Assembly (NCBI GenBank): GCA_035480635.1
Contig: DATIHN010000013.1
Location: 1 to 60,494 of the forward strand
Length of the DNA stretch: 60,494 nt
Direction of reading: 5' to 3'
DNA from: Candidatus Saccharimonadales bacterium
GTDB lineage: Bacteria; Patescibacteriota; Saccharimonadia; UBA4664; DATIHN01
Part shown: one piece after another, positions 1-60,494 of the stretch
Numbering within the stretch: position 1 is the stretch's first letter
Layout of the letters: each line of letters starts with the position of its first letter
The notes under the pieces: model-generated
The model's database searches: none
What the model was told of the DNA's origin: nothing
Seen by the model: only the letters and a program-made list of their open reading frames with translations
Program-made: the position numbers and the translations under genes

Positions 1-2
1 GC

Positions 3-125
3 CGTGGCAGCGGGCCAGTTGATTGGGCCAAGTTCAAGCTTGATCTGCGCGACACCGTAGCCGACCTACTCTACCAAAAGACCAAGCGCAACCCGATGGT
101 GCTGCCAGTAGTGAATGAAGTTTAA
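3..125 (+). CDS. rnj: Ribonuclease J, C-terminal fragment (gene starts upstream of the window)
   Basis: Frame from nt 3 reads RGSGPVDWAKFKLDLRDTVADLLYQKTKRNPMVLPVVNEV*; the TKRxPMVLPVVxEV end is the typical RNase J C-terminus. Confidence 0.85.
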   Translation, partial: RGSGPVDWAKFKLDLRDTVADLLYQKTKRNPMVLPVVNEV

Positions 126-126
126 T
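81..126 (+). repeat. 46-bp perfect direct repeat, copy 1 (rnj 3' end)
   Basis: ACCAAGCGCAACCCGATGGTGCTGCCAGTAGTGAATGAAGTTTAAT is identical to 1316-1361. Confidence 0.97.
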
Positions 127-186
127 TAGTTTACCTCCTCGGTTTTAAGGAGTATAAGTATTTGCATAGATGGAGTTGATAAAATA

Positions 187-798
187 TTGAATTTCATTAA
201 GTCGAAACCAAAATGGCTCATTGCTTTGGTCTTCTCTTCATTGATACTTTTACCTACTGCAGCCTACGCCCTAACTAGTGCAGATTTTTACAGTGCTGCG
301 CTGAAGTGGTCACTGTCAAACTGCCAAGTATCGTCTGCAACCAACACAATAAACAATTCGGTCTGCTTCTTACTGAAGAGGAACAGTGAAATTTCTACCT
401 CATTGAAATCGGAGGAGGATAAAAACAACCAACAACAAGGAGATATAGATAACTTAGGCTCTAGGGTTTCGTCGCTTGAGTCAGTATCATCATTTGACTT
501 TCAGTTTCTAACAACTGCCGACAATTTGGCTGTATCACCAGTTTTTGACGCACAAAATTACAATTACGTGACTTTCAATTTTACGTGCTGGACTGCTGCA
601 AATGACGAAGTGCACTTAGAAGTTAGCTCTGACATGAACACATGGATAAAGCAGTATAGTGCCAATGTTTGTAATGCATCTGGTGGGCACGGATCATTTT
701 CAGGTACAACAGGAGGTAGGTATTATCGTGTTACAACTAACTCTCCCCAAAACGTTGATGCTTTAGCTAGATTTTCAAAATTTTTAGAACTGCCTTAA
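187..798 (+). CDS. Hypothetical secreted protein (signal peptide, short coiled coil, beta-rich C-terminus)
   Basis: 203-aa ORF with a hydrophobic N-terminus ending in an AYA-type site; visibly AT-richer than its neighbours. Confidence 0.7.
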   Translation: MNFIKSKPKWLIALVFSSLILLPTAAYALTSADFYSAALKWSLSNCQVSSATNTINNSVCFLLKRNSEISTSLKSEEDKNNQQQGDIDNLGSRVSSLESVSSFDFQFLTTADNLAVSPVFDAQNYNYVTFNFTCWTAANDEVHLEVSSDMNTWIKQYSANVCNASGGHGSFSGTTGGRYYRVTTNSPQNVDALARFSKFLELP

Positions 799-808
799 GT
801 TGGAGTCC

Positions 809-1273
809 ATGATCAAAGATGTAGAAAAAACGATCCGAGATTACATCGCCCAGGTGATACATGTGTCCTTGGCCACCTGTTTCAACAATCAGCCGTGGGT
901 TTGTGAGGTTCATTACGCTTACGATCAGGACTTGAACCTGTACTTTAGGTCTCTTCAATCAACTCGTCATAGCCAAGAGATAGCCCAAAATCCCAATGTC
1001 GCGGGTAACATCGTCGAGCCACACGGATTAACTGATAAACCCAGAGGAGTCTACTTTGAGGGGAAAGCTGAGCTGCTAGATGACGTCAAACCATCCGACA
1101 AAGCTGTTATAGCACTAAACGATCGATTCAATTTAGGCCAAGAGGTTCTGGACGAAGCCAGGTCCAAAGATGGCCATAAGATATATAAAATATCAGTCAG
1201 TAAATTTTACCTGTTTGACACCAGAGAATCGACACCTAGTCGAAAATATGAACTGCCCTGGGCCAAATTCTAA
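809..1273 (+). CDS. Pyridoxamine 5'-phosphate oxidase-like (FMN-binding split barrel) protein
   Basis: VSLAT...PW...Y...LYFRS...TRHSQEI..NPNVAG pattern; ATG at 809 follows GGAG. Confidence 0.8.
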   Translation: MIKDVEKTIRDYIAQVIHVSLATCFNNQPWVCEVHYAYDQDLNLYFRSLQSTRHSQEIAQNPNVAGNIVEPHGLTDKPRGVYFEGKAELLDDVKPSDKAVIALNDRFNLGQEVLDEARSKDGHKIYKISVSKFYLFDTRESTPSRKYELPWAKF

Positions 1274-1360
1274 CTGGAACTACACGATGCGGTCGCCGAT
1301 TTTATTTACGCCAAAACCAAGCGCAACCCGATGGTGCTGCCAGTAGTGAATGAAGTTTAA
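1259..1360 (+). pseudogene. Diverged second copy of the rnj 3' tail with an in-frame stop
   Basis: Reads WAKF*LELHDAVADFIYAKTKRNPMVLPVVNEV*, colinear with 24-125. Confidence 0.9.
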
Positions 1361-1361
1361 T
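1316..1361 (+). repeat. 46-bp perfect direct repeat, copy 2
   Basis: Identical to 81-126. Confidence 0.97.
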
Positions 1362-1426
1362 AGCTAATCCACCTGGCTGCATCGACAAACTTGTAAGTTT
1401 TTTCTCATCCAGCTATAAATACCTAT

Positions 1427-1969
1427 ATGAGCGAAGCCCTGCCCGGTCAACCCGAACCGGAGTTTAAACCAGCCATAAACCCTGCGGATCTATCCAGCGA
1501 CCAACCTCACCTGGAGGATGCCTTCCAAGCTATGCCGCCTGATCCAAGTATTGAGGCTCACAGGCAAGTCGAAATTGACAAAGCAGAAAGGGAGGCTAGG
1601 CGCTCAGATTTGTTGACCCAAGGCTATAACCAGGACGAGGTTAATTCAATCATTAATAGCGGCTCAGTCCTACCGGAAGTTTTTGCCAATCACGAGCCGA
1701 GTGACACCTATTTGGAACTTGCGTCTCATCAAGAGTCGCTTAATCAAAAGCCGCAACGATCTCAGTCTGAAGCCGCGCTGCAATACAATAGTCAACGTGT
1801 CCAGCTGATCAGCAGTCTCAAGCGGAGTGGCAGCTCTGACTTAAGTGATGAGCAAATTGAGCGGATTATCACATACGGTTATTTGATGCCCCCAGAATAT
1901 ACAGCTACGCCCGCTACTGACTTGCTTGCAAAGCGGCATGAGGAAGAAGACTTACCTAAAGCAGCCTAA
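1427..1969 (+). CDS. Hypothetical acidic protein
   Basis: 180-aa ORF, no recognised motif. Confidence 0.6.
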   Translation: MSEALPGQPEPEFKPAINPADLSSDQPHLEDAFQAMPPDPSIEAHRQVEIDKAEREARRSDLLTQGYNQDEVNSIINSGSVLPEVFANHEPSDTYLELASHQESLNQKPQRSQSEAALQYNSQRVQLISSLKRSGSSDLSDEQIERIITYGYLMPPEYTATPATDLLAKRHEEEDLPKAA

Positions 1970-2023
1970 CTATGACACAACCCTATACCCTAGCGACTCC
2001 GTAAGCGGTATAATCTAGGAGAT

Positions 2024-4120
2024 ATGGCCAAAAAACGCCGCACCAAGAAGAAGGATAACTCCAAGCCAAAGGAGGAACTCAGCCCGGCGATCAGCAAAGA
2101 TATCGCGGCCATAGTCTGCGTGGCGCTAGCATTGCTGCTGATTTTGGCAGCCCTGCATGTTGGGGGTACCCTGGTAAGCTCGGTCTTTACTGGGCTGCGA
2201 TTAGTGCTAGGGTATGCGGCTTACTTGTTGCCAGTGGTATTGGGGCTATTAGCCTGGTTGCTGTTTCAACCCGAGAAGTATGAGGTTGGTGGTATGAATT
2301 ATGCTGGGCTGATTGGTTTTATGTTAGCATTGGCCGGCTTGCTGCATTTCAGCTCGGCTACCGAAAACGCTTTGAGTCTGGCCAAGGCGGGGCAGGGTGG
2401 AGGCATGAGCGGATATGCTATAAGCCGCGGGTTGCTTGGTATCGTCAACGTGCCAGCCGCGGTAGTTATTTTATTAACTGTCATGGCGATCTGCTTGGTT
2501 ATGGCCGCTAACGCCCGCTTAAGCGACATTTATCACGGTTTAATCGGCTTGTTTCGGCGTGGTCCGAAAGAGGAAATCCAGATTAACGAGCCAGCCGGTT
2601 TGAATATCAACAACCGATTGCCAATCCGAGGCCAACTTGACGCCAGCCGGCGGGGTAAGGATGAGATGGAGGCTCTGACTGTCATGGCCGATGCTGATTG
2701 GGTCTCACCGGAGCTAGACCTGTTAGCTAGCACCACCAGCAAACCCAATGCCGGTAACGTCAAAGAAAACGCTGCCATTATTCAAAAAACCCTCGATAGT
2801 TTTGGCATCGAAGTGGCCATGGGCGAGGTCAACGTTGGACCGACCGTGACTCAGTACACACTGAAGCCCTCCAGCGGCGTCAAGCTGAACAAAATCACCG
2901 GGTTGGATCACAACCTATCGCTGGCGCTGGCGGCCCATCCTCTGCGCATTGAGGCGCCTATTCCGGGTAAAAGTGCTGTCGGCGTCGAAGTGCCAAACAA
3001 AGCCGCGGCCATCGTTTCGCTCAAAGACATCCTAGCAACCGAGGAAATTCAAAAAAGTACGCGCATGACCTTCGCTCTAGGCCGCGACGTCTCTGGTCGC
3101 CCGGCGCTGGCCGATCTATCCAACATGCCGCACCTGCTGATCGCTGGCGCCACCGGGACTGGTAAAAGCGTCATGATTAACTCGTTGCTAACGACGCTGC
3201 TGTATCGTAATTCGCCATCGGATCTCAAGTTGATTTTAGTTGATCCTAAACGAGTCGAATTAACGCCTTTCAATGGCATTCCGCATTTGCTCGCACCGGT
3301 TATTACAGAGGATGATCAAACCATTTCGGCGCTCAAATGGGCGGTGGCCGAAATGCAGCGGCGCTATAAAATGCTTAACGACGCCGGTAAGCGCAACATC
3401 GTTGAATATAATTCAGCCAAACCGCCAGAGCGGATGCCCTATATCGTGATTGTAATTGATGAGATGGCCCAACTCATGCAATCGGCCGGCCGCGACGCTG
3501 AGGCCTTGATAGTTCAGCTAGCCCAACTGGCCCGGGCCACCGGCATCCACCTGGTCCTGGCCACCCAGCGACCAAGTGTTAACGTTATTACCGGTTTGAT
3601 CAAGGCCAACATTCCAGCCCGAGTGGCCTTCACCGTGGCATCGCAAATTGATTCTCGGACCATCCTTGATCAATCGGGGGCCGAAAAGCTCTTGGGTAAA
3701 GGTGATATGCTCTTCATCAGCCCAGATTTAATTAAGCCTATCAGAGTCCAGGGCGCCCTGATTCAGACCAAAGAGGTCAACGCCGTAAATGGCTATCTGC
3801 GGTCTCAGCGCGAACCTCAATACAACGAGGAAGTCACCAGCCAACCAGTTAAATTGGGGACCAGTGGCCGGGGCTCTCACTTTGAGGAGACCGGCGATGA
3901 CGACCTATTCGAGCAGGCCGCCGAGACCGTTATTCGCAGCGGCAAGGCCTCGGCCTCGCTGTTGCAGCGGCGCCTGCGGGTTGGCTACGCCCGAGCCGCT
4001 CGTTTACTCGATTTATTGGAAGAGCGGGGAGTGGTTGGTCCGCCCGACGGCGCCCGGCCGCGCGATGTGCTGGTTGATCATATCGACAATGTTGCAACCG
4101 ACATAACCTATGAAGAATGA
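2024..4120 (+). CDS. ftsK: DNA translocase FtsK/SpoIIIE
   Basis: N-terminal TM helices, Walker A GATGTGKS, VIVIDEMAQLM, HLVLATQRPS, C-terminal gamma domain (SASLLQRRLRVGYARAARL). Confidence 0.97.
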   Translation: MAKKRRTKKKDNSKPKEELSPAISKDIAAIVCVALALLLILAALHVGGTLVSSVFTGLRLVLGYAAYLLPVVLGLLAWLLFQPEKYEVGGMNYAGLIGFMLALAGLLHFSSATENALSLAKAGQGGGMSGYAISRGLLGIVNVPAAVVILLTVMAICLVMAANARLSDIYHGLIGLFRRGPKEEIQINEPAGLNINNRLPIRGQLDASRRGKDEMEALTVMADADWVSPELDLLASTTSKPNAGNVKENAAIIQKTLDSFGIEVAMGEVNVGPTVTQYTLKPSSGVKLNKITGLDHNLSLALAAHPLRIEAPIPGKSAVGVEVPNKAAAIVSLKDILATEEIQKSTRMTFALGRDVSGRPALADLSNMPHLLIAGATGTGKSVMINSLLTTLLYRNSPSDLKLILVDPKRVELTPFNGIPHLLAPVITEDDQTISALKWAVAEMQRRYKMLNDAGKRNIVEYNSAKPPERMPYIVIVIDEMAQLMQSAGRDAEALIVQLAQLARATGIHLVLATQRPSVNVITGLIKANIPARVAFTVASQIDSRTILDQSGAEKLLGKGDMLFISPDLIKPIRVQGALIQTKEVNAVNGYLRSQREPQYNEEVTSQPVKLGTSGRGSHFEETGDDDLFEQAAETVIRSGKASASLLQRRLRVGYARAARLLDLLEERGVVGPPDGARPRDVLVDHIDNVATDITYEE

Positions 4121-5075
4121 TCCCAAACTGGCCCAAAATCAGCTAATTGGACCAATCCTAAAAAAACGTCGGCAAAGCCTGAAACTTAGTTTGACGGACG
4201 TCGAACTAGCCACCAAAATCAGGGGGAAGTTTTTAATTGCGCTGGAGAATAGCGACTACGATAGCATTAGCCATGACGTCTACACCAAGGGCTTCGTCCA
4301 AAGTTACGCCGATTTTTTGGGCTTAAACGGCCGAGTCATCTCATCGCAATATTTGGTGGAGCGCGGCGACCTACCAGACGAGCGGCCCAAATCAATTCAA
4401 CCGCCGACCAAAAGCTTCGTCATCACACCACGCCTTGTTATCGTATCGGCGGCGGTCTTAATCTTGGCTGCCGTCATGGCCTACTTTGGCTGGCAGGTTT
4501 CAACGCTGGCGGCTGCCCCCAAACTAGTCGTTACTAATCCGTCGAGTGATCAAGTTATTGAAGGCAGCTTGGCTGATGTTAATGGGCATGCCACATTGGG
4601 GGCCGATGTTTTCGTTAACGATTCACCGGTGCTTACCGACACCAATGGCGCCTTTGCCGAAAAAGTTGCCCTCCAAGATGGCGTCAACACTATTCGGGTT
4701 ATGGCCAAAAACAAGCTGGGCAAAACCACCGTGGTGACCCGCAGCATTCTGGCCAAGATTCCTAAACCGCTGGGGGCTCAAACCAGCGAACCAGCCACTA
4801 TTGATGGAGTACGGGTCGATATCAGCATCAAGGCCACCGCGGCCGCTATCACGGTTCTAGTTGATGACAAGCTGGTCTTCCAGGGCACCATGCTCGCCGG
4901 TACCACCCAGACCTTTAGCGGTAATCAAAGAGTGGTTATAACCACCAGCAACGCCGGCCAAACGGCTCTAAAAGTGACCAATTCGGTGGTGGCAGCCAAA
5001 TCGATCGATCCGGTTGGCAAAGACGGCGAAATCAAACGTGATTTGGAATTTACCAAAGATACTGTGATCCCTTAA
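4110..5075 (+). CDS. RodZ-like membrane protein (XRE HTH, TM, Ig-like and DUF4115-like domains)
   Basis: IGPILKKRRQSLKLSL..VELATKIR..FLIALEN..Y....DVYTKGFVQSYADFLGL; single TM; follows ftsK. Confidence 0.85.
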   Translation: MKNDPKLAQNQLIGPILKKRRQSLKLSLTDVELATKIRGKFLIALENSDYDSISHDVYTKGFVQSYADFLGLNGRVISSQYLVERGDLPDERPKSIQPPTKSFVITPRLVIVSAAVLILAAVMAYFGWQVSTLAAAPKLVVTNPSSDQVIEGSLADVNGHATLGADVFVNDSPVLTDTNGAFAEKVALQDGVNTIRVMAKNKLGKTTVVTRSILAKIPKPLGAQTSEPATIDGVRVDISIKATAAAITVLVDDKLVFQGTMLAGTTQTFSGNQRVVITTSNAGQTALKVTNSVVAAKSIDPVGKDGEIKRDLEFTKDTVIP

Positions 5076-5524
5076 CCGATAAAACCGCCAGCATAATAGA
5101 AGACGTAAACCTCTTTGCCGTCTACGGAAATGCTTTCGGTTCCAGACAGCTGATCAATCGATCCATCCCCATCGCATCTGTAGACGAATTCTCCATAGTC
5201 TTTATTAACGGGCCGATAGATCCTTGTTGTTTCCCATAAATCTATCAAAGCCTTCCGCAACATAGTGTCAGCCTGTTCCTCGGTCATTGCAGAGAAATCA
5301 CCGAAATATGACATTGACCAAACTGGCTCATCCTTAAAAAATACGGTTTCTAATCCAGGGAAAATGCCGTTGCCAATGTAATATATATCTCGGTACAACC
5401 AGTTTTCACTTGCGTACTCGAATTGAACCGAACCCTCCAAAGCGGGTTTGACCTTACCGGTTCCAGCAGCATAAGTCTTGGTTCTGGCGCTTAGCAAAAA
5501 TGTTTCTAGTTCACTTTTATTCAT
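5072..5524 (-). CDS. DUF5680-like hypothetical protein
   Basis: FLLSARTKTYA...YRDIYY..G.F.G.ETVFFKDEPVWSMSYFG pattern, recognised from memory. Confidence 0.7.
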   Translation of the reverse strand: MNKSELETFLLSARTKTYAAGTGKVKPALEGSVQFEYASENWLYRDIYYIGNGIFPGLETVFFKDEPVWSMSYFGDFSAMTEEQADTMLRKALIDLWETTRIYRPVNKDYGEFVYRCDGDGSIDQLSGTESISVDGKEVYVFYYAGGFIG

Positions 5525-5544
5525 AGACTCATTATAGTGCAGTC
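5525..5544. promoter_or_regulatory. Overlapping divergent -10 elements for two leaderless genes
   Basis: TATAAT (minus, 5536-5531) and TATAGT (plus, 5533-5538), each 6 nt from an ATG; no room for an SD. Confidence 0.65.
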
Positions 5545-6042
5545 ATGGCAAAAGATTTTTCATTTGATGTGGTGAGTGATTTCGATGCGGCCGAGATGGC
5601 CAACGCTATCGATCAAGCCCAGCGCGAAATTGCCAACCGTTACGATTTTAAGAACACCAGTGCCAAAGTCGACTTCGTCGAAGGCAAAACCGGTCTGTTA
5701 ATTACTGCAGATAGCGACAATCAAGCCCAAGCCGTGCTGGACGTGGTCCAAGGCAAATTAATCAAGCGGGGCCTATCCCTAAAGACTTTGGATAGCTCGG
5801 CTCAGCCCGTGCAGGGTGGCAAAGAAGTGCGTTGGACCATCCCATTTAAAAAAGGCTTGGATCAAGACAAAGCCAAGCAGGTTACTAAAGCCATTCGCGA
5901 GGCGTTTCCGAAGGTCAAAACCCAAGTTCAAGGCGACGCCGTGCGGGTGACCAGTTCGAGTAAAGACGACCTGCAGGGGGTGATGGCGGCATTGAAGGCA
6001 GGGGAGTTCGATTTCCCGCTCGATTTCGTTAATTATCGGTAA
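5545..6042 (+). CDS. yajQ: YajQ family nucleotide/c-di-GMP-binding protein
   Basis: SFDVVS...NAIDQAQREIANRYDFK...QVQGDAVRVTSSSKDDLQ. Confidence 0.95.
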   Translation: MAKDFSFDVVSDFDAAEMANAIDQAQREIANRYDFKNTSAKVDFVEGKTGLLITADSDNQAQAVLDVVQGKLIKRGLSLKTLDSSAQPVQGGKEVRWTIPFKKGLDQDKAKQVTKAIREAFPKVKTQVQGDAVRVTSSSKDDLQGVMAALKAGEFDFPLDFVNYR

Positions 6043-6129
6043 AGGCAGTTTTGTCTACATATCCTTGAACCATCGCTTTGATAGGGATAGACTAATACCG
6101 TCTTGTAGCAGCATGCGACTGGAGAAACA

Positions 6130-6627
6130 ATGCGCTACCAGGAAGTTACACTCTCACTCAAAACAATTGAGGAACGGGATGCCAGGCAAGCTGAGGTGGA
6201 TGAACTCAATGCTCAGCTAGAAGCCGCTCTTAAGCCATTGATCGAGCGAATCCTGGTGAGGGCTGGTCGTATGTTGCCCTCAACCCTGAGCATCTACGAC
6301 AAGATCAAACGGCAAAGCCCAAGAGTTACTGAAGACGATGTTCGACGTTGCTTGGATTCGATGGCAAAGGAGGGTTGGGCCCAGCGCAGCGGTTGTTATC
6401 CGATCGATTCATGGGAACTCTTCGGCGTACACCAGTGCATTCCGGGTAATCTCAAATATCTTGGTGAAGCTGACGACAGTGCTCACTCCAATATTTACCA
6501 GTGCCAGATCTGTGGGGAGGGTTGGAAGCAAATACTTGGGCAACGTTCGGGCCAAAATCGTAGGTGGGTGCGGGGCGTAAAGCTGACATTCTGGGCCGAC
6601 GCTAAGTCTGTCCAGAAGGCTTCGTAG
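6130..6627 (+). CDS. Hypothetical protein, possible winged helix plus Cys/His metal site
   Basis: 165-aa ORF after GGAG; HQC...CQIC motif. Confidence 0.6.
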   Translation: MRYQEVTLSLKTIEERDARQAEVDELNAQLEAALKPLIERILVRAGRMLPSTLSIYDKIKRQSPRVTEDDVRRCLDSMAKEGWAQRSGCYPIDSWELFGVHQCIPGNLKYLGEADDSAHSNIYQCQICGEGWKQILGQRSGQNRRWVRGVKLTFWADAKSVQKAS

Positions 6628-6633
6628 CAATAA

Positions 6634-6659
6634 GGCGGTCTGGGTAAAATCAGACCGCC
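6634..6659 (+). terminator. Stem-loop after the 6130 ORF
   Basis: GGCGGTCTG-N8-CAGACCGCC; weak U tail. Confidence 0.55.
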
Positions 6660-6670
6660 AAACTTTGCCA

Positions 6671-6700
6671 TTGACAGTTCGGCTTTTGTTCGGTTATGAT
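6671..6700 (+). promoter_or_regulatory. recA sigma70 promoter with a GTTCGG-N5-GTTCGG direct-repeat operator (putative SOS box)
   Basis: TTGACA GTTCGG CTTTT GTTCGG T TATGAT; matches 53034-53006 on the minus strand. Confidence 0.8.
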
Positions 6701-6737
6701 CAAAGCAACCTAGAATTAACAGGTAAAGGAAGTTACA

Positions 6738-7778
6738 ATGTCAACAGCAGTAGCGGAGAAAGAAGCGGTCGTGGAAACGAAATCGGGCGATAAAGGGGAG
6801 CGGCTCAAAGCAGTCGATTTGGCCGTCGCTCAAATCGAAAAACAGTTCGGCAAGGGCGCCATTATGAAATTGGGGGATGCTCATCACATTGATGTAGAAA
6901 CAATCCCCACCGGCAGTTTGGCGCTAGATATCGCTTTAGGTGGGGGCATACCCAAAGGCCGGGTGGTGGAAATTTACGGACCAGAGTCGAGTGGGAAGAC
7001 GACCCTGGCACTGCATGCTGTAGCTGAAGTCCAAAAGCATGGAGGACTAGCCGCTTTCATTGATGCCGAACATGCGCTAGACCCCGAGTATGCCGGCAAA
7101 ATTGGCGTTAAATTAGATGATCTATTCATTTCGCAACCGGATACGGGTGAACAAGCGCTGGAAATCTGCGAGACTTTAGTTCGCTCAAACGCCGTTGATA
7201 TTGTGGTGATTGATTCGGTAGCTGCGCTGGTGCCACGGGCCGAGATCGAAGGCGAAATGGGTGATTCACTGCCGGGCTTGCAGGCCCGTTTGATGTCGCA
7301 AGCCCTGCGCAAATTGACTGGCGTCATCAATAAAAGTAAAACCACCGTTGTCTTCATCAACCAGCTGCGCATGAAAATTGGCGTTATGTTTGGCAGCCCG
7401 GAGACGACGGCCGGAGGCCAGGCACTCAAGTACTACGCTTCCGTACGCTTGGATATTCGTCGGATGGAAACTCTTAAAGATGGCGAAAACTCCATTGGTA
7501 ACCATGTTAAAGTCAAAGTCGTTAAAAATAAGATCGCTGCACCTTTCAAGATTGCCGAATTCGATATCATGTACAACGAAGGCATTTCGGTGGCCGGCGA
7601 TCTGATTGATCTAGCGGTTAAATACGGCCAAGTGTTCAAGAGCGGCGCCTGGTACGAGTATAAGGATGAAAAGATTGGCCAGGGTCGTGAGGCTGCCAAA
7701 GGCTACCTCAAAGAACATCCGGCCGTAGTTAAAGAAATCACAGCGGCTGTTCGTAAAGAGGCTGGCCTCAAGGCTTAA
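6738..7778 (+). CDS. recA: Recombinase RecA
   Basis: [65 protein letters not shown]. Confidence 0.99.
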
Positions 7779-8405
7779 ATGCCGATCGTAACTGCGATCA
7801 AGGAGCAGGTAAAACGCTCGGATCGTTACTCAATTTACATCGATAACAAATACGGCTTCTCACTCTCGGCGCAGCAATTGGCTGAGAGTGAGTTGGCATC
7901 CGGCCAAGAGCTCTCAGAGGCTGAAATTGAGGATTACCAGCAGGCTTCAGAATACGGTAAAGCCCTTCAAGCGGCCTATCGATTGCTATCATATCGCCCG
8001 CGGAGCGAACGCGAAATGAGAGATCGCTTGAGCCGTAAAAAATATGACGAGCCAACTGTTGATGCCGTAGTAACTCGCTTAAGCGAGATCAAACTATTAG
8101 ACGATATAACCTTTGCTGCTAGCTGGGTTGACCAACCTAAGTCCAAAAATCGCAGCACTAGGCGGTTGAGCCAGGAATTGGTGCTCAAGGGGATTGATTC
8201 GGATTTGATTAAGGAAACTGCTACGGCGCTTGAATCTGAGGACCATGATCGGGTGGCCATTTTGGCTCTGATCGAAAAGAAACTCCAAAAAAATACCCCC
8301 CAGGATCGTCAGAAGCTGGTTGGGTACCTTGTTCGCCAGGGTTTTCGAATTAGCCTGGTTCTACAAATTCTAAAACAAGATTTTAGCGAGATTCATTGGC
8401 TGTAA
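7779..8405 (+). CDS. recX: RecA regulator RecX
   Basis: AYRLLSYRPRSEREMRDRL..K....LLDDITFAASWV...YLVRQGF; abuts recA. Confidence 0.92.
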   Translation: MPIVTAIKEQVKRSDRYSIYIDNKYGFSLSAQQLAESELASGQELSEAEIEDYQQASEYGKALQAAYRLLSYRPRSEREMRDRLSRKKYDEPTVDAVVTRLSEIKLLDDITFAASWVDQPKSKNRSTRRLSQELVLKGIDSDLIKETATALESEDHDRVAILALIEKKLQKNTPQDRQKLVGYLVRQGFRISLVLQILKQDFSEIHWL

Positions 8406-8478
8406 TCAACCGGTAGGCCATCGCAAACGCCAGGGCCCAGAGTAAAACCACAATCATCAAAACTCCTCCAGGCCTCAT
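8383..8478 (-). CDS. Candidate 31-aa single-TM small protein (not in the ORF track)
   Basis: MRPGGVLMIVVLLWALAFAMAYRLITANESR*; GAGGGA upstream; follows the PRC-barrel gene. Confidence 0.4.
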   Translation of the reverse strand: MRPGGVLMIVVLLWALAFAMAYRLITANESR

Positions 8479-8508
8479 ATTAACAGTCGAGTCCCTCTAG
8501 CACAACCG

Positions 8509-9033
8509 CTATTCAGATGCTACTGGTATGGTGGAGGCGGCAAGTGATTCGCTGATTGAAGCATCCCGAACCACGATGGTTTTCTTGGTTACATCAACGA
8601 TTTGTCGACGATCGATCGATAGGTTGGAAGACATCATATTTTTTAAAATTGACTGCTTAACGTAGAGTTTTTGAATCATAAAAGTCTTAATGTTTATGAT
8701 GTAGTCGGCGACTTTACCAATCTTTGTACCAGTTTCGGTTCTAACACTTAGGCCAATAAGTGAAAAATTGTCTTCAAGTAAGCTTTTGAGTCGAACCACT
8801 TCGTCTGGTTCGCTTAGGTCATCTATTGAATTTATCAGGATAACATGGGGATTAACTTGGCGAATGTCTCGGGTGGCAAGAGTTAACTCGTGGCGATGCT
8901 GGTCAAAACAGATCAAAGCCGGTACCTCTAGATTTTTACTATCAATGACTGGCCGCGACACATTCGCCACCTCGGTTCCGCTATCGAGCGCCATAATTGG
9001 TAGCTTTGATATACTGCTTCCGACTACAAACAT
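8509..9033 (-). CDS. Tandem PRC-barrel domain protein
   Basis: LIGLSVRTETGTKIGKVADYIIN...IQKLYV PRC-barrel signature; second degenerate barrel at the N-terminus. Confidence 0.85.
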   Translation of the reverse strand: MFVVGSSISKLPIMALDSGTEVANVSRPVIDSKNLEVPALICFDQHRHELTLATRDIRQVNPHVILINSIDDLSEPDEVVRLKSLLEDNFSLIGLSVRTETGTKIGKVADYIINIKTFMIQKLYVKQSILKNMMSSNLSIDRRQIVDVTKKTIVVRDASISESLAASTIPVASE

Positions 9034-9159
9034 TAACTCTATCCTTGACTATTTACTCCCTGGTACGTAGAATAGCACAGATATAAACTAACCTTTTTCC
9101 TAATTGCGAATAATACACAGTTAGGTCCTCACAAGCTGAGGAGCCATAGAAAGGACATT

Positions 9160-9507
9160 ATGCGAATTTACGAATTAATTGTGCTGTTGCATCCCGATCT
9201 GGAAATCGATGCCGATGCACCGGTGGCAAAAATCGAGAAAATCATTACCGATGCCGGCGGTAAGGTGATTAAGCGTGACAACTGGGGTAAAAAACGTCTG
9301 GCTTATCGGATCAATAAGCATGACTTCGGCGTATATGTCTACTTCAAAGTCCAGCTCCAGCCCGAATCAGTCCGTCAGGTCGAGGACAGTTTGCGGATCA
9401 CCGAGGAGATCATTCGGCACCTCTTGGTGAGCTTCGTCGAGACCAAATCGCCTGCAAAAGAAAATGAACCTAAAAAGACAGCAGCAGCTGTCAGTGAGGA
9501 GGACTAA
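9160..9507 (+). CDS. rpsF: 30S ribosomal protein S6
   Basis: YELIVLLHPDL...WGKKRLAYRINKH..G.Y. Confidence 0.97.
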   Translation: MRIYELIVLLHPDLEIDADAPVAKIEKIITDAGGKVIKRDNWGKKRLAYRINKHDFGVYVYFKVQLQPESVRQVEDSLRITEEIIRHLLVSFVETKSPAKENEPKKTAAAVSEED

Positions 9508-9509
9508 GA

Positions 9510-9956
9510 ATGGCTAAAAGTTTTAACCAAGCTATCGTAATGGGGAACTTAACCCGAGACCCTGAGCTACGAACAACTCCAACTGGTCAGCAAGTGGCAT
9601 CCTTTGCCGTAGCTACCAATCGCAGCTGGCTAGATGGCAGTGGTGAGCGCAAAGAGGCGGTCGAATACCACGAAATCGTGGCCTGGGGCAAATTAGGCGA
9701 GTTAACCGCTCAGTATCTAGCCAAAGGCCGCAAAGTGATGGTGGTTGGACGCTTGCAAACCCAGAGTTGGGAGAAGGATGGCGTCAAACGACAACGGACC
9801 GAGATTGTAGCTAGTGACGTTAACTTCCTGGATCGCCCCGGTGAAGCTGGCAGCCCAGAACCAACCGCCTCGAAGGCGTCTAGTGCCAAAAGTGATGATG
9901 TAATAATCGAAGACATTGGCGATGACAAAGTTAATTTAGACGAAATACCGTTTTAA
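9510..9956 (+). CDS. ssb: Single-stranded DNA-binding protein
   Basis: GNLTRDPELRTT...FAVATNR...GRLQTQSW...acidic EIPF tail. Confidence 0.98.
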   Translation: MAKSFNQAIVMGNLTRDPELRTTPTGQQVASFAVATNRSWLDGSGERKEAVEYHEIVAWGKLGELTAQYLAKGRKVMVVGRLQTQSWEKDGVKRQRTEIVASDVNFLDRPGEAGSPEPTASKASSAKSDDVIIEDIGDDKVNLDEIPF

Positions 9957-9965
9957 GGAGTATCA

Positions 9966-10184
9966 ATGGCTAACTACTACACCAAAAAAGTCTGTCGGTT
10001 TTGTGCCGATAAGGTTGAAGACGTCGACTACAAGGACGTTAAACTATTGCAGCGCTACATTAATTCCTACGGCAAAATTGAATCACGCAAGCGCAGTGGC
10101 AACTGTTTGAAGCACCAGCGGCGCGTTGCCGTGGCTTTAAAGCGGGCTCGGCACATTGCATTGATTCCCTTTGTAGTGCGATAA
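9966..10184 (+). CDS. rpsR: 30S ribosomal protein S18 (Zn-binding form)
   Basis: CRFC...[13 protein letters not shown]...GKI...[21 protein letters not shown]. Confidence 0.97.
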
Positions 10185-10204
10185 ACTAAATATCCGCATA
10201 ATAA

Positions 10205-10765
10205 ATGTATTCAATTAACGACCTCAAAAAAGAGACTTTGATTTCCCTCGACGGGGTGCCATTTAAAGTGGTTGATTCTCAGCACGTCAGCCTAGGTCGG
10301 GGTGGAGCCGTCATGCGAACTAAACTCAAGAATCTTCTAAATGGGTCGGTTCAAGAGCGGACTTTTCGCCCAGCCGAGAAAGTTGAACCTGCCCAGATCG
10401 ACAGGCTGCAGATGCAGTTTTTGTACCGCGATGGGCAGCAGTATCACTTCATGAACGAAGCTACCTACGAACAGGAGGCCATTGGTCAGGATGTCTTGGG
10501 TGAGGCGGCCAGGTTCATTGCCGAGGGCAGCACCGTCACACTTATTAACTTTGGGGGCAAAGTCATTGGTCTTGAGCTGCCAAACTCGTTGTTTTTGAAA
10601 ATCACCCAGACCGAACCAGGGATACGGGGCGATACTGCGACAGCGGCCATGAAAACGGCCACGGTTGAAACGGGTGTCCAACTTCAAGTCCCGTTGTTTA
10701 TTAACCCTGGTGATGTCGTAAAAGTTGACACTCGGACGGGCCAATATCTTGAGCGCAAAAAGTAA
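10205..10765 (+). CDS. efp: Elongation factor P
   Basis: HVSLGRGGAVMRTKLKNL (Arg at the modified position), TEPGIRGDT, VPLFINPGD.VKVDTRTGQYLER. Confidence 0.97.
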   Translation: MYSINDLKKETLISLDGVPFKVVDSQHVSLGRGGAVMRTKLKNLLNGSVQERTFRPAEKVEPAQIDRLQMQFLYRDGQQYHFMNEATYEQEAIGQDVLGEAARFIAEGSTVTLINFGGKVIGLELPNSLFLKITQTEPGIRGDTATAAMKTATVETGVQLQVPLFINPGDVVKVDTRTGQYLERKK

Positions 10766-11477
10766 AGTCAGACTAGACCAACTGCTGGTCGACATCGGTC
10801 TGGCTGAATCAAAATCGAAGGCCCAGGCACTAATTATGGCTGGTCGTATCAAATTGGATGGCAATGTTGCAGCCAAAGCTGGACTGTTAGTTATGCCAGA
10901 TGGTCGCGTTGAAGTGGCAGAAGCGCCAAAGTATGTCTCAAGAGGCGGCGACAAGCTAGCTTCGGTCGCGGACGAATTGCGGTTGGAATTCGCTGGCAAA
11001 ACAGTTCTGGACGTTGGGGCCTCAACCGGCGGCTTCACCGATTTCGCCCTCCAAAATGGCGCTACCAAAGTCATCGCAGTCGACGTCGGTACTGGCCAGA
11101 TGGATTGGCGCTTGCGTCAGGACGATCGAGTTGAGATTCATGAGCAAACTGACGTCAGGGCCTTCGAGTCCGATCAAAAAGTTGATATCGCAATGATCGA
11201 TGTTTCGTTCATCTCGATCTTAAAAATCATCGATACGGTGGCCATGTGCGTGAAGCCAAATGGTCAAATTGTAGCCATGATCAAACCTCAGTTCGAGGCT
11301 GGCAAACCCCTGGCCGACAAATCTGCCGGCGTCATTAGCGATCCGAAAATGAGAGCCGAAATCATCGAGCGAGTTAAGTTAGAGCTTGGGTCAAAGTTTG
11401 ATATCGTTGCATCGGCCGATTCAGCCGTCCTTGGACCCAAAGGCAATCAAGAACATTTCGTGGTTTTAGTTGCCTGA
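10725..11477 (+). CDS. tlyA: TlyA family rRNA 2'-O-methyltransferase (true start probably slightly downstream)
   Basis: S4 domain RLDQLLV, YVSRGGDKL, LDVGASTGGFTD, VDVGTGQ, DVSFIS, IKPQFEAG, GPKGNQE. Confidence 0.95.
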   Translation: MTLGRANILSAKSKVRLDQLLVDIGLAESKSKAQALIMAGRIKLDGNVAAKAGLLVMPDGRVEVAEAPKYVSRGGDKLASVADELRLEFAGKTVLDVGASTGGFTDFALQNGATKVIAVDVGTGQMDWRLRQDDRVEIHEQTDVRAFESDQKVDIAMIDVSFISILKIIDTVAMCVKPNGQIVAMIKPQFEAGKPLADKSAGVISDPKMRAEIIERVKLELGSKFDIVASADSAVLGPKGNQEHFVVLVA

Positions 11478-11478
11478 T

Positions 11479-11769
11479 ATGAGAATGAAACAGTACTACG
11501 TTTACATTATGGCTAATGACCGCCCAACTCTATATATCGGCGTCACTAATGACCTCAAACGCAGGGTCTTTGAACATAAAGAAGCTAAAATTCCTGGTTT
11601 TACTAATCGCTACGCTCTTAAGAAATTGGTCTATTTTGAACAATGCGACTCAATAGAAACAGCAATCACGAGAGAAAAACACTTGAAGCACTGGAAAAGA
11701 GCCTGGAAACTCGAGTTGATTCAGAAAGATAACCCGGATCTTAATGACTTGTACGAAAACATTGTTTGA
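11479..11769 (+). CDS. Small GIY-YIG nuclease family protein
   Basis: YYVYIMAN....LYIGVTNDLKRRVFEHK...GFT.RY..KKLVYFE....AI.REK.LK.W.R.WK. Confidence 0.93.
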   Translation: MRMKQYYVYIMANDRPTLYIGVTNDLKRRVFEHKEAKIPGFTNRYALKKLVYFEQCDSIETAITREKHLKHWKRAWKLELIQKDNPDLNDLYENIV

Positions 11770-11841
11770 TTCTCGCTTTCGCAAGAATGACGAAATGAAG
11801 TCATCCTTGAGCGGAAACGTAGTGTTCCGGATCGAGGATCT
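11768..11841. repeat. REP-like palindromic arms downstream of the GIY-YIG gene
   Basis: GATTCTCGCTTTCGCAAGAATGAC (11768-11791) then GTCATCCTTGAGCGGAAACGTAGTGTTCCGGATCGAGGATCT (11800-11841); both fold into hairpins. Confidence 0.6.
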
Positions 11842-12919
11842 AAACGTTGAAGCGGAATTCGACAACGTCACCATCTTGCATTATGTAGTCCTTGCCCTCA
11901 AGGCGTAATTTGCCTTGGGCTTTGGCAGCGGCGATTGAACCGGCTGCCACCAAATCATCGAAGCTAACAATCTCGGCTTTGATAAAACCCTTGGCAAAAT
12001 CGGTATGAATGACGCCGGCGGCTTGAGGGGCGGTATCGCCGCGATTAATTGTCCAAGCGCGGACTTCCTTGGGGCCGGCCGTCAGAAATGATTGCAAATT
12101 TAAAGCCTTGAAACCAGCCGCTGCTAACTGGCTCAGACCTGATTCAGCCTGCCCAACGGTGGCCAATAGTTCCCGAGCCTCGGCCGGATCCAACTCAACT
12201 AATTCAGCCTCCAGTTTGGCTGACAAAAAAACACTGGGGCAGGGGGCCACTAAGGCCTCAAGTCGCTTTTTTACAGCCTCATCACCCAACTGATCTTCAC
12301 CCAAGTTAAAAGCGATGATGAACGGCTTAGCGCTCAGTAATTGCAAATCACGCAGTTCATCAAGTTCGGTCGAATCGAGGAATGAACCAGCCAATTTGCC
12401 GGCACCCAGTTCAGATCTAACTCGCTCTAGTAATTGTAGCCGATCAGCCGCTTTGGGGTCGGCCTTGGTTTCGCCCCGAACCCTGCTTATTTGGTTATCA
12501 ATGGTGGCAATATCGGCCAAGATCAATTCGGCGTTGACGGTCTCGATGTCGTTTTTGGGGTCAATCGCTGCTGAAACGTGTTGGACATCCGCGTCTTCGA
12601 AAGCCCGTACGACCTGGCAAATGGCATTGGTCTCGCGGATGTGGGCCAAGAATTTATTGCCCAAACCTTCGCCCTGGCTGGCGCCGCGGACTAGCCCGGC
12701 AATATCGACGAAGGTTACCACCGCCGGTGTGATCTTAGCCGGGTGGACTAGTTCAGCCAGCTGGTTCAGCCGCTCATCGGGCACGGCCGCAATGCCAACA
12801 TTTGGTTCTATGGTGGCAAAGGGGTAATTGGCGGCCAGAGCGTGGTTTTTGGTTAGGGCGTTGAACAGGGTCGATTTACCGACGTTGGGCAGACCGACGA
12901 TTCCGATCGATAGTGACAT
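11840..12919 (-). CDS. ychF: Redox-regulated ATPase YchF
   Basis: GIVGLPNVGKSTLFNALT, NYPFATIEPN, DIAGLVRGASQGEGLGNKFL, HTDFAKGFIKAE, EGKDYIMQDGDV. Confidence 0.98.
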   Translation of the reverse strand: MSLSIGIVGLPNVGKSTLFNALTKNHALAANYPFATIEPNVGIAAVPDERLNQLAELVHPAKITPAVVTFVDIAGLVRGASQGEGLGNKFLAHIRETNAICQVVRAFEDADVQHVSAAIDPKNDIETVNAELILADIATIDNQISRVRGETKADPKAADRLQLLERVRSELGAGKLAGSFLDSTELDELRDLQLLSAKPFIIAFNLGEDQLGDEAVKKRLEALVAPCPSVFLSAKLEAELVELDPAEARELLATVGQAESGLSQLAAAGFKALNLQSFLTAGPKEVRAWTINRGDTAPQAAGVIHTDFAKGFIKAEIVSFDDLVAAGSIAAAKAQGKLRLEGKDYIMQDGDVVEFRFNV

Positions 12920-12979
12920 GGCGGCTATTCTACCAGATAGGCAGGCGACTAACCAGCCCTGAAGCGCTTATGCTATAAT

Positions 12980-15769
12980 TTGACCAAAGTTATGCGAAAT
13001 TATTTGCCGTTTACAGCTAAAGGCAAAAGGGGACTATCCAGGTTGCGCCTCAACCCCAAGAATCAGCGTGCCTACTTTACCCTGGGTGTTCTGGGGATAG
13101 CATCTTCATTAGTTTTTTTGGTGGGGCATTATGCGAGCGCCTATTACCAAAACGGCTGCACTAATGATTATGGGAAGGTTGAATATGAGTGGAATGATAA
13201 TGGCTATCACTACCAAGCTAGATCTTTTCGTAGTGGAGCCAACAATGACCCCGGACTCTTTTTTGGAGCACTACTCTCGAGTGAGACATGTACCTGGAAC
13301 AATGTCTCCTATACTCAACCGGACGGAACAGTCACTAGCAATGGTGGTGCCAGATTGCACGGATTTGTTGATACCAACGATTCTTTTTACAAATGGGGTG
13401 GACAAAGAGCGGTTGAAGTTCGGTTAGGAGTTCCAGATCAAAATACTGCCAACAATCACGGATTATTTATCGATTATACCAAAGCCGGCGCAGTGTCCGT
13501 TGCCCCTTACAGCCGTCCACCTCAGTACGCCAGAGACTGGCGTTCGCCTGCAGCTTTTACTGACGATGCTGGTGGAGCCGGCATAGATAGCCCTCGCTTT
13601 GGCAAAACTGGCATATGGTGCTGGCGATTGGGGTCTGACCCCCAGATCGTCGCCGACGGCTACGGCAGCATTCCATGTGCGCCTTGGACGGCAAATAATC
13701 AATTGCCTTGGTCTCAGAATGCTTTCGGTGTTTATCAAGTAAACCCACCCTACAGTTACCCAATAGGTTCTGCGCAGACAAAGGGAGCCGGGTTTATGTT
13801 CACACAAGAGAATTGTCATTTGTCCGATACTGTCAACCTGGCGAGCGACGCCAATAGTCATCGGACTATTTTCCCGCCCGGTGGCCTGACGGGTGTCGAC
13901 TATACACATGATTACGATAGTATGGGTGGGGCAAAATACCCAGGTAGCTCGGCTGTTGCATGCAACAACCCCGCCAACTGGGTTTGGTATAATCAGACGG
14001 CTATCGGGGCTGGATCAGTCCAACCGTTGATGAATAATCCTGGCAAAAAGCTCAATGGCAACATGGCATCTTGTACCAATAATCAAAGTCAAGCTAATCA
14101 GTGCATGGATTTGACCAATTTTATCGGTTGCGCTGGCAATGACTGTGATCATATGAATGATGCCGTGGATGGCTTTACTCTCAGGGAATATGAACAAAAT
14201 TCTTCCAGTGACAATACTCAATCCAAAGCTGATTTTTCCAATTCAGAAACTTGGCTCACATTTAAATACCCAATCCCGGCAGCGGTTCAAGTAACCAAAA
14301 AACCAAACGGTTGTTTCTTTGCCGAAAATACTGATATATTCCGGACCGCCACCGGTGGCTGCACTAGTGGTGTCCCTGGCTTTGCCATTACAATTGACCC
14401 GAGACTGGCCAACTACAATAATGGTGCATTTCCGATCCTGGGCAAAATTAGCAGCCTGACCATAACCGATACCCTCGATTCAAATCATGAAGTTTATATG
14501 GGTACACCATCACAGGCATGTGCTCAGAGCCCTACTACTTCACCCCAGGTAAACGGTCCGCCGGGCGGGACAATTACCTGGACCCTAGACAGTACACAGA
14601 TTGATCGTTTGAATAGCAATACCACTATCCAGTTGTGCTTCTTGGCCAGAACCAATACGATCAATGGCCCTGGCCCAGTGCCATTTAACAACACAGTTCA
14701 CACGCGTGGTTTTGCCAACACCGGACAGCTGGTTATCACCTATAATTCGACAACCGGTGGGCGGCCCTTACTTCAAGGTGACGAAGTAGCCATTAACTAC
14801 ATTTATTCGCCCGAGTATCCCTACCTCACAACCGGAGCGGGGGACGTCCATTCCGGCGGTGATTACCCGTACTTTCGGGTCGCCTGTAAGGTTAGTTCAA
14901 CTGATAACGTCAGAGGCCAATCCGGAGCGGCCGTCTCGAAAGGCGATTATGTGGTTTCGGCCGGTGGCTTAGTGACAAACTTCCCCGGTGGCCCACTCGG
15001 CATCTTAACTGCCAACAGGTACAGCGGGGTTTGCCGCCCAGACTTAATTGCTGACCCGGGCATAGGTGCTGTTAGCTATTCTTCCACCAAACCAACTGTG
15101 ACTTTCAACGGCAACGCATCGGATTTATCGAAAGATACCAATAACATTAAGAACTTAGATCAATGGCTGACTGACCCTAACACGCCCGATGGCATACTGA
15201 TACATGTGACAGGGAACGCTACTATTACTACCAGCCCTCTAACGCTCAGTAATCGAGTAACTCTATGGGCCGACGGTAACGTCACATTGGCAGGCAATGT
15301 TTTTGAATCAACCACCACGGCCCGACCGGCCCTGCAACTGGCATCATTTGGGGTCATTGCTGGCGGCAATATCAATATTGGACAGCTGGTGACTCAAATC
15401 CAAGGCTTCCTCTATTCTCAAAAGCAAACTACAACTTGTACCGATAACAACGGTACGCCCTACGTCGATGGTGCGGTCGGTTCCCCTCAGCATCGCGATT
15501 TGCTCAGCAACTGCCAACGTACTCTCTTCCTCTACGGTTTAATGTCATCTCAAACTTTCGACTTCAATCGAGTGGGGGATCGCAACATCCGAGGTCCGGT
15601 CAGAACCGAGGCTATAAACATTGTTCCGGGTGCTCTCAATCAAGCGCTTGATATAACTAATAGCCAATTCTACGGCCTCTTATTCGTGGCCCCACCGCCA
15701 GTATTTGATGGTGTGATAACGTCTGGGTCGGCAGCCACTGGTATTAATTTGGAGCCACCAAAATATTAA
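12980..15769 (+). CDS. Large surface/pilus-associated protein (N-terminal TM, Cys-rich region, DUF11-like Ig domain, C-terminal beta-rich domain); start may be ATG 12992
   Basis: 929 aa; hydrophobic segment near aa 32-52; VTKK...LTITDTL...ITWTL...FNNT Ig-like motif; first gene of the pilus locus. Confidence 0.75.
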   Translation: MTKVMRNYLPFTAKGKRGLSRLRLNPKNQRAYFTLGVLGIASSLVFLVGHYASAYYQNGCTNDYGKVEYEWNDNGYHYQARSFRSGANNDPGLFFGALLSSETCTWNNVSYTQPDGTVTSNGGARLHGFVDTNDSFYKWGGQRAVEVRLGVPDQNTANNHGLFIDYTKAGAVSVAPYSRPPQYARDWRSPAAFTDDAGGAGIDSPRFGKTGIWCWRLGSDPQIVADGYGSIPCAPWTANNQLPWSQNAFGVYQVNPPYSYPIGSAQTKGAGFMFTQENCHLSDTVNLASDANSHRTIFPPGGLTGVDYTHDYDSMGGAKYPGSSAVACNNPANWVWYNQTAIGAGSVQPLMNNPGKKLNGNMASCTNNQSQANQCMDLTNFIGCAGNDCDHMNDAVDGFTLREYEQNSSSDNTQSKADFSNSETWLTFKYPIPAAVQVTKKPNGCFFAENTDIFRTATGGCTSGVPGFAITIDPRLANYNNGAFPILGKISSLTITDTLDSNHEVYMGTPSQACAQSPTTSPQVNGPPGGTITWTLDSTQIDRLNSNTTIQLCFLARTNTINGPGPVPFNNTVHTRGFANTGQLVITYNSTTGGRPLLQGDEVAINYIYSPEYPYLTTGAGDVHSGGDYPYFRVACKVSSTDNVRGQSGAAVSKGDYVVSAGGLVTNFPGGPLGILTANRYSGVCRPDLIADPGIGAVSYSSTKPTVTFNGNASDLSKDTNNIKNLDQWLTDPNTPDGILIHVTGNATITTSPLTLSNRVTLWADGNVTLAGNVFESTTTARPALQLASFGVIAGGNINIGQLVTQIQGFLYSQKQTTTCTDNNGTPYVDGAVGSPQHRDLLSNCQRTLFLYGLMSSQTFDFNRVGDRNIRGPVRTEAINIVPGALNQALDITNSQFYGLLFVAPPPVFDGVITSGSAATGINLEPPKY

Positions 15770-15814
15770 TGAAGCAACTTCACAGGGCAAAACAGTTATG
15801 CTAAGGTTATATTA

Positions 15815-16855
15815 ATGGGTATTCTTTCGCGGGATTCGGACTACTTTGGTCTCGATATAGGTGAGACTGCGATCAGAATCGTTCAGCTTAGGCGGAGCGG
15901 CTCTAAGCCGTCTTTGGTCAGTTATGGCGACGCACCTTTAAGTGTGGGCGCTGTTCGTAGCGATTCGACGGCCGATGTCGGTAAACTTGGCCAGGCCGTG
16001 GCTCAGTTAGTTAAAGACTTGCGCCTTACTACCAAAAACGTCGTGGCCGGGTTGCCGGCATCGAAGGTCTTTGCTTCCATTATTACCACCCCAAAGCTAT
16101 CCGAAGCAGAACTGGCTAAAGCCATCCCTTTGCAAGCTGACCAGTACATCCCGATGCCGATTGATCAGGTCAAAGTCGACTGGAGTGTACTGGGACCAGG
16201 TGTGACCGAAAACGAACTCGAGGTCCTACTAGTAGCTGCGCCCAAAACCATTACCGATAAGTATTTACGTATATTGGAAACGGCTGGCCTAGAGGTTATG
16301 GCGCTAGAAATCAATTCAACGGCCCTCTATCGAGCCCTGGTGCCTCCAACTAGCCCAGCGGTGTTAGTGCTTGATATGGGTTCGATCGCTAGCGACCTAG
16401 CCATTATTCATGAACATTCTCCCAGATTGATCCGCTCGATCAGCGTTGGCGGGCAAACTTTGGTCAAAGCCGCTTCGCAAAGTTTGGGCCTGGACGATGC
16501 TCAGGCTGAGCAATTCGTTCACAAATTCGGTCTGACTCAAACCAAACTGGAAGGCCAAGTCTTCAAAGCTATTAAACCCAGCCTAGATATCCTAATTGAA
16601 GAGGTCCAGAAATCGATCAAGTTCTTTACCGGTCGCTACCCCCAAGCCAAACTCGAAAAGCTAGTTCTAACCGGCGGTACTTCATCGCTGCTTGAACTGC
16701 CAACTTACATTGCCACTGCCATCGGTCTGCCTGTCGAAATTGGCAATGCCTGGATTAACGTGTCCTACCCAGCCTCATTACAAGAAAAACTCATCACTGT
16801 ATCGTCGCACTACGGTGTGGCTTCCGGTCTAGCCCAGAGGAACTTCGTCGAATGA
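15815..16855 (+). CDS. pilM: Type IV pilus assembly protein PilM
   Basis: FGLDIGETAIRIVQL actin-like fold, EADQYIP-like segment, LLVAAPK, VLDMG, LVLTGG. Confidence 0.95.
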   Translation: MGILSRDSDYFGLDIGETAIRIVQLRRSGSKPSLVSYGDAPLSVGAVRSDSTADVGKLGQAVAQLVKDLRLTTKNVVAGLPASKVFASIITTPKLSEAELAKAIPLQADQYIPMPIDQVKVDWSVLGPGVTENELEVLLVAAPKTITDKYLRILETAGLEVMALEINSTALYRALVPPTSPAVLVLDMGSIASDLAIIHEHSPRLIRSISVGGQTLVKAASQSLGLDDAQAEQFVHKFGLTQTKLEGQVFKAIKPSLDILIEEVQKSIKFFTGRYPQAKLEKLVLTGGTSSLLELPTYIATAIGLPVEIGNAWINVSYPASLQEKLITVSSHYGVASGLAQRNFVE

Positions 16856-17412
16856 GTATCAAGATCAACCTGCTGCCAGACGTTCGCCAGGAGAAGTTGC
16901 AAGAAAAGCAGCGCCGCCAGCTGGCCGCCACCATTGCTATTGCTACAGGTGTAGTGGGCCTGGCTCTGATAGTGGTTGGCTTTGTCATTGTTCAAGGTCA
17001 AAATTTGCGCATAGCGCTCCTAACCAGAAGCATTCGCGATAAAAAGCAGCAAGTTGCTAGCTTCCAAGACGTTGGCACCATTCTATCGTTGCAAGGCCGG
17101 GTGGCGGCTCTACCGCAACTCTACTCGCAACGTACCTATATGACGGAACTAACCAGCATACTTTCGACCCATGAACCAAGCGATGTGGCCTTCACTAATC
17201 TGACCATAGCCAGCCAACAGCTGACTTTGAGCGCCGAAGCCAAGAGCTACTTAGCCGCTGCTCGGATTGCCAAAGCTATGGAAGCTGCTGCTAGTAGCGA
17301 CCAAACCAAATTCTTCTCCAACGTCCAGCTTTCCAGCGTGACTTTGAATAATGGCAAGGTTGCCTACACTATTACCGCCACTATTAATTCTGGAGCTACC
17401 GATGGCAAATAG
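16852..17412 (+). CDS. pilN: Type IV pilus assembly protein PilN
   Basis: N-terminal INLLP motif, single TM, position after pilM. Confidence 0.88.
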   Translation: MSIKINLLPDVRQEKLQEKQRRQLAATIAIATGVVGLALIVVGFVIVQGQNLRIALLTRSIRDKKQQVASFQDVGTILSLQGRVAALPQLYSQRTYMTELTSILSTHEPSDVAFTNLTIASQQLTLSAEAKSYLAAARIAKAMEAAASSDQTKFFSNVQLSSVTLNNGKVAYTITATINSGATDGK

Positions 17413-18073
17413 CATTAAAAAGCCCAGACTTTCGACCAACGCCCTAATCGCTTTAAGTGCGGTGGCAGTGGCGCTAGTGGTGATCATCGTCTTGGTCTTT
17501 GGCCGTTCGCTAATTAAGCGGATTGGGCATAATAATGCCGTTATTACCAAAAAGGCCTCAGCCGAAAAGCAGCTCAAGCAGAACCTAGCCAACTTACCTG
17601 GACTATCCCAAGCCTATTCAAACCTTGGCCCAACCAAAACAGTAATTAATGATGCTCTGCCAACGACTGCTAGCTTCCCAGATCTAGTTGCCACCATTGA
17701 ATCAATCGCTGGCACCAGCGGTGTGGCTCTACAAAGTGTTTCGCCAGCCCTGGTTTCTTCAGCTGCTGCCTCAAGCGCTGCACCAACATCATCATCACCC
17801 AGTGCTGCGGTTCAATCAATTAATGGCACGAGCAGTTCTACAACTAGTGTCCAACCAAGCGGTCCTCAACCATATCAGTTCAGTATGTCGATTCAAGGTA
17901 ATTACGATTCATTGGTTAAATTCCTGCACAACTTACAGCTCTCGGCCCGGCCAATCATCATCAGTGGCGTGCAGGTCACTGGGACGAATGATGCTCTAAC
18001 CGCCACTGTCACGGGTCAGACCTTCTACTTTAACCCGCAGGTATTAGAGGATAAGACCGAGGTAGTCAAATGA
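17402..18073 (+). CDS. pilO: Type IV pilus assembly protein PilO (Ser/Ala linker insertion)
   Basis: TM, coiled coil, ALP......PDLVATIE.IA..SGVALQSV, I.G.YDSLVKFL..LQ...RPI; ATG at 17402. Confidence 0.85.
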   Translation: MANSIKKPRLSTNALIALSAVAVALVVIIVLVFGRSLIKRIGHNNAVITKKASAEKQLKQNLANLPGLSQAYSNLGPTKTVINDALPTTASFPDLVATIESIAGTSGVALQSVSPALVSSAAASSAAPTSSSPSAAVQSINGTSSSTTSVQPSGPQPYQFSMSIQGNYDSLVKFLHNLQLSARPIIISGVQVTGTNDALTATVTGQTFYFNPQVLEDKTEVVK

Positions 18074-18330
18074 AGCGCAAAGACACAGTTTATTTGGTCT
18101 TAACTATCGTTATCGTAACGGTTGTCGCAATCTTGGCCTACAGCGCCCTGGCCGGCAAGAAATCCAGTAGCGGCGCCGGAACGACGGTTGAAGTGATTAC
18201 TCCGATTCCAGCCAGCTTTGACCAATCAGCCATGGCAACACTGGCCGATCCCAATCAGGTCACCAACTTCACTCCAGCTATTAGTATCGATAACCTTGGC
18301 AATGGGCGACCGTTTGGTCCACTGAGGTAG
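18070..18330 (+). CDS. Small membrane-anchored protein in the PilP position
   Basis: 86 aa, N-terminal TM, C-terminal GRPFG; coupled to pilO by an ATGA overlap. Confidence 0.7.
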   Translation: MKRKDTVYLVLTIVIVTVVAILAYSALAGKKSSSGAGTTVEVITPIPASFDQSAMATLADPNQVTNFTPAISIDNLGNGRPFGPLR

Positions 18331-18350
18331 AATAGTGGGGGAGGGTTAGT

Positions 18351-20153
18351 ATGCTTTCAACTGAAAGCCAGCAGAAGATCCAAAAACTCTTGATTATGAA
18401 TGGCTTAGTGTCGGAGTCGCAGCTCAACAGTGCCAAAGCTCAAGCGGCCCAACAATCCAAGCCATTGCTTCAAGTTATTAGCGAAATGAAGCTAGTTGAT
18501 GACGAAGAGCTGACCAAGCTATCGGCTCAAGCTTCGGCCTACCCTTATGTTAATTTGACGAGCATTACAGTGCCACAAGACACCTTGTTACTCTTACCTA
18601 AAGAAACGGCTCAAAGTTATATGGCGGTGCCGTTTGGGGAGATGCAGGGCCGTCTAGCTGTAGCGATGCTTGATCCAGCCAACGTCCAAGCTATCGACTT
18701 CTTATCGCGCAAAATCGGCCGCAATATTGCTGCATTCATGGCCTCACGTAAAAGCTTGGAGACGGTTTTGACCCAATATGGCGTTGATGTCTCCAAGGAA
18801 GTCAGCGAAGCAATTAGGGGTAATGATTTACTAAAAGAGGCTGTGGCTGGGTCCGAAGAGGAAAAACCAGAAGGCGGAACCAAAAAAAATGCTGGTAACA
18901 TTCAAATGCTGGTCCAAGATGCGCCCATTACCCGGGCACTCAACACCATAATGGACTATGCCGCCAGCGCCAAAGCCTCCGATATTCATATTGAGCCGAG
19001 GGAAAAAGACTTGCGCATTCGCTACCGCGTCGACGGCATTTTGCAAGAAGTTATGAAGTTGCCGAAGTCGATCGAACCGGCTTTAGTTTCGCGAGTAAAA
19101 ATTTTATCCAATTTGAAAATAGATGAACATCGCATTCCTCAAGATGGACAATTTCAGATCAAGTCGGGCGGTCATACCATTGACCTACGTATTGCCATAG
19201 CCCCAGTCGTTTACGGCGAACAAGTCGTCATTCGATTGCTGGATAAAGACGATAAATTACTGACATTGAACAATTTAGGTTTTCGGGGCCGGGCCTTTCG
19301 GCTGATTACCGCGGGCATCCACAGGCCTCATGGCATGACACTTTCGACCGGACCAACTGGGTCTGGTAAGACCACGACCATGTATGCAGCCATTTCCGCC
19401 ATCAAAGACGTCGCCATCAACATCGTGACCCTAGAAGACCCGGTTGAATACAAGATCGATGGCATTAATCAGATCCAAGTTAACCCAGATGTGGGGCTAA
19501 CCTTTGCCTCGGGTTTGCGCTCGATATTGCGGCAAGACCCCAATGTGGTCATGGTCGGGGAGATCCGCGATAAAGAAACGGCTGATCTGGCGGTCCAAGC
19601 GGCCCTAACCGGTCACGTCGTGCTCTCAACTTTGCACACCAATTCAGCCGCCGGCGTTCTGCCGAGATTGCTCGATATGAACATCGAACCTTATTTAATT
19701 GCCTCAACCATCAACACCGTCATTGGCCAACGCTTGGTTCGTAAGCTCTGCGAAAAGTGCCGCCAGCAGTCCAATACCACTCAAGTCGAAGTCGATTCAA
19801 TCAATCGAGTCTTGGGCAAAGTCCTGCCCAAAGAAAAAACTCACCTGGTCGAAGCCACCAAAGATTTGGGTTATGATAACTTGCCATTGGCCGGACAAAC
19901 CGCTTATACTTTGTTCAGAGCCAAAGGCTGTAGTGAGTGCACTGGAGGTTACAAAGGTCGTGTTGGAATTTATGAGGTTTTTAATATGAGCGAAGCCATG
20001 GAGCGTTTGCTATTAAAACACGCCACGACGACCGAGGTTCAAACTCAGGCTCAAACCGATGGCATGCTGACCATGAAGCAAGACGGTTACCTAAAAGCTC
20101 TCGCCGGTATCACCAGTATGGAAGAGGTGGTTAGAGTGGCGGCGGACGCTTGA
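18351..20153 (+). CDS. pilB: Type IV pilus extension ATPase PilB (GspE family)
   Basis: ASDIHIEP, GPTGSGKTTT, TLEDPVEY, LRQDPNVVMVGEIRD, TGHVVLSTLHTN, Cys-pair Zn motif. Confidence 0.96.
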   Translation: MLSTESQQKIQKLLIMNGLVSESQLNSAKAQAAQQSKPLLQVISEMKLVDDEELTKLSAQASAYPYVNLTSITVPQDTLLLLPKETAQSYMAVPFGEMQGRLAVAMLDPANVQAIDFLSRKIGRNIAAFMASRKSLETVLTQYGVDVSKEVSEAIRGNDLLKEAVAGSEEEKPEGGTKKNAGNIQMLVQDAPITRALNTIMDYAASAKASDIHIEPREKDLRIRYRVDGILQEVMKLPKSIEPALVSRVKILSNLKIDEHRIPQDGQFQIKSGGHTIDLRIAIAPVVYGEQVVIRLLDKDDKLLTLNNLGFRGRAFRLITAGIHRPHGMTLSTGPTGSGKTTTMYAAISAIKDVAINIVTLEDPVEYKIDGINQIQVNPDVGLTFASGLRSILRQDPNVVMVGEIRDKETADLAVQAALTGHVVLSTLHTNSAAGVLPRLLDMNIEPYLIASTINTVIGQRLVRKLCEKCRQQSNTTQVEVDSINRVLGKVLPKEKTHLVEATKDLGYDNLPLAGQTAYTLFRAKGCSECTGGYKGRVGIYEVFNMSEAMERLLLKHATTTEVQTQAQTDGMLTMKQDGYLKALAGITSMEEVVRVAADA

Positions 20154-21223
20154 TGGAAAAGTCAGCAATGAAAATCGAATTATTTCTAGAAGACGTTGTT
20201 AAAAAAGACGCCTCAGACTTGCATTTACAGGTTGGAGTACCGCCGATGCTAAGGGTCGATGGCGCTTTGAAACCGATCAGCGATGCCCCCGTACTAGGCG
20301 AAGATGACGTCGAAAAGCTAGTCTTTGCTGTCATGGACGAAGACCAAAAGAATTTGCTCATGAAAGACAAGGAAGTCGATTTCTCGTTTTCCTTTGGCGA
20401 TCTGGGACGCTTCCGCGTCAATGCCTTCCACGAACGCGGTAACATTGCTGCTGCTCTTCGTTTGATCCCGACTAAAATTCGGACCGTCGAAGAACTTAAC
20501 TTACCTAAGATCCTAAATGACTTCACTAACATACCCCGCGGGCTAGTGCTAGTAACTGGACCGACCGGATCTGGTAAATCGACTACGCTGGCCGCCATGG
20601 TCGATAAAATTAATACCGATAAAGCCTTACACATCATCACCATCGAAGACCCGATCGAATACGCTCACAAAAGCAAAAAGTCGATTGTGGTCCAGCGCGA
20701 AGTCCACTACGACACCAATTCGTTTGGAGCCAGCTTGCGTTCGGCCCTGCGTGAGGATCCCGATGTGGTTCTAATCGGCGAGATGCGGGATCTAGAAACC
20801 ATTGCAGCGGCCATTACTATTGCCGAAACTGGCCACTTGGTGCTAGCCACTCTGCATACCAACAATGCCGCGCAAACTGTCGACCGCATGATCGATGTTT
20901 TCCCGCCTCACCAGCAGCAACAGGTTCGAATCGAAGTTTCAGCCATGCTTCAGGCTATCGTCTCTCAACGGCTGATCCCAGCCATTGGCGGTGGGCGAGT
21001 GGCTGTAGCCGAAATCATGGTGGTGACTGGTGCCATCCGCAACATCATCCGTGAGGGCAAAACCCATCAGCTCGATGCGGCCATTCAAACCGGGGGTGAG
21101 CAGGGCATGCAATCATTCGATAAAACTTTGGTTGAATTCATTCAAGCTGGCAAGATTAGTTACGATGAGGCCAAGAACTACGCCATCGATCTGCATGAAC
21201 TAGATCGCATGATGAAGGGTTAG
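20150..21223 (+). CDS. pilT: Pilus retraction ATPase PilT
   Basis: ASDLHLQVG, GRFRVNAF, GPTGSGKSTT, TIEDPIEY, SALREDPDV, GHLVLATLHT, AIRNIIRE, GMQSFD. Confidence 0.97.
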   Translation: MMEKSAMKIELFLEDVVKKDASDLHLQVGVPPMLRVDGALKPISDAPVLGEDDVEKLVFAVMDEDQKNLLMKDKEVDFSFSFGDLGRFRVNAFHERGNIAAALRLIPTKIRTVEELNLPKILNDFTNIPRGLVLVTGPTGSGKSTTLAAMVDKINTDKALHIITIEDPIEYAHKSKKSIVVQREVHYDTNSFGASLRSALREDPDVVLIGEMRDLETIAAAITIAETGHLVLATLHTNNAAQTVDRMIDVFPPHQQQQVRIEVSAMLQAIVSQRLIPAIGGGRVAVAEIMVVTGAIRNIIREGKTHQLDAAIQTGGEQGMQSFDKTLVEFIQAGKISYDEAKNYAIDLHELDRMMKG

Positions 21224-21228
21224 GACCA

Positions 21229-22452
21229 GTGGTAACTTACGAGTACACGGCCAAAAACAATACCACTGGCGAGATGCTAAAAGCCGAGGTTCAGGCCGAT
21301 AGCACCAGCGCGGCTGCCAAACTCCTGGTCGATCAAGGGCTTTTCCCGATCACCATTCAGGACAAGAGCAAGCAAAACGTCTTAGCCAAAGTCAACATCC
21401 TGAACCGTGTGAGTACTCGCGATCTAGTCATTTTTACCCGCCAGCTTTCAACCTTAATCAACGCCGGTTTGCCCTTGGTTCAATCGCTGCATAACGTCCA
21501 GAGTCAGCTTTCCAGTAAGACACTCAAGGAGGCCGCGGCCGATATCATTGCCTCCGTTGAAGGTGGAATGAGCCTGTCCGAAGCCCTAGGTAAGCATCCC
21601 AAAATATTCAATGAAATCTACGTCTATTTGGTGGCAGCTGGCGAAACCTCTGGTACGCTCGATAAAGTGCTGGAGCGCCTGGCCGATCAGCAAGAAAAGG
21701 ACGCCGCTATTTTACGCAAAATCCGCAGTGCCATGATTTATCCTTTGATCGTTTTGGTCGTCGTGGTTTTGGTCGTCGTCTTCTTACTGGTGACGCTATT
21801 GCCGCAAGTGGCTCAGCTCTATCATGATCTGCATCGCAATCTACCGATTCTAACCCGGATTTTGGTCGATATTTCATCTTTCGTTATCAAATATTGGTGG
21901 CTGGTTTTGCTCTTAGTCGGCGGGGGACTGCTGGCTGGTTACAATTACGTTCGCAGCGAAACCGGCCGGCACCAATACGACAACTTCAAACTAAGCGTGC
22001 CGCTGTTTGGCACCTTATTCGAAAAAGTCTACATGGCTCGCTTTGCCAGGACTCTTTCGGTGCTGCTCAATAGCGGTATTCCGATGCTCAAAGGCATGGA
22101 GGTAACTCGTAAAGCCATTCACAACCTGGTAGTCGAGGGCGCTATTGAACGAGCTGAGGCCAAGGTCAAGGGCGGTAAGGCGCTCTCCAAAGCCTTGGAG
22201 GTTGAAGAGAGCTTTTTGCCACTAGTATCACAAATGACAGCCATCGGTGAACAATCCGGTGCGCTGGATGATATGTTGGTCAAAGTAGCAATGTTTTATG
22301 AAGAAGACGTGGACACGGCCGTTAAAAATCTCTCCACCACCATTGAACCAGTCATGATCGTCATTCTTGGTACAGTGGTAGCCTTCATCATCGCAGCGGT
22401 GCTGTTACCAATCTACGGTTTGGTCGGCAGCGGCGGCCTGAACAACTTCTAG
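21229..22452 (+). CDS. pilC: Pilus platform protein PilC (GspF family)
   Basis: FTRQLSTLINAGLPL, AGETSGTLD, MIYP, ARFARTLS, GEQSGALDDML, IEPVMIV. Confidence 0.96.
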   Translation: MVTYEYTAKNNTTGEMLKAEVQADSTSAAAKLLVDQGLFPITIQDKSKQNVLAKVNILNRVSTRDLVIFTRQLSTLINAGLPLVQSLHNVQSQLSSKTLKEAAADIIASVEGGMSLSEALGKHPKIFNEIYVYLVAAGETSGTLDKVLERLADQQEKDAAILRKIRSAMIYPLIVLVVVVLVVVFLLVTLLPQVAQLYHDLHRNLPILTRILVDISSFVIKYWWLVLLLVGGGLLAGYNYVRSETGRHQYDNFKLSVPLFGTLFEKVYMARFARTLSVLLNSGIPMLKGMEVTRKAIHNLVVEGAIERAEAKVKGGKALSKALEVEESFLPLVSQMTAIGEQSGALDDMLVKVAMFYEEDVDTAVKNLSTTIEPVMIVILGTVVAFIIAAVLLPIYGLVGSGGLNNF

Positions 22453-22455
22453 CGC

Positions 22456-22484
22456 TTGACACCTGTCCCAAAGCCGATAATAAT
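22456..22484 (+). promoter_or_regulatory. Promoter of the major pilin
   Basis: TTGACA-N17-AATAAT, then strong SD AAGGAGGTGA. Confidence 0.65.
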
Positions 22485-22521
22485 AAGCTTAACCAATATA
22501 TTTAAGGAGGTGAGAACCTAA

Positions 22522-22929
22522 ATGTTAAGAAAAATGCTAAAAGAACGAGAGGGTTTCACATTAATTGAAATCGTCTTCGTGCTGGCCATTGCCGCACTGA
22601 TCATCGTCATTGTCTTTTTGGCCGTTGCTGGTGCCCGTAACTCGGCCCAAGACCAGGCTCGTAAAGACTACGCTAACCGCATCGCCGCCGCTTGCACTAA
22701 GTGGTCTAATGAAGCAGCTGGTGTAAATGGTGACACCAAGCAGTGTAACGACAGCGCTGCGTATTTAGCGCAAGTACTAGCAATTGCTGGTGCCGCTCCT
22801 TCAATTTCGGGAACAGCGTTGACTGCGACCACAAACCCTGCTTCTACTGCAAATGTAAATGTCGGCGATACTACGATCACTGTGCAGTTAACGAACGCAA
22901 GTGGACCGATTTACACAGCCAATCTATAG
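22522..22929 (+). CDS. Probable major type IV pilin
   Basis: EG|FTLIE prepilin site; own promoter, strong SD and terminator. Confidence 0.9.
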   Translation: MLRKMLKEREGFTLIEIVFVLAIAALIIVIVFLAVAGARNSAQDQARKDYANRIAAACTKWSNEAAGVNGDTKQCNDSAAYLAQVLAIAGAAPSISGTALTATTNPASTANVNVGDTTITVQLTNASGPIYTANL

Positions 22930-22949
22930 TGATCAGTTAAGATTAAAAA

Positions 22950-22972
22950 GGAAGCCTTCGGGCTTCTTTTTG
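22950..22972 (+). terminator. Intrinsic terminator after the major pilin
   Basis: GAAGCC-TTCG-GGCTTC-TTTTT with an A-run upstream (bidirectional form). Confidence 0.85.
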
Positions 22973-23004
22973 TTTACTAAGCAAAAGCGGTATAATTTGT
23001 ATTA

Positions 23005-23448
23005 ATGAAGCAACGTGGGTTTACTTTAATCGAATTATTGTGGGTGTTAGTAATTGCCGCGCTCTTGATGGTATTGGTTTTATTAGCTATTCAACAGGGG
23101 CGGAATAGTCGTAAAGACAATGATCGCGAGGCTGACGCCGCCAGGTATTTGAATGCCACTAAAACCTGGACCAGCGACAATAACGGCAATTTGCCAGGTC
23201 TAGGCGATATCAATAATATCGTTACGACTTACATAGGCAACACTTTTGTAAACCCTGAAGGTGTGCCTTGGTCGCTAGTCTGGTCGGCCAGTCAACCACC
23301 TGGGTTTAGCCCGGCTACAAACGAGATGGTAATTGGATCCGGTAACGTCAAATGCGATAGTAGCGGTGTAGTGCCTGGTGGTGGCAGCCGCCAGGTAGCC
23401 GTGGCTGTATTGTTAGAAAGCGGGAATGTCTATTGCGTTACACAATAG
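23005..23448 (+). CDS. Type IV pilin
   Basis: RG|FTLIE; C-terminal LESGNVYC. Confidence 0.9.
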   Translation: MKQRGFTLIELLWVLVIAALLMVLVLLAIQQGRNSRKDNDREADAARYLNATKTWTSDNNGNLPGLGDINNIVTTYIGNTFVNPEGVPWSLVWSASQPPGFSPATNEMVIGSGNVKCDSSGVVPGGGSRQVAVAVLLESGNVYCVTQ

Positions 23449-23909
23449 CTAAATTAGACAGTCGTGGCATTAGCTTAACAGAGACAGTTTTTGTGCTAGC
23501 CATTATGGGCTTCATCATTATTTTAGTTTTTTTCGTTTTGCCCCAGGCTCATACTGCCCACCGTGATGCTCAGCGTAAGCTTTATCTGGAGCAAGTGGCA
23601 ACCAACATCGAAAAATACAAAGAGAATTTTCCGGTTAGCCACAATCAATATCCACCAGACTCCGGCACATTTAATACTAATTTCGCCCCACCAGGTGGGA
23701 GCTACGCTGTCGTTAAGGACGATAATGATCCCTTGAGTCACACTCTCTATAATTTCACCGGAGTAATGTTTATCCCAACCAGCTCACAGCCCGCTGGTAT
23801 TACCTATGAATTGGGTCACGATTGCAATAACGATCCGTCTTCGATTGGTATTTATCGCATCAAAATCGGCTTAGAAAGCGGAGTCATCTACTGTCTTGAT
23901 AACCATTAA
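23433..23909 (+). CDS. Type IV pilin, paralog of the preceding gene
   Basis: RG|ISLTE; C-terminal LESGVIYC. Confidence 0.85.
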   Translation: MRYTIAKLDSRGISLTETVFVLAIMGFIIILVFFVLPQAHTAHRDAQRKLYLEQVATNIEKYKENFPVSHNQYPPDSGTFNTNFAPPGGSYAVVKDDNDPLSHTLYNFTGVMFIPTSSQPAGITYELGHDCNNDPSSIGIYRIKIGLESGVIYCLDNH

Positions 23910-24690
23910 CGCAATTCTGGTCGGCCTGCTGGGGTTGATGGTGGGCAGCTTCATTAATGCCGTGGTTTGGCGCATTCACGAGCACAAACCAATTGCCCGG
24001 GACCGTTCTGAGTGCGAAAACTGTCATCACAAGCTTGGCCTTTGGGATCTAATTCCAGTTTTCAGCTGGCTATTCCTTAAGGGTCGCTGCCGCTATTGCC
24101 ATAAACCAATCTCGGTTCAGAATCCGCTAGTTGAATTGCTGACGGGGGGCCTATTTATGCTCAGCTATATCCAACTGGCGCCGGTTAGCACCCTGGGTCG
24201 GATTAATTTCGTGGTTTGGCTCTATGTCTTGGGTTCGTTGATCGTTTTAAGCCTCTACGACTGGCGTTGGATGCTGCTTCCTGATGTGGTGATGATGCCA
24301 GCCCTGTTGGTGGCGCTGATCCCTTTGGTGGCTGCTATCGCCACCGGCCAGCCGCACCAAGTCTGGTTGGGGCCGATTATTGCAGCCTTACTGGCGGGTG
24401 GTAGTTTTTACTTACTGGCAGCCGTCTCCAGCGGCCGCTGGATGGGTGGGGGAGATATTAAGCTAGTGGCATTGATTGGGCTGGTTTTGGGACTGCAAAT
24501 GACGGTCGTAGCCATGTTTCTGGCCTTTACAATTGCGGCCGTGGTCAGTTTGGGCTTGATTGCGACCAAACGTAAGACCCGGAGGGATCACATTGCCTTC
24601 GGGCCGTTTTTGGCGCTGGGCTGCGTTCTAGCTATGCTCTATGGTCATCAATTACTGAATTGGTACAACAATTTGCTATTCCGTGGATGA
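23896..24690 (+). CDS. pilD: Prepilin peptidase/N-methyltransferase PilD
   Basis: GSFINAVVWR, RSECENC, LKGRCRYC, YDWRW.LLPD, MGGGDIKL, IAFGPFL. Confidence 0.96.
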   Translation: MITINAILVGLLGLMVGSFINAVVWRIHEHKPIARDRSECENCHHKLGLWDLIPVFSWLFLKGRCRYCHKPISVQNPLVELLTGGLFMLSYIQLAPVSTLGRINFVVWLYVLGSLIVLSLYDWRWMLLPDVVMMPALLVALIPLVAAIATGQPHQVWLGPIIAALLAGGSFYLLAAVSSGRWMGGGDIKLVALIGLVLGLQMTVVAMFLAFTIAAVVSLGLIATKRKTRRDHIAFGPFLALGCVLAMLYGHQLLNWYNNLLFRG

Positions 24691-24735
24691 GCTGCCTACT
24701 CAAGGGGTTTCAGGAGTGCTATAGTAATATTAGTT

Positions 24736-25311
24736 ATGCTTAAGAGTGAGCGCGGAGTAACCCTAATCGAGTTGATTATGTCCCTAGCGATTGCTGGTTT
24801 GATTGCTTCGGGCATTATTTTTGGCCACAACCAGTTTAGGGCCAGCCAGCAGTTTACCCAAGGCGCTGATCAAATCGTTCAAATCATAGCGGCCGCTCGC
24901 ACCCAAGCTGCCACCACTGTCGGCGAAGTGGCCTCAACCGGGGGAACATCCAACCTCTGTAGTGCCGGCAAGCTGATCGTCTTTACCGCCGGTAGTTCGA
25001 CTGCCGTGGTTAGAACTCAGAGAATAGATTGTTTCAACAAGACTCACTTCGACTTCATCGACCAATACAATACCCAAATTCCCTGGGGTGTGAATCTAAC
25101 TACCAACCTAACTATCTTGTTGGTTTTTGGTGCGGCTGGTGACATCAAAGCTTACACCAGCAACGGCGCCCTACCAGCGGCCGGTGGTCCCCAAGCGGCC
25201 AATATGACGGCGGTGCCCGCGGCCCAAAGCACCGCAGCTGTCGTGGGTAACGGGGGATCGGCCACACTCTCGATTGATCAATATGGTAATGCGACCAGGG
25301 TGATTAACTAA
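24736..25311 (+). CDS. Minor pilin (FimT/GspH-like)
   Basis: RG|VTLIE N-terminal methylation motif. Confidence 0.85.
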   Translation: MLKSERGVTLIELIMSLAIAGLIASGIIFGHNQFRASQQFTQGADQIVQIIAAARTQAATTVGEVASTGGTSNLCSAGKLIVFTAGSSTAVVRTQRIDCFNKTHFDFIDQYNTQIPWGVNLTTNLTILLVFGAAGDIKAYTSNGALPAAGGPQAANMTAVPAAQSTAAVVGNGGSATLSIDQYGNATRVIN

Positions 25312-25994
25312 TGATCAGACTAACAAACCAACGCGGTGATACTTTGGTGGAGGTGGTTTTTGCGTTGATCATACTTTCGGCCATTCTGGTGACGACGCTA
25401 TCGATCGGCCGCCTGAGCCGGGTCAATAATCAAAACGCTCAACTGCGCACCCAAGCCGTCAACCTGGTTCAAGAGCAATATCAGGCGCTCAAATCCTACC
25501 GCGATAGCACCAACTGGCAGCTCTTCCAAGGCTATCCAGGTTCGAGTGGATTAAATATTGACGTCATGGGTGGCTGCAATAGCAACGCCTTAGCTGATCC
25601 CGCGACCGACCCGAAATGCGTCTTTCATATGGAGCGCGATTTTCGAATTGGCGCTACTCACGGCCAATGGCTGCCTTGCCCCGGCACCTGGAACCCGCCG
25701 TTGGATAGCGATAATGATGCAACTACACCTGGCAGCGGCTGGGACAGCCCTACGACGGCCGCCGAGTCTAGCACTATAGTTCAGGGCTGCCGTGGTAATA
25801 CTCGTACCCAAACTAATCAGCCTAATATTAGCGTTGGTATTTATTTGCACACGGGGTTGAGCTGTAGTCTAACCCAACCAAATGCCTACCGGTTTACGGC
25901 TGTCGGAAATTGGACTCAAGGTGGAGTCAGTTCTAATGCCACTACCAATATGGACTTCATGCTCAGTAACATCAAAGGAGAGGCGACATGTTAG
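25311..25994 (+). CDS. Minor pilin (PilV-like)
   Basis: RG|DTLVEV motif; Cys-containing variable domain. Confidence 0.85.
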   Translation: MIRLTNQRGDTLVEVVFALIILSAILVTTLSIGRLSRVNNQNAQLRTQAVNLVQEQYQALKSYRDSTNWQLFQGYPGSSGLNIDVMGGCNSNALADPATDPKCVFHMERDFRIGATHGQWLPCPGTWNPPLDSDNDATTPGSGWDSPTTAAESSTIVQGCRGNTRTQTNQPNISVGIYLHTGLSCSLTQPNAYRFTAVGNWTQGGVSSNATTNMDFMLSNIKGEATC

Positions 25995-26596
25995 CGGGCC
26001 AGCGCCAAGGCGGGTTCACTTTGATCGAATTATTGTTGTCCATGGCGGTCTTTAGCTTCGGGCTGCTGATAATTCTGTCTGGTTTAGTATCTTTGCTCGG
26101 GCTCTACACTAATGGTCGGGCTAATCGAGTAGTCCAAAACGCCGCTCGCACCGGGATTAATATGATTTCGCAACATGGCCGCGAGGGCGTATCGTTTTCG
26201 ACTGGCAACAATATTTTGTGTATCGATACGGGTGGCGGATCTGGCTCCATGTTTTATTTAACGCCGACTCATCAGCTGATGTTTGACGATTGGGATCAGT
26301 CCCAAGATCCCCCCCTCGGCTGTGTTCTGGCGGCCACAACCAATCAACAAACGCCAATGCCAGTAACCTCATCCGATGCCCCAGTTATTGGGTTTACCGC
26401 TGAAGCCGTAACTTACGACGCTACAAATAATTCCAACCCCTGCACTAGCGGCTGCACTAGCGTGCGGGTGAGCCTGCGGGTGGCCTCGACCACGACCGGG
26501 TTGAATTCTGATTCAACGGCCTGTTCGGCCTCTTCCACGGCCGCTTGCGTGGTCTCGACCGTCTCGACTACCATTACCGCGGGAGAACACCAATGA
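25988..26596 (+). CDS. Minor pilin (PilW-like)
   Basis: GG|FTLIELL motif. Confidence 0.85.
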   Translation: MLAGQRQGGFTLIELLLSMAVFSFGLLIILSGLVSLLGLYTNGRANRVVQNAARTGINMISQHGREGVSFSTGNNILCIDTGGGSGSMFYLTPTHQLMFDDWDQSQDPPLGCVLAATTNQQTPMPVTSSDAPVIGFTAEAVTYDATNNSNPCTSGCTSVRVSLRVASTTTGLNSDSTACSASSTAACVVSTVSTTITAGEHQ

Positions 26597-27690
26597 GAAC
26601 TCAGCAGGGCATCATTTCGATGTTAACCACCATCATGATTAGCATTCTCTTAATCACCATGTCTTTGGGGTTGTTGCTGCTGACGGCTGGTGCTAACCAA
26701 CAGGCCTCCGATGACGAACTGTCGCTGAGAGCCTATGCTGGGGCTGAAAGTGGGGCCGAATGGGCCTTGGCATACTTAAAAAAGGATCCAACTGCGACTT
26801 TCACCTCGGGCTGTAATCCAACTTTTGGTGATCCCAGCTTTGCGGCCTTAACAAACTTTATGCCGCCCGGCCCCAATAGCAATGCCATTACTTGCTTGAC
26901 GGTTGCCCAAACCGATAATGCCTTAAGCGGTGTGCTAGATGCCAAAAAAGCAGCCCAAATTAACGTTTCGCCCTCATTTGCTGCGAACAAGCCAAACATA
27001 CAGTCAATCGAAGTCAGTTGGCTGGCCCCGAATTTGGATGTCACACTTTTGAAAAGCTCACCTTACACCAAATACGATGGCCCCAATCTGCCTCAGGCTA
27101 GCGGCAATGCCGGTTTGTTACCGGCGATCGAACTAACAATCGTTAATTATTATGCTTTAAACGGCTCCAATCTCAATTTGATCGATAACAATGGCAACAA
27201 GGCTATCCAAGTCCGCAATATTGTTCTGTTCCCAAGTACTAACCCCAGTCCACTAAACACGGAGCCCAAGAATTTGGCTAATTGCACCCCCAGTACATCT
27301 GTGACCTATCAATGTGTGGCGACTGTCTCACCAAATAATCCACCCGGAGATCTTAATAGCTCCAATCAAGAAGGTGTCATTATCTACTTGCGGGCACTCT
27401 ATCCAGGCAACTCCAAGTTTCACTACAAAGTCAGATTAGTCTTGCCGGGAGGTGGCGACTTGCCCGTGCCCTTAACCGAGGCCAAAATAGATGTGACGGC
27501 CAGATCCGGACCGGTATATCGACGCATAATTGCTTTCACTAGAACAACCAAACCTGAGATCCCAGCCGGGCTGGATTACGTGCTCTTTGGCGACCAACAG
27601 ATTTGTAAAGACTTCAACGTCCACGCTAGCTCGAAGGATTTTCCTGACCCCTCGGGAGCCACCATCGTCAGTCTGTGTAACGGACCGTGA
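26593..27690 (+). CDS. Minor pilin (PilX/GspK-like)
   Basis: QG|IISML without Glu5, RAYAGAESGAEWAL PilX N-terminal motif; ATG 26593 overlaps the previous stop. Confidence 0.85.
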   Translation: MRTQQGIISMLTTIMISILLITMSLGLLLLTAGANQQASDDELSLRAYAGAESGAEWALAYLKKDPTATFTSGCNPTFGDPSFAALTNFMPPGPNSNAITCLTVAQTDNALSGVLDAKKAAQINVSPSFAANKPNIQSIEVSWLAPNLDVTLLKSSPYTKYDGPNLPQASGNAGLLPAIELTIVNYYALNGSNLNLIDNNGNKAIQVRNIVLFPSTNPSPLNTEPKNLANCTPSTSVTYQCVATVSPNNPPGDLNSSNQEGVIIYLRALYPGNSKFHYKVRLVLPGGGDLPVPLTEAKIDVTARSGPVYRRIIAFTRTTKPEIPAGLDYVLFGDQQICKDFNVHASSKDFPDPSGATIVSLCNGP

Positions 27691-27691
27691 T

Positions 27692-28615
27692 TTAGGCGTT
27701 TGGCTTCTTTTTGTGATGAAACTGTTCGTGAACCTCTTTGAGTCTAGGATCAGTAATATGAGTGTAGATTTGGGTGGTCGAAATATTGGCATGGCCCAGC
27801 AGCCCCTGGACGCTACGAATATCGGCCCCGTTCATCAGCAAGTCCGTCGCAAAGGAATGACGCAAGGTGTGGGGGGTGACGTCTTTGGTAATGCCAGCCA
27901 ATTTGGCGTAGCGTTTGACCAAGCGCTGGACGCTGCGGACAGTTAAGCGTTGGTACATACCAGAGCCACTGGCATCCTTGCTGCCGGAGAGGTGAATGAA
28001 CAGCGGGGCTAGATCGTCGTTACGGCTGTCCAGATAGCGCTGCAACCAATCAGCGGCTTCGGAGCTCATGAAAATCGGCCGATCCTTTTGGCCCTTGCCC
28101 CGGACGCTAAATTCCCGGCGTTCCAAATTGATCTGATCGCGGTTGAGAGAAACTAGCTCCGAGACTCTCAACCCACCCGAAAACAATAGTTCCAAAATCG
28201 CTCGATCGCGCAGACCGACAATAGAAGAAGTATCAATAACTTCAACCAGGCGGGCAACTTCCTCGGGCGTCAGAAAGGCGATTTGAGGCCGCTTAACTCT
28301 GGCTAGTTCAACCCGATCGCTGGGCAGGGTTTTGATATTCCGCTTGGCCAGGTATTTCAGAAAACTTCGTAAGGCAATCAAATGATAATTCTGAGTGGTT
28401 TTAGATATCGGCTGGCCGGAAGCATCTTGCAACCTAGCTAGCCAGAGCCGCCAAGCTCGGATGCGCTCATCATCTAATTTAGCCACATCGCAATCATCAC
28501 AAAACTCGATTAGCCGGGCCAGGTAGTGGTGGTAGTTGGCGATGGTTTTTTGGGACCGATTTTGCTCAATTTCTTGGTATTCCAAAAAGTCTGTAACTAG
28601 TTCACTAATGGGCAT
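27692..28615 (-). CDS. xerC: XerC/XerD family tyrosine recombinase
   Basis: RDRAILELLFSGGLRVSEL, VRGKGQKDR, TPHTLRHSFATDLL..GADIRSVQ.LLGHANISTTQIYTH. Confidence 0.9.
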   Translation of the reverse strand: MPISELVTDFLEYQEIEQNRSQKTIANYHHYLARLIEFCDDCDVAKLDDERIRAWRLWLARLQDASGQPISKTTQNYHLIALRSFLKYLAKRNIKTLPSDRVELARVKRPQIAFLTPEEVARLVEVIDTSSIVGLRDRAILELLFSGGLRVSELVSLNRDQINLERREFSVRGKGQKDRPIFMSSEAADWLQRYLDSRNDDLAPLFIHLSGSKDASGSGMYQRLTVRSVQRLVKRYAKLAGITKDVTPHTLRHSFATDLLMNGADIRSVQGLLGHANISTTQIYTHITDPRLKEVHEQFHHKKKPNA

Positions 28616-28650
28616 AGAGCCATTATAGTCCTCTAGGCTATACTGGAGCT
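28616..28650. promoter_or_regulatory. Divergent leaderless promoters (xer and O-antigen ligase gene)
   Basis: TATAAT (minus, 28627-28622) 6 nt before ATG 28615; TATACT (plus, 28639-28644) 6 nt before ATG 28651. Confidence 0.6.
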
Positions 28651-30525
28651 ATGCTTAAGCTTAGTAGTCTAAACATGTCTAAGTCTACGGCCTTGGCGGT
28701 GGTGCTAGCGCTAGGTGTCATGCCATGGTTTCAGGGTGGGCGAGACCCCTTAGGCTGGATGATGGTCTTAGCAGTGGCCCTGATCGGTAGTTTTTTATTA
28801 TTTAGAGATCAAACCACCGTTAGCTTGAGTCGTTTGGGGCTGATTTGGTTATCCTTTATAGCTTGGACGGGACTGTCGCTGATCTGGACGGTTAATCGCT
28901 ACCAAAGCTTTGCCACGCTCATGCTCTACAGCTTCGTCGGTATCATTGGGTTATTGGCGGCCAGTTTGCGCGGGGACGAGAGAGCGGTTGAAGTCTTTAA
29001 GCGCAGTTACCTAATCGTTGCGGCGGCCACCAGCCTGGTGGGGGCCGGCTTCTTCGTGGCCTATTCCTATGAGCGCGCGACCTCAACCTTTTATTTACCC
29101 AATCCGTTGGCTGGGTTTTTATTGCCAGCCATCATGATTGGGCTGTGGCAGTTTGCAGAGCAGCGCAAATTATTCGATGGGCTTCTGACCATGCTAACTT
29201 TGGGAGTTTTCATTTTAACTGACTCCCGCGGTGGCACCCTGGTTTTGATGGCTGTAATTTTTGTGGCTCTAATACTAAGCCGAAACGTGGCCAAACACTG
29301 GCGTCGCTTGCTGATTGTTTTGGTTGGAGCCATGGCCATCGCTTTGATTTGCAACTTAGCTCGGGTTGAGCTTGGCCATCGCTTGGATCTCCAGGGAGGT
29401 CGCCTGAAAGACCTGACTGCGACCGAATCAAACAGTACTAGCGACCGAATTTACTTCCTGCGCAGCGCCGTTGCCATCTGGGCTGATCGACCCTTACTGG
29501 GTGGGGGAGCTGGCACCTATCCGACCTTGCATCCCAAATACCAATACCGGGTTATCAGCGCTGGCTCCAATGCGCATAACTTTTATGTTCAAACCTTAGC
29601 TGAATTGGGGATAGTCGGTTTGGTCCTACTAGCTTGGGTAATAATTGAGCTCATTTTGGGTACCTGGCGGGGGATCAGGCTGGACCGCCAGCGACTGCCA
29701 ATTGCCCTCGGCTTGTTAGCCCTGGCCCTCCACGCCGGGCTTGATATTGAATCAAATTATCTGGTGTTATGGACGCTAGCGGCAATTCTGGTTGGGTTGT
29801 GCTATGAGGGTAGAGCGAAATCAAAACTGAACTTTAGGCTTAACAGCGGCCTAATTCTTGGAGCAACAGTCATTCTCGCGGTCCCTACGGCCTGGTTGTT
29901 TCGCGGCCAGCTCAATGCCCAGGGCGGGCAGAACCTCCAGGCTAGCGGCGACTATGGGCGGGCCATTGACTACTTCGCTGCGGCTAGTCTCCATGCGCCC
30001 TATGACCCTGATTGGTTAACGGCTCAGGGTATTAATCACTTCCTATTGGCCGTCCAAGGTAATAACAAAGACGACAATTTAGTTCAAGCAGCTGAGCTAG
30101 CCAGCCAAGCCGCCAAGCTCGATCCTTACGATGCCCAACATGATTTGCTGCTGGCTCGGGTTTTGCTTCAACAGGGCAAAACCGAGGCGGCTACTGCGGC
30201 CTACCGCTCGGCGATCTCAAAGAACCCTTATGATCAACCCGATATCTATAATGATTTAGCCACGCTTTACTTAACCCAAAATAAGCTCAGTGATGCCAAA
30301 GCTACCGTCGCAATTGTGCTGGCGCTATACCCAGATTCAGTGGTCGGGAACCGTAATAACGATCCTGCGATTGCCAAATCAGTAGCGACTAGCTACATTA
30401 TTTCGGCCCAGGTCGCGATCAGAACTGGCCAAATCGATGCGGCTAGGGAGCAGTTACGTCACGCCCTACTCCTCGATCCAACCAGTGCTCTAGCCAAGTT
30501 TTTACAGCAACAAATCGGACAATAG
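28651..30525 (+). CDS. O-antigen ligase (Wzy_C)/O-oligosaccharyltransferase family membrane protein with C-terminal TPRs
   Basis: Many TMs, PNPLAG, TDSRGG, R......A.....RPLLG.GAGTY, NAHNFYVQTLAELGIVG, followed by TPR-like helices. Confidence 0.88.
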   Translation: MLKLSSLNMSKSTALAVVLALGVMPWFQGGRDPLGWMMVLAVALIGSFLLFRDQTTVSLSRLGLIWLSFIAWTGLSLIWTVNRYQSFATLMLYSFVGIIGLLAASLRGDERAVEVFKRSYLIVAAATSLVGAGFFVAYSYERATSTFYLPNPLAGFLLPAIMIGLWQFAEQRKLFDGLLTMLTLGVFILTDSRGGTLVLMAVIFVALILSRNVAKHWRRLLIVLVGAMAIALICNLARVELGHRLDLQGGRLKDLTATESNSTSDRIYFLRSAVAIWADRPLLGGGAGTYPTLHPKYQYRVISAGSNAHNFYVQTLAELGIVGLVLLAWVIIELILGTWRGIRLDRQRLPIALGLLALALHAGLDIESNYLVLWTLAAILVGLCYEGRAKSKLNFRLNSGLILGATVILAVPTAWLFRGQLNAQGGQNLQASGDYGRAIDYFAAASLHAPYDPDWLTAQGINHFLLAVQGNNKDDNLVQAAELASQAAKLDPYDAQHDLLLARVLLQQGKTEAATAAYRSAISKNPYDQPDIYNDLATLYLTQNKLSDAKATVAIVLALYPDSVVGNRNNDPAIAKSVATSYIISAQVAIRTGQIDAAREQLRHALLLDPTSALAKFLQQQIGQ

Positions 30526-30545
30526 GGTCTGCTATACTCATAGGC

Positions 30546-31418
30546 GTGATTACCTATTTACAGGCCATCATCATCGGTTTGTTGCAGGGTGTAACGGAGC
30601 TTTTCCCGATATCTAGTCTGGGTCATTCCGTGTTGTTGCCAACCTTGTTTGGTTGGCATGGGGTGGTGGCAGCGCAATCTGACACTGAATCTTATTTCTT
30701 AGCTTTTTTGGTTGGTTTGCATGTCGCCACCGCCATTGCTTTGTTAATTTTCTATCGCCAACAGTGGAGTCGGATTATCAGCGGATTCTTTAGTTCGCTC
30801 AAAACTCGAAAAATTACCACTGTCGACCAACGCTTAGCATGGTTATTAGTTATGGCCACGATCCCAGCGGCTCTGTTTGGGCTCATCTTTGAGCATCGCC
30901 TGCGAGTTATTTTTGCAAAACCTCTGGCTGCCGCCATCTTCTTAATCATCAATGGGCTGATCCTGCTACTTGGCGATAGGTTAGTGAAGGTGGGACGCCA
31001 TCGGCGGGCCGATTTTAGTCTAACTCAAACCACGGCTAATCTAGCCAGTTTAAGTTTCAAAGACAGCTTAGTTATCGGCACCATGCAGATTTTGGCCCTA
31101 TTTGCCGGCATCTCTCGATCGGGCATTACCATGGTTGGGGGTCTCTGGCGCGGCCTGGATCACGAAGACGCCGCCCGGTTTTCTTTTTTGCTGGCGACGC
31201 CAATCATTTTGGCGGCCGGCTTGTATAAACTGCCCGATCTGTTGGGTCCAAACGGCAATGATGTTCGTGGTCAAATTCTAGCTGGCAGTTTGGCAGCAGG
31301 GCTGGCGGCTTATTTGACGGTTCGCTTCCTCGATCGCTTTTTCCAAGCTAATCGACTTAAGCCCTTTGCCATCTATTGCATCAGTTTTGGGTTGTTGATG
31401 ATGCTGGTTATTCACTAG
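30546..31418 (+). CDS. uppP: Undecaprenyl-diphosphatase UppP/BacA
   Basis: QGVTELFPISSLGH, LHVATA, GISRSGITM, AARFSFLLATP. Confidence 0.96.
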   Translation: MITYLQAIIIGLLQGVTELFPISSLGHSVLLPTLFGWHGVVAAQSDTESYFLAFLVGLHVATAIALLIFYRQQWSRIISGFFSSLKTRKITTVDQRLAWLLVMATIPAALFGLIFEHRLRVIFAKPLAAAIFLIINGLILLLGDRLVKVGRHRRADFSLTQTTANLASLSFKDSLVIGTMQILALFAGISRSGITMVGGLWRGLDHEDAARFSFLLATPIILAAGLYKLPDLLGPNGNDVRGQILAGSLAAGLAAYLTVRFLDRFFQANRLKPFAIYCISFGLLMMLVIH

Positions 31419-31461
31419 AGCTTGCCGGCAAGCAATCCTTTCTGATAACCTTATCCCACAT

Positions 31462-32739
31462 ATGAAGACCGAAATTACGACTCTACCAAATAAGCTAAAA
31501 ATTGTGACCTGCGAGATGCCGGGGGCCCGGAGCGTCTCAGTTTCGATTTTGGTGGCGGCTGGCGGTCGCACAGAAGATTTCGATACTCAGGGCGGTGCCT
31601 CCCATTTCTTGGAGCACATCCTCTTCAAAGGCACCAAGAACTGGCCAACAGCCCAGCAAATTTCGGGCGATATCGATGCCGTCGGCGGACTCAACAACGC
31701 CTACACGTCCAACGATATGACTAGTTTTTACATTAAGCTGCCCAAAGCCCATCTGGGCCTGGCCCTAGATATATTGGCCGATATGATTATGAACCCACTC
31801 TTTGACGCCGAGGAAATTGATCGAGAACGGGGCGTTATAATTGAGGAAATCAACTGGCGCCGCCACGATGACCCCATGCAATTCGTCGAAGTTCTACTGC
31901 CGCCGTTGTTGTGGCCCGACGATCCGCTCAAGCAAGACGTGGGCGGCAAAGACGAGGTCATTCGCAGCATTGAGCGCCAAACCATTATCGATTATAAAGA
32001 AACCTTCTATCAGCCGGGGAATATGGTTGTGAGTGTGGCTGGCGGCGCCAAACACGAGGAGGTCGTGGCCCAAGTCAAAGGCCTCATGGGTGGCTTAAAA
32101 GCAAAGGCGGTTCCCAAAATTGTGCCGGTACGAGATCGCTTGTCCAAGGACCGAACGGCCATTTATACTAAACCGACCGCCCAAGCCCACTTCCTGATTG
32201 GCTCTCGCGCCTACCCGTACTTACACAAAGATGATCCAGCTTGTGGGGTGCTGACAACTATTTTGGGTCAGGGTATGAGCTCACGGTTATTTTTGAATGT
32301 GCGAGAACGCAAGGGGCTGGCCTACTCGGTTAATGCCAGCCGCCATAATTATGTCGACACGGGTATTTTCGAAGTTTACGCCGGTGCCAATATCGAAAAA
32401 ACTGACGAAGCCATTATGGCCGTTCTGGAAGAACTCGAGCGCATTCGTCTGGAACCAGTACCGGCCGATGAATTACAAAAGGCTAAGAACAAAATCCGTG
32501 GTGGTTTGCAAATGAGCCTTGAGAGTAACGGTAATGTGGCCGACCGCTTTGGCACCCAACTATTATTACTTGGTAAAATTCGCGATGTTGATGAAACCAT
32601 CGAGTTAGTCGATGCCGTTACGGCCGATGATGTTCAGCGAGTGGCGGCTGACATACTGGCGCCGAAAAAGCTCAGAATGGCCATTATCGCCTCCGATGGC
32701 TCCAGCGCCAAACTTAAATTTGAGGAGTTAATCGGCTAA
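31462..32739 (+). CDS. M16 family zinc peptidase
   Basis: HFLEH (HXXEH), NAYTS, ERGVIIEE, GMSSRLF.NVRERKGLAYSV. Confidence 0.94.
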   Translation: MKTEITTLPNKLKIVTCEMPGARSVSVSILVAAGGRTEDFDTQGGASHFLEHILFKGTKNWPTAQQISGDIDAVGGLNNAYTSNDMTSFYIKLPKAHLGLALDILADMIMNPLFDAEEIDRERGVIIEEINWRRHDDPMQFVEVLLPPLLWPDDPLKQDVGGKDEVIRSIERQTIIDYKETFYQPGNMVVSVAGGAKHEEVVAQVKGLMGGLKAKAVPKIVPVRDRLSKDRTAIYTKPTAQAHFLIGSRAYPYLHKDDPACGVLTTILGQGMSSRLFLNVRERKGLAYSVNASRHNYVDTGIFEVYAGANIEKTDEAIMAVLEELERIRLEPVPADELQKAKNKIRGGLQMSLESNGNVADRFGTQLLLLGKIRDVDETIELVDAVTADDVQRVAADILAPKKLRMAIIASDGSSAKLKFEELIG

Positions 32740-33317
32740 TGGAAAGAACCTTAGTTGTAGTCAAACCCGATGGTGTCCAGCGGGGGTTAACTGGTGAAGT
32801 CATCCGCCGCTTGGAGCAAACAGGGTTGAAAGTCGTCGGGCTCAAACTAACCCAAGTTAGCCAAGACATGGCTGAGCAACATTATCCAGCTGATCGCGAG
32901 GAGATGATAACTGGGATCGGCCAAAAAAGCCTAGATGATTATAAGAAGCTAAATCTCGATGCTAAAGCCGAATTAGGCACTGATGATCCTAAAAAAATCG
33001 GCGAATTGATTCGATCCTGGCTGGCCGATTATCTGACTTCTGGGCCGGTAGTAGCCTTGGTGGTCGAGGGCCCGCATGCAATTGAGTTAGTGCGTAAGTT
33101 GGTTGGCAACACTCTGCCCCTATCAGCCGCACCGGGCACCATTCGAGGCGATTTTTCTTATGACTCAGCCTATTTAGGGAACACCCGCAAGCGTCCAATC
33201 AAAAACCTTGTCCATGCCTCTGGAAATGCCGCTGAAGCTGAGTTCGAAGTCCCGCTGTGGTTTAAGACCAGCGAATTAGTTAGCTACCGTCGCAGCGACG
33301 AAGCACCGATGGAATAA
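32739..33317 (+). CDS. ndk: Nucleoside diphosphate kinase (long form with an internal insertion)
   Basis: VVKPDGVQRGL.GE, SGPVVA, PGTIRGD, NLVHAS. Confidence 0.95.
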   Translation: MERTLVVVKPDGVQRGLTGEVIRRLEQTGLKVVGLKLTQVSQDMAEQHYPADREEMITGIGQKSLDDYKKLNLDAKAELGTDDPKKIGELIRSWLADYLTSGPVVALVVEGPHAIELVRKLVGNTLPLSAAPGTIRGDFSYDSAYLGNTRKRPIKNLVHASGNAAEAEFEVPLWFKTSELVSYRRSDEAPME

Positions 33318-33318
33318 T

Positions 33319-33338
33319 TTGGTACCCCGGGAGGGAAT
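33319..33338 (-). repeat. 20-bp duplicate of the tRNA-Arg 3' end
   Basis: TTGGTACCCCGGGAGGGAAT is identical to 33476-33495. Confidence 0.95.
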
Positions 33339-33475
33339 GTGGCTTCGCCACCTCCGCTCAGTGCTCGCCAAAACCAAACAAGTTTGGGATGGCTGCGCGC
33401 TTCGCTTCACCGAACCAGCGGGGCTTCTCAACCCTCCAGCAAGAACTGTCGCTAACACGAGGTTAGCACCAGTTC
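33339..33475 (-). other. 137-bp structured element between tRNA-Arg and its 3' duplicate
   Basis: Hairpins GTGGC-TTC-GCCAC, CCAAAC-AA-GTTTGG and AGAACTG...GCTAAC-ACGAG-GTTAGC...CAGTTCT. Confidence 0.7.
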
Positions 33476-33476
33476 T

Positions 33477-33552
33477 TGGTACCCCGGGAGGGAATCGAAC
33501 CCCCGACGCCCTCCTTAGGACGGAGGCGCTCTGTCCACTGAGCTACCGGGGC
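33477..33552 (-). tRNA. tRNA-Arg(CCT)
   Basis: 76-nt cloverleaf GCCCCGG...GGGGTACCA; anticodon loop GT-CCT-AA. Confidence 0.93.
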
Positions 33553-33666
33553 GCGTCTAGCTAGCAACAATAGCATTATGAACCTGTCCTAGTAAAGACA
33601 TCGGCTTGCGTATTAGCTTCTAAACAGCTATAACTCCTAAAGTAGATTCCCACTACAGGGGGACAG

Positions 33667-34059
33667 ATGGATTTTGAAAACGTTCTAGCGGCAAACCAGA
33701 TGGTGCGCCAAGCCATTCAACAGCGTGATGAAGCCGACCAGACCTTGGTTTTGTTCATTCGTTCATTGAAATCGATAGTCGGCCAACTGCTGCAGCGGGT
33801 CGTAAAATTCGACTACAACCCGGATGCCAGGACCACTGGCGACAAGGCCCAACGATTCATCGAAAACCAATGGAAGTTCCTAAGGGATCAATCGGCTCCA
33901 ACGCTGGCCTTCGTGAATGGCTTTGGCATCGATGAAGCTCAAGGCCCTTATTTGGAAGCCATTCCTGTTGGCAAGGCTGAAACTTGGCGCATCTTCCTTG
34001 ACGGCCTAACAAATGCGACCATCGTCGACGTCGAAAATCTACAACCACAGCCGGGCTAG
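33667..34059 (+). CDS. Hypothetical protein
   Basis: 130-aa ORF after GGGGGA. Confidence 0.6.
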   Translation: MDFENVLAANQMVRQAIQQRDEADQTLVLFIRSLKSIVGQLLQRVVKFDYNPDARTTGDKAQRFIENQWKFLRDQSAPTLAFVNGFGIDEAQGPYLEAIPVGKAETWRIFLDGLTNATIVDVENLQPQPG

Positions 34060-34096
34060 CCCGGCTTTTCAATTAGCTTATGCTACAATTTAGCCA

Positions 34097-34627
34097 ATGG
34101 CTAAGGAGAGCAAACCTAAAAGAGGGTTCCCGGGGCAGCACGAAGGCGAGAAAGTGGAGTTAGTCTTCCACCAGCATCCGCTGGTCATGCGCAAAGCCTT
34201 AATTATTGGCATGCTGCTGGTATTACTTGGCGTCATGATCCCATACACCCAAGTTGTCATGCTTAACCACACTACTGGCAACTGGAAACCACTCTGGTTT
34301 CTGCTAATAATCGTCGTAGTCATCTGGTTCTATGCTTGGGTCGGCTGGTATTACACGGTTTACATCATGACCGACGAGAGGCTGATCGAAATTAAGCAGC
34401 GCGGGTTCTTTAACCGCAAAGTCAGTGAATATGGGCTGGATAAAATCCAGAACATTAATTACCACATCCGTGGCTTCCAAGCTGTTATTTTCCAATTTGG
34501 CGATATCGTGGCTCAAACTTTCGTAGGTGATGTCATCATGAAGATGATCCACCGGCCCGTCCAAATTCATAGCCGCATGATCGAGATCGTTCGGCGAGTG
34601 GATAGCTCGACACCCTTTAAAAACTAA
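34097..34627 (+). CDS. Membrane protein with a bacterial PH (bPH_2) domain
   Basis: FPGQ..GEKV.LVFHQH, 2 TMs, Y.MTDERLI....G.FNRKV.E..LDKIQNI. Confidence 0.85.
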   Translation: MAKESKPKRGFPGQHEGEKVELVFHQHPLVMRKALIIGMLLVLLGVMIPYTQVVMLNHTTGNWKPLWFLLIIVVVIWFYAWVGWYYTVYIMTDERLIEIKQRGFFNRKVSEYGLDKIQNINYHIRGFQAVIFQFGDIVAQTFVGDVIMKMIHRPVQIHSRMIEIVRRVDSSTPFKN

Positions 34628-34655
34628 TGTAGCATTTACGGGGTAGGAGAACACT

Positions 34656-35732
34656 GTGGCCAAAGAACCTGATGCGACTGAATCTGATAAATCAACCAAA
34701 TCGAACTCAAGCAAAGCCAAAAAATCTAGATTTGCGGCTGTCACTACCAAGGTCAAAGCGGCCACTCAGAAGCTGCCGGTAATTGGCCGTAATAAGTCCG
34801 AGGGGGAATCTAAGCCCAAAGATCCCAAGGCACGCCGACGGACCTATATCATGACCGCCGCTGGCGTTTTAGCCGGGGTAATCGTCCTGCTGTTGGTCTT
34901 TGGGCTACTGATTTATAAGTATAAAAGCGATAGTCGCTTAACCTACGCTGTGGCCAAGGTGGTACCATACCCGGCCATTCGGGTTGGAAGTGGTTTTGTT
35001 AGTTACGGCGAGTATCTCTTTGAGGTGAAATCCATCAAGCAGTATTACCAGAACCAGCCGGGGACCGACACCAAAATTGATTTCAACTCGGCCGACGGCA
35101 AAGCTAAGCTGAAAGACCTGAAAAGCCAGGTTATTGATCAGCTCAAAGCCGATGAGGTAACTAGGCAGCTCATCGCCAAGAATAAGATTAAGGTGACCGA
35201 CAAGGAAGTTAACGACCAGTTGGCCCAAATTACCCAATCGGCCGGTGGTGATCAAAAAGTCCGCGAGGTCCTAACTAAGTACTACGGCTGGACCTATAAC
35301 GACCTCAAACGAAAAGTTAAATTCCAGCTGGAGAAGCAAAAGCTTCAAGATAAAATCACCAGTGATGCTAGTGCTGACGCTCAAGCCAAGGCCAAGGCCC
35401 AAGACGTTTTAAATCAGATTAACGCGGGCGGTGACTTCGCTGAGCTAGCCAAAAAGTACTCCCAAGATTCGACCGCTGCCAATGGTGGGGATCTGGGTTT
35501 CTTTGGCCGGGGTCAGATGGTCAAGGAATTTGAGGATGCCGCTTTTGCCCTCCAGCCTGGCCAGGTTTCGGGGTTAGTTAAGACCCAGTACGGCTACCAC
35601 ATCATCAAAGTGACCGACAAAAAGGACGATCAGATCCGGGCGTCCCACATCCTAATCAAGACCATCGACTTCGATCAATACATGCAAGATCAAATCTCAA
35701 AAGCCAAAGTTAGTATTTACGTAAAACCCTAA
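34656..35732 (+). CDS. prsA: PrsA/SurA-type foldase with a parvulin PPIase domain
   Basis: TM anchor; [55 protein letters not shown]. Confidence 0.92.
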
Positions 35733-35869
35733 TACTAATTCGATCACCAAATTTACTCAATAATTTGGCCAATTGCTAGCGGCCTAGTAATTGAATAATT
35801 CTTTCGGTTGAGCTATAAGTAGAATACTCGCGAAATCCGCGGTGTGGACTTTGAAACGGGAGAATTGAA

Positions 35870-37192
35870 GTGTACTACGGGACCGTCTTTTGGGATGATT
35901 TGCCGCTGAAGCGCGGTCACTTTCACCCCAGGCGGGTGGCGGTGATCGGAGTTACAAGGAGCTCGCAAGATCCTTACTGGAGAGTTGGCTGGGTACCAAA
36001 CTTTGCCGGTGGCAAAGAAGGCTTTCAGATTTATGAGGGCAATGGTGACTTAGCCGGGGACGTCTGTTACTGGCGTGGCAGGGAAGAACGGGTTGTCGTG
36101 GACCATCGCCCAGTCCACATTGCCCAACACCCGCTAATGGGCTTGCAAACACCACAATTGGCTTTGGCTAGCACCGTCCAGGAGCACCGAGGGCTCTCGC
36201 TCAGCCAAGCCGAACTGGATTTGTTCCAGATCCAGTTGCAGTGTTGGTATGATCTCAGCCCGGAGGACCTGGCTGAGATTTGCGAAAGCCAGGATCGTAT
36301 GATCGAACGCTTGCAGGGCGCTCGCGATCGCAACAAGGTCGAGGCTCAGCGTCTGCTGATCAGTGCTCGGGGGGTCGAAGATTCCCTGAAGCGCAAGAAT
36401 CCAGGGGCGACTGCAGCTAAGCATTTGGCCGCTTACAACCGTCAAGATCGCCGGCTGCTTCGAATTGCAGCGACCCAAGTCAGCATTGCCGAGCGGGCTC
36501 AATGGATGAACATTTGGTTGGCCGCCCGGCTGGCCGATGAATCCGAACGACTCTGGGACTTCTTGGCCGAGCGCGAAACGCTGCCAGCCAGCGATGTTGA
36601 TGAGTTCTACAGCCTGGCCTCGGACACTTTGAAGCCGATTAGCCAATTGGTCAACTGGCTCTGCTATGAGCTGCACAGGGGTGGTGGATCAATTGAGGAC
36701 CACAGGATTCTCCAAGCTGCCAGGGGGGCCTTTGTTCTGCACCAGCTGTCTGGCTTCATCGGCCTGGCTGTCCAGCCCGTGGCTAGCCTGAGCTACAAGC
36801 GGGCCGACGCCAATTCAGAGCGCTACTACGAGGCCTTCAATACCAACCTCGAACGCTTAGAACGGGTTCTAAAGAGCCTGAACATCGGCGGCCCCTACAC
36901 CGAGTTAGGGCGTAAGCTGCACGGCTTGTCGGTTAAGCTCTTGGCCAACGTTAGATCCGGCCACTGGCAACCAGCCATTCAAGTGGCTAGGGAGTTCGAA
37001 AACCTTTGGCTCTACCGCAGCAGCGCCGAAGATCACTCCCCCAAGGTTTGGTATCGTCATACTCCGCCTGACCCTAAACCCTGGGAGTTGGTCGAGGCCT
37101 ACAACCAAATTGAGGAGCCGCCATCTCCGGAACTGATCCGTATCCGCGAAGAGATGGCTACACAAGATCCCTTCGATGGCCTAGAAAATTGA
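35870..37192 (+). CDS. Hypothetical 440-aa protein, largely helical
   Basis: Long ORF after GGGAG, followed by a terminator; no recognised motif. Confidence 0.7.
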   Translation: MYYGTVFWDDLPLKRGHFHPRRVAVIGVTRSSQDPYWRVGWVPNFAGGKEGFQIYEGNGDLAGDVCYWRGREERVVVDHRPVHIAQHPLMGLQTPQLALASTVQEHRGLSLSQAELDLFQIQLQCWYDLSPEDLAEICESQDRMIERLQGARDRNKVEAQRLLISARGVEDSLKRKNPGATAAKHLAAYNRQDRRLLRIAATQVSIAERAQWMNIWLAARLADESERLWDFLAERETLPASDVDEFYSLASDTLKPISQLVNWLCYELHRGGGSIEDHRILQAARGAFVLHQLSGFIGLAVQPVASLSYKRADANSERYYEAFNTNLERLERVLKSLNIGGPYTELGRKLHGLSVKLLANVRSGHWQPAIQVAREFENLWLYRSSAEDHSPKVWYRHTPPDPKPWELVEAYNQIEEPPSPELIRIREEMATQDPFDGLEN

Positions 37193-37224
37193 GCCCGAGA
37201 AAGATAATTTTCTCGGGCTTTTTG
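37192..37224 (+). terminator. Intrinsic terminator
   Basis: AGCCCGAGAAA-GATAA-TTTCTCGGGCT followed by a T-run. Confidence 0.85.
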
Positions 37225-37348
37225 TTATTTTTGGAAACTTAGCGCGAATTCTTTTGGATATTTTGCTAGACACAAGCGTGATAGCCGGTATAGTCTTGGG
37301 GTAGGTGAGTGGCCAAGGGGCTACCAAGTACCCGTGGAGGTTGCGACC

Positions 37349-37657
37349 ATGAGGCAGCTGATTGCTGAAATCAACACCGAGACTGCCCACACGCTGGGCG
37401 AAGAAAGTGAGGACCGGCGTTGGCAAGAACGGAGTCGTTGTTTGGGGGTTGACCCCGATTTGTTCTTCCCCGAGCGAGGTGCCTCCGAGCGCGAAGCCAA
37501 GGGCGTTTGCGCCGGCTGTGAGGTGCGGGTGGACTGCCTGGAGTACGCCTTGCGCAACGGCGAGAAGTTTGGCGTCTGGGGTGGCGCGAGCGAGCGTGAG
37601 CGCCGTCGGATGCGCCGGCAGCGGGCGTTGGCTCGCCGGCGGCTCAGCTTGGTCTGA
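37349..37657 (+). CDS. whiB: WhiB-family Fe-S transcription regulator (WhiB2-like)
   Basis: C-X22-C-X2-C-X5-C, GVWGG turn, basic C-terminal helix; GGAGG 8 nt before ATG 37349. Confidence 0.95.
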   Translation: MRQLIAEINTETAHTLGEESEDRRWQERSRCLGVDPDLFFPERGASEREAKGVCAGCEVRVDCLEYALRNGEKFGVWGGASERERRRMRRQRALARRRLSLV

Positions 37658-37702
37658 GGCCGACCTTCAGCAAATATCTATGCGGTTATCAAACCGCCAA
37701 AA

Positions 37703-37722
37703 GAGCGGCCTTCGGGCCGCTC
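37703..37722. terminator. GC-rich hairpin downstream of whiB
   Basis: GAGCGGCC-TTCG-GGCCGCTC; the A-run lies on its 5' side. Confidence 0.6.
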
Positions 37723-37887
37723 CAATCTGTTAAAGACCAAGTTTTTAACCAACAACCAGCTTTATGACTAGGCTAATCCAGGCAATTTATAACTTCGACC
37801 GAAAAACCATTTGTAACAATCACCAATGTTGTGATTGCTTTCGAGAGTCTAGGTTAGTATCATGAATCTTAGGAAAGGAGGTGTTGT

Positions 37888-38424
37888 ATGGCAACATCCG
37901 TATCCGCCAATAATTTATGGTGGATGATAACTCTAGAGGGCGTAGCCGCCCTGCTGTTTGGTATAGCCGCCATTTTTTGGCCAGGCCTGACGCTAGTCGC
38001 CCTGGTTTATATTTTTAGCGCCTATGTCTTAATCAGCGGTATCGTAAATATGGTCATGGGGATCGTTACAATGGGATCCTCAAGCTGGTTCTTCCGCCTG
38101 ATCGTCGGGCTGGTTGAACTTGGAGTTGGCGTTTATTTGGTGCGCCACCCCGGAGTCACAGCTGCTACCTTGATCCTACTGATCGGGTTCATGCTGATCT
38201 TCCGCGGTGTCTTTGGCGCCGTCGCCAGTTTCAGTGACGATGAGGGCAACAAAACCCTTGGCGTCGTTGGGGGCGTGCTAGCTGTTCTAGCTGGCATCAT
38301 CGTTTTGATGAACCCCGCCGCCGGTGGCGTAGCATTCGTTTGGGTCTTGGGTCTCTACGGACTCATCACCGGTCCACTACTGATCGTCGTGGGCATGGAA
38401 ACCAAACACCTGATGGAAGCCTAA
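37888..38424 (+). CDS. HdeD/DUF308 family membrane protein
   Basis: WW...LEGVAALLFGIAAIFWPG.TL..LV.IF.AY repeated hydrophobic units. Confidence 0.88.
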   Translation: MATSVSANNLWWMITLEGVAALLFGIAAIFWPGLTLVALVYIFSAYVLISGIVNMVMGIVTMGSSSWFFRLIVGLVELGVGVYLVRHPGVTAATLILLIGFMLIFRGVFGAVASFSDDEGNKTLGVVGGVLAVLAGIIVLMNPAAGGVAFVWVLGLYGLITGPLLIVVGMETKHLMEA

Positions 38425-38442
38425 AGCGCCTTTCGTCAGATC

Positions 38443-38478
38443 AAAAAGAGCCCCTGGCAAATCGCTGGGGCTCTTTTT
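38443..38478. terminator. Bidirectional terminator between convergent genes
   Basis: AAAAAGAGCCCC...GGGGCTCTTTTT. Confidence 0.85.
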
Positions 38479-38481
38479 GAT

Positions 38482-38976
38482 TTAGGGTAGGGTAGTTTGG
38501 TTATCGAGGCGGTCCCGTAAATGTTTCTTGAATTCCAGCCAGGTCAATGCCAGGACGAAGATATCGAATATGGTTAGCAGGGCCAATCCCAGGGTGGGGT
38601 GATAACTCAATCGATAGATTTGATAACCAATAAAAATCACCAGGAAGGACATCATCCAAGGATAGGCCCAGAGTTTTTGCTTCAAAACCGCCGCTACCAA
38701 AATAATTTTGATCAGGCCGTGCGAAACTAAATAGATAAAACTAAACAGGATCGTGGAGTGAGACAAATGGTGAGCTGCATTTAGCAAATGATTGGCAAAG
38801 AAATCGTGCGGATCTTGTGAGAGTTCGTGTTGAGTTAGAATCACCGTAACCTGATTGATGGTATTGATTGGAACGAGCAGCAGCAGGATTCCTCCAACAA
38901 CTTCCAGCACACCATCTAGACCCTTTAGGAGCATACTGATATTAAAGAACCTATCTACTAATGTCGGAGTTTCCAT
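38482..38976 (-). CDS. DUF2127 family membrane protein
   Basis: KGLDGVLE.VGG, ELSQDPHDFFANHL, YLVSHGLIK, L.Q.LWAYP. Confidence 0.85.
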   Translation of the reverse strand: METPTLVDRFFNISMLLKGLDGVLEVVGGILLLLVPINTINQVTVILTQHELSQDPHDFFANHLLNAAHHLSHSTILFSFIYLVSHGLIKIILVAAVLKQKLWAYPWMMSFLVIFIGYQIYRLSYHPTLGLALLTIFDIFVLALTWLEFKKHLRDRLDNQTTLP

Positions 38977-39055
38977 AAATCTATAGTATCAAAAAAAAGA
39001 AACCGCCCCCGCGTGGAGGGCGGCTCTTTGGTGAGCTCGTCCTGACGCGAGGGCG

Positions 39056-39481
39056 TTAGCTGAAGTAACGGGACGATCCCCGGTACGGGCGAGTGGCCTC
39101 CCTCAGTATCTCCTCGAGCCCAGACGGAACTTCTAAGCGCTGCCACGACGTAATTTGGGCTCGGACTGCATTGATTGGATTTCGATCCATGCCCTCTCCG
39201 CTGAGGTTGAGCGGCCAAAGGAGCCAGCCCGTCTTGACTGGCCAGCGCAGCTTTGGTCCCATAATGGTTACCGATCCACGGTAATCATTACGTTGAGCTA
39301 AACCATAAACGAAGTGCCCGAATGCGCCGTAGCACCAAACCGTGACCTTGTACCCGTCCTTGCGATAAACGAGGCGTCGGGGGTACTTCTGGCCGGGGAA
39401 GGACCGGGAAGCGACTCTTGCCAGGATGACTAGAGTGACGAAGCCGGCTATTACCGCCGAAACTACTAGAAGTTTTAACAA
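39056..39481 (-). CDS. Hypothetical protein with an N-terminal TM
   Basis: 141-aa ORF; upstream TTGACT-N17-TATTAT on minus; hairpin downstream at ~39003-39025. Confidence 0.55.
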   Translation of the reverse strand: MLKLLVVSAVIAGFVTLVILARVASRSFPGQKYPRRLVYRKDGYKVTVWCYGAFGHFVYGLAQRNDYRGSVTIMGPKLRWPVKTGWLLWPLNLSGEGMDRNPINAVRAQITSWQRLEVPSGLEEILREATRPYRGSSRYFS

Positions 39482-39648
39482 TGCGACTCCAGGGAACTCC
39501 TGCGGTAGCTGCCGCAGCAGATCTTTCAGACCGAGAGATAGCTATGATAATACAACAACAATAATATAAAGTCAATTATGTTGACTGTATGTATGGCTAA
39601 GGTTGAAAGATAACCGGTTTCTTGGTAGGATTAATCAGTTTTAGGCAT

Positions 39649-39726
39649 GGGCTCGTAGTGAAGTAGGCCTATCACGCCTCCCTGTCACGGAGGAGATCGC
39701 CGGTTCGAATCCGGTCGGGCCCGCCA
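39649..39726 (+). tRNA. tRNA-Asp(GTC)
   Basis: GGGCTCG...CCTCC-CTGTCAC-GGAGG...GGTTCGAATCC...CGGGCCCGCCA; upstream TTGAAA-N17-TAGGAT. Confidence 0.96.
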
Positions 39727-39823
39727 GGATTAATTTGAGCATTTATTAAACCCCTTTATTCATAAATGTTTGCCCCGCGACGCATCCACTGAGTTGTGGT
39801 AACGTCACGGGGCTGTGGATTTA

Positions 39824-40174
39824 CTAGTAATGGGGTGTTTCCGCGTATCTATCGTCGCTGGCGTTTGTCACCTCGACTAACTCCAGGACCAGTGCGGTCC
39901 GGCCGTCGAGAGGTCTTACGACGAACCACACGCCTTGGTCGCCAACTTCCATTGCCAGCTTGGCCTCGTGGGTTTCCGCTGGCAGGCTGTAGAACTCAGC
40001 AGCATCAAACTGTTGGGTCCGCCAGCCGATCTGGAAGGGCACATCTCGAGGGTGGACTTCCAGTATCGCAGCCGCCGTCCAAGATGAACGATCGGCCCGA
40101 GCTTCAGGATCTCCTTCCACGTATACCTGGGCATCCTTGACCCAGGTGCCTTCGGGTGTGCGTGCATCTCGCAT
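39824..40174 (-). CDS. Hypothetical protein
   Basis: 116-aa ORF after GGAGG. Confidence 0.55.
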   Translation of the reverse strand: MRDARTPEGTWVKDAQVYVEGDPEARADRSSWTAAAILEVHPRDVPFQIGWRTQQFDAAEFYSLPAETHEAKLAMEVGDQGVWFVVRPLDGRTALVLELVEVTNASDDRYAETPHY

Positions 40175-40217
40175 GGTACCTCCGATGGTTGCCCTGACTT
40201 ATGCCTGGATCCGAGAG

Positions 40218-40742
40218 CTACTGGTCGGACATGTGTCCCGCGCCGACGAGTTGCTGCCGAGGGATGGGGTAGACGGGGTGTGGAACGATCGTAATGATCT
40301 CCCTGTCGTCTTCGGTGAGCTCGATGAACATCCGCCAGCCATAGACATTGCCATTCCCGGGGTCAGTGGCCGAGAGCGCATCGCGCTGGCTGAGCATGAG
40401 ACCATCGAGCCAGCCCCCGACTTCACGCACCAAACGGTAAGTTAGGTCTGGGCGCGAAGCCCAGTCATTTCCCAGCCTGTGGAGACTGACATGGAATCCC
40501 GTGTCGTCGACCTTCACCCAGTATTTGGTGTGCGTGCCGAATTGAAGCATGAGGCCGAGGGCCTCCATCAGATCGCCCGGACCTTCCGAGATGAACTCGA
40601 ACTTCCGTCTTACCCTGCGCTTGGGCATCTCTTCCATTTCTTGTGCTCCTTTCAGAGCAGTGGGATGTACTATCCAATGATCTGCAGAAGTGTACAATAC
40701 TTTATATAATTTTACTAGCATAAGCGGTTCTTTTGTTTTCAT
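40218..40742 (-). CDS. Hypothetical protein (start uncertain)
   Basis: 174-aa ORF; likely internal start near EEMPK. Confidence 0.5.
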   Translation of the reverse strand: MKTKEPLMLVKLYKVLYTSADHWIVHPTALKGAQEMEEMPKRRVRRKFEFISEGPGDLMEALGLMLQFGTHTKYWVKVDDTGFHVSLHRLGNDWASRPDLTYRLVREVGGWLDGLMLSQRDALSATDPGNGNVYGWRMFIELTEDDREIITIVPHPVYPIPRQQLVGAGHMSDQ

Positions 40743-40833
40743 AGACAGAAAATTGAATAATAGGGTAAGATTGGTGCAACTAATCGGTGGGGATTAGAGA
40801 ACCTCTCATTTCAGCCTTCCGAAAGGACCAAGC

Positions 40834-42000
40834 ATGAGCAACCAGAACCGCCTGAACTCAGCTGTACACGGATGGTCTCTGGAAGATATCGCAATTGTGC
40901 CGCAGAAGCGGACAGTCGACCCCGATGACGTCACTCTTGATTGGGAGCTCGAATCTTTTCGTTTTGAGCTACCATTGATGGGATCGGCCATGGATAGCGC
41001 CGTCAGCCCGACCACGGCCATTGAAATAGGACGGCTGGGAGGATTGGCTGTCCTCAACCTCGAGGGGCTTTGGACTCGCTATGATGATCCTGGCCCGGTC
41101 TTCAGGGAAATTGCGGCTCTAGACCCAAAGACCGCCACCGCTCGAATACAAGAGCTCTATGATCGGCCTATCAAACCTGAGTTGATCACTCAGCGGATTC
41201 AGGAGATGAGGCAGGCCGGCATCACTACGGCGGCTTCGCTGACCCCAGCTCGGGTGCGCCGGTATTATCGATACGCTCAAGCTGGCGGTTTGGATCTTCT
41301 GGTCATCCAAGGCACCGTTGTCAGCGCCGAGCACATATCGAGCAAGCCCGACACCCTGGATCTGGCAGAATTCATCCAGGAGCTGTTGAAAGAGGAGCTG
41401 CCTGTCGTGGTTGGTAACTGCGCCAACTTCTCAACGGCCAAGAACCTGATGAAGACTGGCGCCATGGGAGTGCTGGTCGGTATTGGGCCTGGAGGGGCTT
41501 GCACCAGCCGTCGCGTGATGGCTGTCGGTGTGCCCCAGGCCACTGCCATTGCTGATGCCGTTTGGGCCCGTGAGGTTATACATAAGCGTACGGGTAGGTG
41601 GTGCCAAGTCATCGCCGACGGCGGTATGTCGACTAGCGGCGTTCTCGCTGCAGCACTGGCAATCGGGGCCGATGCGGTCATGATCGGCTCGCCCCTGGCC
41701 AGTGCTCATGAAGCACCTGGATTGGGTTACCACTGGGGCATGGCAACATCCGACCTCAACACTCCCAGGGGAGTTAGGGTTGAGGTGGAGCGACGAGGGT
41801 CTCTAGAGGAAATCCTACTTGGTCCGGCTCATGATTCGGATGGTAGGAACAATCTTTTTGGCGGGGTGCGAATGGCTATCGCCAGCTGCGGATACACCGA
41901 TCCTAGGAGTTTTCAGGATGCAGAGGTCATGATTGCGCCCTCAATCAGAACTGAGGGCAAAGCCCTACAGACCGCCCAGCAGGTAGGTATGGGGAATTAA
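40834..42000 (+). CDS. guaB3: GuaB3-type IMP dehydrogenase-related protein
   Basis: DIAIVP..RT.DP.DV...W.....FELP...AMDS.VSP, LNLEGLWTRY.DP, IQGTVVSAEH, GGACTSR, IADGGM; no CBS pair. Confidence 0.88.
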   Translation: MSNQNRLNSAVHGWSLEDIAIVPQKRTVDPDDVTLDWELESFRFELPLMGSAMDSAVSPTTAIEIGRLGGLAVLNLEGLWTRYDDPGPVFREIAALDPKTATARIQELYDRPIKPELITQRIQEMRQAGITTAASLTPARVRRYYRYAQAGGLDLLVIQGTVVSAEHISSKPDTLDLAEFIQELLKEELPVVVGNCANFSTAKNLMKTGAMGVLVGIGPGGACTSRRVMAVGVPQATAIADAVWAREVIHKRTGRWCQVIADGGMSTSGVLAAALAIGADAVMIGSPLASAHEAPGLGYHWGMATSDLNTPRGVRVEVERRGSLEEILLGPAHDSDGRNNLFGGVRMAIASCGYTDPRSFQDAEVMIAPSIRTEGKALQTAQQVGMGN

Positions 42001-42012
42001 GGCAGAGTGCAG

Positions 42013-42034
42013 CGGCCGTCCGGAAGGACGGCCG
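42013..42034. terminator. Tail-less GC hairpin after guaB3
   Basis: CGGCCGTCC-GGAA-GGACGGCCG. Confidence 0.5.
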
Positions 42035-42138
42035 AAAACATGTCCGGACAGGAAAACTAGGCGCCAGTTATGCTTGCAGCCCGAATCCAAATAAGTTATA
42101 AATAGTCGACCTTGAAATCTCCTGAACCAGGAGTTGAC

Positions 42139-42474
42139 ATGCCTAAGACCTACGTTCAAGAAGAAGTCAGCGATTTGCTCGATGCCATCATCGCAGTTGG
42201 TAACGAACTTTGCCGTTGTAGGGGCGGCATCGACTTGGGCTGTGAGTTTCATGGCCTGGAACCCAGTCTCGAAGACACTGCCGATGTGGTTGGAACCTGG
42301 AGTGACCGCGTCGGTGCAACCGATGCTAGGTTCGATCGAAGCGAAGTTGCTCAGCTGATCAAAGCTGGGGAGAGCATCATTGACTTGCTTAAGCCGGAAC
42401 AGTTCGCAAACGTCGCAGAAGCTGTGGCGCTGATCGAACAGTGGCAAACCGATCCAGTAGTGGAGGCGACATGA
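42139..42474 (+). CDS. Hypothetical acidic protein
   Basis: ATG 42139 after AGGAG. Confidence 0.55.
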   Translation: MPKTYVQEEVSDLLDAIIAVGNELCRCRGGIDLGCEFHGLEPSLEDTADVVGTWSDRVGATDARFDRSEVAQLIKAGESIIDLLKPEQFANVAEAVALIEQWQTDPVVEAT

Positions 42475-42737
42475 GTCACCCAATTCTCGACGAGAGCACC
42501 CTTACTGATGACGGCTGGGTGCACAAATGCGGCACCACACTGCTAAGTGTAACGGTTACGCATTCGATCCACGACGGTCCCGGTCCTTTGAGTGGAGGTG
42601 GACAGGTCCATTCTGAGATGGTCCCGTACTGCCCCAATTGCCAAAAACCACCCTCGACAATCGGGGCTCCGCTCAAAGAGGATCCTCGTGATGTCAGTGA
42701 ACGAGAGATTCTTCGACGCATGCGTGATAATCGTTAG
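42471..42737 (+). CDS. Small Zn-ribbon-like protein
   Basis: HKCG...YCPNC; ATGA-coupled to the previous ORF. Confidence 0.6.
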   Translation: MSHPILDESTLTDDGWVHKCGTTLLSVTVTHSIHDGPGPLSGGGQVHSEMVPYCPNCQKPPSTIGAPLKEDPRDVSEREILRRMRDNR

Positions 42738-42750
42738 AAACGCGCAACCA

Positions 42751-42790
42751 ACCCCGCTGACTTCGGCCAATCGACCAAAGTCGGCGGGGT
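42751..42790 (+). terminator. Long hairpin after the Zn-ribbon gene
   Basis: ACCCCGCTGACTT...AAGTCGGCGGGGT, T-run a few nt later. Confidence 0.6.
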
Positions 42791-42862
42791 GTAACTTTTT
42801 ATTAGCCCAGCAATTCAGCTATAATAAGGACTTGAAGTTATCAAACAGGAAATGATTCAGTT

Positions 42863-43135
42863 ATGGAACCCAAGTCACCCAGAACCATTAGCGACATACG
42901 TCCACCCAAGAGTGGCCAACGGCCAACCACCCTCAAGCCAGCGCCAGCGCCCAAAGCCCAACCATCGCCCAACCTGACTAATTTAAGTCAGCCGGCCAAA
43001 CCGGTGGCAGCTACACCTAAGCCCAAACCCAAAAAGAGACGCCGCTGGCTCAGGGTTTTAGTGATTTTATTACTGGTTTTAGCGTTAGCGGCAGCGGCTG
43101 CGGGTTGGTACGTTTTTTATTACCGCACCACCTAA
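42863..43135 (+). CDS. Pro/Lys-rich tail-anchored membrane protein
   Basis: PKPKPKKRRRW followed by a C-terminal TM. Confidence 0.65.
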   Translation: MEPKSPRTISDIRPPKSGQRPTTLKPAPAPKAQPSPNLTNLSQPAKPVAATPKPKPKKRRRWLRVLVILLLVLALAAAAAGWYVFYYRTT

Positions 43136-43253
43136 GCACAACCGCTTTCTCCCAAAAGTAACATTTTTAACAGGCTCAGGCTTTGTGATTTAGGCTAATG
43201 CTCGTACTGCCCCCAAGGCGCATACTGCGGCTGTAAGTTTGAGGGAGGAGAAG

Positions 43254-43418
43254 GTGAGTAAGTCACGCGGTCGCAAAATTAAAACAATCAATGCCGGACG
43301 CTCCGATAGTGATGTGTTCTGGATGAGCCTCGAGGAGGCCAAGCGAGCTATTGCGGACAAATACGAATTCCTAGCCGAACGCTACGAACGGCGCTACCCC
43401 AAAGACAAAGTCGGATAG
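43254..43418 (+). CDS. Candidate 54-aa protein (not in the ORF track)
   Basis: GTG start after GAGGGAGGAG; MSKSRGRKIKTINAGRSDSDVFWMSLEEAKRAIADKYEFLAERYERRYPKDKVG*. Confidence 0.55.
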   Translation: MSKSRGRKIKTINAGRSDSDVFWMSLEEAKRAIADKYEFLAERYERRYPKDKVG

Positions 43419-43494
43419 AAGCCATCGAAAATAAAACCACTTGGTTGCAGGTTGTCTTGACCTGCAGCTTTTTTGTATAATGAAGCCCATTTAG

Positions 43495-43569
43495 GCCGGA
43501 GTAGCTCAGTGGTAGAGCAGCACTTTCGTAAAGTGAAGGTCGTGGGTTCAATCCCCACCTCCGGCTCCA
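43495..43569 (+). tRNA. tRNA-Thr(CGT)
   Basis: GCCGGAG...TT-CGT-AA...CTCCGGC-T-CCA. Confidence 0.95.
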
Positions 43570-43570
43570 G

Positions 43571-43644
43571 GCGGGTATAGTTTAATGGTAGAATGCGACC
43601 TTCCCAAGGTTGAGATACGGGTTCAATTCCCGTTACCCGCTCCA
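43571..43644 (+). tRNA. tRNA-Gly(CCC)
   Basis: GCGGGTA...TT-CCC-AA...TACCCGC-T-CCA; 1-nt spacer from tRNA-Thr. Confidence 0.95.
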
Positions 43645-43651
43645 AACTAAG

Positions 43652-44590
43652 ATGAAACGGATCATTTTTTACACCGAACCAGAATGGGCCTTTGGCTCCA
43701 TTCATTATGAGCTCTGCAAATACCTCTTTGCCCGGGGGCTAAATGCGGAGGTCTTGCCATGGAATCGCAGCTATCGCCGTGCCGAAATGAAGGAACTAGC
43801 CGCTGTCGTGGATGTTTTTGTGACCAGCCCTCAGGGTTACATCCGACTGGTCGATAACCACCAAATCAGCCCGAATAAAATCATCATGATCGTTCATGCC
43901 CGCCTCGATCTAGTCGAGCTAATCAAGCAAAAAGGTATTAAGGAATTCGCTAAACCTCGGGAGTTGGTTGTGGTATCAAAACATCTGCAGCAGCTGGCTA
44001 AGCAACTCGGCCTCAAACGCCAACCCAAGCTGCTTCACTTAGGCATCAATACGGATCTGTTTGCCAGCAAACCAGCCACTTCTCTAAAAGTGGTGGGCTA
44101 TGCTGGCGCCTTTCACATTCGCGAAGAATTCGATGATGAATTGATCGATTCAGATTATCAGGAGCAAAATGCTCTTAAGCGAGCATATTTGGTCCAGGAA
44201 GCCGTCCAAAAAGCCGGCCTGAAATTAAAGGTCGCCCAGCTCTACCACAACAGTTTTGTGACCATGCCAGGGTTTTACCACAAAGTCGATTGCGTTATTG
44301 TATCTTCCAGTGCTGAGGGCGCCGGCTTGCCGGCCCTAGAGGCCGCCGCCGCCGGACGATTGGTTATTTCGACCCCAGTCGGCCATTGGCCTGAGCGAAG
44401 TAAAGACGGAGGGGGTCTAGTAGTACCTATTCATGAATCAAAATTTGTAGCTGAGACTACCAAACTGCTGCAGTACTACAAAGCTCACCCCAAAGAATTT
44501 AGGCAAAAGTGCCGCTCGATCCAAGAACACGCCAAAAGCTATGATTGGAGTGAGCTGATCGATGACTGGATCAGCCTGCTAACTAGTTAA
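43652..44590 (+). CDS. GT-B (family 4-like) glycosyltransferase
   Basis: FYHKVDCVIVSSSAEGAGLPALEAAAAGRLVISTPVG; ATG 43652 just after tRNA-Gly. Confidence 0.85.
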   Translation: MKRIIFYTEPEWAFGSIHYELCKYLFARGLNAEVLPWNRSYRRAEMKELAAVVDVFVTSPQGYIRLVDNHQISPNKIIMIVHARLDLVELIKQKGIKEFAKPRELVVVSKHLQQLAKQLGLKRQPKLLHLGINTDLFASKPATSLKVVGYAGAFHIREEFDDELIDSDYQEQNALKRAYLVQEAVQKAGLKLKVAQLYHNSFVTMPGFYHKVDCVIVSSSAEGAGLPALEAAAAGRLVISTPVGHWPERSKDGGGLVVPIHESKFVAETTKLLQYYKAHPKEFRQKCRSIQEHAKSYDWSELIDDWISLLTS

Positions 44591-44642
44591 TACTCGATTA
44601 GGGATTAGCTGCTAACTTGGCTCTTGAGTTATAATACCCAAC

Positions 44643-45044
44643 ATGCAAATGCCTTCGGCCACCGATGTCGGCCACTTGATGACCCATAAATTTCAGCAGA
44701 TCCGCAGCCACCGATTCTTTTCGGATCGCTTGTCGGTAACTATTTTGGTACTGAATTTAGCCTTGGTTGGAATCACTATGACGGTGCTACTAATTAGAGT
44801 TAGACCAACCAGTGTTCCAGTGCCGGTGCACTATTCTAGCTTAGTTGGCTTCGAGCAGCTGGGGCCCTGGTGGCAGCTCTATGGCATCGGACTATTTGCT
44901 ATTGGGGCTGTGATTACCAACACGGCTCTGGCAATGGCTAGCTTTACCCGTAGCCGCATCACCAGCTTTTTTTTAATGTCCGGCGCCTTTGTGGTAGCAA
45001 TTTTTAGCCTTATTATTAGTTTAGCAATTACAGCGGTGGTGTAA
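44643..45044 (+). CDS. Membrane protein (3 TM, VPVHY motif, DUF1648-like)
   Basis: Hydrophobic segments; P..VPVHY...G. Confidence 0.65.
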   Translation: MQMPSATDVGHLMTHKFQQIRSHRFFSDRLSVTILVLNLALVGITMTVLLIRVRPTSVPVPVHYSSLVGFEQLGPWWQLYGIGLFAIGAVITNTALAMASFTRSRITSFFLMSGAFVVAIFSLIISLAITAVV

Positions 45045-46742
45045 GTGAGTGCACATACAGAAGTCATAGACCAATCTGGGCGGTGGCTGGATAGTCGCTG
45101 GTTCGAACGCCTGCTCGAACTAATCCCAGGGTCTTTAACTTGGACTTTTTTACTGGCCCCGGTCATCTTAAGTTTCTTCGTGCCAATTGCCGTGGCCTAC
45201 TTTATTATTGCCTTTGACCTAATCTGGTTGGTTAAGTCATTGCGGTTGAGTTTCTTTTTAATCATTGGGTATTCAAAGCTCTACCAGCGACAATCACTTG
45301 ATTGGCAAGAGCGCTTAGCGGATCTGGAAGACCTATCTAAGGCGATTAAAACCAAGCGAACTGAGTTGAGGCGACTGCTAGAACAATACCCCAGAGCCAA
45401 GTGGCGATTGACGATCACCAAGAAGCAAATCGCCGTGCATAGCTACTACAAAACCTTAACGGACTACATTAACCGAATTGAATCGCTTGACCAAGATCAA
45501 GTTATTAAACCCAGTCAATTACTAAATGCTGTAATTATTTCAACGTTTAACGAATCGCTGGCGACTTTGGAGCCTTCACTTCAAGCCTTAACACGAGCCA
45601 ATTACGCTAGAGATCAACTTATCTTAATTATTGGCTACGAAGAAAGAGGCGGGGACGAAATTGCTGAGACGGCCAGACAGTTAATCGACAAATACGGTCA
45701 TTTGTTCAGCCATGCCGAGGCCATAATGCATCCCGATGGCCAGCCCGGAGAGGGTAGGGTCAAAGGTGCCAACATGACCAATGCGGCCAAAAAACTAACT
45801 AGCTACATCCAGAGCCAGGGCATTGATCCTGGAAACGTCATCGTGACGACTTTTGATTCTGATCATCGGCCTCACCCCAATTACTTTGCCTACTTAACTT
45901 TTGAGTACGCCGTTAATCCTGATCGCATCCACCGATCGTTTCAGCCGATTCCGATGTTTTACAACAACATTTGGGACGTACCGGCACCAATGCGCCTAAT
46001 TGCGACAGGTAACTCTTTTTGGATGATTATGCAGACCATGCGACCGCATTTGCTGAGAAACTTCGCGGCCCATGCTCAAGGCTTGCAGGCTTTGATCGAT
46101 ATTGATTATTGGCACTTAACCTCAATTGTCGAGGACGGCCACCAGTTTTGGCGCAGTTACTTTCGCTATGGCGGCGATCACCAGGTGGTGCCAGTATTTG
46201 TGCCGGTCCACCAAGATGCAGTGCTAGCCAAAACCTATCTCAAGACTTTTAAAGGCCAATACGTGCAACTACGGCGCTGGGCCTGGGGGATCTCGGATTT
46301 TCCTTATGTGGTTAGAAACTCAATCAAAAACACTAGCATTCCAATTACCGAAAAGATCCAACAAATCTTCCGATTAATTGAAGGCCACTTTAGTTGGGCG
46401 ACGGCGCCATTAATTTTAACCTTTGTAGCCTGGTTACCGCTGTATTTGAATAGAAATTTTGCTCAGGAACTTTTAGCCCACCAACTCCCCATCATTGCTA
46501 GCCGGATCCTCAGTTTGGCCATGATCGGGCTGATGGTTACGGTTGTGATCAGCCTGATTTCGCTACCACCTAGGCCGGCTCGTTACCGCCCGACCAAGCG
46601 AGTGGCCATGCTCTTTCAGTGGCTGCTGTTGCCGCTAACAGCCATTTTCTTTAGTGCCTTTGCCGCAATCGATGCTCAAACTAGATTGATGCTTGGTCGA
46701 TATCTCGACTGGAAGGTCACCGAAAAGGCTACAAAACCGTGA
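45045..46742 (+). CDS. Membrane GT2-family glycosyltransferase
   Basis: TMs flanking a GT-A core: KGANM, TTFDSDH, IVEDGHQFW, QLRRWAWG (QxxRW). Confidence 0.88.
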   Translation: MSAHTEVIDQSGRWLDSRWFERLLELIPGSLTWTFLLAPVILSFFVPIAVAYFIIAFDLIWLVKSLRLSFFLIIGYSKLYQRQSLDWQERLADLEDLSKAIKTKRTELRRLLEQYPRAKWRLTITKKQIAVHSYYKTLTDYINRIESLDQDQVIKPSQLLNAVIISTFNESLATLEPSLQALTRANYARDQLILIIGYEERGGDEIAETARQLIDKYGHLFSHAEAIMHPDGQPGEGRVKGANMTNAAKKLTSYIQSQGIDPGNVIVTTFDSDHRPHPNYFAYLTFEYAVNPDRIHRSFQPIPMFYNNIWDVPAPMRLIATGNSFWMIMQTMRPHLLRNFAAHAQGLQALIDIDYWHLTSIVEDGHQFWRSYFRYGGDHQVVPVFVPVHQDAVLAKTYLKTFKGQYVQLRRWAWGISDFPYVVRNSIKNTSIPITEKIQQIFRLIEGHFSWATAPLILTFVAWLPLYLNRNFAQELLAHQLPIIASRILSLAMIGLMVTVVISLISLPPRPARYRPTKRVAMLFQWLLLPLTAIFFSAFAAIDAQTRLMLGRYLDWKVTEKATKP

Positions 46743-47797
46743 ACTACTACTGGGCCTTTGGCCTGGCACTGATCATTAGTCTGGCTCTGACGCCTTGGGT
46801 TCGGCGATTGGCTGTGCGCCTAGGAGCCGTTGACCAACCGGTTGGTGGTCGTAAAATTCATGAGCGCCCCATACCAAGACTGGGAGGCCTGGCCGTGGCG
46901 GCAGCCTTTTTCATTCCGGCCATCATATTTATTTCGTTCGATCGGCGCCTGCTGGGTCTAATCGCTGGGGCCCTGATTGTCCTAGTGATCGGAGTAGTTG
47001 ATGACATCCGGGGATTGGGGCCGTGGTCCAAACTATTTGGACAGGTAGCAGCAGCGGCCGCGGCCCTGGCCGGTGGCATTGGCATTTCGGCTATTAGTAA
47101 CCCTTTTGGGGCAGCCCTGAGTTTGAATTGGGGCCGGACGGCCGTTAGCCTGGCTGGTTGGCATTTTCACATTACGCCGGTAGCAAACCTATTGAGCATC
47201 ATTTGGATCGTCGGTATGATCAACGCGCTGAATTTTTTGGATGGCATCGATGGTCTGGCCTGCGGGATTTCCTCGATCGCCAGCTTCTTTTTATTTGCGC
47301 TAGCCATCAGCCTGCATCAGCCGGCTGTGGCCCTAATGGCCGTCATCCTGTTTGGTGCCTCGCTGGGCTTTTTACCCTATAATTTCTTCCCGGCTCGAAT
47401 CTTCTTAGGGGATTCAGGAGCTTATTTTTTGGGCTTGGTACTAGCATTAATCGCAATTTACTCAGGCGGTAAACTGGCCACAGCTGCTCTCGTGCTGGGC
47501 TTTGCCATCGTCGATGGTTTGATTACCGTTATGCGCCGGCTCTATCATCGCCGTTCGCCATTCATGGCCGATCGATCACACTTGCATCATTTGTTATTGG
47601 ATTTTGGCCTTAGCCAGCGCCAAACCGTCATCATCTACTATTCAATTGCCATTCTATTAGGACTGCTAGCCCTAACCTCTGGAACGGTCGTTAAACTAGC
47701 CGCTATCCTAATTTTGAGCTTGGCCACGGTCGTCTTGGTGGCTATTCTAATTCGCATATCTTCCGGCAATAAGCCAAAGCCGGACCCCAGCAGTTGA
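46739..47797 (+). CDS. MraY/WecA/TagO-family polyprenyl-phosphate HexNAc-1-P transferase
   Basis: RKIHERPIPRLGG, GVVDDI, INALNFLDGIDGLA, IFLGDSGA, PFMADRSHLHH. Confidence 0.94.
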   Translation: MNYYWAFGLALIISLALTPWVRRLAVRLGAVDQPVGGRKIHERPIPRLGGLAVAAAFFIPAIIFISFDRRLLGLIAGALIVLVIGVVDDIRGLGPWSKLFGQVAAAAAALAGGIGISAISNPFGAALSLNWGRTAVSLAGWHFHITPVANLLSIIWIVGMINALNFLDGIDGLACGISSIASFFLFALAISLHQPAVALMAVILFGASLGFLPYNFFPARIFLGDSGAYFLGLVLALIAIYSGGKLATAALVLGFAIVDGLITVMRRLYHRRSPFMADRSHLHHLLLDFGLSQRQTVIIYYSIAILLGLLALTSGTVVKLAAILILSLATVVLVAILIRISSGNKPKPDPSS

Positions 47798-47846
47798 TAT
47801 TTAAGCCTCTTTTCGCTACACTACCGGGTATGAAAGAGGGGAGTGT

Positions 47847-48188
47847 GTGAGCAGTCGCCGCCATTTGCAGGAAATCATCAAGAATCTCCAGGAGTATTAC
47901 AAGTGCCCATCTTGCAATACCAACTATCACTTCGATGATATAAAATTCTTGGGCCAAATCGACGTTTACTGCTTTGTGCAGCTGACCTGCCACTCTTGCT
48001 CACTGCCAGTGGTGGCGACCGTCAGTGTGGGCGATGAAGCCAAACCGCGAAAAAGCAAGGCCAAGTCTGACTTGAAGCGAGTCGAGGAAGCCAAGTTCGG
48101 CGGATTGGGGCCCATATCGAGCGATGAGATCGCCAGCTTTCACACTTTCATTCAGTCACACCAGGGCGGTTTTACCAAGTTAAATTAA
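47847..48188 (+). CDS. Zn-ribbon hypothetical protein
   Basis: CPSC...CHSC; C-terminal PISSDEIASFH. Confidence 0.7.
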   Translation: MSSRRHLQEIIKNLQEYYKCPSCNTNYHFDDIKFLGQIDVYCFVQLTCHSCSLPVVATVSVGDEAKPRKSKAKSDLKRVEEAKFGGLGPISSDEIASFHTFIQSHQGGFTKLN

Positions 48189-48232
48189 GTCGAATAAGGA
48201 TACATAGGAGCGGCCCCGGCCGTTTTAATAAA

Positions 48233-48916
48233 ATGGATAAGATTACGCTTAAATTAGAGACTAGAACTGAGCGAGGCAAGCAGAATGCCAAGCTGCGAGC
48301 GGATGGTTTAACACCAGTCGTGGCCTATGGTCATGGCTCTGAGCCTTTGGCTCTGAAGGTCTCAACCAAAGAACTAACCAAGATTTACCAGCAAGCTGGA
48401 GGGAGCAAAATAATTGGCATCAAAGTCGGCGATACTACGGCCAAAAATGCGCTCTTCCATGAAGTCGATCTGGATCCATTGACCGGCGCTATTACTCACG
48501 CCGATCTGTTGACGGTGCGCATGGATGAAAAGATTAAGACCGAGGTACCGGTGCGCATTGTTGGCGAATCGACGGCAGTTTACCAAGACGAGGGTACTTT
48601 GATGACGCCGCTTGAGGCCATCGAGATCGAGGCCCTGCCGGGGGATCTGCCCGAAGCCATCGAGGTCGACATCAGCATTCTGGATGATTTCGAAAAGAGC
48701 ATTCACGTTAGTGACCTAGTGGTGCCGGCCGGAGTTGAAATTTTGAGTGAACCAGAGGAGCTGGTGGCCAAAGTTGAGCCGCCTCGCAGTGACGATGATC
48801 TGGCTGCCCTGGACGAGGAAGTGACCGAGGAATTGCCTGAGGGTGTGGAGGAAGAGTCAGCTGAAGGTGAAGAGGATGAGGTGCAAGCCGAAGCCGAGAC
48901 TAAGCCGGAAGAGTAA
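48233..48916 (+). CDS. rplY: 50S ribosomal protein L25/Ctc
   Basis: LRADG.TPVVAYG, HADL, LPEAIEVDIS.L.....IHVSDL, acidic tail. Confidence 0.95.
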   Translation: MDKITLKLETRTERGKQNAKLRADGLTPVVAYGHGSEPLALKVSTKELTKIYQQAGGSKIIGIKVGDTTAKNALFHEVDLDPLTGAITHADLLTVRMDEKIKTEVPVRIVGESTAVYQDEGTLMTPLEAIEIEALPGDLPEAIEVDISILDDFEKSIHVSDLVVPAGVEILSEPEELVAKVEPPRSDDDLAALDEEVTEELPEGVEEESAEGEEDEVQAEAETKPEE

Positions 48917-48934
48917 TCTGATCAGTTTGCAAAC

Positions 48935-48960
48935 AAAAGAGGCCACCCGGCCTCTTTTTG
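48935..48960 (+). terminator. Intrinsic terminator after rplY
   Basis: AAAAGAGGCC-ACCC-GGCCTCTTTTT. Confidence 0.85.
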
Positions 48961-49002
48961 ATGTAGAATGTGGCTACTAGTTCGTGAGCGACTGGAGCCG
49001 AA

Positions 49003-49461
49003 ATGACCGCAAGCGAAGATGACACACGCTTCATCCACGACCCGAAGTTGGCCAATCACGTCCGAAACCTGACTGAACTGGTGCAATCAGAGGAACGTCG
49101 CCAGGAATTGATTCGCCAAGTGATGACTGACTGGCAGGGGCTAGTTGCAATGGCGGCTGCAGTCGTAACCTGGAGTGATGATGCTTGGACCATGCATTGC
49201 TGCACCAGTAGTGGATGGCTGGCAGTTGCGGATTCGACCAGTTCACTGCAAGTTGGACTTATTGCCCCGCAGCTCGGCACATCCGGCGACGTCTATGACG
49301 GCCTGGGGCTGATCGACCTGAAAGACGAGAACTTGCTCTACTCGACAGAACCCAAGATGATCCGAGAAATCCAACTTCTACCGCAGATCGTTGTTTCGGA
49401 TGAACAGCGAGCTCGCTTGCAGATTGTCGGCTGGCCAAGTTTCGCACATAGCAGCCCTTAG
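49003..49461 (+). CDS. Hypothetical protein
   Basis: 152-aa ORF after GGAG. Confidence 0.55.
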   Translation: MTASEDDTRFIHDPKLANHVRNLTELVQSEERRQELIRQVMTDWQGLVAMAAAVVTWSDDAWTMHCCTSSGWLAVADSTSSLQVGLIAPQLGTSGDVYDGLGLIDLKDENLLYSTEPKMIREIQLLPQIVVSDEQRARLQIVGWPSFAHSSP

Positions 49462-49476
49462 GGGCTGCTTTACTTA

Positions 49477-49920
49477 TTAGTATTTCTTGAGCTCGCGTTT
49501 GAGCTGGGCGTCGCTAGCCAAATCGGTTTGGTAGGCAAGGTAACGCACGAAGGCAGCGGTGTTGAAGTGCTTCAGGGTAGCTAGCACGATCCCAGCAATT
49601 TCGACTGATTTGAGTTCGCGCTTTTTGGTGTCCAGGATCTTCGCTTCGATTGTGTCTGTAACGCCGTCTACGGTGGTTTCTTTGGCCGGAATGGATAGGA
49701 AGGCACCATAGACTCCAGAAAACAGCTTAGCGCGGCTGTAGCGCTGTTTGCGGCCGTTTTTCTTGATGACCTTAAGGAAGCCAAGGTCAGGCGCCTCATA
49801 AGTAGTAAAGCTTTCGTGGCAGCTCAGGCATTTGCGCCGCCGCCAAACCTGGGTACCAAAGCGAGTTGGCCTGGTATTAAAAATATCGGTGGTATTTTTA
49901 CGACAATATGGGCATTTCAT
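49477..49920 (-). CDS. nrdR: Transcriptional repressor NrdR
   Basis: MKCPYC...RRRKCLSC...FTTYE Zn ribbon, then ATP-cone VIKKNG. Confidence 0.93.
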   Translation of the reverse strand: MKCPYCRKNTTDIFNTRPTRFGTQVWRRRKCLSCHESFTTYEAPDLGFLKVIKKNGRKQRYSRAKLFSGVYGAFLSIPAKETTVDGVTDTIEAKILDTKKRELKSVEIAGIVLATLKHFNTAAFVRYLAYQTDLASDAQLKRELKKY

Positions 49921-49935
49921 AACTACATATTGTCA
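49920..49935. promoter_or_regulatory. Candidate NrdR box
   Basis: CTACATATTG core fits CWANATNTWG; only one copy seen. Confidence 0.45.
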
Positions 49936-50054
49936 TATGACTAATAAAAATGTAAGTGGATAAAAACGCCAAATGGGGACAAAGGGTCATCTAATTTGGC
50001 CACATACGGCAATATCAATTGGTTTCGAACTAAATTACGCTGAGGTCGTCCAAT

Positions 50055-50612
50055 GTGATTGGAGGCAAATTGAACTGGCATTCGATCGAGAGACCAGGGT
50101 ACTTAGGTAAACACCGTGATGAGCGCCACCAAGAATGGACGCGGCTTTATAGGGCAGCCAATTGGCGATTGGCCTGGCAAATTGGTGGGCATTACTTCGA
50201 GATTGAAGCGGCTATTGCGCTCTACGAAGACGCCTACTTCAATTTCATGGGCTCGTCGCCGGTCACCGAGGAGTTGATTCGTGTCGCATGCGATGTTTAC
50301 GATGATTCTCCAAGTAACATCAAATGCGGTTTGAGCTACTTTCCCCAAGAAACCAATCGGACGCATTTACAAGACGTTGCCATTCGCCGAGCGCTAGTTC
50401 GTTTGGGCCGGTGGTTTGAGGGGGAAGCGCTGATCCAGATCCGAGATGATCGGGGAGAACATCCATTGAGTCTGACACTGTCGCCCGGCCGCGTGCCGTT
50501 CCATCGCCCTGATCTGATGATTCAACCGGAACTGGCGGGTTGGTGGCAACCGGGTAGCGTGGAGAGCTTTTACCAATCGAATCGCTGGCTGCAAGTTAAA
50601 ACTAGCAATTAG
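50055..50612 (+). CDS. Hypothetical protein
   Basis: 185-aa ORF with enzyme-like composition (ERPGY.G, LYEDAY, H.QD.AIRR, PG.VPFH, FYQSN). Confidence 0.7.
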   Translation: MIGGKLNWHSIERPGYLGKHRDERHQEWTRLYRAANWRLAWQIGGHYFEIEAAIALYEDAYFNFMGSSPVTEELIRVACDVYDDSPSNIKCGLSYFPQETNRTHLQDVAIRRALVRLGRWFEGEALIQIRDDRGEHPLSLTLSPGRVPFHRPDLMIQPELAGWWQPGSVESFYQSNRWLQVKTSN

Positions 50613-50668
50613 GATTCTTGGGGCGATATAATCATCTCAGCTCTTTTTCCCAAGCCAGAGGTGATGAT

Positions 50669-50956
50669 ATGCCGACTGACCCGGTTACCGAGCTCGCCCG
50701 ATCGATTACTCGAACAGGAACGAGCCGTGCACCCCTCTACGACGCCGCCCGGCAGATTTGCGCTCAGGAAGAGACAGCCCGTCGGGAGTATCTGGCAGCT
50801 CGCGATCCTAACTCAACTGAACCGCTGGACTCAACCCTTTTCCCTCCAGATGTCTTTGAAGCCGATGGTAGTCGAAGACGTTGGGACGATGATAGACCCA
50901 GAAACACACCGGCCGAGGAGCGCATGTTCTTCGAGTGGGGTGACCGTGGTTTTTGA
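50669..50956 (+). CDS. Hypothetical protein
   Basis: ATG 50669 after GAGGTG. Confidence 0.5.
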   Translation: MPTDPVTELARSITRTGTSRAPLYDAARQICAQEETARREYLAARDPNSTEPLDSTLFPPDVFEADGSRRRWDDDRPRNTPAEERMFFEWGDRGF

Positions 50957-50995
50957 CCGCCCATGGCCTTGGTTTATCCAAGGCCATCAAACTAT

Positions 50996-52255
50996 CTACT
51001 GAAAATAACGGATGCTACCAAAGGGAATTTTGTCTTTCATTTGGTTTTTCGAAGCCAAAACCTTGGCCGCAGTAATGGTTTCTTCGCCATAACGATCATT
51101 TAGAGCATTCATAGCGTCCTCGGCCCGGTTCAGTTTGGCATCAACTGAATCCCATAAAAACAATTGGCTCTGTTGGGTTGGCGTCAGCTCGTAAGCCGTC
51201 ATATAGAGCGAGCTTACGACCCGGTCTTGGTGACTGCGACTATAGAGATCCAGCGCTCGGGAATAGATTTGATCGGCGCGGTGAACAGGGGTGTTATACA
51301 TCTTGCGCTCAAACCAACCCCGGCGACTGCGCTCGGCGCCCTTGGTCTGGGTGTAGCCGAGGTAGAGCATTAGGCCTCGGGCCGAGAGATCATTAACCTT
51401 CAAGCGGCGAGCCACCTTGGCAGCGCTTTTATACAGCAGGGCAGCCACCTCCACCGGATTGCTGGTGCGGTACTCCAAGACGTAGCTGCGGCCGACGGTT
51501 TTAATACCGTACTGGACCTCGGTTTCGTAGCCGCGCAACTTCAGGTACCAGTGGTGGCCATTGATGCTTTTAAAGACTCGCTTGGTTAGTATGGGCTCTG
51601 GTGTGTGATAGAACTCAAAAGGTGTGTAGATACCGGCGTAGTTGAGTCTGAGCTTCATGCGCGTCGCAATGTAGGGGAGATCGGTCAGCTGCAGCATGCC
51701 CATGACCGCTAGGATATTATCTTTATCGATCGTGGTCAGGCCATCGGGTTTATGGAATGAGGCCGCCACCTTGGCCAACCAGCGGTTCTGGGCAATACCA
51801 ATATTAATCGTCATGTAGTCGCCAATTTCGGTCCGGAAACGCTCTTTGATCTCGAGAGCAATATCTTCCAACGGCCGACCTTTTAGAATCGGCTGCATGC
51901 CCCGAAAATCAATGATGCCTTCATCGACCGATTTCATGTAGGCCACTGGCGAATAGCTTTCAAAAATCTCCCGCATCAAGCGGTGAATGTATTGGTACTT
52001 GGCCGGATCACTTTCGATCATCACAAAATCGGCTGCCAACTGTTTGGCCTCCCGGGCCCTGGTGCCAATATTGATGCCCAAGGCTCGGGCCTCGTACGAA
52101 GCGGTGATGCAAATGGCGTAGTCATTGAGTCGATTAGTTACCCCGACCGGCTTGCCGCGAAGCAGCGGGTTGGCCTGCTGCTCCGTCATGGCAAAGGCCG
52201 AGTTGAGGTCGATGTGCATGATCTCCGGCGGAGCCTGGTTGTGCCTAAGTTCCAT
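50996..52255 (-). CDS. dinB: Y-family translesion DNA polymerase (DinB/UmuC-like)
   Basis: MHIDLNSAFA, ITASYEARALGI, SVDEG, IGIA.NRWLAKVAA..HKPDG. Confidence 0.93.
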   Translation of the reverse strand: MELRHNQAPPEIMHIDLNSAFAMTEQQANPLLRGKPVGVTNRLNDYAICITASYEARALGINIGTRAREAKQLAADFVMIESDPAKYQYIHRLMREIFESYSPVAYMKSVDEGIIDFRGMQPILKGRPLEDIALEIKERFRTEIGDYMTINIGIAQNRWLAKVAASFHKPDGLTTIDKDNILAVMGMLQLTDLPYIATRMKLRLNYAGIYTPFEFYHTPEPILTKRVFKSINGHHWYLKLRGYETEVQYGIKTVGRSYVLEYRTSNPVEVAALLYKSAAKVARRLKVNDLSARGLMLYLGYTQTKGAERSRRGWFERKMYNTPVHRADQIYSRALDLYSRSHQDRVVSSLYMTAYELTPTQQSQLFLWDSVDAKLNRAEDAMNALNDRYGEETITAAKVLASKNQMKDKIPFGSIRYFQ

Positions 52256-52508
52256 AGAAGACCTCCACCAGGGTCCAGGCTAGGGTTTCCGGATCAAGTT
52301 CCAAACGAAAGGCCGTTGGCCCAGACGAAAAGCTAAAGATGTGGATCCGTTTATTGCCCCGCCGCTCTGGGTGGTAGAGACCCATCTTGTCCAGCGGGTA
52401 GCGCTGAGCGCGCCAATTCATGAGGTGGGGTATGACTTTGATAGTGCCTCTAGGCCCAGATTTGAAAGAGGCTAGGACCTCGACTTGATCGTTTAGCTTT
52501 TCGCGCAT
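52245..52508 (-). CDS. Small beta-rich protein (DUF6504-like) in the polymerase operon
   Basis: P....W....Y...RIHIFS......FRL.LD.E.L.W.L; overlaps the dinB start. Confidence 0.65.
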   Translation of the reverse strand: MREKLNDQVEVLASFKSGPRGTIKVIPHLMNWRAQRYPLDKMGLYHPERRGNKRIHIFSFSSGPTAFRLELDPETLAWTLVEVFYGT

Positions 52509-52524
52509 ACCCCTCCCACGGGAG

Positions 52525-52935
52525 CTAAGCGGCTTGGGCTAGCTCCTCTTTGGCTTTAACCTCGCTTTTGGCCAGCTTTTCGGCTTGGCGAGTCTTGAAG
52601 TACTTAATTAGACCCCAACTTTGTTTGATGACCGTGGTGTAGTCCTCCCGCAACTGGCTGGTTTTAGCGAACTTGCCAGCCTCAACTGAATCGAGCAAAC
52701 TTTGAGTCTTTTCGGCTTCGACCCTAGCTTGGTGCAGCGCCTCCATCTTCATCCCGTAGCTGTAATAGTGGTGAGCTTGATAGATGTGGTGGGCGACAGC
52801 CGTAGCCGCACGTCTGAGATCATCGCCCAGCGGGTAAGATTGCTCCTCTGGCAGAGCTTCGGCTAGAGTCACCACAGCGTCTTCTAGCTTACGAGCGCTC
52901 AAGTAAATGTTTAATTGTTTGATTGATGTAGACAT
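52525..52935 (-). CDS. Four-helix-bundle protein (23S rRNA IVP/Avd-like fold)
   Basis: QL.IY..A..L...V..L...LP.E..Y.LGD.LRRAATAVAHHI; true start ATG 52935 after AGGGGG. Confidence 0.85.
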   Translation of the reverse strand: MSTSIKQLNIYLSARKLEDAVVTLAEALPEEQSYPLGDDLRRAATAVAHHIYQAHHYYSYGMKMEALHQARVEAEKTQSLLDSVEAGKFAKTSQLREDYTTVIKQSWGLIKYFKTRQAEKLAKSEVKAKEELAQAA

Positions 52936-53005
52936 ACATCCCCCTATGTGTCCCAAACTGACAATGTAGTTTAGTTTGGGCCCCTTAATGTTATTTACAC
53001 TCCCT

Positions 53006-53034
53006 AAGATACCGAACAAACACCGAACTGTCAA
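53006..53034 (-). promoter_or_regulatory. Promoter of the polymerase operon with a GTTCGG-N5-GTTCGG operator (putative SOS box)
   Basis: TTGACA GTTCGG TGTTT GTTCGG TATCTT (17-bp spacer); 22 of 24 nt match the recA promoter. Confidence 0.8.
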
Positions 53035-53058
53035 GACTGATTTTGATATACTTACGGC

Positions 53059-53550
53059 ATGCAAAATCTAATGATTGGCAAAGGGAAGTTGAGCGGTAAA
53101 GGAGTATATGCAAATAGAGACTTTGCCGAGGGCGAAGTGGTGATGGCATATAAACTTAAAGAACTTTCCCAAAAGGATTTTGATGCGTTGCCAGCTAGCG
53201 AGCACAAGTTTACACACTCTTATTGGGGTAAAATTTATCTTTATCCGCCACCAGCTAGGTATGTTAACCACTCGGCTGATCCAAATACGCGGCAAGATCT
53301 TAAAAAGATGTGCGATTATGCTACAAGGCTCATTAAGAAAGGCGAGATGATAACTACCAATGCAACGCTAGAAGTAGAGACTGAACTAAAAACCTTTGCG
53401 GCGGCTTACGAAAATAATCCTATTAAAGACTTCAAATGGTTAATGGGCGGGTATCGAAATGCCGAAATTAGCTACACAACCCTGGCAGGACTTAAGAGAA
53501 ACCTGAGACTAAAGAGGGTAAAAGGCAATTGGACGGTTTTGCCCAAATGA
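53059..53550 (+). CDS. SET domain protein
   Basis: GKGVYANRDF..GE, RYVNHSADPN, A.R.IKKGEMIT; TGaTATACT 6 nt before the ATG. Confidence 0.85.
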   Translation: MQNLMIGKGKLSGKGVYANRDFAEGEVVMAYKLKELSQKDFDALPASEHKFTHSYWGKIYLYPPPARYVNHSADPNTRQDLKKMCDYATRLIKKGEMITTNATLEVETELKTFAAAYENNPIKDFKWLMGGYRNAEISYTTLAGLKRNLRLKRVKGNWTVLPK

Positions 53551-53572
53551 ATCTAATCACTAAAAACCGGCC

Positions 53573-54769
53573 TTAAACCTCGGCCGGGCTGCCTTGGTAG
53601 AACATCAGCCCCAGTTTGATCTGCAAGGCATCATCAAAGTGGCGGGGATCGAGATTGATCAGCTTCTTGGTTTTATCCAGCCGATAGATCAGCGTATTGC
53701 GGTGAACATGGAGCTTAGCCGCCGCCTCCGTCAGGTTTAGATTGTTGTTTAAGAACATCTGAACAGTCGAAAACAGTTGCTGGTTTTTAACCAGGGGATT
53801 GAGGATTTGATGAGCCAGTTCAGCCTTACGTTCTGCATTAACATTGGCGAGCGTCACATACATACCAACCTCTTTAATGTGATAAATCCGGCCCGGTCCC
53901 CAGACTTTTAGACCGACGCTAAGGGCTAACTGGGCATCCTGATAACTTTTGCGTAGGCCCCCAAGATCGGGATAATATTGGCCCACGCCCACAGTGATCA
54001 AAGACTTTTGATGTATTTCCGACAACGTATTAAATAAGTAGTCAGCCTTTTCCTTCAAGAAACGAATGGTATTGAGGGTATTGAGGTTTTCGCCGCCAAT
54101 CCCTTTTAACAAAATAAAGGTGTCGTTATCGGCATAGGCCACAATGTTGTCCTGATAATTCTGGAAACTGGCCTTGATGCGCTCATCGATCATCTCGGTA
54201 GCTCGCACAATTTGGAGGCGCTGCTCCTCCTGAGACAAATGTCCGGCATCCATCATCAAACGCTTTTCGAAACCTTTGAGCGAAAACAGCATGACAGCTT
54301 GGGCACTGCGCAGGGTCAGCTGCATAATGTCGGCCTGGCGGTAGATTTCTTCAGGATTAATGGTTGGGGCTTGCAGTAATTCGCGAATAAAAGTAGCTTT
54401 AACCACCTCACTAGAATGAACCCGATCAATTAAGAGATATTGATTAACGATGACCTCGGCCAAGCCTTGCAACAAACTCACGGCCTCCGGTGTAATCTGA
54501 TCACTGGCACTAGCAGTGATTCCGAAAACGCCAACCGTTTGATCCTCATAAACAAATGGGCTCCAATGAACTCTTACCAAACCATCATCGGCCGTCACGC
54601 TGTGGCCCTCTTGGCTAGCCCGGAAGGCCTCGACCGAAAAGCCGCTGGGTGTTTCACCGCCAGCCATAATCTGCCCGCTGGCGTCAGTTACAATGACGTC
54701 ACGAATCAAAATACTTTGGGCCTTGGCTCTGATTTGCTCAGCTAATTCCCGGTTAATGCGCATATTCAC
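53573..54769 (-). CDS. CdaR/PucR-family transcriptional regulator
   Basis: N-terminal sugar-diacid recognition-like domain, GGDEF-like core, C-terminal HTH LNLTEAAAKLHVHRNTLIYRL. Confidence 0.9.
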   Translation of the reverse strand: MNMRINRELAEQIRAKAQSILIRDVIVTDASGQIMAGGETPSGFSVEAFRASQEGHSVTADDGLVRVHWSPFVYEDQTVGVFGITASASDQITPEAVSLLQGLAEVIVNQYLLIDRVHSSEVVKATFIRELLQAPTINPEEIYRQADIMQLTLRSAQAVMLFSLKGFEKRLMMDAGHLSQEEQRLQIVRATEMIDERIKASFQNYQDNIVAYADNDTFILLKGIGGENLNTLNTIRFLKEKADYLFNTLSEIHQKSLITVGVGQYYPDLGGLRKSYQDAQLALSVGLKVWGPGRIYHIKEVGMYVTLANVNAERKAELAHQILNPLVKNQQLFSTVQMFLNNNLNLTEAAAKLHVHRNTLIYRLDKTKKLINLDPRHFDDALQIKLGLMFYQGSPAEV

Positions 54770-55880
54770 CCTCGATGAATTTGTTGAATAGAATGGCTAG
54801 CTTGATTTGGACGGCGTCATCGAAAACCCTTGGGTCTAGGCTCAGAGCTTCTTTGATCCGATCCAAGCGATAAACCAAGGTGTTGCGGTGTATGCCTAAA
54901 GTATCGGCGGTTTTAGTTAGACTCATATCCAGACTAAAGAAAGTTTCCAAAGTTTGAATCATCTCGGTGTTTTCGCCTAGTTTATCGAGTAATTCACGGC
55001 TGAAGTAAATATTTTGTTCATCAACGCCTGAAAGCAATGGTGCCACCACGCCGAAGTCATCGATGTGATAAACCTTGTCGCGATCCCACATTTGAGTGCC
55101 CAGCTCTAAGGCATTCAGGGCCTCTTGGTAGCTGCGCCTCAACCCTTGGGTCCCAGGGTGGTAATTACCAATGCCAATTGTAGTGGTTAGCTTCATCTCG
55201 CCCTTAATGATGCCGTAGATGATATTGATCGACTTTTTAAAATGCTCCAGATGCTCTTCCAATTGCGAATCGCCATTAACCAAATCTTTTAAGACGCAAA
55301 AATTGTTTTGGCCGAGGTAGGCCACGATGTTGTCGCGGCTGGAGGTGTAGTAGGAATTAAGGGCCCGGGCGATTCCAGAGCGATAGCGGCCAATTCGAAT
55401 TTCACGATCAGTGGAGGGGATGCGCTGGCTGGCCGTGAGCGTCGGATCTTCAATTGATATAACCAGCGCAATGCGGGGCCGATCCAAATCAATTTCAAAC
55501 AACCTAGCTTCGGCTTCGATCAAGGCCGGATCATTAGCAGTATTGAGCAGGTCATAGATAAATTTATCTAGTCGTTCCTCCTGGTGGGGGATGGTTTCAA
55601 TCAAAATCGATTGGTGCATAACTAGCTCCGCAATCGAACATATCAACGGCGCGATTTCGGCATGGTTGGGCAGTTCAGCGGCTAGTACGACGTAGCCCAC
55701 AACTTTGCCGCCGTAGCGGAATTTGATGGCCCAGGGGGCTGTGCTCAAGTGCAGCGATTCATCAACACTCGGGTTGTTGCTCGACAGAACAGTACCGTCC
55801 GGATCGACCACGCTCAATGGCTGGTTAACCAGACTGGCCACCTTCAGCTGAATTTTTTCAGCAATCTGACGAGTCAGCAT
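54753..55880 (-). CDS. CdaR/PucR-family transcriptional regulator (paralog)
   Basis: MLTRQIAEKI, IGIGNYHPG..GLRRSYQEA, LTKTADTLGIHRNTLVYRL; ATG 55880 after AAGGA. Confidence 0.9.
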   Translation of the reverse strand: MLTRQIAEKIQLKVASLVNQPLSVVDPDGTVLSSNNPSVDESLHLSTAPWAIKFRYGGKVVGYVVLAAELPNHAEIAPLICSIAELVMHQSILIETIPHQEERLDKFIYDLLNTANDPALIEAEARLFEIDLDRPRIALVISIEDPTLTASQRIPSTDREIRIGRYRSGIARALNSYYTSSRDNIVAYLGQNNFCVLKDLVNGDSQLEEHLEHFKKSINIIYGIIKGEMKLTTTIGIGNYHPGTQGLRRSYQEALNALELGTQMWDRDKVYHIDDFGVVAPLLSGVDEQNIYFSRELLDKLGENTEMIQTLETFFSLDMSLTKTADTLGIHRNTLVYRLDRIKEALSLDPRVFDDAVQIKLAILFNKFIEGEYAH

Positions 55881-55994
55881 AGTTTCCTTACACCTCATTT
55901 GGAACTTCGACTAACTTAAGCCTATCTTTATGCCGCTAGCGCTGCAAGCCTGAGGGCAATGCAAAGGCCGGGATGGTGTCCATCCCGGCCTATT

Positions 55995-56846
55995 TCAATC
56001 GGTCAACAACCTGTCGATTTGCCAGTAGAGGTCGCTGGTCTCGAGTGCGACCTTCTCAGGAAGTGGGGGAGCTGGCGGCTGCTTGTTCCACCCGAGCCGT
56101 TCGTAGTGGTCGCGCACCCGCTGCTTGTCGAGCGAGACGGGCGGTTGCCCCGCCTGGTAGTCGCTGACTCGTGTATAGCGCGACGAATCGGGTGTCAGTA
56201 CCTCGTCGCAGATGGTCAACTCGCCGTCGATTAGCCCGAATTCGAACTTTGTATCGATCAGGATGATACCCCGTTCAAGGGCGTAGGCAGCACCGGCGTA
56301 GTAAACAGCCAGAGCCAGCTGCCTGGCTCTTTCGGCCAACCCGCGATCACCAAGAAGATCGATCAGCTCATCGAAGGTGATGTTGGTGTCGTGACCTTCC
56401 GTTGCCTTGGTGGATGGTGTAAAGATCGCTTCGGGAAAGTGTGACATCTCCACCAGCCCATCTGGTAAGTCCACGCCACTAATCGCACCGGTCCGCCGGT
56501 AATCCTTAAGCCCGGAGCCGGTCAAGTAGCCACGGACGATGAACTCAGCTGGCAGCATCTCGGCCCGGCGTACCAGCATGGCTCGACCAGAAAACTCATG
56601 GGCCCAACCAGGTAGCTGGTTGGGGTCCGTTGTCACAAGATGGTTTGGGGCCAGCTCAGCTACTGGTGTGTGTCTGAGCCAATGCTCTGTCAGGTGTGTT
56701 AGTACCCAACCTTTACCCCGCACTGGCCGGTCCAACACAACGTCGAAGACGCTGATGCGGTCGCTGGCCACCATGATTAGGTGGTCGGGGTCGGGTGCTC
56801 GGTAGGTGTCTCGAACTTTGCCTGTGTGGATGGGCGAAGGCATCAT
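55995..56846 (-). CDS. purC: SAICAR synthetase (long form)
   Basis: [56 protein letters not shown]. Confidence 0.96.
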
Positions 56847-57355
56847 GCCTCACTCTTGAAACCGTGTTCGCTGCGGACCTTGATGTCCTTAGCAAGCACT
56901 GTCTCGTCCATGGCATTCTGGTAATGCTGCATTTCATCGAGTAGATCCTCATCGCCAACACCCAGAATGCGGATAGCCAGTAGCGCAGCGTTCTTGGAGT
57001 TGCCGATCGCGACAGTTGCCACCGGGATACCACCAGGCATCTGGACTATGGAGAGCAGGGAGTCGATTCCTTGCAGGTTGTCGAGCGCCCGCGGTACTCC
57101 AATGACCGGCAACGGTGTCATTGCCGCAGTCATGCCGGGCAAGTGAGCAGCCCCACCAGCCCCGGCGATGATGACCTTAAGCCCACGCTTACGTGCATCA
57201 CGGGCGTAGCCATACATGGCATCAGGCGTGCGATGGGCGGAGATCACCCGGACTTCGTGTGATACCCCGAATTCTTTAAGGATGTCGATGCCGTCTTTGA
57301 ACATGGGTAGATCGGAGTCGCTACCCATGATGATACCGACGAGCGGTTGTGACAT
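56843..57355 (-). CDS. purE: N5-CAIR mutase PurE
   Basis: [43 protein letters not shown]; ATG 57355 after AAGGTGG. Confidence 0.97.
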
Positions 57356-57495
57356 GTACACCACCTTGCTTGTAGTCACCTCAGATGGACGGATCAATTC
57401 TGCTGGATCAAATTAGGTCTGTCAAACCTTTAGCCCTCCAACTTGAATAAGAGTGGTTATTAAGCTATAGTTTCTTGGTTGAAAAGTGGTGATGT

Positions 57496-57572
57496 GGGCT
57501 CTTAGCTCAGTTGGCTAGAGCGCTTCCTTGACGTGGAAGAGGTCACAGGTTCGAGTCCTGTAGGGCCCACCA
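57496..57572 (+). tRNA. tRNA-Val(GAC)
   Basis: GGGCTCT...CTTCC-TTGACGT-GGAAG...AGGGCCCACCA. Confidence 0.96.
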
Positions 57573-57674
57573 GCTCGTTTTGGGCTTCAGCTTGCATTCG
57601 GCATTGCCTAACTCCAGCTTGTGCCCAAAGCCTCGCTATCCGAAGTTCAAACGCTGCGCTGGTTTAAACTTCGG
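57573..57674 (+). repeat. Structured tRNA-trailer element, copy 1
   Basis: Homologous to 57785-57888; starts immediately after CCA. Confidence 0.85.
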
Positions 57675-57707
57675 TATATTCATATTAATTCGGTATGACC
57701 GCTGCGC

Positions 57708-57784
<77 letters not shown>

Positions 57785-57888
57785 ACTCGTTTTGCGCTTC
57801 AATTTGCGCTTTTTTTGTAAAAAAGCTCCAATTTACGCCCAAAGCCTCGCTTTCCGCAGCTCAAACGCTGCGCTGGTTTAAGCTGCGG
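57785..57888 (+). repeat. Structured tRNA-trailer element, copy 2
   Basis: Homologous to 57573-57674, with compensatory changes. Confidence 0.85.
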
Positions 57889-57909
57889 GTTTCGATAACA
57901 GGGTCCGGG

Positions 57910-57918
57910 TGCTATATT
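57910..57918 (+). promoter_or_regulatory. Extended -10 promoter of the thrS leader
   Basis: TGcTATATT about 15 nt before Stem I. Confidence 0.6.
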
Positions 57919-57929
57919 AGTAACAGTTG

Positions 57930-58082
57930 AATAGGACGTTGAGTCGGCCTAACCAACCGAGGAGTCCCGCTAGCTGATGGCGGACATCAGCCCAAGAGAG
58001 TCCGCCGAAGGCGGAAAGTTTGGTGGAACCATCCGGCAGCTGCCGGATCCAAACGCGCTGATTATCGGTGCGTTTGTTGTTT
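57930..58082 (+). promoter_or_regulatory. T-box riboswitch (Thr, ACC specifier) with ultrashort Stem I
   Basis: K-turn Stem I 57934-57967, pseudoknot 57968-57991, Stem III 58001-58015, antiterminator GTTTGG-TGGAACC-ATCCGG...CCGGAT-CCAAAC 58018-58054, competing terminator 58050-58082. Confidence 0.88.
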
Positions 58083-58094
58083 AAGGAGGAGTTT

Positions 58095-59924
58095 GTGGCC
58101 CAATCCAAAGACGAAAACTTGCATGCCATGCGCCATTCGCTGGCTCACATTATGGCCAGTGCCATCCAACAACTATGGCCCGAGGCCAAGTTTGGGGTGG
58201 GTCCGGTGATTGAAAATGGCTTTTATTATGACATCGACATTGCTCGCCCCATAAATCCCGACGACTTAGAGGCCATATCGGACCAAATGCATAAAATCAT
58301 CGCTCAAGACCTGCCATTTGAACGTATTGAGTTGCCAATTGCTGAAGCGATCGTTCAGTTCAAAAAAAGTCGTCAGACTTATAAGGTTAGTTTGCTAGAA
58401 GACTTAAAAAAACACGGCACCACTTTGGCCAAAGAAATTGATCGTGAACAGTTAGGAGTAGCAGCAAGTGATGCAAAAATTACAACAGTATCAATTTACA
58501 AACATGGTGACTTTGAGGATCTCTGCCGCGGTCCACACCTGAAATCAACCGGTAAGGTCGGTAAATTTAAGCTTACAAAAGTGGCCGGCGTCTATTGGCG
58601 AGGTGATGAAAAGAATCCGCAACTGCAGCGGATCTATGGGGTAGCCTTTGACAACCAAAACGAGCTAGATAAATACTTCGATATGCTGGCGGAGGCCGAA
58701 CGGCGAGATCATCGCAAGCTGGGTAAAGAGCTGGACCTATTTACCTTTTCGGATCTAGTTGGGGCTGGCCTGCCACTCTATACTCCCAGAGGTACCATTA
58801 TTATCGATCAGTTAAAACAAGCTCTAGACGATGTCAGCCGGGAGCACTCGATGCAAAAGGTGTCGATACCACATCTGGCCAAGCTCGATCTCTATAAAAT
58901 CTCTGGTCATGCCGATAAGTTCGAAGAGGAACTCTTCCGCGTCAAGAGCCATTACAATCAAGAATTTGTGCTCAAACCAGTTAACTGCCCCCATCACACT
59001 CAAATTTACGCGGCGCAACCCAGAAGCTACCGCGATTTGCCATTGCGTTACGTCGAGCAAACTATGCAGTACCGCGACGAAAAACCTGGTCAAATCGGTG
59101 GGCTTTCTCGGACTCGGGGTTTCACCGTCGACGACGGACATGTTTTTTGCATGGTTGATCAGATCAAAGATGAAGCAGCTATCATCATCCAAATCATCAA
59201 GAGTTTTTACCAGCAATTAGGTCTGTGGGGTGATCATTGGGTCTCGCTATCAGTCCGAGATGCTCTAGATCATAGCCGCTACATTGGCGAGCCGAGTGAT
59301 TGGGATCAGGCCGAAGCCACCCTGGCGGAAGTCTCAAAAACCTTCAAACTAGATGCCAAGCGGATGGAGGGTGAGGCCGCCATCTACGGACCCAAGCTGG
59401 ACTTTATGTTCAAAGACGCGCTTGGTCGCGAAACACAACTTGCTACCATCCAGCTAGACTTTGCCATGCCCAAGCGCTTCGAGCTAACCTACACCGATAG
59501 CGATGGGAGCGCCAAAACACCGGTTATGATCCATCGAGCCATTTTGGGCTCGTTCGAACGCTTCGTTATGCTCTTAATTGAGCATTACGCCGGTGCCTTT
59601 CCAATATGGCTGGCGCCTGAACAGGTTCGGCTAATCGCTTTGAATGATACTAAGGAAGTGACTGAATACGTTGAATTACTGCGGCAAGAATTGAGCCAGC
59701 TTGATGTCCGAGTCGGTACTGATCTTTCGCAAGAGTCAGTCGGCAAAAAGGTTCGTAACGCTGAACTCATGAAAGTGCCCTATAGCGTGGTGATTGGTCC
59801 GGATGAACTCAAGCGCCAACGGCTAAAGCCTAGGGCCCGCAACGGGCTGGAGGAATTTGGCAGTGGCGTCGAAGTCGATGTCTTCATTGGCCATCTCAAA
59901 GCTGCTATCGAGAATCGGAGCTAA
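58095..59924 (+). CDS. thrS: Threonine--tRNA ligase
   Basis: MRHSLAHIMA, DLCRGPH, AGVYWRGD, LKPVNCPHH, YRDE..G...GL.R.R.FT.DDGH, AAIYGPKLD, ATIQLDF, MIHRA..GS.ERF; GTG 58095 after AAGGAGG. Confidence 0.98.
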   Translation: MAQSKDENLHAMRHSLAHIMASAIQQLWPEAKFGVGPVIENGFYYDIDIARPINPDDLEAISDQMHKIIAQDLPFERIELPIAEAIVQFKKSRQTYKVSLLEDLKKHGTTLAKEIDREQLGVAASDAKITTVSIYKHGDFEDLCRGPHLKSTGKVGKFKLTKVAGVYWRGDEKNPQLQRIYGVAFDNQNELDKYFDMLAEAERRDHRKLGKELDLFTFSDLVGAGLPLYTPRGTIIIDQLKQALDDVSREHSMQKVSIPHLAKLDLYKISGHADKFEEELFRVKSHYNQEFVLKPVNCPHHTQIYAAQPRSYRDLPLRYVEQTMQYRDEKPGQIGGLSRTRGFTVDDGHVFCMVDQIKDEAAIIIQIIKSFYQQLGLWGDHWVSLSVRDALDHSRYIGEPSDWDQAEATLAEVSKTFKLDAKRMEGEAAIYGPKLDFMFKDALGRETQLATIQLDFAMPKRFELTYTDSDGSAKTPVMIHRAILGSFERFVMLLIEHYAGAFPIWLAPEQVRLIALNDTKEVTEYVELLRQELSQLDVRVGTDLSQESVGKKVRNAELMKVPYSVVIGPDELKRQRLKPRARNGLEEFGSGVEVDVFIGHLKAAIENRS

Positions 59925-59925
59925 G

Positions 59926-60494
59926 ATGGCCAGTGCTTCGGATATTCTAACCAAAGCTACAGAGGAGTACCACTTAAGCCTTAACGACGTTAAATTCTGG
60001 ACTCCGTATTGGATTAACTGGGCCAAACCGCCCTATCATCTTGATGCTCCACTGGCCGGGAAGGGTACTCCAACCGAGCTCCGAAGTGCCTTACTCGATA
60101 TTGTAGCCAAAATCGACCAGCTGCCACGGACTGGAGATGACTATCGTAGCCTGATGAAGCAGCATGGTTTGGGCGTCGACTGTTCAGCGCTAGCCTACCA
60201 CATCCTCGAACGTCTGGTTCGAGATCTAACAGATCAGGATCTAGCTGAACATTTGTTTGCGCCTAAGACTGATATCATCGAGGCCAGTCAAAAACCGTCT
60301 TGGCAGGAAGCCGGAGTAAGCCAGCAAACTTTGGCTGCATTGCCAGATCAAATCACGATTGCGGAAGTCTCGCGTTTATTTAAGCGTAAACCTCGGCACA
60401 TTACTAACGTGGCCAGGCTGACGGCTGAGGCTGCCACCAAAGCTGTTTCAGCCAGCGACATTCAGCCGGGGGACATGATTAAAATGACCAGTGC
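59926..60494 (+). CDS. Partial ORF, NlpC/P60-like (papain-fold) protein; runs off the window end
   Basis: MASASDILTK...TPYWIN...GKGTP...HGLGVDCSALAY...IQPGDMI; not in the ORF track because no stop lies in the window. Confidence 0.6.
   Translation, partial: MASASDILTKATEEYHLSLNDVKFWTPYWINWAKPPYHLDAPLAGKGTPTELRSALLDIVAKIDQLPRTGDDYRSLMKQHGLGVDCSALAYHILERLVRDLTDQDLAEHLFAPKTDIIEASQKPSWQEAGVSQQTLAALPDQITIAEVSRLFKRKPRHITNVARLTAEAATKAVSASDIQPGDMIKMTS

Follow-up and report, generated by a model that had tools for sequence, protein, structure and literature searches.

Between rnj and ftsK, an uncultivated Candidatus Saccharimonadales bacterium from soil carries two genes bracketed by a duplicated and partly diverged 3´ end of rnj. 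We directly observe this repeat, a microhomology joint at its distal copy, a sister arrangement in the same soil, two boundaries that coincide, and no recombinase nearby. The pattern probably reflects events of the homology-facilitated illegitimate recombination (HFIR) type at a variable rnj-ftsK islet: an illegitimate join mediated by microhomology, and homologous exchange among diverged lineages. As no integrase or IS is found nearby, a combination of homologous and illegitimate recombination is the best mechanism. We infer the order and number of the events, the direction of transfer and the route of uptake. The repeat is real, and the process is a known and fairly ordinary one.

The window is the entire 60,494-nt MAG contig, which starts inside rnj. 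The soil data comprised four runs (of a study including SRR9179559-62) in the form of Logan unitigs with k=31. Two arrangements occur in this one soil population, the window form (W) and a sister haplotype (S). The repeat in the window has the following parts:

3–125, plus strand: 3´ end of rnj (RNase J), the last 40 codons and stop; Pfam RNase_J_C, E=1.3e-7; matches the C-terminus of RNase J P0001 (650 aa) without a difference.
24–80, plus strand: diverged part of tail A (A-div), the functional rnj copy; 37/57 to 1259–1315; identical to S.
81–126, plus strand: block R, copy 1, comprising the last 14 rnj codons, the stop and 1 nt; 46/46 to 1316–1361; differs from S at 92, 119 and 125.
1259–1315, plus strand: diverged part of tail B (B-div), relic of a second rnj allele; 65% to A-div, with third-position bias.
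1316–1361, plus strand: block R, copy 2; 46/46; one unitig (X4 record 28) runs through 1102–1696 without a difference.

Nucleotides 24–126 recur at 1259–1361, colinear and free of gaps, and 83 of the 103 aligned positions are identical. All 20 mismatches lie in the first 57 positions, and the identity of the remaining 46 stops 1 nt past the rnj stop on both sides. The alignment confirms the repeat as the earlier note had described it, including the lack of indels and the translations (WAKFKLDLRDTVADLLYQKTKRNPMVLPVVNEV* versus WAKF*LELHDAVADFIYAKTKRNPMVLPVVNEV*, asterisks marking stops). The 60-kb window has only two families of direct repeats of at least 25 nt, this being one of them, and the repeat is not a product of chance. 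No second protein-gene end is duplicated within the window; the scan of tails returned only pilin N-termini and one pair of paralogues.

The mismatches are biased towards the third codon position, as had been noted: 13 fall at position 3, 5 at position 1 and 2 at position 2 (chi-square p=0.008), and the codons of the diverged part are divided into 5 identical, 7 synonymous and 7 non-synonymous. This distribution bears on whether the rnj tail was simply duplicated in tandem in one lineage, with neutral decay of the distal copy while gene conversion or a function of the block preserved the 46 nt. Such a history would suit a colinear, indel-free repeat in which the relic has a stop codon and an R-to-H change at an invariant position. 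It would leave the changes evenly distributed among codon positions and from one end of the repeat to the other, which is not what we find. In addition to the third-position bias, 7 codon changes among 12 conserved residues are synonymous, and the contrast between 20/57 and 0/46 changes (Fisher p=1.4e-6) is incompatible with uniform decay. Relic residues such as ADF.YAK, although different from those of tail A, are found in real rnj tails. Neither a structure nor a signal was detected in the block itself; a promoter and terminator scan of 1–2200 gave nothing above shuffled expectation and no structure accounting for the conservation of the block. Given the codon-position pattern, tandem duplication is largely refuted, and we consider it extremely improbable.

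The proposal that the tails are alleles of different lineages holds up, on the synonymous bias, a divergence at the level of orthologues and the conserved residues kept by tail B. Tail A matches its closest orthologues (L009–L011, L030) at 31–44/57 and more distant ones at 21–30/57, compared with 37/57 for tail B. At third positions the tails diverge by 0.68 (n=19), which is the same order as for the islet genes between haplotypes (0.40–0.53). Tail B keeps the orthologue consensus W.KF.L.L.D.VADF.YAK, its odd changes being the K to stop and the invariant R to H. The 46-nt identity is not simple conservation, because rnj orthologues share only 27–37/46 with the block and other rnj alleles from the same soil have 5–9 differences over about 45 of its positions.

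In the search for a live rnj with tail B, the back-translated tail B pattern gave 2 matches in GTDB genomes (35–36/57 to B-div) and 4 in JGI metagenomes, the best of which (42/57) is equally near tail A. At 80% likeness in the four soil runs, many other rnj alleles match the conserved block only, and a protein-word search returned 10 RNase J proteins, none B-like at the DNA level. A live rnj with tail B was absent from the GTDB representative genomes, the JGI metagenomes and the four soil runs. The postulated parental arrangements rnj-ORF203-PNPOx and rnj(B)-ORF1427 were likewise not observed; S and the window form were the only ones seen.

The genes and joints of the islet are:

187–798, plus strand: ORF203, a small protein with a hydrophobic N-terminus; only in the window haplotype.
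809–1273, plus strand: PNPOx-like (YhbP-like) gene; Pfam PNPOx_N, 3.9e-8; NCBIfam YhbP below cut-off; last codons AKF and stop from the rnj-tail relic.
1259–1267, plus strand: illegitimate joint, microhomology TGGGCCAAA, common to the native PNPOx end (TGGGCAAAA-TAG in S) and the rnj tail (TGGGCCAAG).
1271–1273, plus strand: TAA stop replacing a Lys codon of rnj tails; K in all orthologues; one substitution from AAA.
1362–1426, plus strand: spacer before ORF1427; 1362–1389 absent from S, 1390–1426 aligning to the S spacer at 81%.
1427–1969, plus strand: ORF1427, an orphan islet gene whose only homologue is ORF1427' of S (58% aa).
1977–2023, plus strand: right edge of the variable islet; 28/28 to L044 1115–1142; joint 1143 to 1977 in X2 and X3; follows PNPOx' in S.
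2024–4120, plus strand: ftsK, the conserved right-hand neighbour; rnj to ftsK synteny across Saccharimonadales.

To judge from its sequence, the ORF203 product is probably secreted or membrane-anchored. The gene has a GC content of 38–42%, versus about 52% in the flanks, and no match in Pfam, NCBIfam, PHROG or PADLOC. A word-based search recovered only ORF203 itself; exhaustive HMMER searching recovered 35 distant proteins, most of about 200 aa and the best 42% identical, and this best homologue (P0012) lies in an unrelated gene context. Relatives of PNPOx elsewhere (L001–L007) adjoin neither rnj nor ftsK. ORF1427 has no family match in the same four collections and is missing from the rnj-ftsK loci of all relatives. 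The ATGA at 1972–1975, just after ORF1427, has the appearance of the start codon of a deleted PNPOx and is too short to serve as evidence.

The joint at the distal copy can be placed by comparison with S. PNPOx' of S ends CCC TGG GCA AAA TAG (...PWAK*), and seven other homologues end in ...W plus 1–6 aa. When S PNPOx', the joint in the window and tail A are compared with one another, TGGGCNAAR, 8–9 nt, is seen both at the native 3´ end of PNPOx and in the rnj tail (DWAKF). Since the native end of PNPOx is ...PWAK*, the joint to the relic tail falls inside this motif, a short microhomology between unrelated sequences and within the HFIR range of about 3–10 bp. The in-frame fusion to PNPOx claimed in the earlier note is thus correct as a join, but W-A-K is native to PNPOx too and the crossover lies within the microhomology. 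Likewise, the TAA does sit at a Lys codon, but it is a single change from AAA and not necessarily two from AAG. It trims the fused PNPOx to ...WAKF*, compared with the native ...WAK*.

No integrase or IS was found in 127–1258 or within 26 kb downstream, in agreement with what had been noted; the sole tyrosine recombinase of the 60-kb window is Xer-like and 26 kb off (27692–28615). In Pfam, NCBIfam, PHROG and PADLOC, none of the insert genes shows a signature of phage, defence, integrase or IS, and the insert has no transposase, inverted repeats or short target-site duplication. Another way to bracket an insert would be a site-specific integrative element (prophage or genomic island) that entered the rnj 3´ end with a replacement tail, its integrase and most of its genes being deleted later. 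The 46-nt identical "core" at both ends of low-GC DNA would fit this, although it is also a product of homologous recombination, and a 20-nt perfect duplication of a tRNA-Arg 3´ end in the window resembles an old att remnant. However, the unit and its surroundings lack integrase, phage and ICE genes, and there is no PHROG or PADLOC match. Instead of an att arm, the right end is a microhomology join in the PNPOx coding end; in S, PNPOx belongs to the resident genes of the islet; and the distal rnj homology reaches 57 nt upstream of the "core", which is not required of att sites. We therefore regard such a remnant as improbable.

Among genes for recombination and uptake, the window encodes recA, recX, and a type IV pilus operon with pilB, pilT, pilC and a prepilin peptidase. 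Cultured Saccharibacteria are naturally transformable and integrate DNA via homologous recombination (PMC10633639). [quoted passage not shown] (2002) and Meier and Wackernagel (2003), here as summarised in PMC6382021. Its microhomologies measure 3–10 bp; RecA has a minimal efficient processing segment (MEPS) of 25–35 bp (PMC6382021).

Sister haplotype S, from the same soil runs, has the order rnj, 44-nt spacer, ORF1427', PNPOx', ftsK upstream sequence and ftsK. The arrangement asked for in the earlier note, rnj directly followed by a 1427-type ORF, therefore exists, in a co-occurring haplotype. S and the window do not differ over 1–91 or over about 1.7 kb of upstream rnj, and a 1746-nt rnj unitig is common to S and W in a run holding both forms. 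Over 92–125 there are 3 differences (S has T92, G119 and G125), after which the S contig joins 124 to 1390 with 8 nt between. ORF1427 of S and W is 63% identical in a codon-wise nucleotide alignment and 71% in a gapped one; PNPOx and PNPOx' share 81% of amino acids and 78% of nucleotides. Identity resumes at 1977 (about 1977–2002), the islet genes between being 63–78% identical. Near-identical flanks around a strongly diverged islet fit exchange by flanking homology.

Two boundaries meet in the conserved block. Tails A and B switch from diverged to identical at 80|81, and identity of S with W ends at 91|92; both points lie in the same 11-nt interval, and their coincidence points to one homologous-exchange endpoint there. 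The sharp change from 65% to 100% identity is best explained by a separate allelic exchange that would have ended in this block. Everything to the right of 92 is non-S, and the switch between the two lineages (alpha for S, beta for the other) is therefore independent of the insert. The order relic tail, block R, spacer and ORF1427 parallels that of live tail, spacer and ORF1427' in S. Because the relic is colinear with ORF1427, as the live tail is in S, tail B is most simply the old in-situ tail and not, as had been suggested, one carried in with the cargo. Nor is PNPOx foreign cargo, as had also been suggested: it is an islet resident, since the islet of S also contains PNPOx, 81% identical and located after ORF1427'.

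A mosaic of this kind could also arise if the contig switched between co-occurring strains at the repeat, such that no single cell contained the mosaic, or had rnj linked to the cargo. Haplotype switching is possible in MAG contigs. The window opens at a strain-variation branch in rnj, exactly 91 nt ahead of the first S/W difference. Full-length rnj and S-type ORF1427' each have a longest contig of 3824 nt, probably one and the same and possibly of the same bin, and Logan contig L008 joins W-type ORF1427 to another ftsK 5´ allele than that of the window. The unitigs break at block R copy 1, which is what a repeat exceeding k=31 would cause, and do not phase the 46-nt repeat; the linkage from A-div through R to ORF203 rests on the MAG contig. 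Against this, an assembler k above 48 phases such a repeat, and the pieces are independently present in four runs. A-div is joined to C92 in a 1776-nt and a 49-nt unitig, 97–1345 is one unitig, and PNPOx, tail B, R, spacer and ORF1427 follow one another in one 595-nt unitig. Tail B occurs solely behind PNPOx and ORF203 solely behind R. An artefact of assembly or haplotype is accordingly a reading to which we give little credence.

With HFIR-type recombination as the preferred reading, the history could run as follows. In lineage beta, two islet versions, rnj-ORF203-PNPOx and rnj-ORF1427, would have become stacked through a homologous join in rnj and an illegitimate one in the 8–9-nt chance microhomology TGGGCNAAR (PNPOx ...PWAK* and rnj ...DWAKF...). 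The old rnj tail, which stood before ORF1427, would have remained as a 103-nt relic fused to PNPOx, and a single AAA-to-TAA change would then have restored a near-native PNPOx length. A later homologous exchange with the diverged, co-occurring lineage alpha (S) may have replaced rnj up to a crossover at 81–91, which would be the start of the sole long identical stretch. This exchange would produce the 65%/100% mosaic, with a live tail of alpha type to 80 and beta type thereafter and a relic of beta type throughout. No dedicated recombinase would be needed; HFIR or unequal RecA recombination may have sufficed, the DNA probably arriving via natural competence. Such a history takes at least three events, and other orders give the same end state. 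To the left of the insert, rnj is 100% identical to S up to 91; the parental arrangements that would point to the anchor of the original stacking event were not found. Two other routes were considered and rejected: one-step HFIR from an S-like donor, the window PNPOx being just 78% identical to S, and a Campbell model with an S-like recipient, the right-hand block not being S-type.

Another possibility is that the 1235-bp unit of R, ORF203, PNPOx and tail B behaves as a RecA-dependent mini-cassette. The unit would have been circularised at TGGGCNAAR in a donor, would have entered the 46-nt block of a recipient by a single Campbell-type crossover, and could pop out and re-insert in related cells. 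The direct repeats bound the unit exactly, their identity ending at the same point past the rnj stop, and the k=31 de Bruijn graph fits a circle plus an empty site equally well. However, an S-like recipient with a crossover at 81–91 predicts an S-type right-hand R (T92, G119, G125), which is not so; all sequence right of 92, spacer and ORF1427 included, is non-S. The k=31 unitigs do not separate a circular or second-site copy from the integrated form, and none is demonstrable; the unit is absent from 12/12 of the relatives' rnj-ftsK loci examined. We think this origin unlikely. That the 46-nt block serves an enzyme-free cassette system as its working part, with RecA excision of a 1.2-kb circle, uptake and re-insertion behind rnj in relatives sharing the block, is very improbable. 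If true, it would mean integrase-free trading of small genes at the ends of essential genes.

The site is variable well beyond this soil. In 12 Saccharimonadales loci with rnj to ftsK synteny, the gap between the two genes ranges from 69 nt to 3.2 kb and contains unrelated genes, so that conserved flanking genes enclose variable content, as in a flexible islet. No duplicated rnj tail was found in these 12 loci. Of the integrase-free, homology-anchored capture put forward in the earlier note, homologous plus illegitimate recombination stands as the best mechanism, whereas the site is a generally variable islet and not one of unique capture; as a whole, that interpretation is partly supported.

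The rnj scar alone changes no concept; what it contributes is a documented case in which a sister haplotype is available from the same soil. It would be a readable natural case of a mobile-element-poor, ultra-small and probably naturally competent bacterium gaining and rearranging genes by host recombination alone, and it would combine one joint at a chance 8–9-nt match, a second joint in a conserved gene, "tidying" by point mutation, and overprinting by exchange between diverged lineages. Such scars may be a common pattern in Saccharibacteria. A note of caution is that cargo between duplicated gene ends need not signify insertion of foreign genes. For users of MAGs, the lesson is a bin that probably contains two haplotypes of one locus.

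Several known systems leave similar traces. The elements e14 and phage 21 integrate into E. coli icd, where the displaced icd 3´ end stays as a pseudogene. As at rnj, a duplicated and diverged 3´ end of an essential gene brackets the insert, the gene remains intact and the differences are mostly synonymous. Integration at icd depends on an integrase and involves a prophage and a defined att core, whereas the rnj locus has no integrase or phage gene and its distal microhomology join lies inside another gene. At rhs, cdi and T6SS effector loci, the conserved upstream part of the gene lets a new 3´ end recombine in, and the old end is displaced downstream as an "orphan". The rnj relic is likewise an old gene end pushed downstream, but orphan modules are functional toxin/immunity modules in arrays and the relic consists of 33 housekeeping codons without a function of their own. 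In Neisseria, clean replacement via both flanks defines the minimal mobile elements (MMEs). With MMEs and flexible islets the rnj-ftsK islet shares a short variable region between syntenic core genes, strain-specific genes, identical core flanks and the lack of a dedicated recombinase; it differs from MMEs in an extra illegitimate joint that stacks two versions and in the gene-end relic left behind. In mechanism the scar resembles HFIR, with one presumed homologous anchor (rnj) and one illegitimate joint, of 8–9 nt here versus 3–10 bp in experiments. Both proceed without recombinase, IS or target-site duplication, and the host here possesses recA and, of the competence machinery, the pilus genes. 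Unlike in the experiments, the process is read from a natural scar. The rnj/PNPOx joint differs further in lying within coding sequence, where it appears to have made a working chimeric gene end, and in a second homologous exchange that would have overprinted the live copy.

The duplication of the 3´ end of rnj, the RNase J gene, is confirmed, and its earlier interpretation is partly supported. Relatives of PNPOx and FtsK assign the window to soil Candidatus Saccharimonadales (Saccharibacteria/TM7). It appears to be one complete contig of 60,494 nt, begins inside rnj and contains:

24-126, live 3´ end of rnj (tail A)
187-798, ORF203
809-1273, PNPOx-like ORF (Pfam PNPOx_N; YhbP-like), ending in the second tail copy
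1259-1361, second, relic copy of the rnj end (tail B)
1427-1969, ORF1427
downstream, ftsK, a RodZ-like gene, DUF5680, yajQ, recA, recX and a type IV pilus operon
27692-28615, Xer-type tyrosine recombinase (307 aa), 26 kb from the repeat

The two tails match colinearly at 83/103 positions without indels. Their last 46 nt (block R, 81-126 and 1316-1361) are identical and the preceding 57 nt agree at 37 positions, as the earlier note had counted; the bias it reported towards third codon positions also holds, the 20 differences being distributed 13/5/2 over codon positions 3/1/2 (chi-square p=0.008). Of the codons compared, seven carry synonymous and seven non-synonymous changes, and five are unchanged. 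Mismatches are highly non-uniform along the repeat (20/57 in the first part vs 0/46 in block R; Fisher p=1.4e-6). This heterogeneity and the codon-position pattern contradict a tandem duplication followed by neutral decay, which is extremely improbable. Tail A is the RNase J end (Pfam RNase_J_C), identical to the C-terminus of a 650-aa RNase J (P0001). Orthologous rnj tails share only 27–37 of the 46 positions of block R, and other rnj alleles from the same soil differ from it at 5–9 of ~45 positions, so ordinary conservation does not account for the 46-nt identity. The relic keeps a genuine rnj-tail consensus, except for the stop and an R-to-H change in the invariant LRD motif, and its residues ADF.YAK, unlike tail A, are found in other rnj orthologues.

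The insert is GC-poor (38-45% vs ~52% in core genes). Neither ORF203 nor ORF1427 falls in a Pfam, NCBIfam, PHROG or PADLOC family, and the ORF203 family is thin, with 35 distant matches (best 42% identical), most of ~200 aa with hydrophobic N-termini. The order rnj-ftsK is kept across Saccharimonadales with gaps of varying content and size: 69 and 90 nt in two loci (L010, L011), 0.3-1 kb in six (L013, L018, L019, L021, L022, L030) and 1.7-3.2 kb in others. In the closest relative (L009, FtsK 79% aa), the gap (1480-4610) is occupied by three genes, all on the minus strand, whose products are secreted proteins with dockerin-like repeats, a pair of them also having right-handed beta-helix-like regions, a content entirely different from that of the window at the same site. 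No second rnj tail was found in the relatives' rnj-ftsK loci examined, and neither ORF203, PNPOx nor ORF1427 inside their gaps. The rnj-ftsK site is thus a variable islet. The records of L004 (DATLCF010000002.1) and L018/L019 say Nevskiaceae or Gammaproteobacteria, whereas their FtsK/RNase J or PNPOx are Saccharibacteria-like; these contigs may be mis-binned or mislabelled.

Four soil metagenome runs, all from one study, contain the window sequence, and a sister haplotype, S, co-occurs with it. The only ORF1427 homologue found (P0047, 58% aa) led to a Logan contig, L044, in which the rnj tail is followed by a 44-nt spacer, ORF1427´ (179 aa), PNPOx´ (153 aa) and ACAACCCTATACCCTAGCGACTCCGT, the last being window 1977-2002, immediately upstream of ftsK. 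The order in S is therefore rnj-ORF1427´-PNPOx´-ftsK, as against rnj-ORF203-PNPOx-relic tail-ORF1427-ftsK in the window haplotype (W). The arrangement of rnj followed by a 1427-type ORF that the earlier note had sought as an empty site thus exists in S. PNPOx itself is not imported cargo, as had been proposed, but a resident of the islet, the S copy being 81% identical in amino acids and 78% in nucleotides. Full-length rnj (P0001) and the S-type ORF1427´ (P0047) each have a longest contig of 3824 nt, probably the same one. This contig may come from the bin of the window, which probably holds two haplotypes of the locus.

Logan contigs from the four runs stop within the 46-nt block, as expected at k=31. 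The pieces agree with the window: a 1776-nt rnj unitig enters block R with C at 92, and single unitigs cover 97-1345 and 1102-1696. A 558-nt contig connects window 1-124, with differences at positions 92 and 119, to 1390-1511 across 8 intervening bases; this continuation, GGAGCAGGCTTGTAAG..., is seen in three of the four runs. An assembly or haplotype artefact might be suspected, given that a repeat of 46 nt is too long to be phased with k=31 unitigs and that the window contig starts at a strain branch, but several runs contain each junction piece independently, and tail B is never seen other than behind PNPOx; we consider it very unlikely.

The joint between PNPOx and the relic can be read from S, where PNPOx´ ends in ...KYELPWAK* (CCC TGG GCA AAA TAG); seven more distant homologues likewise end in ...W plus 1–6 residues. 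The rnj tail has GAT TGG GCC AAG TTC AAG at the matching site and the window CCC TGG GCC AAA TTC TAA. Comparison of the three places the switch inside TGGGCNAAR (8–9 nt). The in-frame fusion reported earlier stands, with a different explanation: a crossover within microhomology native to the PNPOx end. The TAA that cuts off the fused ORF also stands. It lies two codons past the joint, at a site where every rnj tail seen has Lys, and shortens the chimeric protein to ...WAKF*, as against the native ...WAK*. A single substitution in AAA would give it, so that two changes from AAG are not required. A decayed integrase-driven element would leave the joint inside the PNPOx coding end unexplained and comes without any integrase or phage gene; the Xer-type ORF is the only recombinase-like ORF in the window. 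Such an origin is very improbable.

Other features were noted in the window. A stand-alone GIY-YIG nuclease-domain gene (99 aa, 11470-11769) lies amid core genes, and two neighbouring paralogues (398 and 381 aa; 53573-55898, minus strand) have C-terminal ends ~60% identical. The 3´ end of tRNA-Arg(CCT) (33477-33552, minus strand) is duplicated as a perfect 20-nt direct repeat (33319-33338 and 33476-33495, 157 nt apart), which looks like an old attachment-site remnant around a short non-coding stretch. Tandem tRNA-Val genes (GAC and CAC, 57496-57888) are each followed by one copy of a 63-nt stretch. The copies, spaced 214 nt, are 86% identical; tRNA and hairpin-like sequence downstream of it have been duplicated together in tandem.

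S equals W throughout 1-91 and differs thereafter by C92T, A119G and A125G, followed by a 28-nt non-alignable stretch; ORF1427 is 63% identical in a codon-wise and 71% in a gapped nucleotide alignment, and identity returns from 1977. In run X2, where both forms occur, one 1746-nt rnj unitig stops at 91 with a depth near the sum of the two. The tail A/tail B boundary (80|81) and that between S and W (91|92) thus enclose a single interval of 11 nt common to all three sequences. Most simply, they mark a single homologous-exchange endpoint, with the live tail to its left the allele common to S (lineage alpha) and to its right that of the lineage in which the W islet evolved (beta), hence equal to the relic. 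The endpoint lies at the start of the only long stretch of identity between such diverged alleles near the rnj end (11 nt, one mismatch, 26 nt). RecA has a minimal efficient processing segment of ~25-35 bp (PMC6382021). Third-position divergence is of the same order between the tails (13/19) and between S and W islet genes (0.40-0.53), which fits tail B being the former rnj end of beta itself.

Most likely, then, islet versions rnj-ORF203-PNPOx and rnj-ORF1427 would have been stacked in beta by two joins, the first homologous and the second illegitimate (at microhomology), through homology-facilitated illegitimate recombination (HFIR) or an equivalent unequal exchange, leaving a 103-nt repeat that would have been perfect at that time. 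An AAA-to-TAA change would then have shortened PNPOx, and an exchange with alpha would have replaced rnj up to 81-91; equivalently, the beta islet may have moved into an alpha background. We infer this three-step order. Campbell-type insertion of a cassette into an S-like recipient should leave a right-hand block of S type, and the block is not of that type. Insertion from beta to beta is compatible with the data, and the Campbell-type reading as a whole is unlikely. The window encodes recA and pilus machinery, and Saccharibacteria are naturally transformable, integrating DNA via homologous recombination (PMC10633639). The 5´ part of ftsK (2122-2353) occurs in the soil runs as two alleles ~9% different, mainly at third codon positions, and a Logan contig (L008) joins window-type ORF1427 to the allele other than that of the window. 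The two alleles are linked differently to the W islet, reflecting either further shuffling of haplotypes within the population or a switch of haplotype in the MAG contig.

The stacking proposed here shares with HFIR scars a microhomology joint and the lack of a recombinase, with rnj as the putative homologous anchor, and the anatomy of the window is like that of recombinase-free islets exchanged via conserved flanks. The likeness to e14 and phage 21 at icd, where displacement of a gene 3´ end is integrase-driven, is only superficial.

Follow-up and report, generated by a model that had tools for sequence, protein, structure and literature searches.

The window analysed here, i.e. the whole stretch of 60,494 nucleotides of contig DATIHN010000013.1, contains a recA-recX unit on the plus strand and a three-gene operon with a Y-family translesion DNA polymerase on the minus strand. 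The recA-recX region comprises the following features.

6634 to 6659, strand not assigned: G+C-rich hairpin of 9 pairs, formally called on the minus strand, located 3' of an upstream 165-aa ORF
6671 to 6676, plus strand: -35 hexamer TTGACA of the recA-recX promoter, from the promoter scan
6677 to 6693, plus strand: predicted LexA operator GTTCGGCTTTTGTTCGG, half-sites at 6677-6682 and 6688-6693 with an 11-bp period, an exact match and, at 24.0 bits, the best score in the window
6695 to 6700, plus strand: -10 hexamer TATGAT of the recA-recX promoter, from the promoter scan
6738 to 7778, plus strand: recA, an ORF matching PF00154 (E 2.2e-138) and PF21096
7779 to 8405, plus strand: recX, directly after the recA stop codon, matching PF21982, PF02631 and PF21981

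The polymerase operon is organized as follows.

53029 to 53034, minus strand: -35 hexamer TTGACA of the polymerase-operon promoter, from the promoter scan
53012 to 53028, minus strand: predicted LexA operator GTTCGGTGTTTGTTCGG, half-sites at 53028-53023 and 53017-53012, with 21.9 bits the second-best score in the window
53006 to 53011, minus strand: -10 hexamer TATCTT of the polymerase-operon promoter, from the promoter scan
52525 to 52935, minus strand: gene 1, four-helix-bundle protein of 136 aa, matching PF05635 (E 1.2e-11) and TIGR02436
52245 to 52508, minus strand: gene 2, an ORF for an 87-aa all-beta protein of no known family, whose model has no fold match
50996 to 52255, minus strand: gene 3, Y-family (DinB-like) translesion DNA polymerase of 419 aa, matching PF00817 (E 9.7e-29) and PF11799

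A consensus scan called one near-consensus sigma-70 promoter in each of the two regions. The recA-recX promoter (6671-6700) reads TTGACA-18-TATGAT and agrees with the consensus at 11 of 12 positions, and the polymerase-operon promoter (53034-53006, minus strand) reads TTGACA-17-TATCTT, with 10 of 12. The strong hairpin at 6634-6659 closes the upstream 165-aa ORF and sets it apart from the recA promoter. The three genes of the polymerase operon are tightly packed, and the polymerase gene overlaps the 87-aa gene by 11 nt. The start of gene 1 was taken as the ATG at 52935, which follows AGGGGGA; a longer ORF with a TTG start would cross the promoter. The top NCBIfam matches of the gene 3 polymerase are Pol IV models, every one of them under its curated cut-off.

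The two promoters share a 24-mer, TTGACAGTTCGGCTTTTGTTCGGT at 6671-6694 on the plus strand and TTGACAGTTCGGTGTTTGTTCGGT at 53034-53011 on the minus strand, with identical bases at 22 of the 24 positions. Both copies carry GTTCGG repeated with an 11-bp period, so GTTC-N7-GTTC is contained in each, and the likeness between the two sites stops at the boundary of the 24-mer. All four half-sites of the two promoters are perfect. When GTTCGG-N5-GTTCGG was searched with up to one mismatch, the window gave two matches, both exact, against a mean of 0.26 in dinucleotide-preserving shuffles of the same sequence, of which one in 100 reached two. An earlier note on this DNA had described the 22-of-24 match, had placed the repeat in the -35/-10 spacer of both promoters and had stated that lexA is not in the window. 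Reading the window at these positions confirmed the first point, and the pattern and promoter scans together confirmed the second, the repeat forming the spacer in each case. The third also held: tblastn with four Patescibacteria LexA proteins as queries located no lexA in the window. Likewise, tblastx detected no lexA neighbourhood common to the window and the lexA loci of its relatives.

The RecA of the window shows an identity of 75-81% with its counterparts in environmental Saccharimonadia-type MAGs and of 66-73% with those in animal-associated and other Saccharibacteria. Identity with counterparts in environmental MAGs is 54-70% for the polymerase and 40-72% for the 87-aa and four-helix-bundle proteins. 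The relatives retrieved by RecA were, among the matches listed, mainly distant bacteria and animal-type Saccharibacteria; closer relatives were reached via the pattern scan described below. Contig CAZWVQ010000003.1 of assembly GCA_964637125.1, a soil Saccharimonadia MAG, carries this RecA sequence. The window stretch is present in four soil-metagenome runs, all of DNA. RecA, the polymerase and the gene order place the window in the Saccharimonadia (Patescibacteria), in a soil bacterium.

We then turned to lexA itself in relatives. The lexA loci were selected by similarity of the LexA protein alone, so that the motif played no part in the choice. The phylum-wide set comprises 80 Patescibacteria loci, and in 29 of them an exact GTTC-N7-GTTC lies within 250 bp upstream of lexA, where the background elsewhere in those loci, 0.031 per kb, predicts about 0.6. 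Of those loci that were scanned again with a tolerance for mismatches, most bear versions with one or two mismatches upstream of lexA. Among Saccharimonadia-type loci, GTTCGG-N5-GTTCGG with at most two mismatches precedes lexA in 48 of 50 (about 0.5 expected by chance). The lineages in which the survey found the window motif before lexA are Uhr-, Magasanik-, Kerfeld-, Berkel- and Komeilibacteria and the Saccharimonadia.

The lexA sites of relatives also share their placement in the promoter. Of 39 tabulated sites, 36 have TTCG intact in both halves, and every one of these shows a period of 11 bp. The first TTCG follows the start of TTGAC by 7-8 nt, and TAnnnT starts 1 nt beyond the repeat, which gives the common layout TTGACA-n-GTTCG-N6-GTTCG-TAnnnT, to which both window sites conform. 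A 17-bp weight matrix was built only from such lexA sites of relatives (39 Saccharimonadia lexA promoters) and applied to the window. The recA and polymerase-operon sites score 24.0 and 21.9 bits, respectively, and the next position scores 9.5; the best score per shuffle averaged 13.7 over 100 shuffles, with a maximum of 20.6. The gap between 21.9 and 9.5 bits indicates that the putative regulon within the window consists of exactly two transcription units.

A fusion of promoter and operator, TTGACAGTTCGG-N5-GTTCGG (18 fixed bases), was scanned over a collection of public genomes. It gave 26 matches, where about 17 would be expected by chance in about 1.2e12 positions at equal base use. Twenty of the 26 belong to Patescibacteria by record title or gene content, and the other six lie in unrelated organisms without a coherent downstream gene. 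The Patescibacteria matches are found upstream of recA (6), of the polymerase operon that begins with the four-helix-bundle gene (5), of a small protein followed by a Y-family polymerase (2) and of lexA (4); the latter comprise two Kerfeldbacteria, one Berkelbacteria and one Magasanikbacteria-like contig labelled 'Gammaproteobacteria'. The remaining three precede a comM/yifB-like gene, a pair formed by a small protein and a GIY-YIG protein, and an unassigned small ORF. The complete chromosome of one relative, OY970378.1, carries lexA and three perfect boxes.

On OY970378.1, a perfect box is located before the comM/yifB-like gene (PF01078 and PF13541) and before the pair of small protein and GIY-YIG nuclease. 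The comM/yifB-like gene and the GIY-YIG pair probably also belong to the SOS regulon of Patescibacteria. Many contigs of TPA MAGs, under the title 'uncultured Gammaproteobacteria' or 'Pseudomonadales' (L092, L110, L115, L119 and others), bear a lexA of Patescibacteria type. The LexA of one such contig is 83% identical to a Magasanikbacteria LexA, and these titles look unreliable.

The LexA proteins of the relatives have the hallmarks of the self-cleaving repressor, with a winged helix-turn-helix domain joined to an S24 peptidase domain. A profile search of the protein collection yielded more than 6,259 LexA clusters. One Saccharimonadia LexA passes the equivalog model TIGR00498 with 202 bits (cut-off 111), and this protein aligns over its full length with the solved LexA structures of Thermotoga and E. 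coli. LexA identities in the protein run from 65 to 89%. All 17 aligned Saccharimonadia sequences share, without variation, the cleavage site AAG and the catalytic residues Ser (in G-x-S-M) and Lys (in T-x-K-R-Y), and their recognition-helix region S-V-A-T-V-A-E/Q-H is nearly invariant. The recognition helix of alphaproteobacterial LexA probably differs from this sequence, in which case the likeness of the two boxes would have arisen by convergence.

The earlier note had proposed that the repeat is the SOS box of this organism. This proposal is supported: the same repeat is found in lexA promoters of Patescibacteria that were selected by protein and not by motif, and the recA gene and the same polymerase operon of relatives are also preceded by it. 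We favor, with a probability of roughly 85%, the reading that GTTCGG-N5-GTTCG(G), a 17-bp direct repeat, is the LexA operator of this Saccharimonadia lineage and would govern both recA-recX and the polymerase operon. From the sequences we infer LexA binding, repression and induction by damage, as well as a lexA gene in the window's own genome. The perfect state of the four half-sites argues that the repressor is still present.

The operator fills the -35/-10 spacer, so a bound LexA dimer should exclude RNA polymerase. A LexA dimer sitting on the repeat, between the -35 TTGACA and the -10, would act by simple steric repression, and would in this manner keep recA-recX and the three-gene polymerase operon repressed. 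Upon DNA damage, RecA filaments would stimulate the self-cleavage of LexA, and both units would be switched on. With a direct repeat whose halves lie one helical turn apart, the two winged-helix domains of the dimer would bind head-to-tail on the same face of the DNA, an arrangement made plausible by the flexible linker of LexA.

An operator that is real might also be read by a different repressor in this organism, either because lexA has been lost or because regulators encoded next to the polymerase operon control it. Two tandem PucR/CdaR-like genes (53573-55898, minus strand; PF13556, PF17853 and PF05651) are indeed conserved upstream neighbours of this operon in six Saccharimonadia relatives. 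However, an NrdR gene (49477-49920) is likewise a conserved neighbour, in two relatives, and conservation of gene order, which is probably all that the PucR linkage reflects, explains the association. Moreover, the same box stands before lexA in dozens of species, and before recA with no PucR gene in the vicinity, which led us to reject the PucR-like neighbours as the main regulator. The motif tracks LexA and no other regulator, and perfect half-sites at both promoters argue for an extant repressor. We thus regard control by another repressor as unlikely. Still less probable is a site for a response regulator of the OmpR/PhoB type. These winged-helix regulators typically recognize half-sites in direct orientation that recur every 10-11 bp, a description that a direct repeat of 11-bp period fits, but activator sites of this class are usually located at or upstream of a weak -35, whereas the two window promoters have a perfect TTGACA as their -35 and carry the repeat inside the spacer, in the position of a repressor. 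The gene set formed by lexA, recA, translesion polymerase and comM is also that of the SOS response. Finally, that there is no operator, and that the promoters are alike through coincidence or because a strong promoter was duplicated, is hardly credible: one shuffle in 100 also yielded two matches with one mismatch allowed, but both matches in the window are exact, lie in the spacers of SOS-gene promoters and score above every shuffle by the independent matrix, the similarity of the two sites ends at the 24-mer, and orthologous promoters in several candidate phyla conserve the repeat as well as the -35 and -10.

The distribution of the box among relatives suggests that the LexA system is not shared by the whole class. 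GTTC-N7-GTTC is missing throughout the fetched recA loci of seven other Saccharibacteria, several of them animal-associated. These boxless loci suggest that the system has been lost or changed in some Saccharibacteria lineages and is therefore not universal in the class. In three Microgenomates loci, exact matching over the 250 bp upstream of lexA found no GTTC-N7-GTTC, and the superphylum may therefore contain more than one LexA motif.

A LexA-binding motif of Patescibacteria, with a small regulon around lexA, recA and translesion polymerases, was reportedly described by Sanchez-Osuna, Barbe and Erill in 2017 (Environ Microbiol 19:3465; PMID 28618189). This Patescibacteria SOS study is cited, in a passage of PMC7739468, among the papers showing the evolution of direct-repeat recognition by LexA, which agrees with the statement in the earlier note that a direct-repeat motif had been reported for this group. 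Table S2 of PMC8565304 takes from the 2017 study two experimentally validated Patescibacteria LexA proteins, from Parcubacteria and Collierbacteria, and gives the proteins without sites. A search of the full-text literature outside the 2017 study found no stated consensus for LexA of Patescibacteria, Saccharibacteria or CPR. The window motif, compared with a published motif that is known here only by its description as a direct repeat, is very likely the same, since it is widespread upstream of lexA in lineages covered by that study. Both come from the same superphylum and are direct repeats, and the window sites would be new instances in a soil Saccharimonadia whose MAG was submitted after that study.

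The window box also resembles those of other bacteria. GTTC-N7-GTTC is indeed the alphaproteobacterial LexA box, as had been noted earlier; the consensus is quoted in PMC8565304. Like the window box, it combines GTTC core words in direct orientation with an 11-bp period and controls recA and error-prone polymerases. In contrast, the unit conserved here extends to GTTCG, often to GTTCGG, and has a fixed place in the promoter spacer, and the host is not an alphaproteobacterium. None of the 80 closest LexA loci is alphaproteobacterial, all being of Patescibacteria type, and the likeness is therefore probably convergent. The canonical palindromes, CTGT-N8-ACAG in E. coli and CGAAC-N4-GTTCG in Gram-positive bacteria, follow the same logic, with a self-cleaving LexA acting on lexA, recA and translesion polymerase promoters, and the Gram-positive half-site has the GTTCG word in common with the window box. 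These boxes are inverted whereas the window repeat is direct, so that the DNA-binding domains of the dimer must sit head-to-tail. Taken as operators, the window sites are almost certainly ordinary SOS operators of Patescibacteria type and not a new principle.

An uncultured soil Saccharimonadia with a reduced genome is thus predicted to keep a minimal switch for DNA damage. Within the 60 kb, this switch would cover only recombination (recA-recX) and error-prone synthesis, which fits the published view of translesion synthesis as the core of the SOS response. The 17-bp matrix and the fixed promoter layout are usable for the annotation of SOS regulons in Saccharimonadia MAGs, and could separate lineages that keep the system from the animal-associated ones that seemingly do not have it.

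The most interesting lead in the region is the 87-aa partner of the regulated polymerase. This protein has no match to a Pfam or NCBIfam family. Its AlphaFold model is confident (pLDDT 93.6) and displays an all-beta fold of seven strands, for which no PDB entry surpassed E 0.15 and TM 0.45 in a Foldseek search. Residues F15, P27, W32, G51 and W78 are invariant across the homologues. More than 20 loci of Patescibacteria have a homologue next to a Y-family polymerase gene, frequently just after lexA, and lexA, an 87-aa homologue and a Y-family polymerase form a single operon in many Patescibacteria. Such operons tie the cassette to LexA independently of the motif. We tentatively raise the possibility that the box marks an SOS mutagenesis cassette specific to Patescibacteria, in which the 87-aa protein would be a new accessory factor of the polymerase, in the role of UmuD or YolD, and the four-helix-bundle protein a second partner, specific to Saccharimonadia. 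Should this be true, an ordinary operator would control an operon that encodes a new kind of translesion machine.

A SET-domain gene (PF00856; 53035-53550, plus strand) diverges from the polymerase-operon promoter, with a distance of 31 nt between the predicted LexA box and its ATG. A -10-like element of the extended type, TGATATACT, ends 7 nt 5' of this ATG. As read from these distances, the SET-domain mRNA may be leaderless, and the gene could use the operator of the polymerase operon too. It was rejected as a third regulated unit, being unlinked to the polymerase operon in relatives. On the other side of the promoter, the leader of the polymerase operon is about 65 nt long and contains an inverted repeat, CCCAAACT...AGTTTGGG, at 52946-52975 on the minus strand, just 5' of the ribosome-binding site of the four-helix-bundle gene.

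Follow-up and report, generated by a model that had tools for sequence, protein, structure and literature searches.

A compact, conserved T-box leader with a threonine codon in the terminal loop of a short Stem I precedes thrS in Saccharibacteria and other CPR bacteria

T-box elements have been described in two kinds, those with a long Stem I, which act on transcription, and the ultrashort elements of ileS, which act on translation and depend on Stem II (PMC7583486, PMC11297988; 2020-2024), and a review of March 2026 still recognises two classes. [quoted passage not shown]

As a case study, we considered a window of 60,494 nt (by which we mean the whole stretch of DNA analysed) from a member of the Saccharimonadales (Saccharibacteria, within the candidate phyla radiation, CPR), in which such an element precedes thrS. 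A sequence-only reading of this DNA had proposed a Thr-specific, transcription-type T-box with an ultrashort Stem I and without Stem II, and had regarded it as probably a new architecture in a phylum not known for T-boxes. Its account of the ultrashort-Stem-I class as ileS-linked, translational and equipped with Stem II agrees with the published descriptions (PMC7583486, PMC11297988). As to the phylum, our literature search returned no paper linking T-boxes with CPR, Saccharibacteria or Patescibacteria, and none on T-box or riboswitch regulation in CPR bacteria.

Anatomy of the leader and its surroundings

The gene downstream of the element encodes a protein of 609 amino acids that matches the threonine--tRNA ligase model TIGR00418 (E 2.7e-181, above the curated cut-off), and its closest ThrRS relatives, with 60-75% identity, are every one labelled Saccharimonadales (Saccharibacteria, CPR). 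The gene thrS starts with the GTG at 58095, which is preceded by the Shine-Dalgarno (SD) sequence; the ORF start listed for the gene, 58068, falls within the terminator hairpin. A read-archive search found the window sequence only in four soil-metagenome DNA runs. The features of the locus are as follows.

43495 to 43569, + strand: tRNA-Thr(CGU) gene with encoded U73-CCA, from ARAGORN and the sequence
57910 to 57918, + strand: candidate extended -10 element TGcTATATT, read from the sequence
57934 to 57967, + strand: Stem I, 34 nt, with C-stem GGAC/GUCC (57934-37/57964-67), apical stem UCGG/CCGA and a 9-nt terminal loop
57952 to 57955, + strand: specifier ACC (57952-54) and, on its 3' side, a conserved purine, A, both in the terminal loop of Stem I
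57968 to 57991, + strand: H-type pseudoknot of Stem IIA/B type, CGC-UA-GCUGAUG-GCGGA-CAUCAGC
57992 to 58000, + strand: purine-rich linker CCAAGAGAG, conserved across the family (consensus AAG-A/U-G)
58001 to 58015, + strand: Stem III, UCCGCC-GAA-GGCGGA, read from the sequence
58018 to 58054, + strand: antiterminator GUUUGG-UGGAACC-AUCCGGC-AGCU-GCCGGAU-CCAAAC, with A1 GUUUGG/CCAAAC and A2 AUCCGGC-AGCU-GCCGGAU
58024 to 58030, + strand: T-box bulge UGGAACC, 7 nt, between A1 and A2
58050 to 58082, + strand: intrinsic terminator, made up of a 12-pair hairpin (58050-58076) and the tail UUGUUU; a terminator scan detects the hairpin
58083 to 58089, + strand: SD sequence AAGGAGG, read from the sequence
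58083 to 59924, + strand: thrS with its SD

Direct reading of the sequence located all five elements named in the sequence-only reading, among them the threonine codon followed by A in the 9-nt loop, Stem III and the antiterminator with its UGGAACC bulge. Stem I runs GGAC-GUU-GAG-UCGG-CCUAACCAA-CCGA-GGA-GUCC and is closed, after 4+4 base pairs, by the loop CCUAACCAA (57948-56). The kink-turn (K-turn) proposed for it is present as a 3-nt GUU bulge with tandem G.A/A.G pairs (57941-42 with 57962-63), and these match the positions of the 'UGA...GAG' consensus of Rfam. The pseudoknot that follows consists of helix IIA, CGC (57968-70) paired with GCG (57980-82), and helix IIB, GCUGAUG (57973-79) paired with CAUCAGC (57985-91). 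With Stem I extending to 57967 and IIA beginning at 57968, there are 0 nt between them and no Stem II, as had been proposed, and in the Rfam alignment of a relative (L041) all 27 Stem II positions are likewise deleted. The sensing core from Stem I to the end of the antiterminator measures 121 nt (57934-58054), and the region 57925-58100 has a fold z-score of -3.8, with 0 of 200 shuffled sequences folding as well.

The surroundings of the leader were also inspected. A consensus promoter scan found no full -35/-10 site upstream of the leader; the TGcTATATT at 57910 is a possible extended -10 element, proposed with low confidence, which would place the transcript start a few nt 5' of Stem I. Two tRNA-Val genes, with anticodons GAC and CAC, lie just upstream (57496-57572 and 57708-57784), and an AT-rich palindrome, GCGCTTTTTTTGTAAAAAAAGC, lies past the second tRNA and ahead of the T-box promoter region, at about 57806-57827. 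tRNA-Val(GAC) is found within about 1.5 kb of thrS, on either strand, in many Saccharibacteria loci.

The standard T-box model, RF00230, does not recognise this leader, either at the gathering score (93 bits in the Rfam copy used) or at E<=10 on 57780-58200. Sub-threshold matches were obtained on two relatives, L041 (54 bits, E 3e-9) and L078 (48 bits, E 1e-7). For L041, the model aligns the K-turn base of Stem I, Stem IIA with an F-box-like CUAA, the linker, Stem III and the T-box, replacing 74 Stem I positions by 7 nt; the equivalent CGC/GCG and CUAA of L041 fall on the Stem IIA and F-box of Rfam, and its linker AAGUG on the 'aaAGuG' of the consensus. By its position, the linker at 57992-58000 may correspond to the conserved RAG/purine string described 5' of Stem III (PMC11297988, PMC7583486). 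Canonical-looking Firmicute-type thrS T-boxes from AT-rich metagenome-assembled genomes (MAGs) reach only 48-59 bits (L076:1268-1452, L080:960-1158 and L069:985-1182), so that scans at the gathering level miss these leaders too, and the annotation gap left by the 93-bit score takes in the CPR leaders together with Firmicute-like thrS leaders from MAGs.

Conservation and distribution across CPR bacteria

Of 80 related loci, about 40 have TGGAACC in the 200 nt that precede thrS, and there A1 and A2 clearly covary. Because MAFFT misaligned Stem I in a set of 16 leaders, covariance-model alignments were used in its place; these started from a single sequence and were refined by realigning twice. 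The first model (R1), built from the single sequence 57930-58056, matched 38 of 81 sources, and every match was on the thrS strand and upstream of thrS; the rebuilt model (R2) matched 47 of the 81 thrS loci, again each upstream of thrS and on its strand. A third model (R3), made from 25 other species only, with the window excluded, gave in the 60-kb window a sole match, 57930-58056, at 125.5 bits (E 5.7e-29). No further T-box was found in the window with R1 or R3, and no other aminoacyl-tRNA synthetase was found among the eight large ORFs scanned there.

Pairing was counted in two collections, in both cases on alignments fitted to the model structure, which favours that structure. In the 47 thrS leaders (set 1), 91.1% of cells are paired, versus 36-46% in slid controls, and compensatory changes occur in 34 of 34 nested pairs; all six helices covary in this alignment. 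The second collection (set 2), gathered independently, came from a gene-blind scan, one genome per species, with the pattern ACCAA-N5-GAG-N3-5-CG-N45-75-GGTGGAACC. Half of the 80 loci that it returned were confirmed by R3, and in these 40 loci 91.7% of cells are paired, versus 28-46% in slid controls, with compensatory changes in 31 of 34 pairs. The remaining 40 loci, most of them labelled as belonging to a wide range of phyla outside the CPR, look coincidental; having no match to R3, they are usable as a negative control. Although the scan took no account of genes, thrS lies directly downstream on the same strand in 38 of the 40 confirmed loci, the two exceptions being a locus too near a contig end to tell and a weak match to the canonical T-box of another synthetase in Levilactobacillus.

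Taken helix by helix, the helices of Stem I are paired in 94-100% of cells, with compensatory changes in 7-8 of 8 pairs in both sets. The full GA/GA signature of the K-turn is found in 20 of 43 leaders, that of the window included; 37 of 43 leaders have its first G, and 36 of 44 its closing A. Helix IIB covaries in 7 of 7 pairs. Both helices of the proposed pseudoknot are present, and that part of the claim stands; the short helix IIA is mostly conserved in sequence, its first pair being CG in 28 of 34 cells and its second GC in 30 and GU in 1 of 36, and only the third covaries (CG 14, UA 4, UG 4, AU 2, other 9), so that the support for IIA is mainly conservation with one covarying pair. Stem III covaries in 6 of 6 pairs (87-89% of cells paired), and A1 (94-96% paired) and A2 (87-88% paired) show many compensatory changes. 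The bulge UGGAACC is identical in 45 of the 47 leaders, and an 'AA' stands 5' of A1 in 43 of the 47. These analyses confirm that the thrS leader element is a real, conserved T-box and not a chance resemblance.

The codon of the terminal loop matches the gene that follows. It is ACC in most of the 47 leaders, ACU in two (L016:1301-1436 and L029:1267-1404) and ACG in one (L073:1318-1439), so that drift is confined to the Thr box; together with the 38 gene-blind loci that precede thrS, this supports the proposed specificity for threonine. In the commonest loop layouts the codon stands two nt before the 3' strand of the stem ('ACC + 2 nt + stem').

The element was found in loci labelled Saccharibacteria, Parcubacteria/Paceibacterota, Moranbacteria, Wolfebacteria and Patescibacteria. 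No T-box-like leader was seen upstream of thrS in six close Saccharimonadales relatives (L002-L004, L007, L011 and L023), which indicates that the element is dispensable and easily gained or lost. One of these, L002, keeps the tRNA-Val/tRNA-Val/thrS synteny with a short, plain leader.

Several variants of the layout were seen. In the closest relative, whose ThrRS is 75% identical (L001:1343-1452), and in L015:1301-1422, Stem III is absent and only a purine-rich linker of about 13 nt separates the pseudoknot from A1; the bulge of L015 reads UGGAACA. The middle domain between Stem I and the linker is longer in L006, L008 and L073, and several members from Parcubacteria/Moranbacteria (e.g. L033, L046 and L074) have one or two extra hairpins there.

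A compact Thr T-box with a CPR-like thrS was also seen on contigs binned outside the CPR, namely L133:1073-1196, labelled 'Limnocylindria' (Chloroflexota), L132:289-422, a 1.8-kb contig labelled 'Mycobacteriales', and L107 and L127, both labelled 'Bdellovibrionales'. These labels probably result from mis-binning, because the ThrRS of the four contigs is CPR-like and 47-61% identical to that of the window; horizontal transfer would be the alternative.

Regulatory level, predicted ligand and alternative explanations

The expression platform of the window's own leader is of the classical overlap type. The terminator hairpin reuses CAAAC, that is, 5 of the 6 nt of the 3' strand of A1, and is therefore mutually exclusive with the antiterminator. 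By computed folding, the hairpin alone has an energy of -15.8 kcal/mol, and the terminator form of the leader (-28.7 kcal/mol) exceeds the antiterminator form (-17.5 kcal/mol) in stability by about 11 kcal/mol. The U-tract, UUGUUU, is interrupted; a run of at least four T follows A1 within 1-47 nt in most members of the family. Both the SD and the start codon are unpaired in either fold, and the leader contains no anti-SD sequence. The terminator-scan match and the position of the SD outside both structures thus uphold two proposals of the sequence-only reading, a mutually exclusive hairpin with TTGTTT that leaves the SD free and a platform of transcription type.

A second kind of platform was observed in many Saccharimonadia thrS T-boxes, for example L009:1411-1480, also in L014, L016, L017, L019, L022, L024, L027 and L044, and probably in L018 and L020. 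Here, the partner of the strand before the U-tract (GGGCGG/GGUGG) is not the 3' strand of A1 but CCGCC/CCACC, in the 5' strand and the loop of Stem III, so that the off-state helix would enclose an intact antiterminator and compete with Stem III.

Concerning the ligand, the UGGA of the bulge is complementary to the U73-CCA encoded by the tRNA-Thr gene at 43495, which the sequence-only reading had named as its partner. The match of bulge and discriminator holds; the choice of isoacceptor does not, since the anticodon CGU mismatches the third base of ACC and cannot read this codon. The predicted ligand is therefore tRNA-Thr(GGU), the gene for which is not in the 60-kb window. No tRNA-Thr gene was found in 60 related loci, where only tRNA-Val and one tRNA-Ser were seen. 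The ACG of L073 would match tRNA-Thr(CGU).

We consider it most likely that positions 57934-58082 form a transcription-attenuating T-box, predicted from the sequence, through which thrS expression would follow the degree to which tRNA-Thr is charged; that it binds the tRNA, tells charged from uncharged and terminates transcription is what we infer for it. The nascent leader would fold the short K-turn Stem I, presenting ACC-A in its terminal loop, with the IIA/B pseudoknot directly after it, and the anticodon of tRNA-Thr(GGU) would pair with ACC. If this tRNA is uncharged, its 3' UCCA would pair with the UGGA of the 7-nt bulge and stabilise the antiterminator (A1/A2, stacked on Stem III), so that the polymerase continues into thrS. 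With a charged tRNA, or none, the hairpin 58050-58076, as the more stable structure, would claim the CAAAC of A1 and, with UUGUUU, end transcription before the SD. As to how affinity could be reached with neither an elbow platform nor a Stem II S-turn, we would guess at a K-turn that brings the codon loop into contact with the pseudoknot and with the purines of the linker; a 3' stacking of the codon, of the kind seen in anticodon loops, may also occur, given that no loop layout is more frequent than 'ACC + 2 nt + stem'.

Among the other explanations, the one that survives best is a genuine T-box acting on translation, or on both levels, with the hairpin near the SD hindering 30S binding. All described ultrashort-Stem-I T-boxes are translational (PMC7583486, PMC11297988), and 6 nt separate the end of the hairpin (58076) from the first base of the SD (58083). 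We nevertheless think this unlikely: the SD and start codon stay unpaired in both folds with no anti-SD to sequester them, a hairpin with a U-rich tail fits an intrinsic terminator, and the T run behind A1 recurs in most members.

It is still less probable that the leader is the decaying relic of a canonical T-box, with no tRNA sensing and a constitutive, partial terminator. Modules deemed necessary for tRNA binding are indeed absent (PMC7583486, PMC11297988), and close relatives have lost the leader altogether. Against this, the codon is always a Thr codon, 45 of 47 leaders keep UGGAACC, and in about 80 loci, drawn from one-genome-per-species collections and from several CPR classes, each helix is preserved by compensatory changes. 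Such invariance of codon identity and bulge, with compensated helices, points to purifying selection on the sensing parts, which makes a relic unlikely.

[quoted passage not shown] Leader-peptide attenuation was rejected: the small ORFs have no SD, their Thr codons number 0-5 and do not form runs, and neither frame nor sequence is conserved from one relative to another.

Comparison with described T-boxes

With the element read as a tRNA-Thr-responsive attenuator, the stripped-down leader joins features that published T-box accounts do not describe together. The claim of a new architecture holds as far as checked: RF00230 misses the leader, and the reviews of 2020, 2024 and March 2026 do not contain the combination. 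We lean, with some reserve, towards the view that the CPR carries a third, undescribed class of T-box, with a core of about 120 nt, acting by co-transcriptional termination and reading tRNA-Thr only through a K-turn-mounted codon loop, a IIA/B pseudoknot and an NCCA-binding bulge, with neither elbow platform nor Stem II S-turn. If this is true, the members that lack Stem III would be natural minimal T-boxes. A conserved terminator-type T-box without elbow platform and Stem II would break the two-way division of the reviews and show how small a natural tRNA sensor can be, which would help structural studies and the design of small switches responding to tRNA; it would also add to the ultra-small CPR bacteria a conserved regulatory RNA and evidence that a synthetase is controlled by charging level.

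With class I (RF00230; Bacillus subtilis tyrS, thrS and glyQS), the leader shares the K-turn at the base of Stem I, a specifier made of a codon and a 3' purine, the Stem IIA/B pseudoknot with an F-box-like GCG(U)UA, the purine linker and Stem III, the UGGNACC bulge in an A1/A2 antiterminator, and a competing, more stable intrinsic terminator in which the SD is uninvolved. It differs in the length of Stem I, about 90 nt in class I and 34 nt here, and in the absence of the internal specifier loop with its S-turn, of the AG bulge and of the distal loop, which leaves no platform for the tRNA elbow. Stem II with its S-turn, present in class I, is missing too, the core is 121 nt long as against 185-199 nt in the Firmicute-like thrS leaders L076, L080 and L069, and there is no match to RF00230.

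The ultrashort ileS T-boxes of Actinobacteria (TBDB class II; M. tuberculosis, N. farcinica) resemble the leader in having a very short Stem I whose terminal loop displays the specifier, in having no elbow contact, and in keeping the IIA/B pseudoknot, the linker, Stem III and the discriminator. In these elements, however, the S-turn of Stem II grips the codon-anticodon duplex and is required for binding, whereas the leader of the window has no Stem II, and they sequester the SD, whereas here a terminator is combined with a free SD. The two also differ in that class II is an Ile/ileS element of Actinobacteria and the present leader a Thr/thrS element of the CPR.

Finally, glyQS provides a transcriptional T-box that works without Stem II, as the present leader would, a state attributed in glyQS to strong GGC-GCC pairing (PMC7583486), where the codon of the window is ACC. 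Yet glyQS keeps a long Stem I with an elbow platform and has no pseudoknot, and the leader upstream of thrS reverses both.
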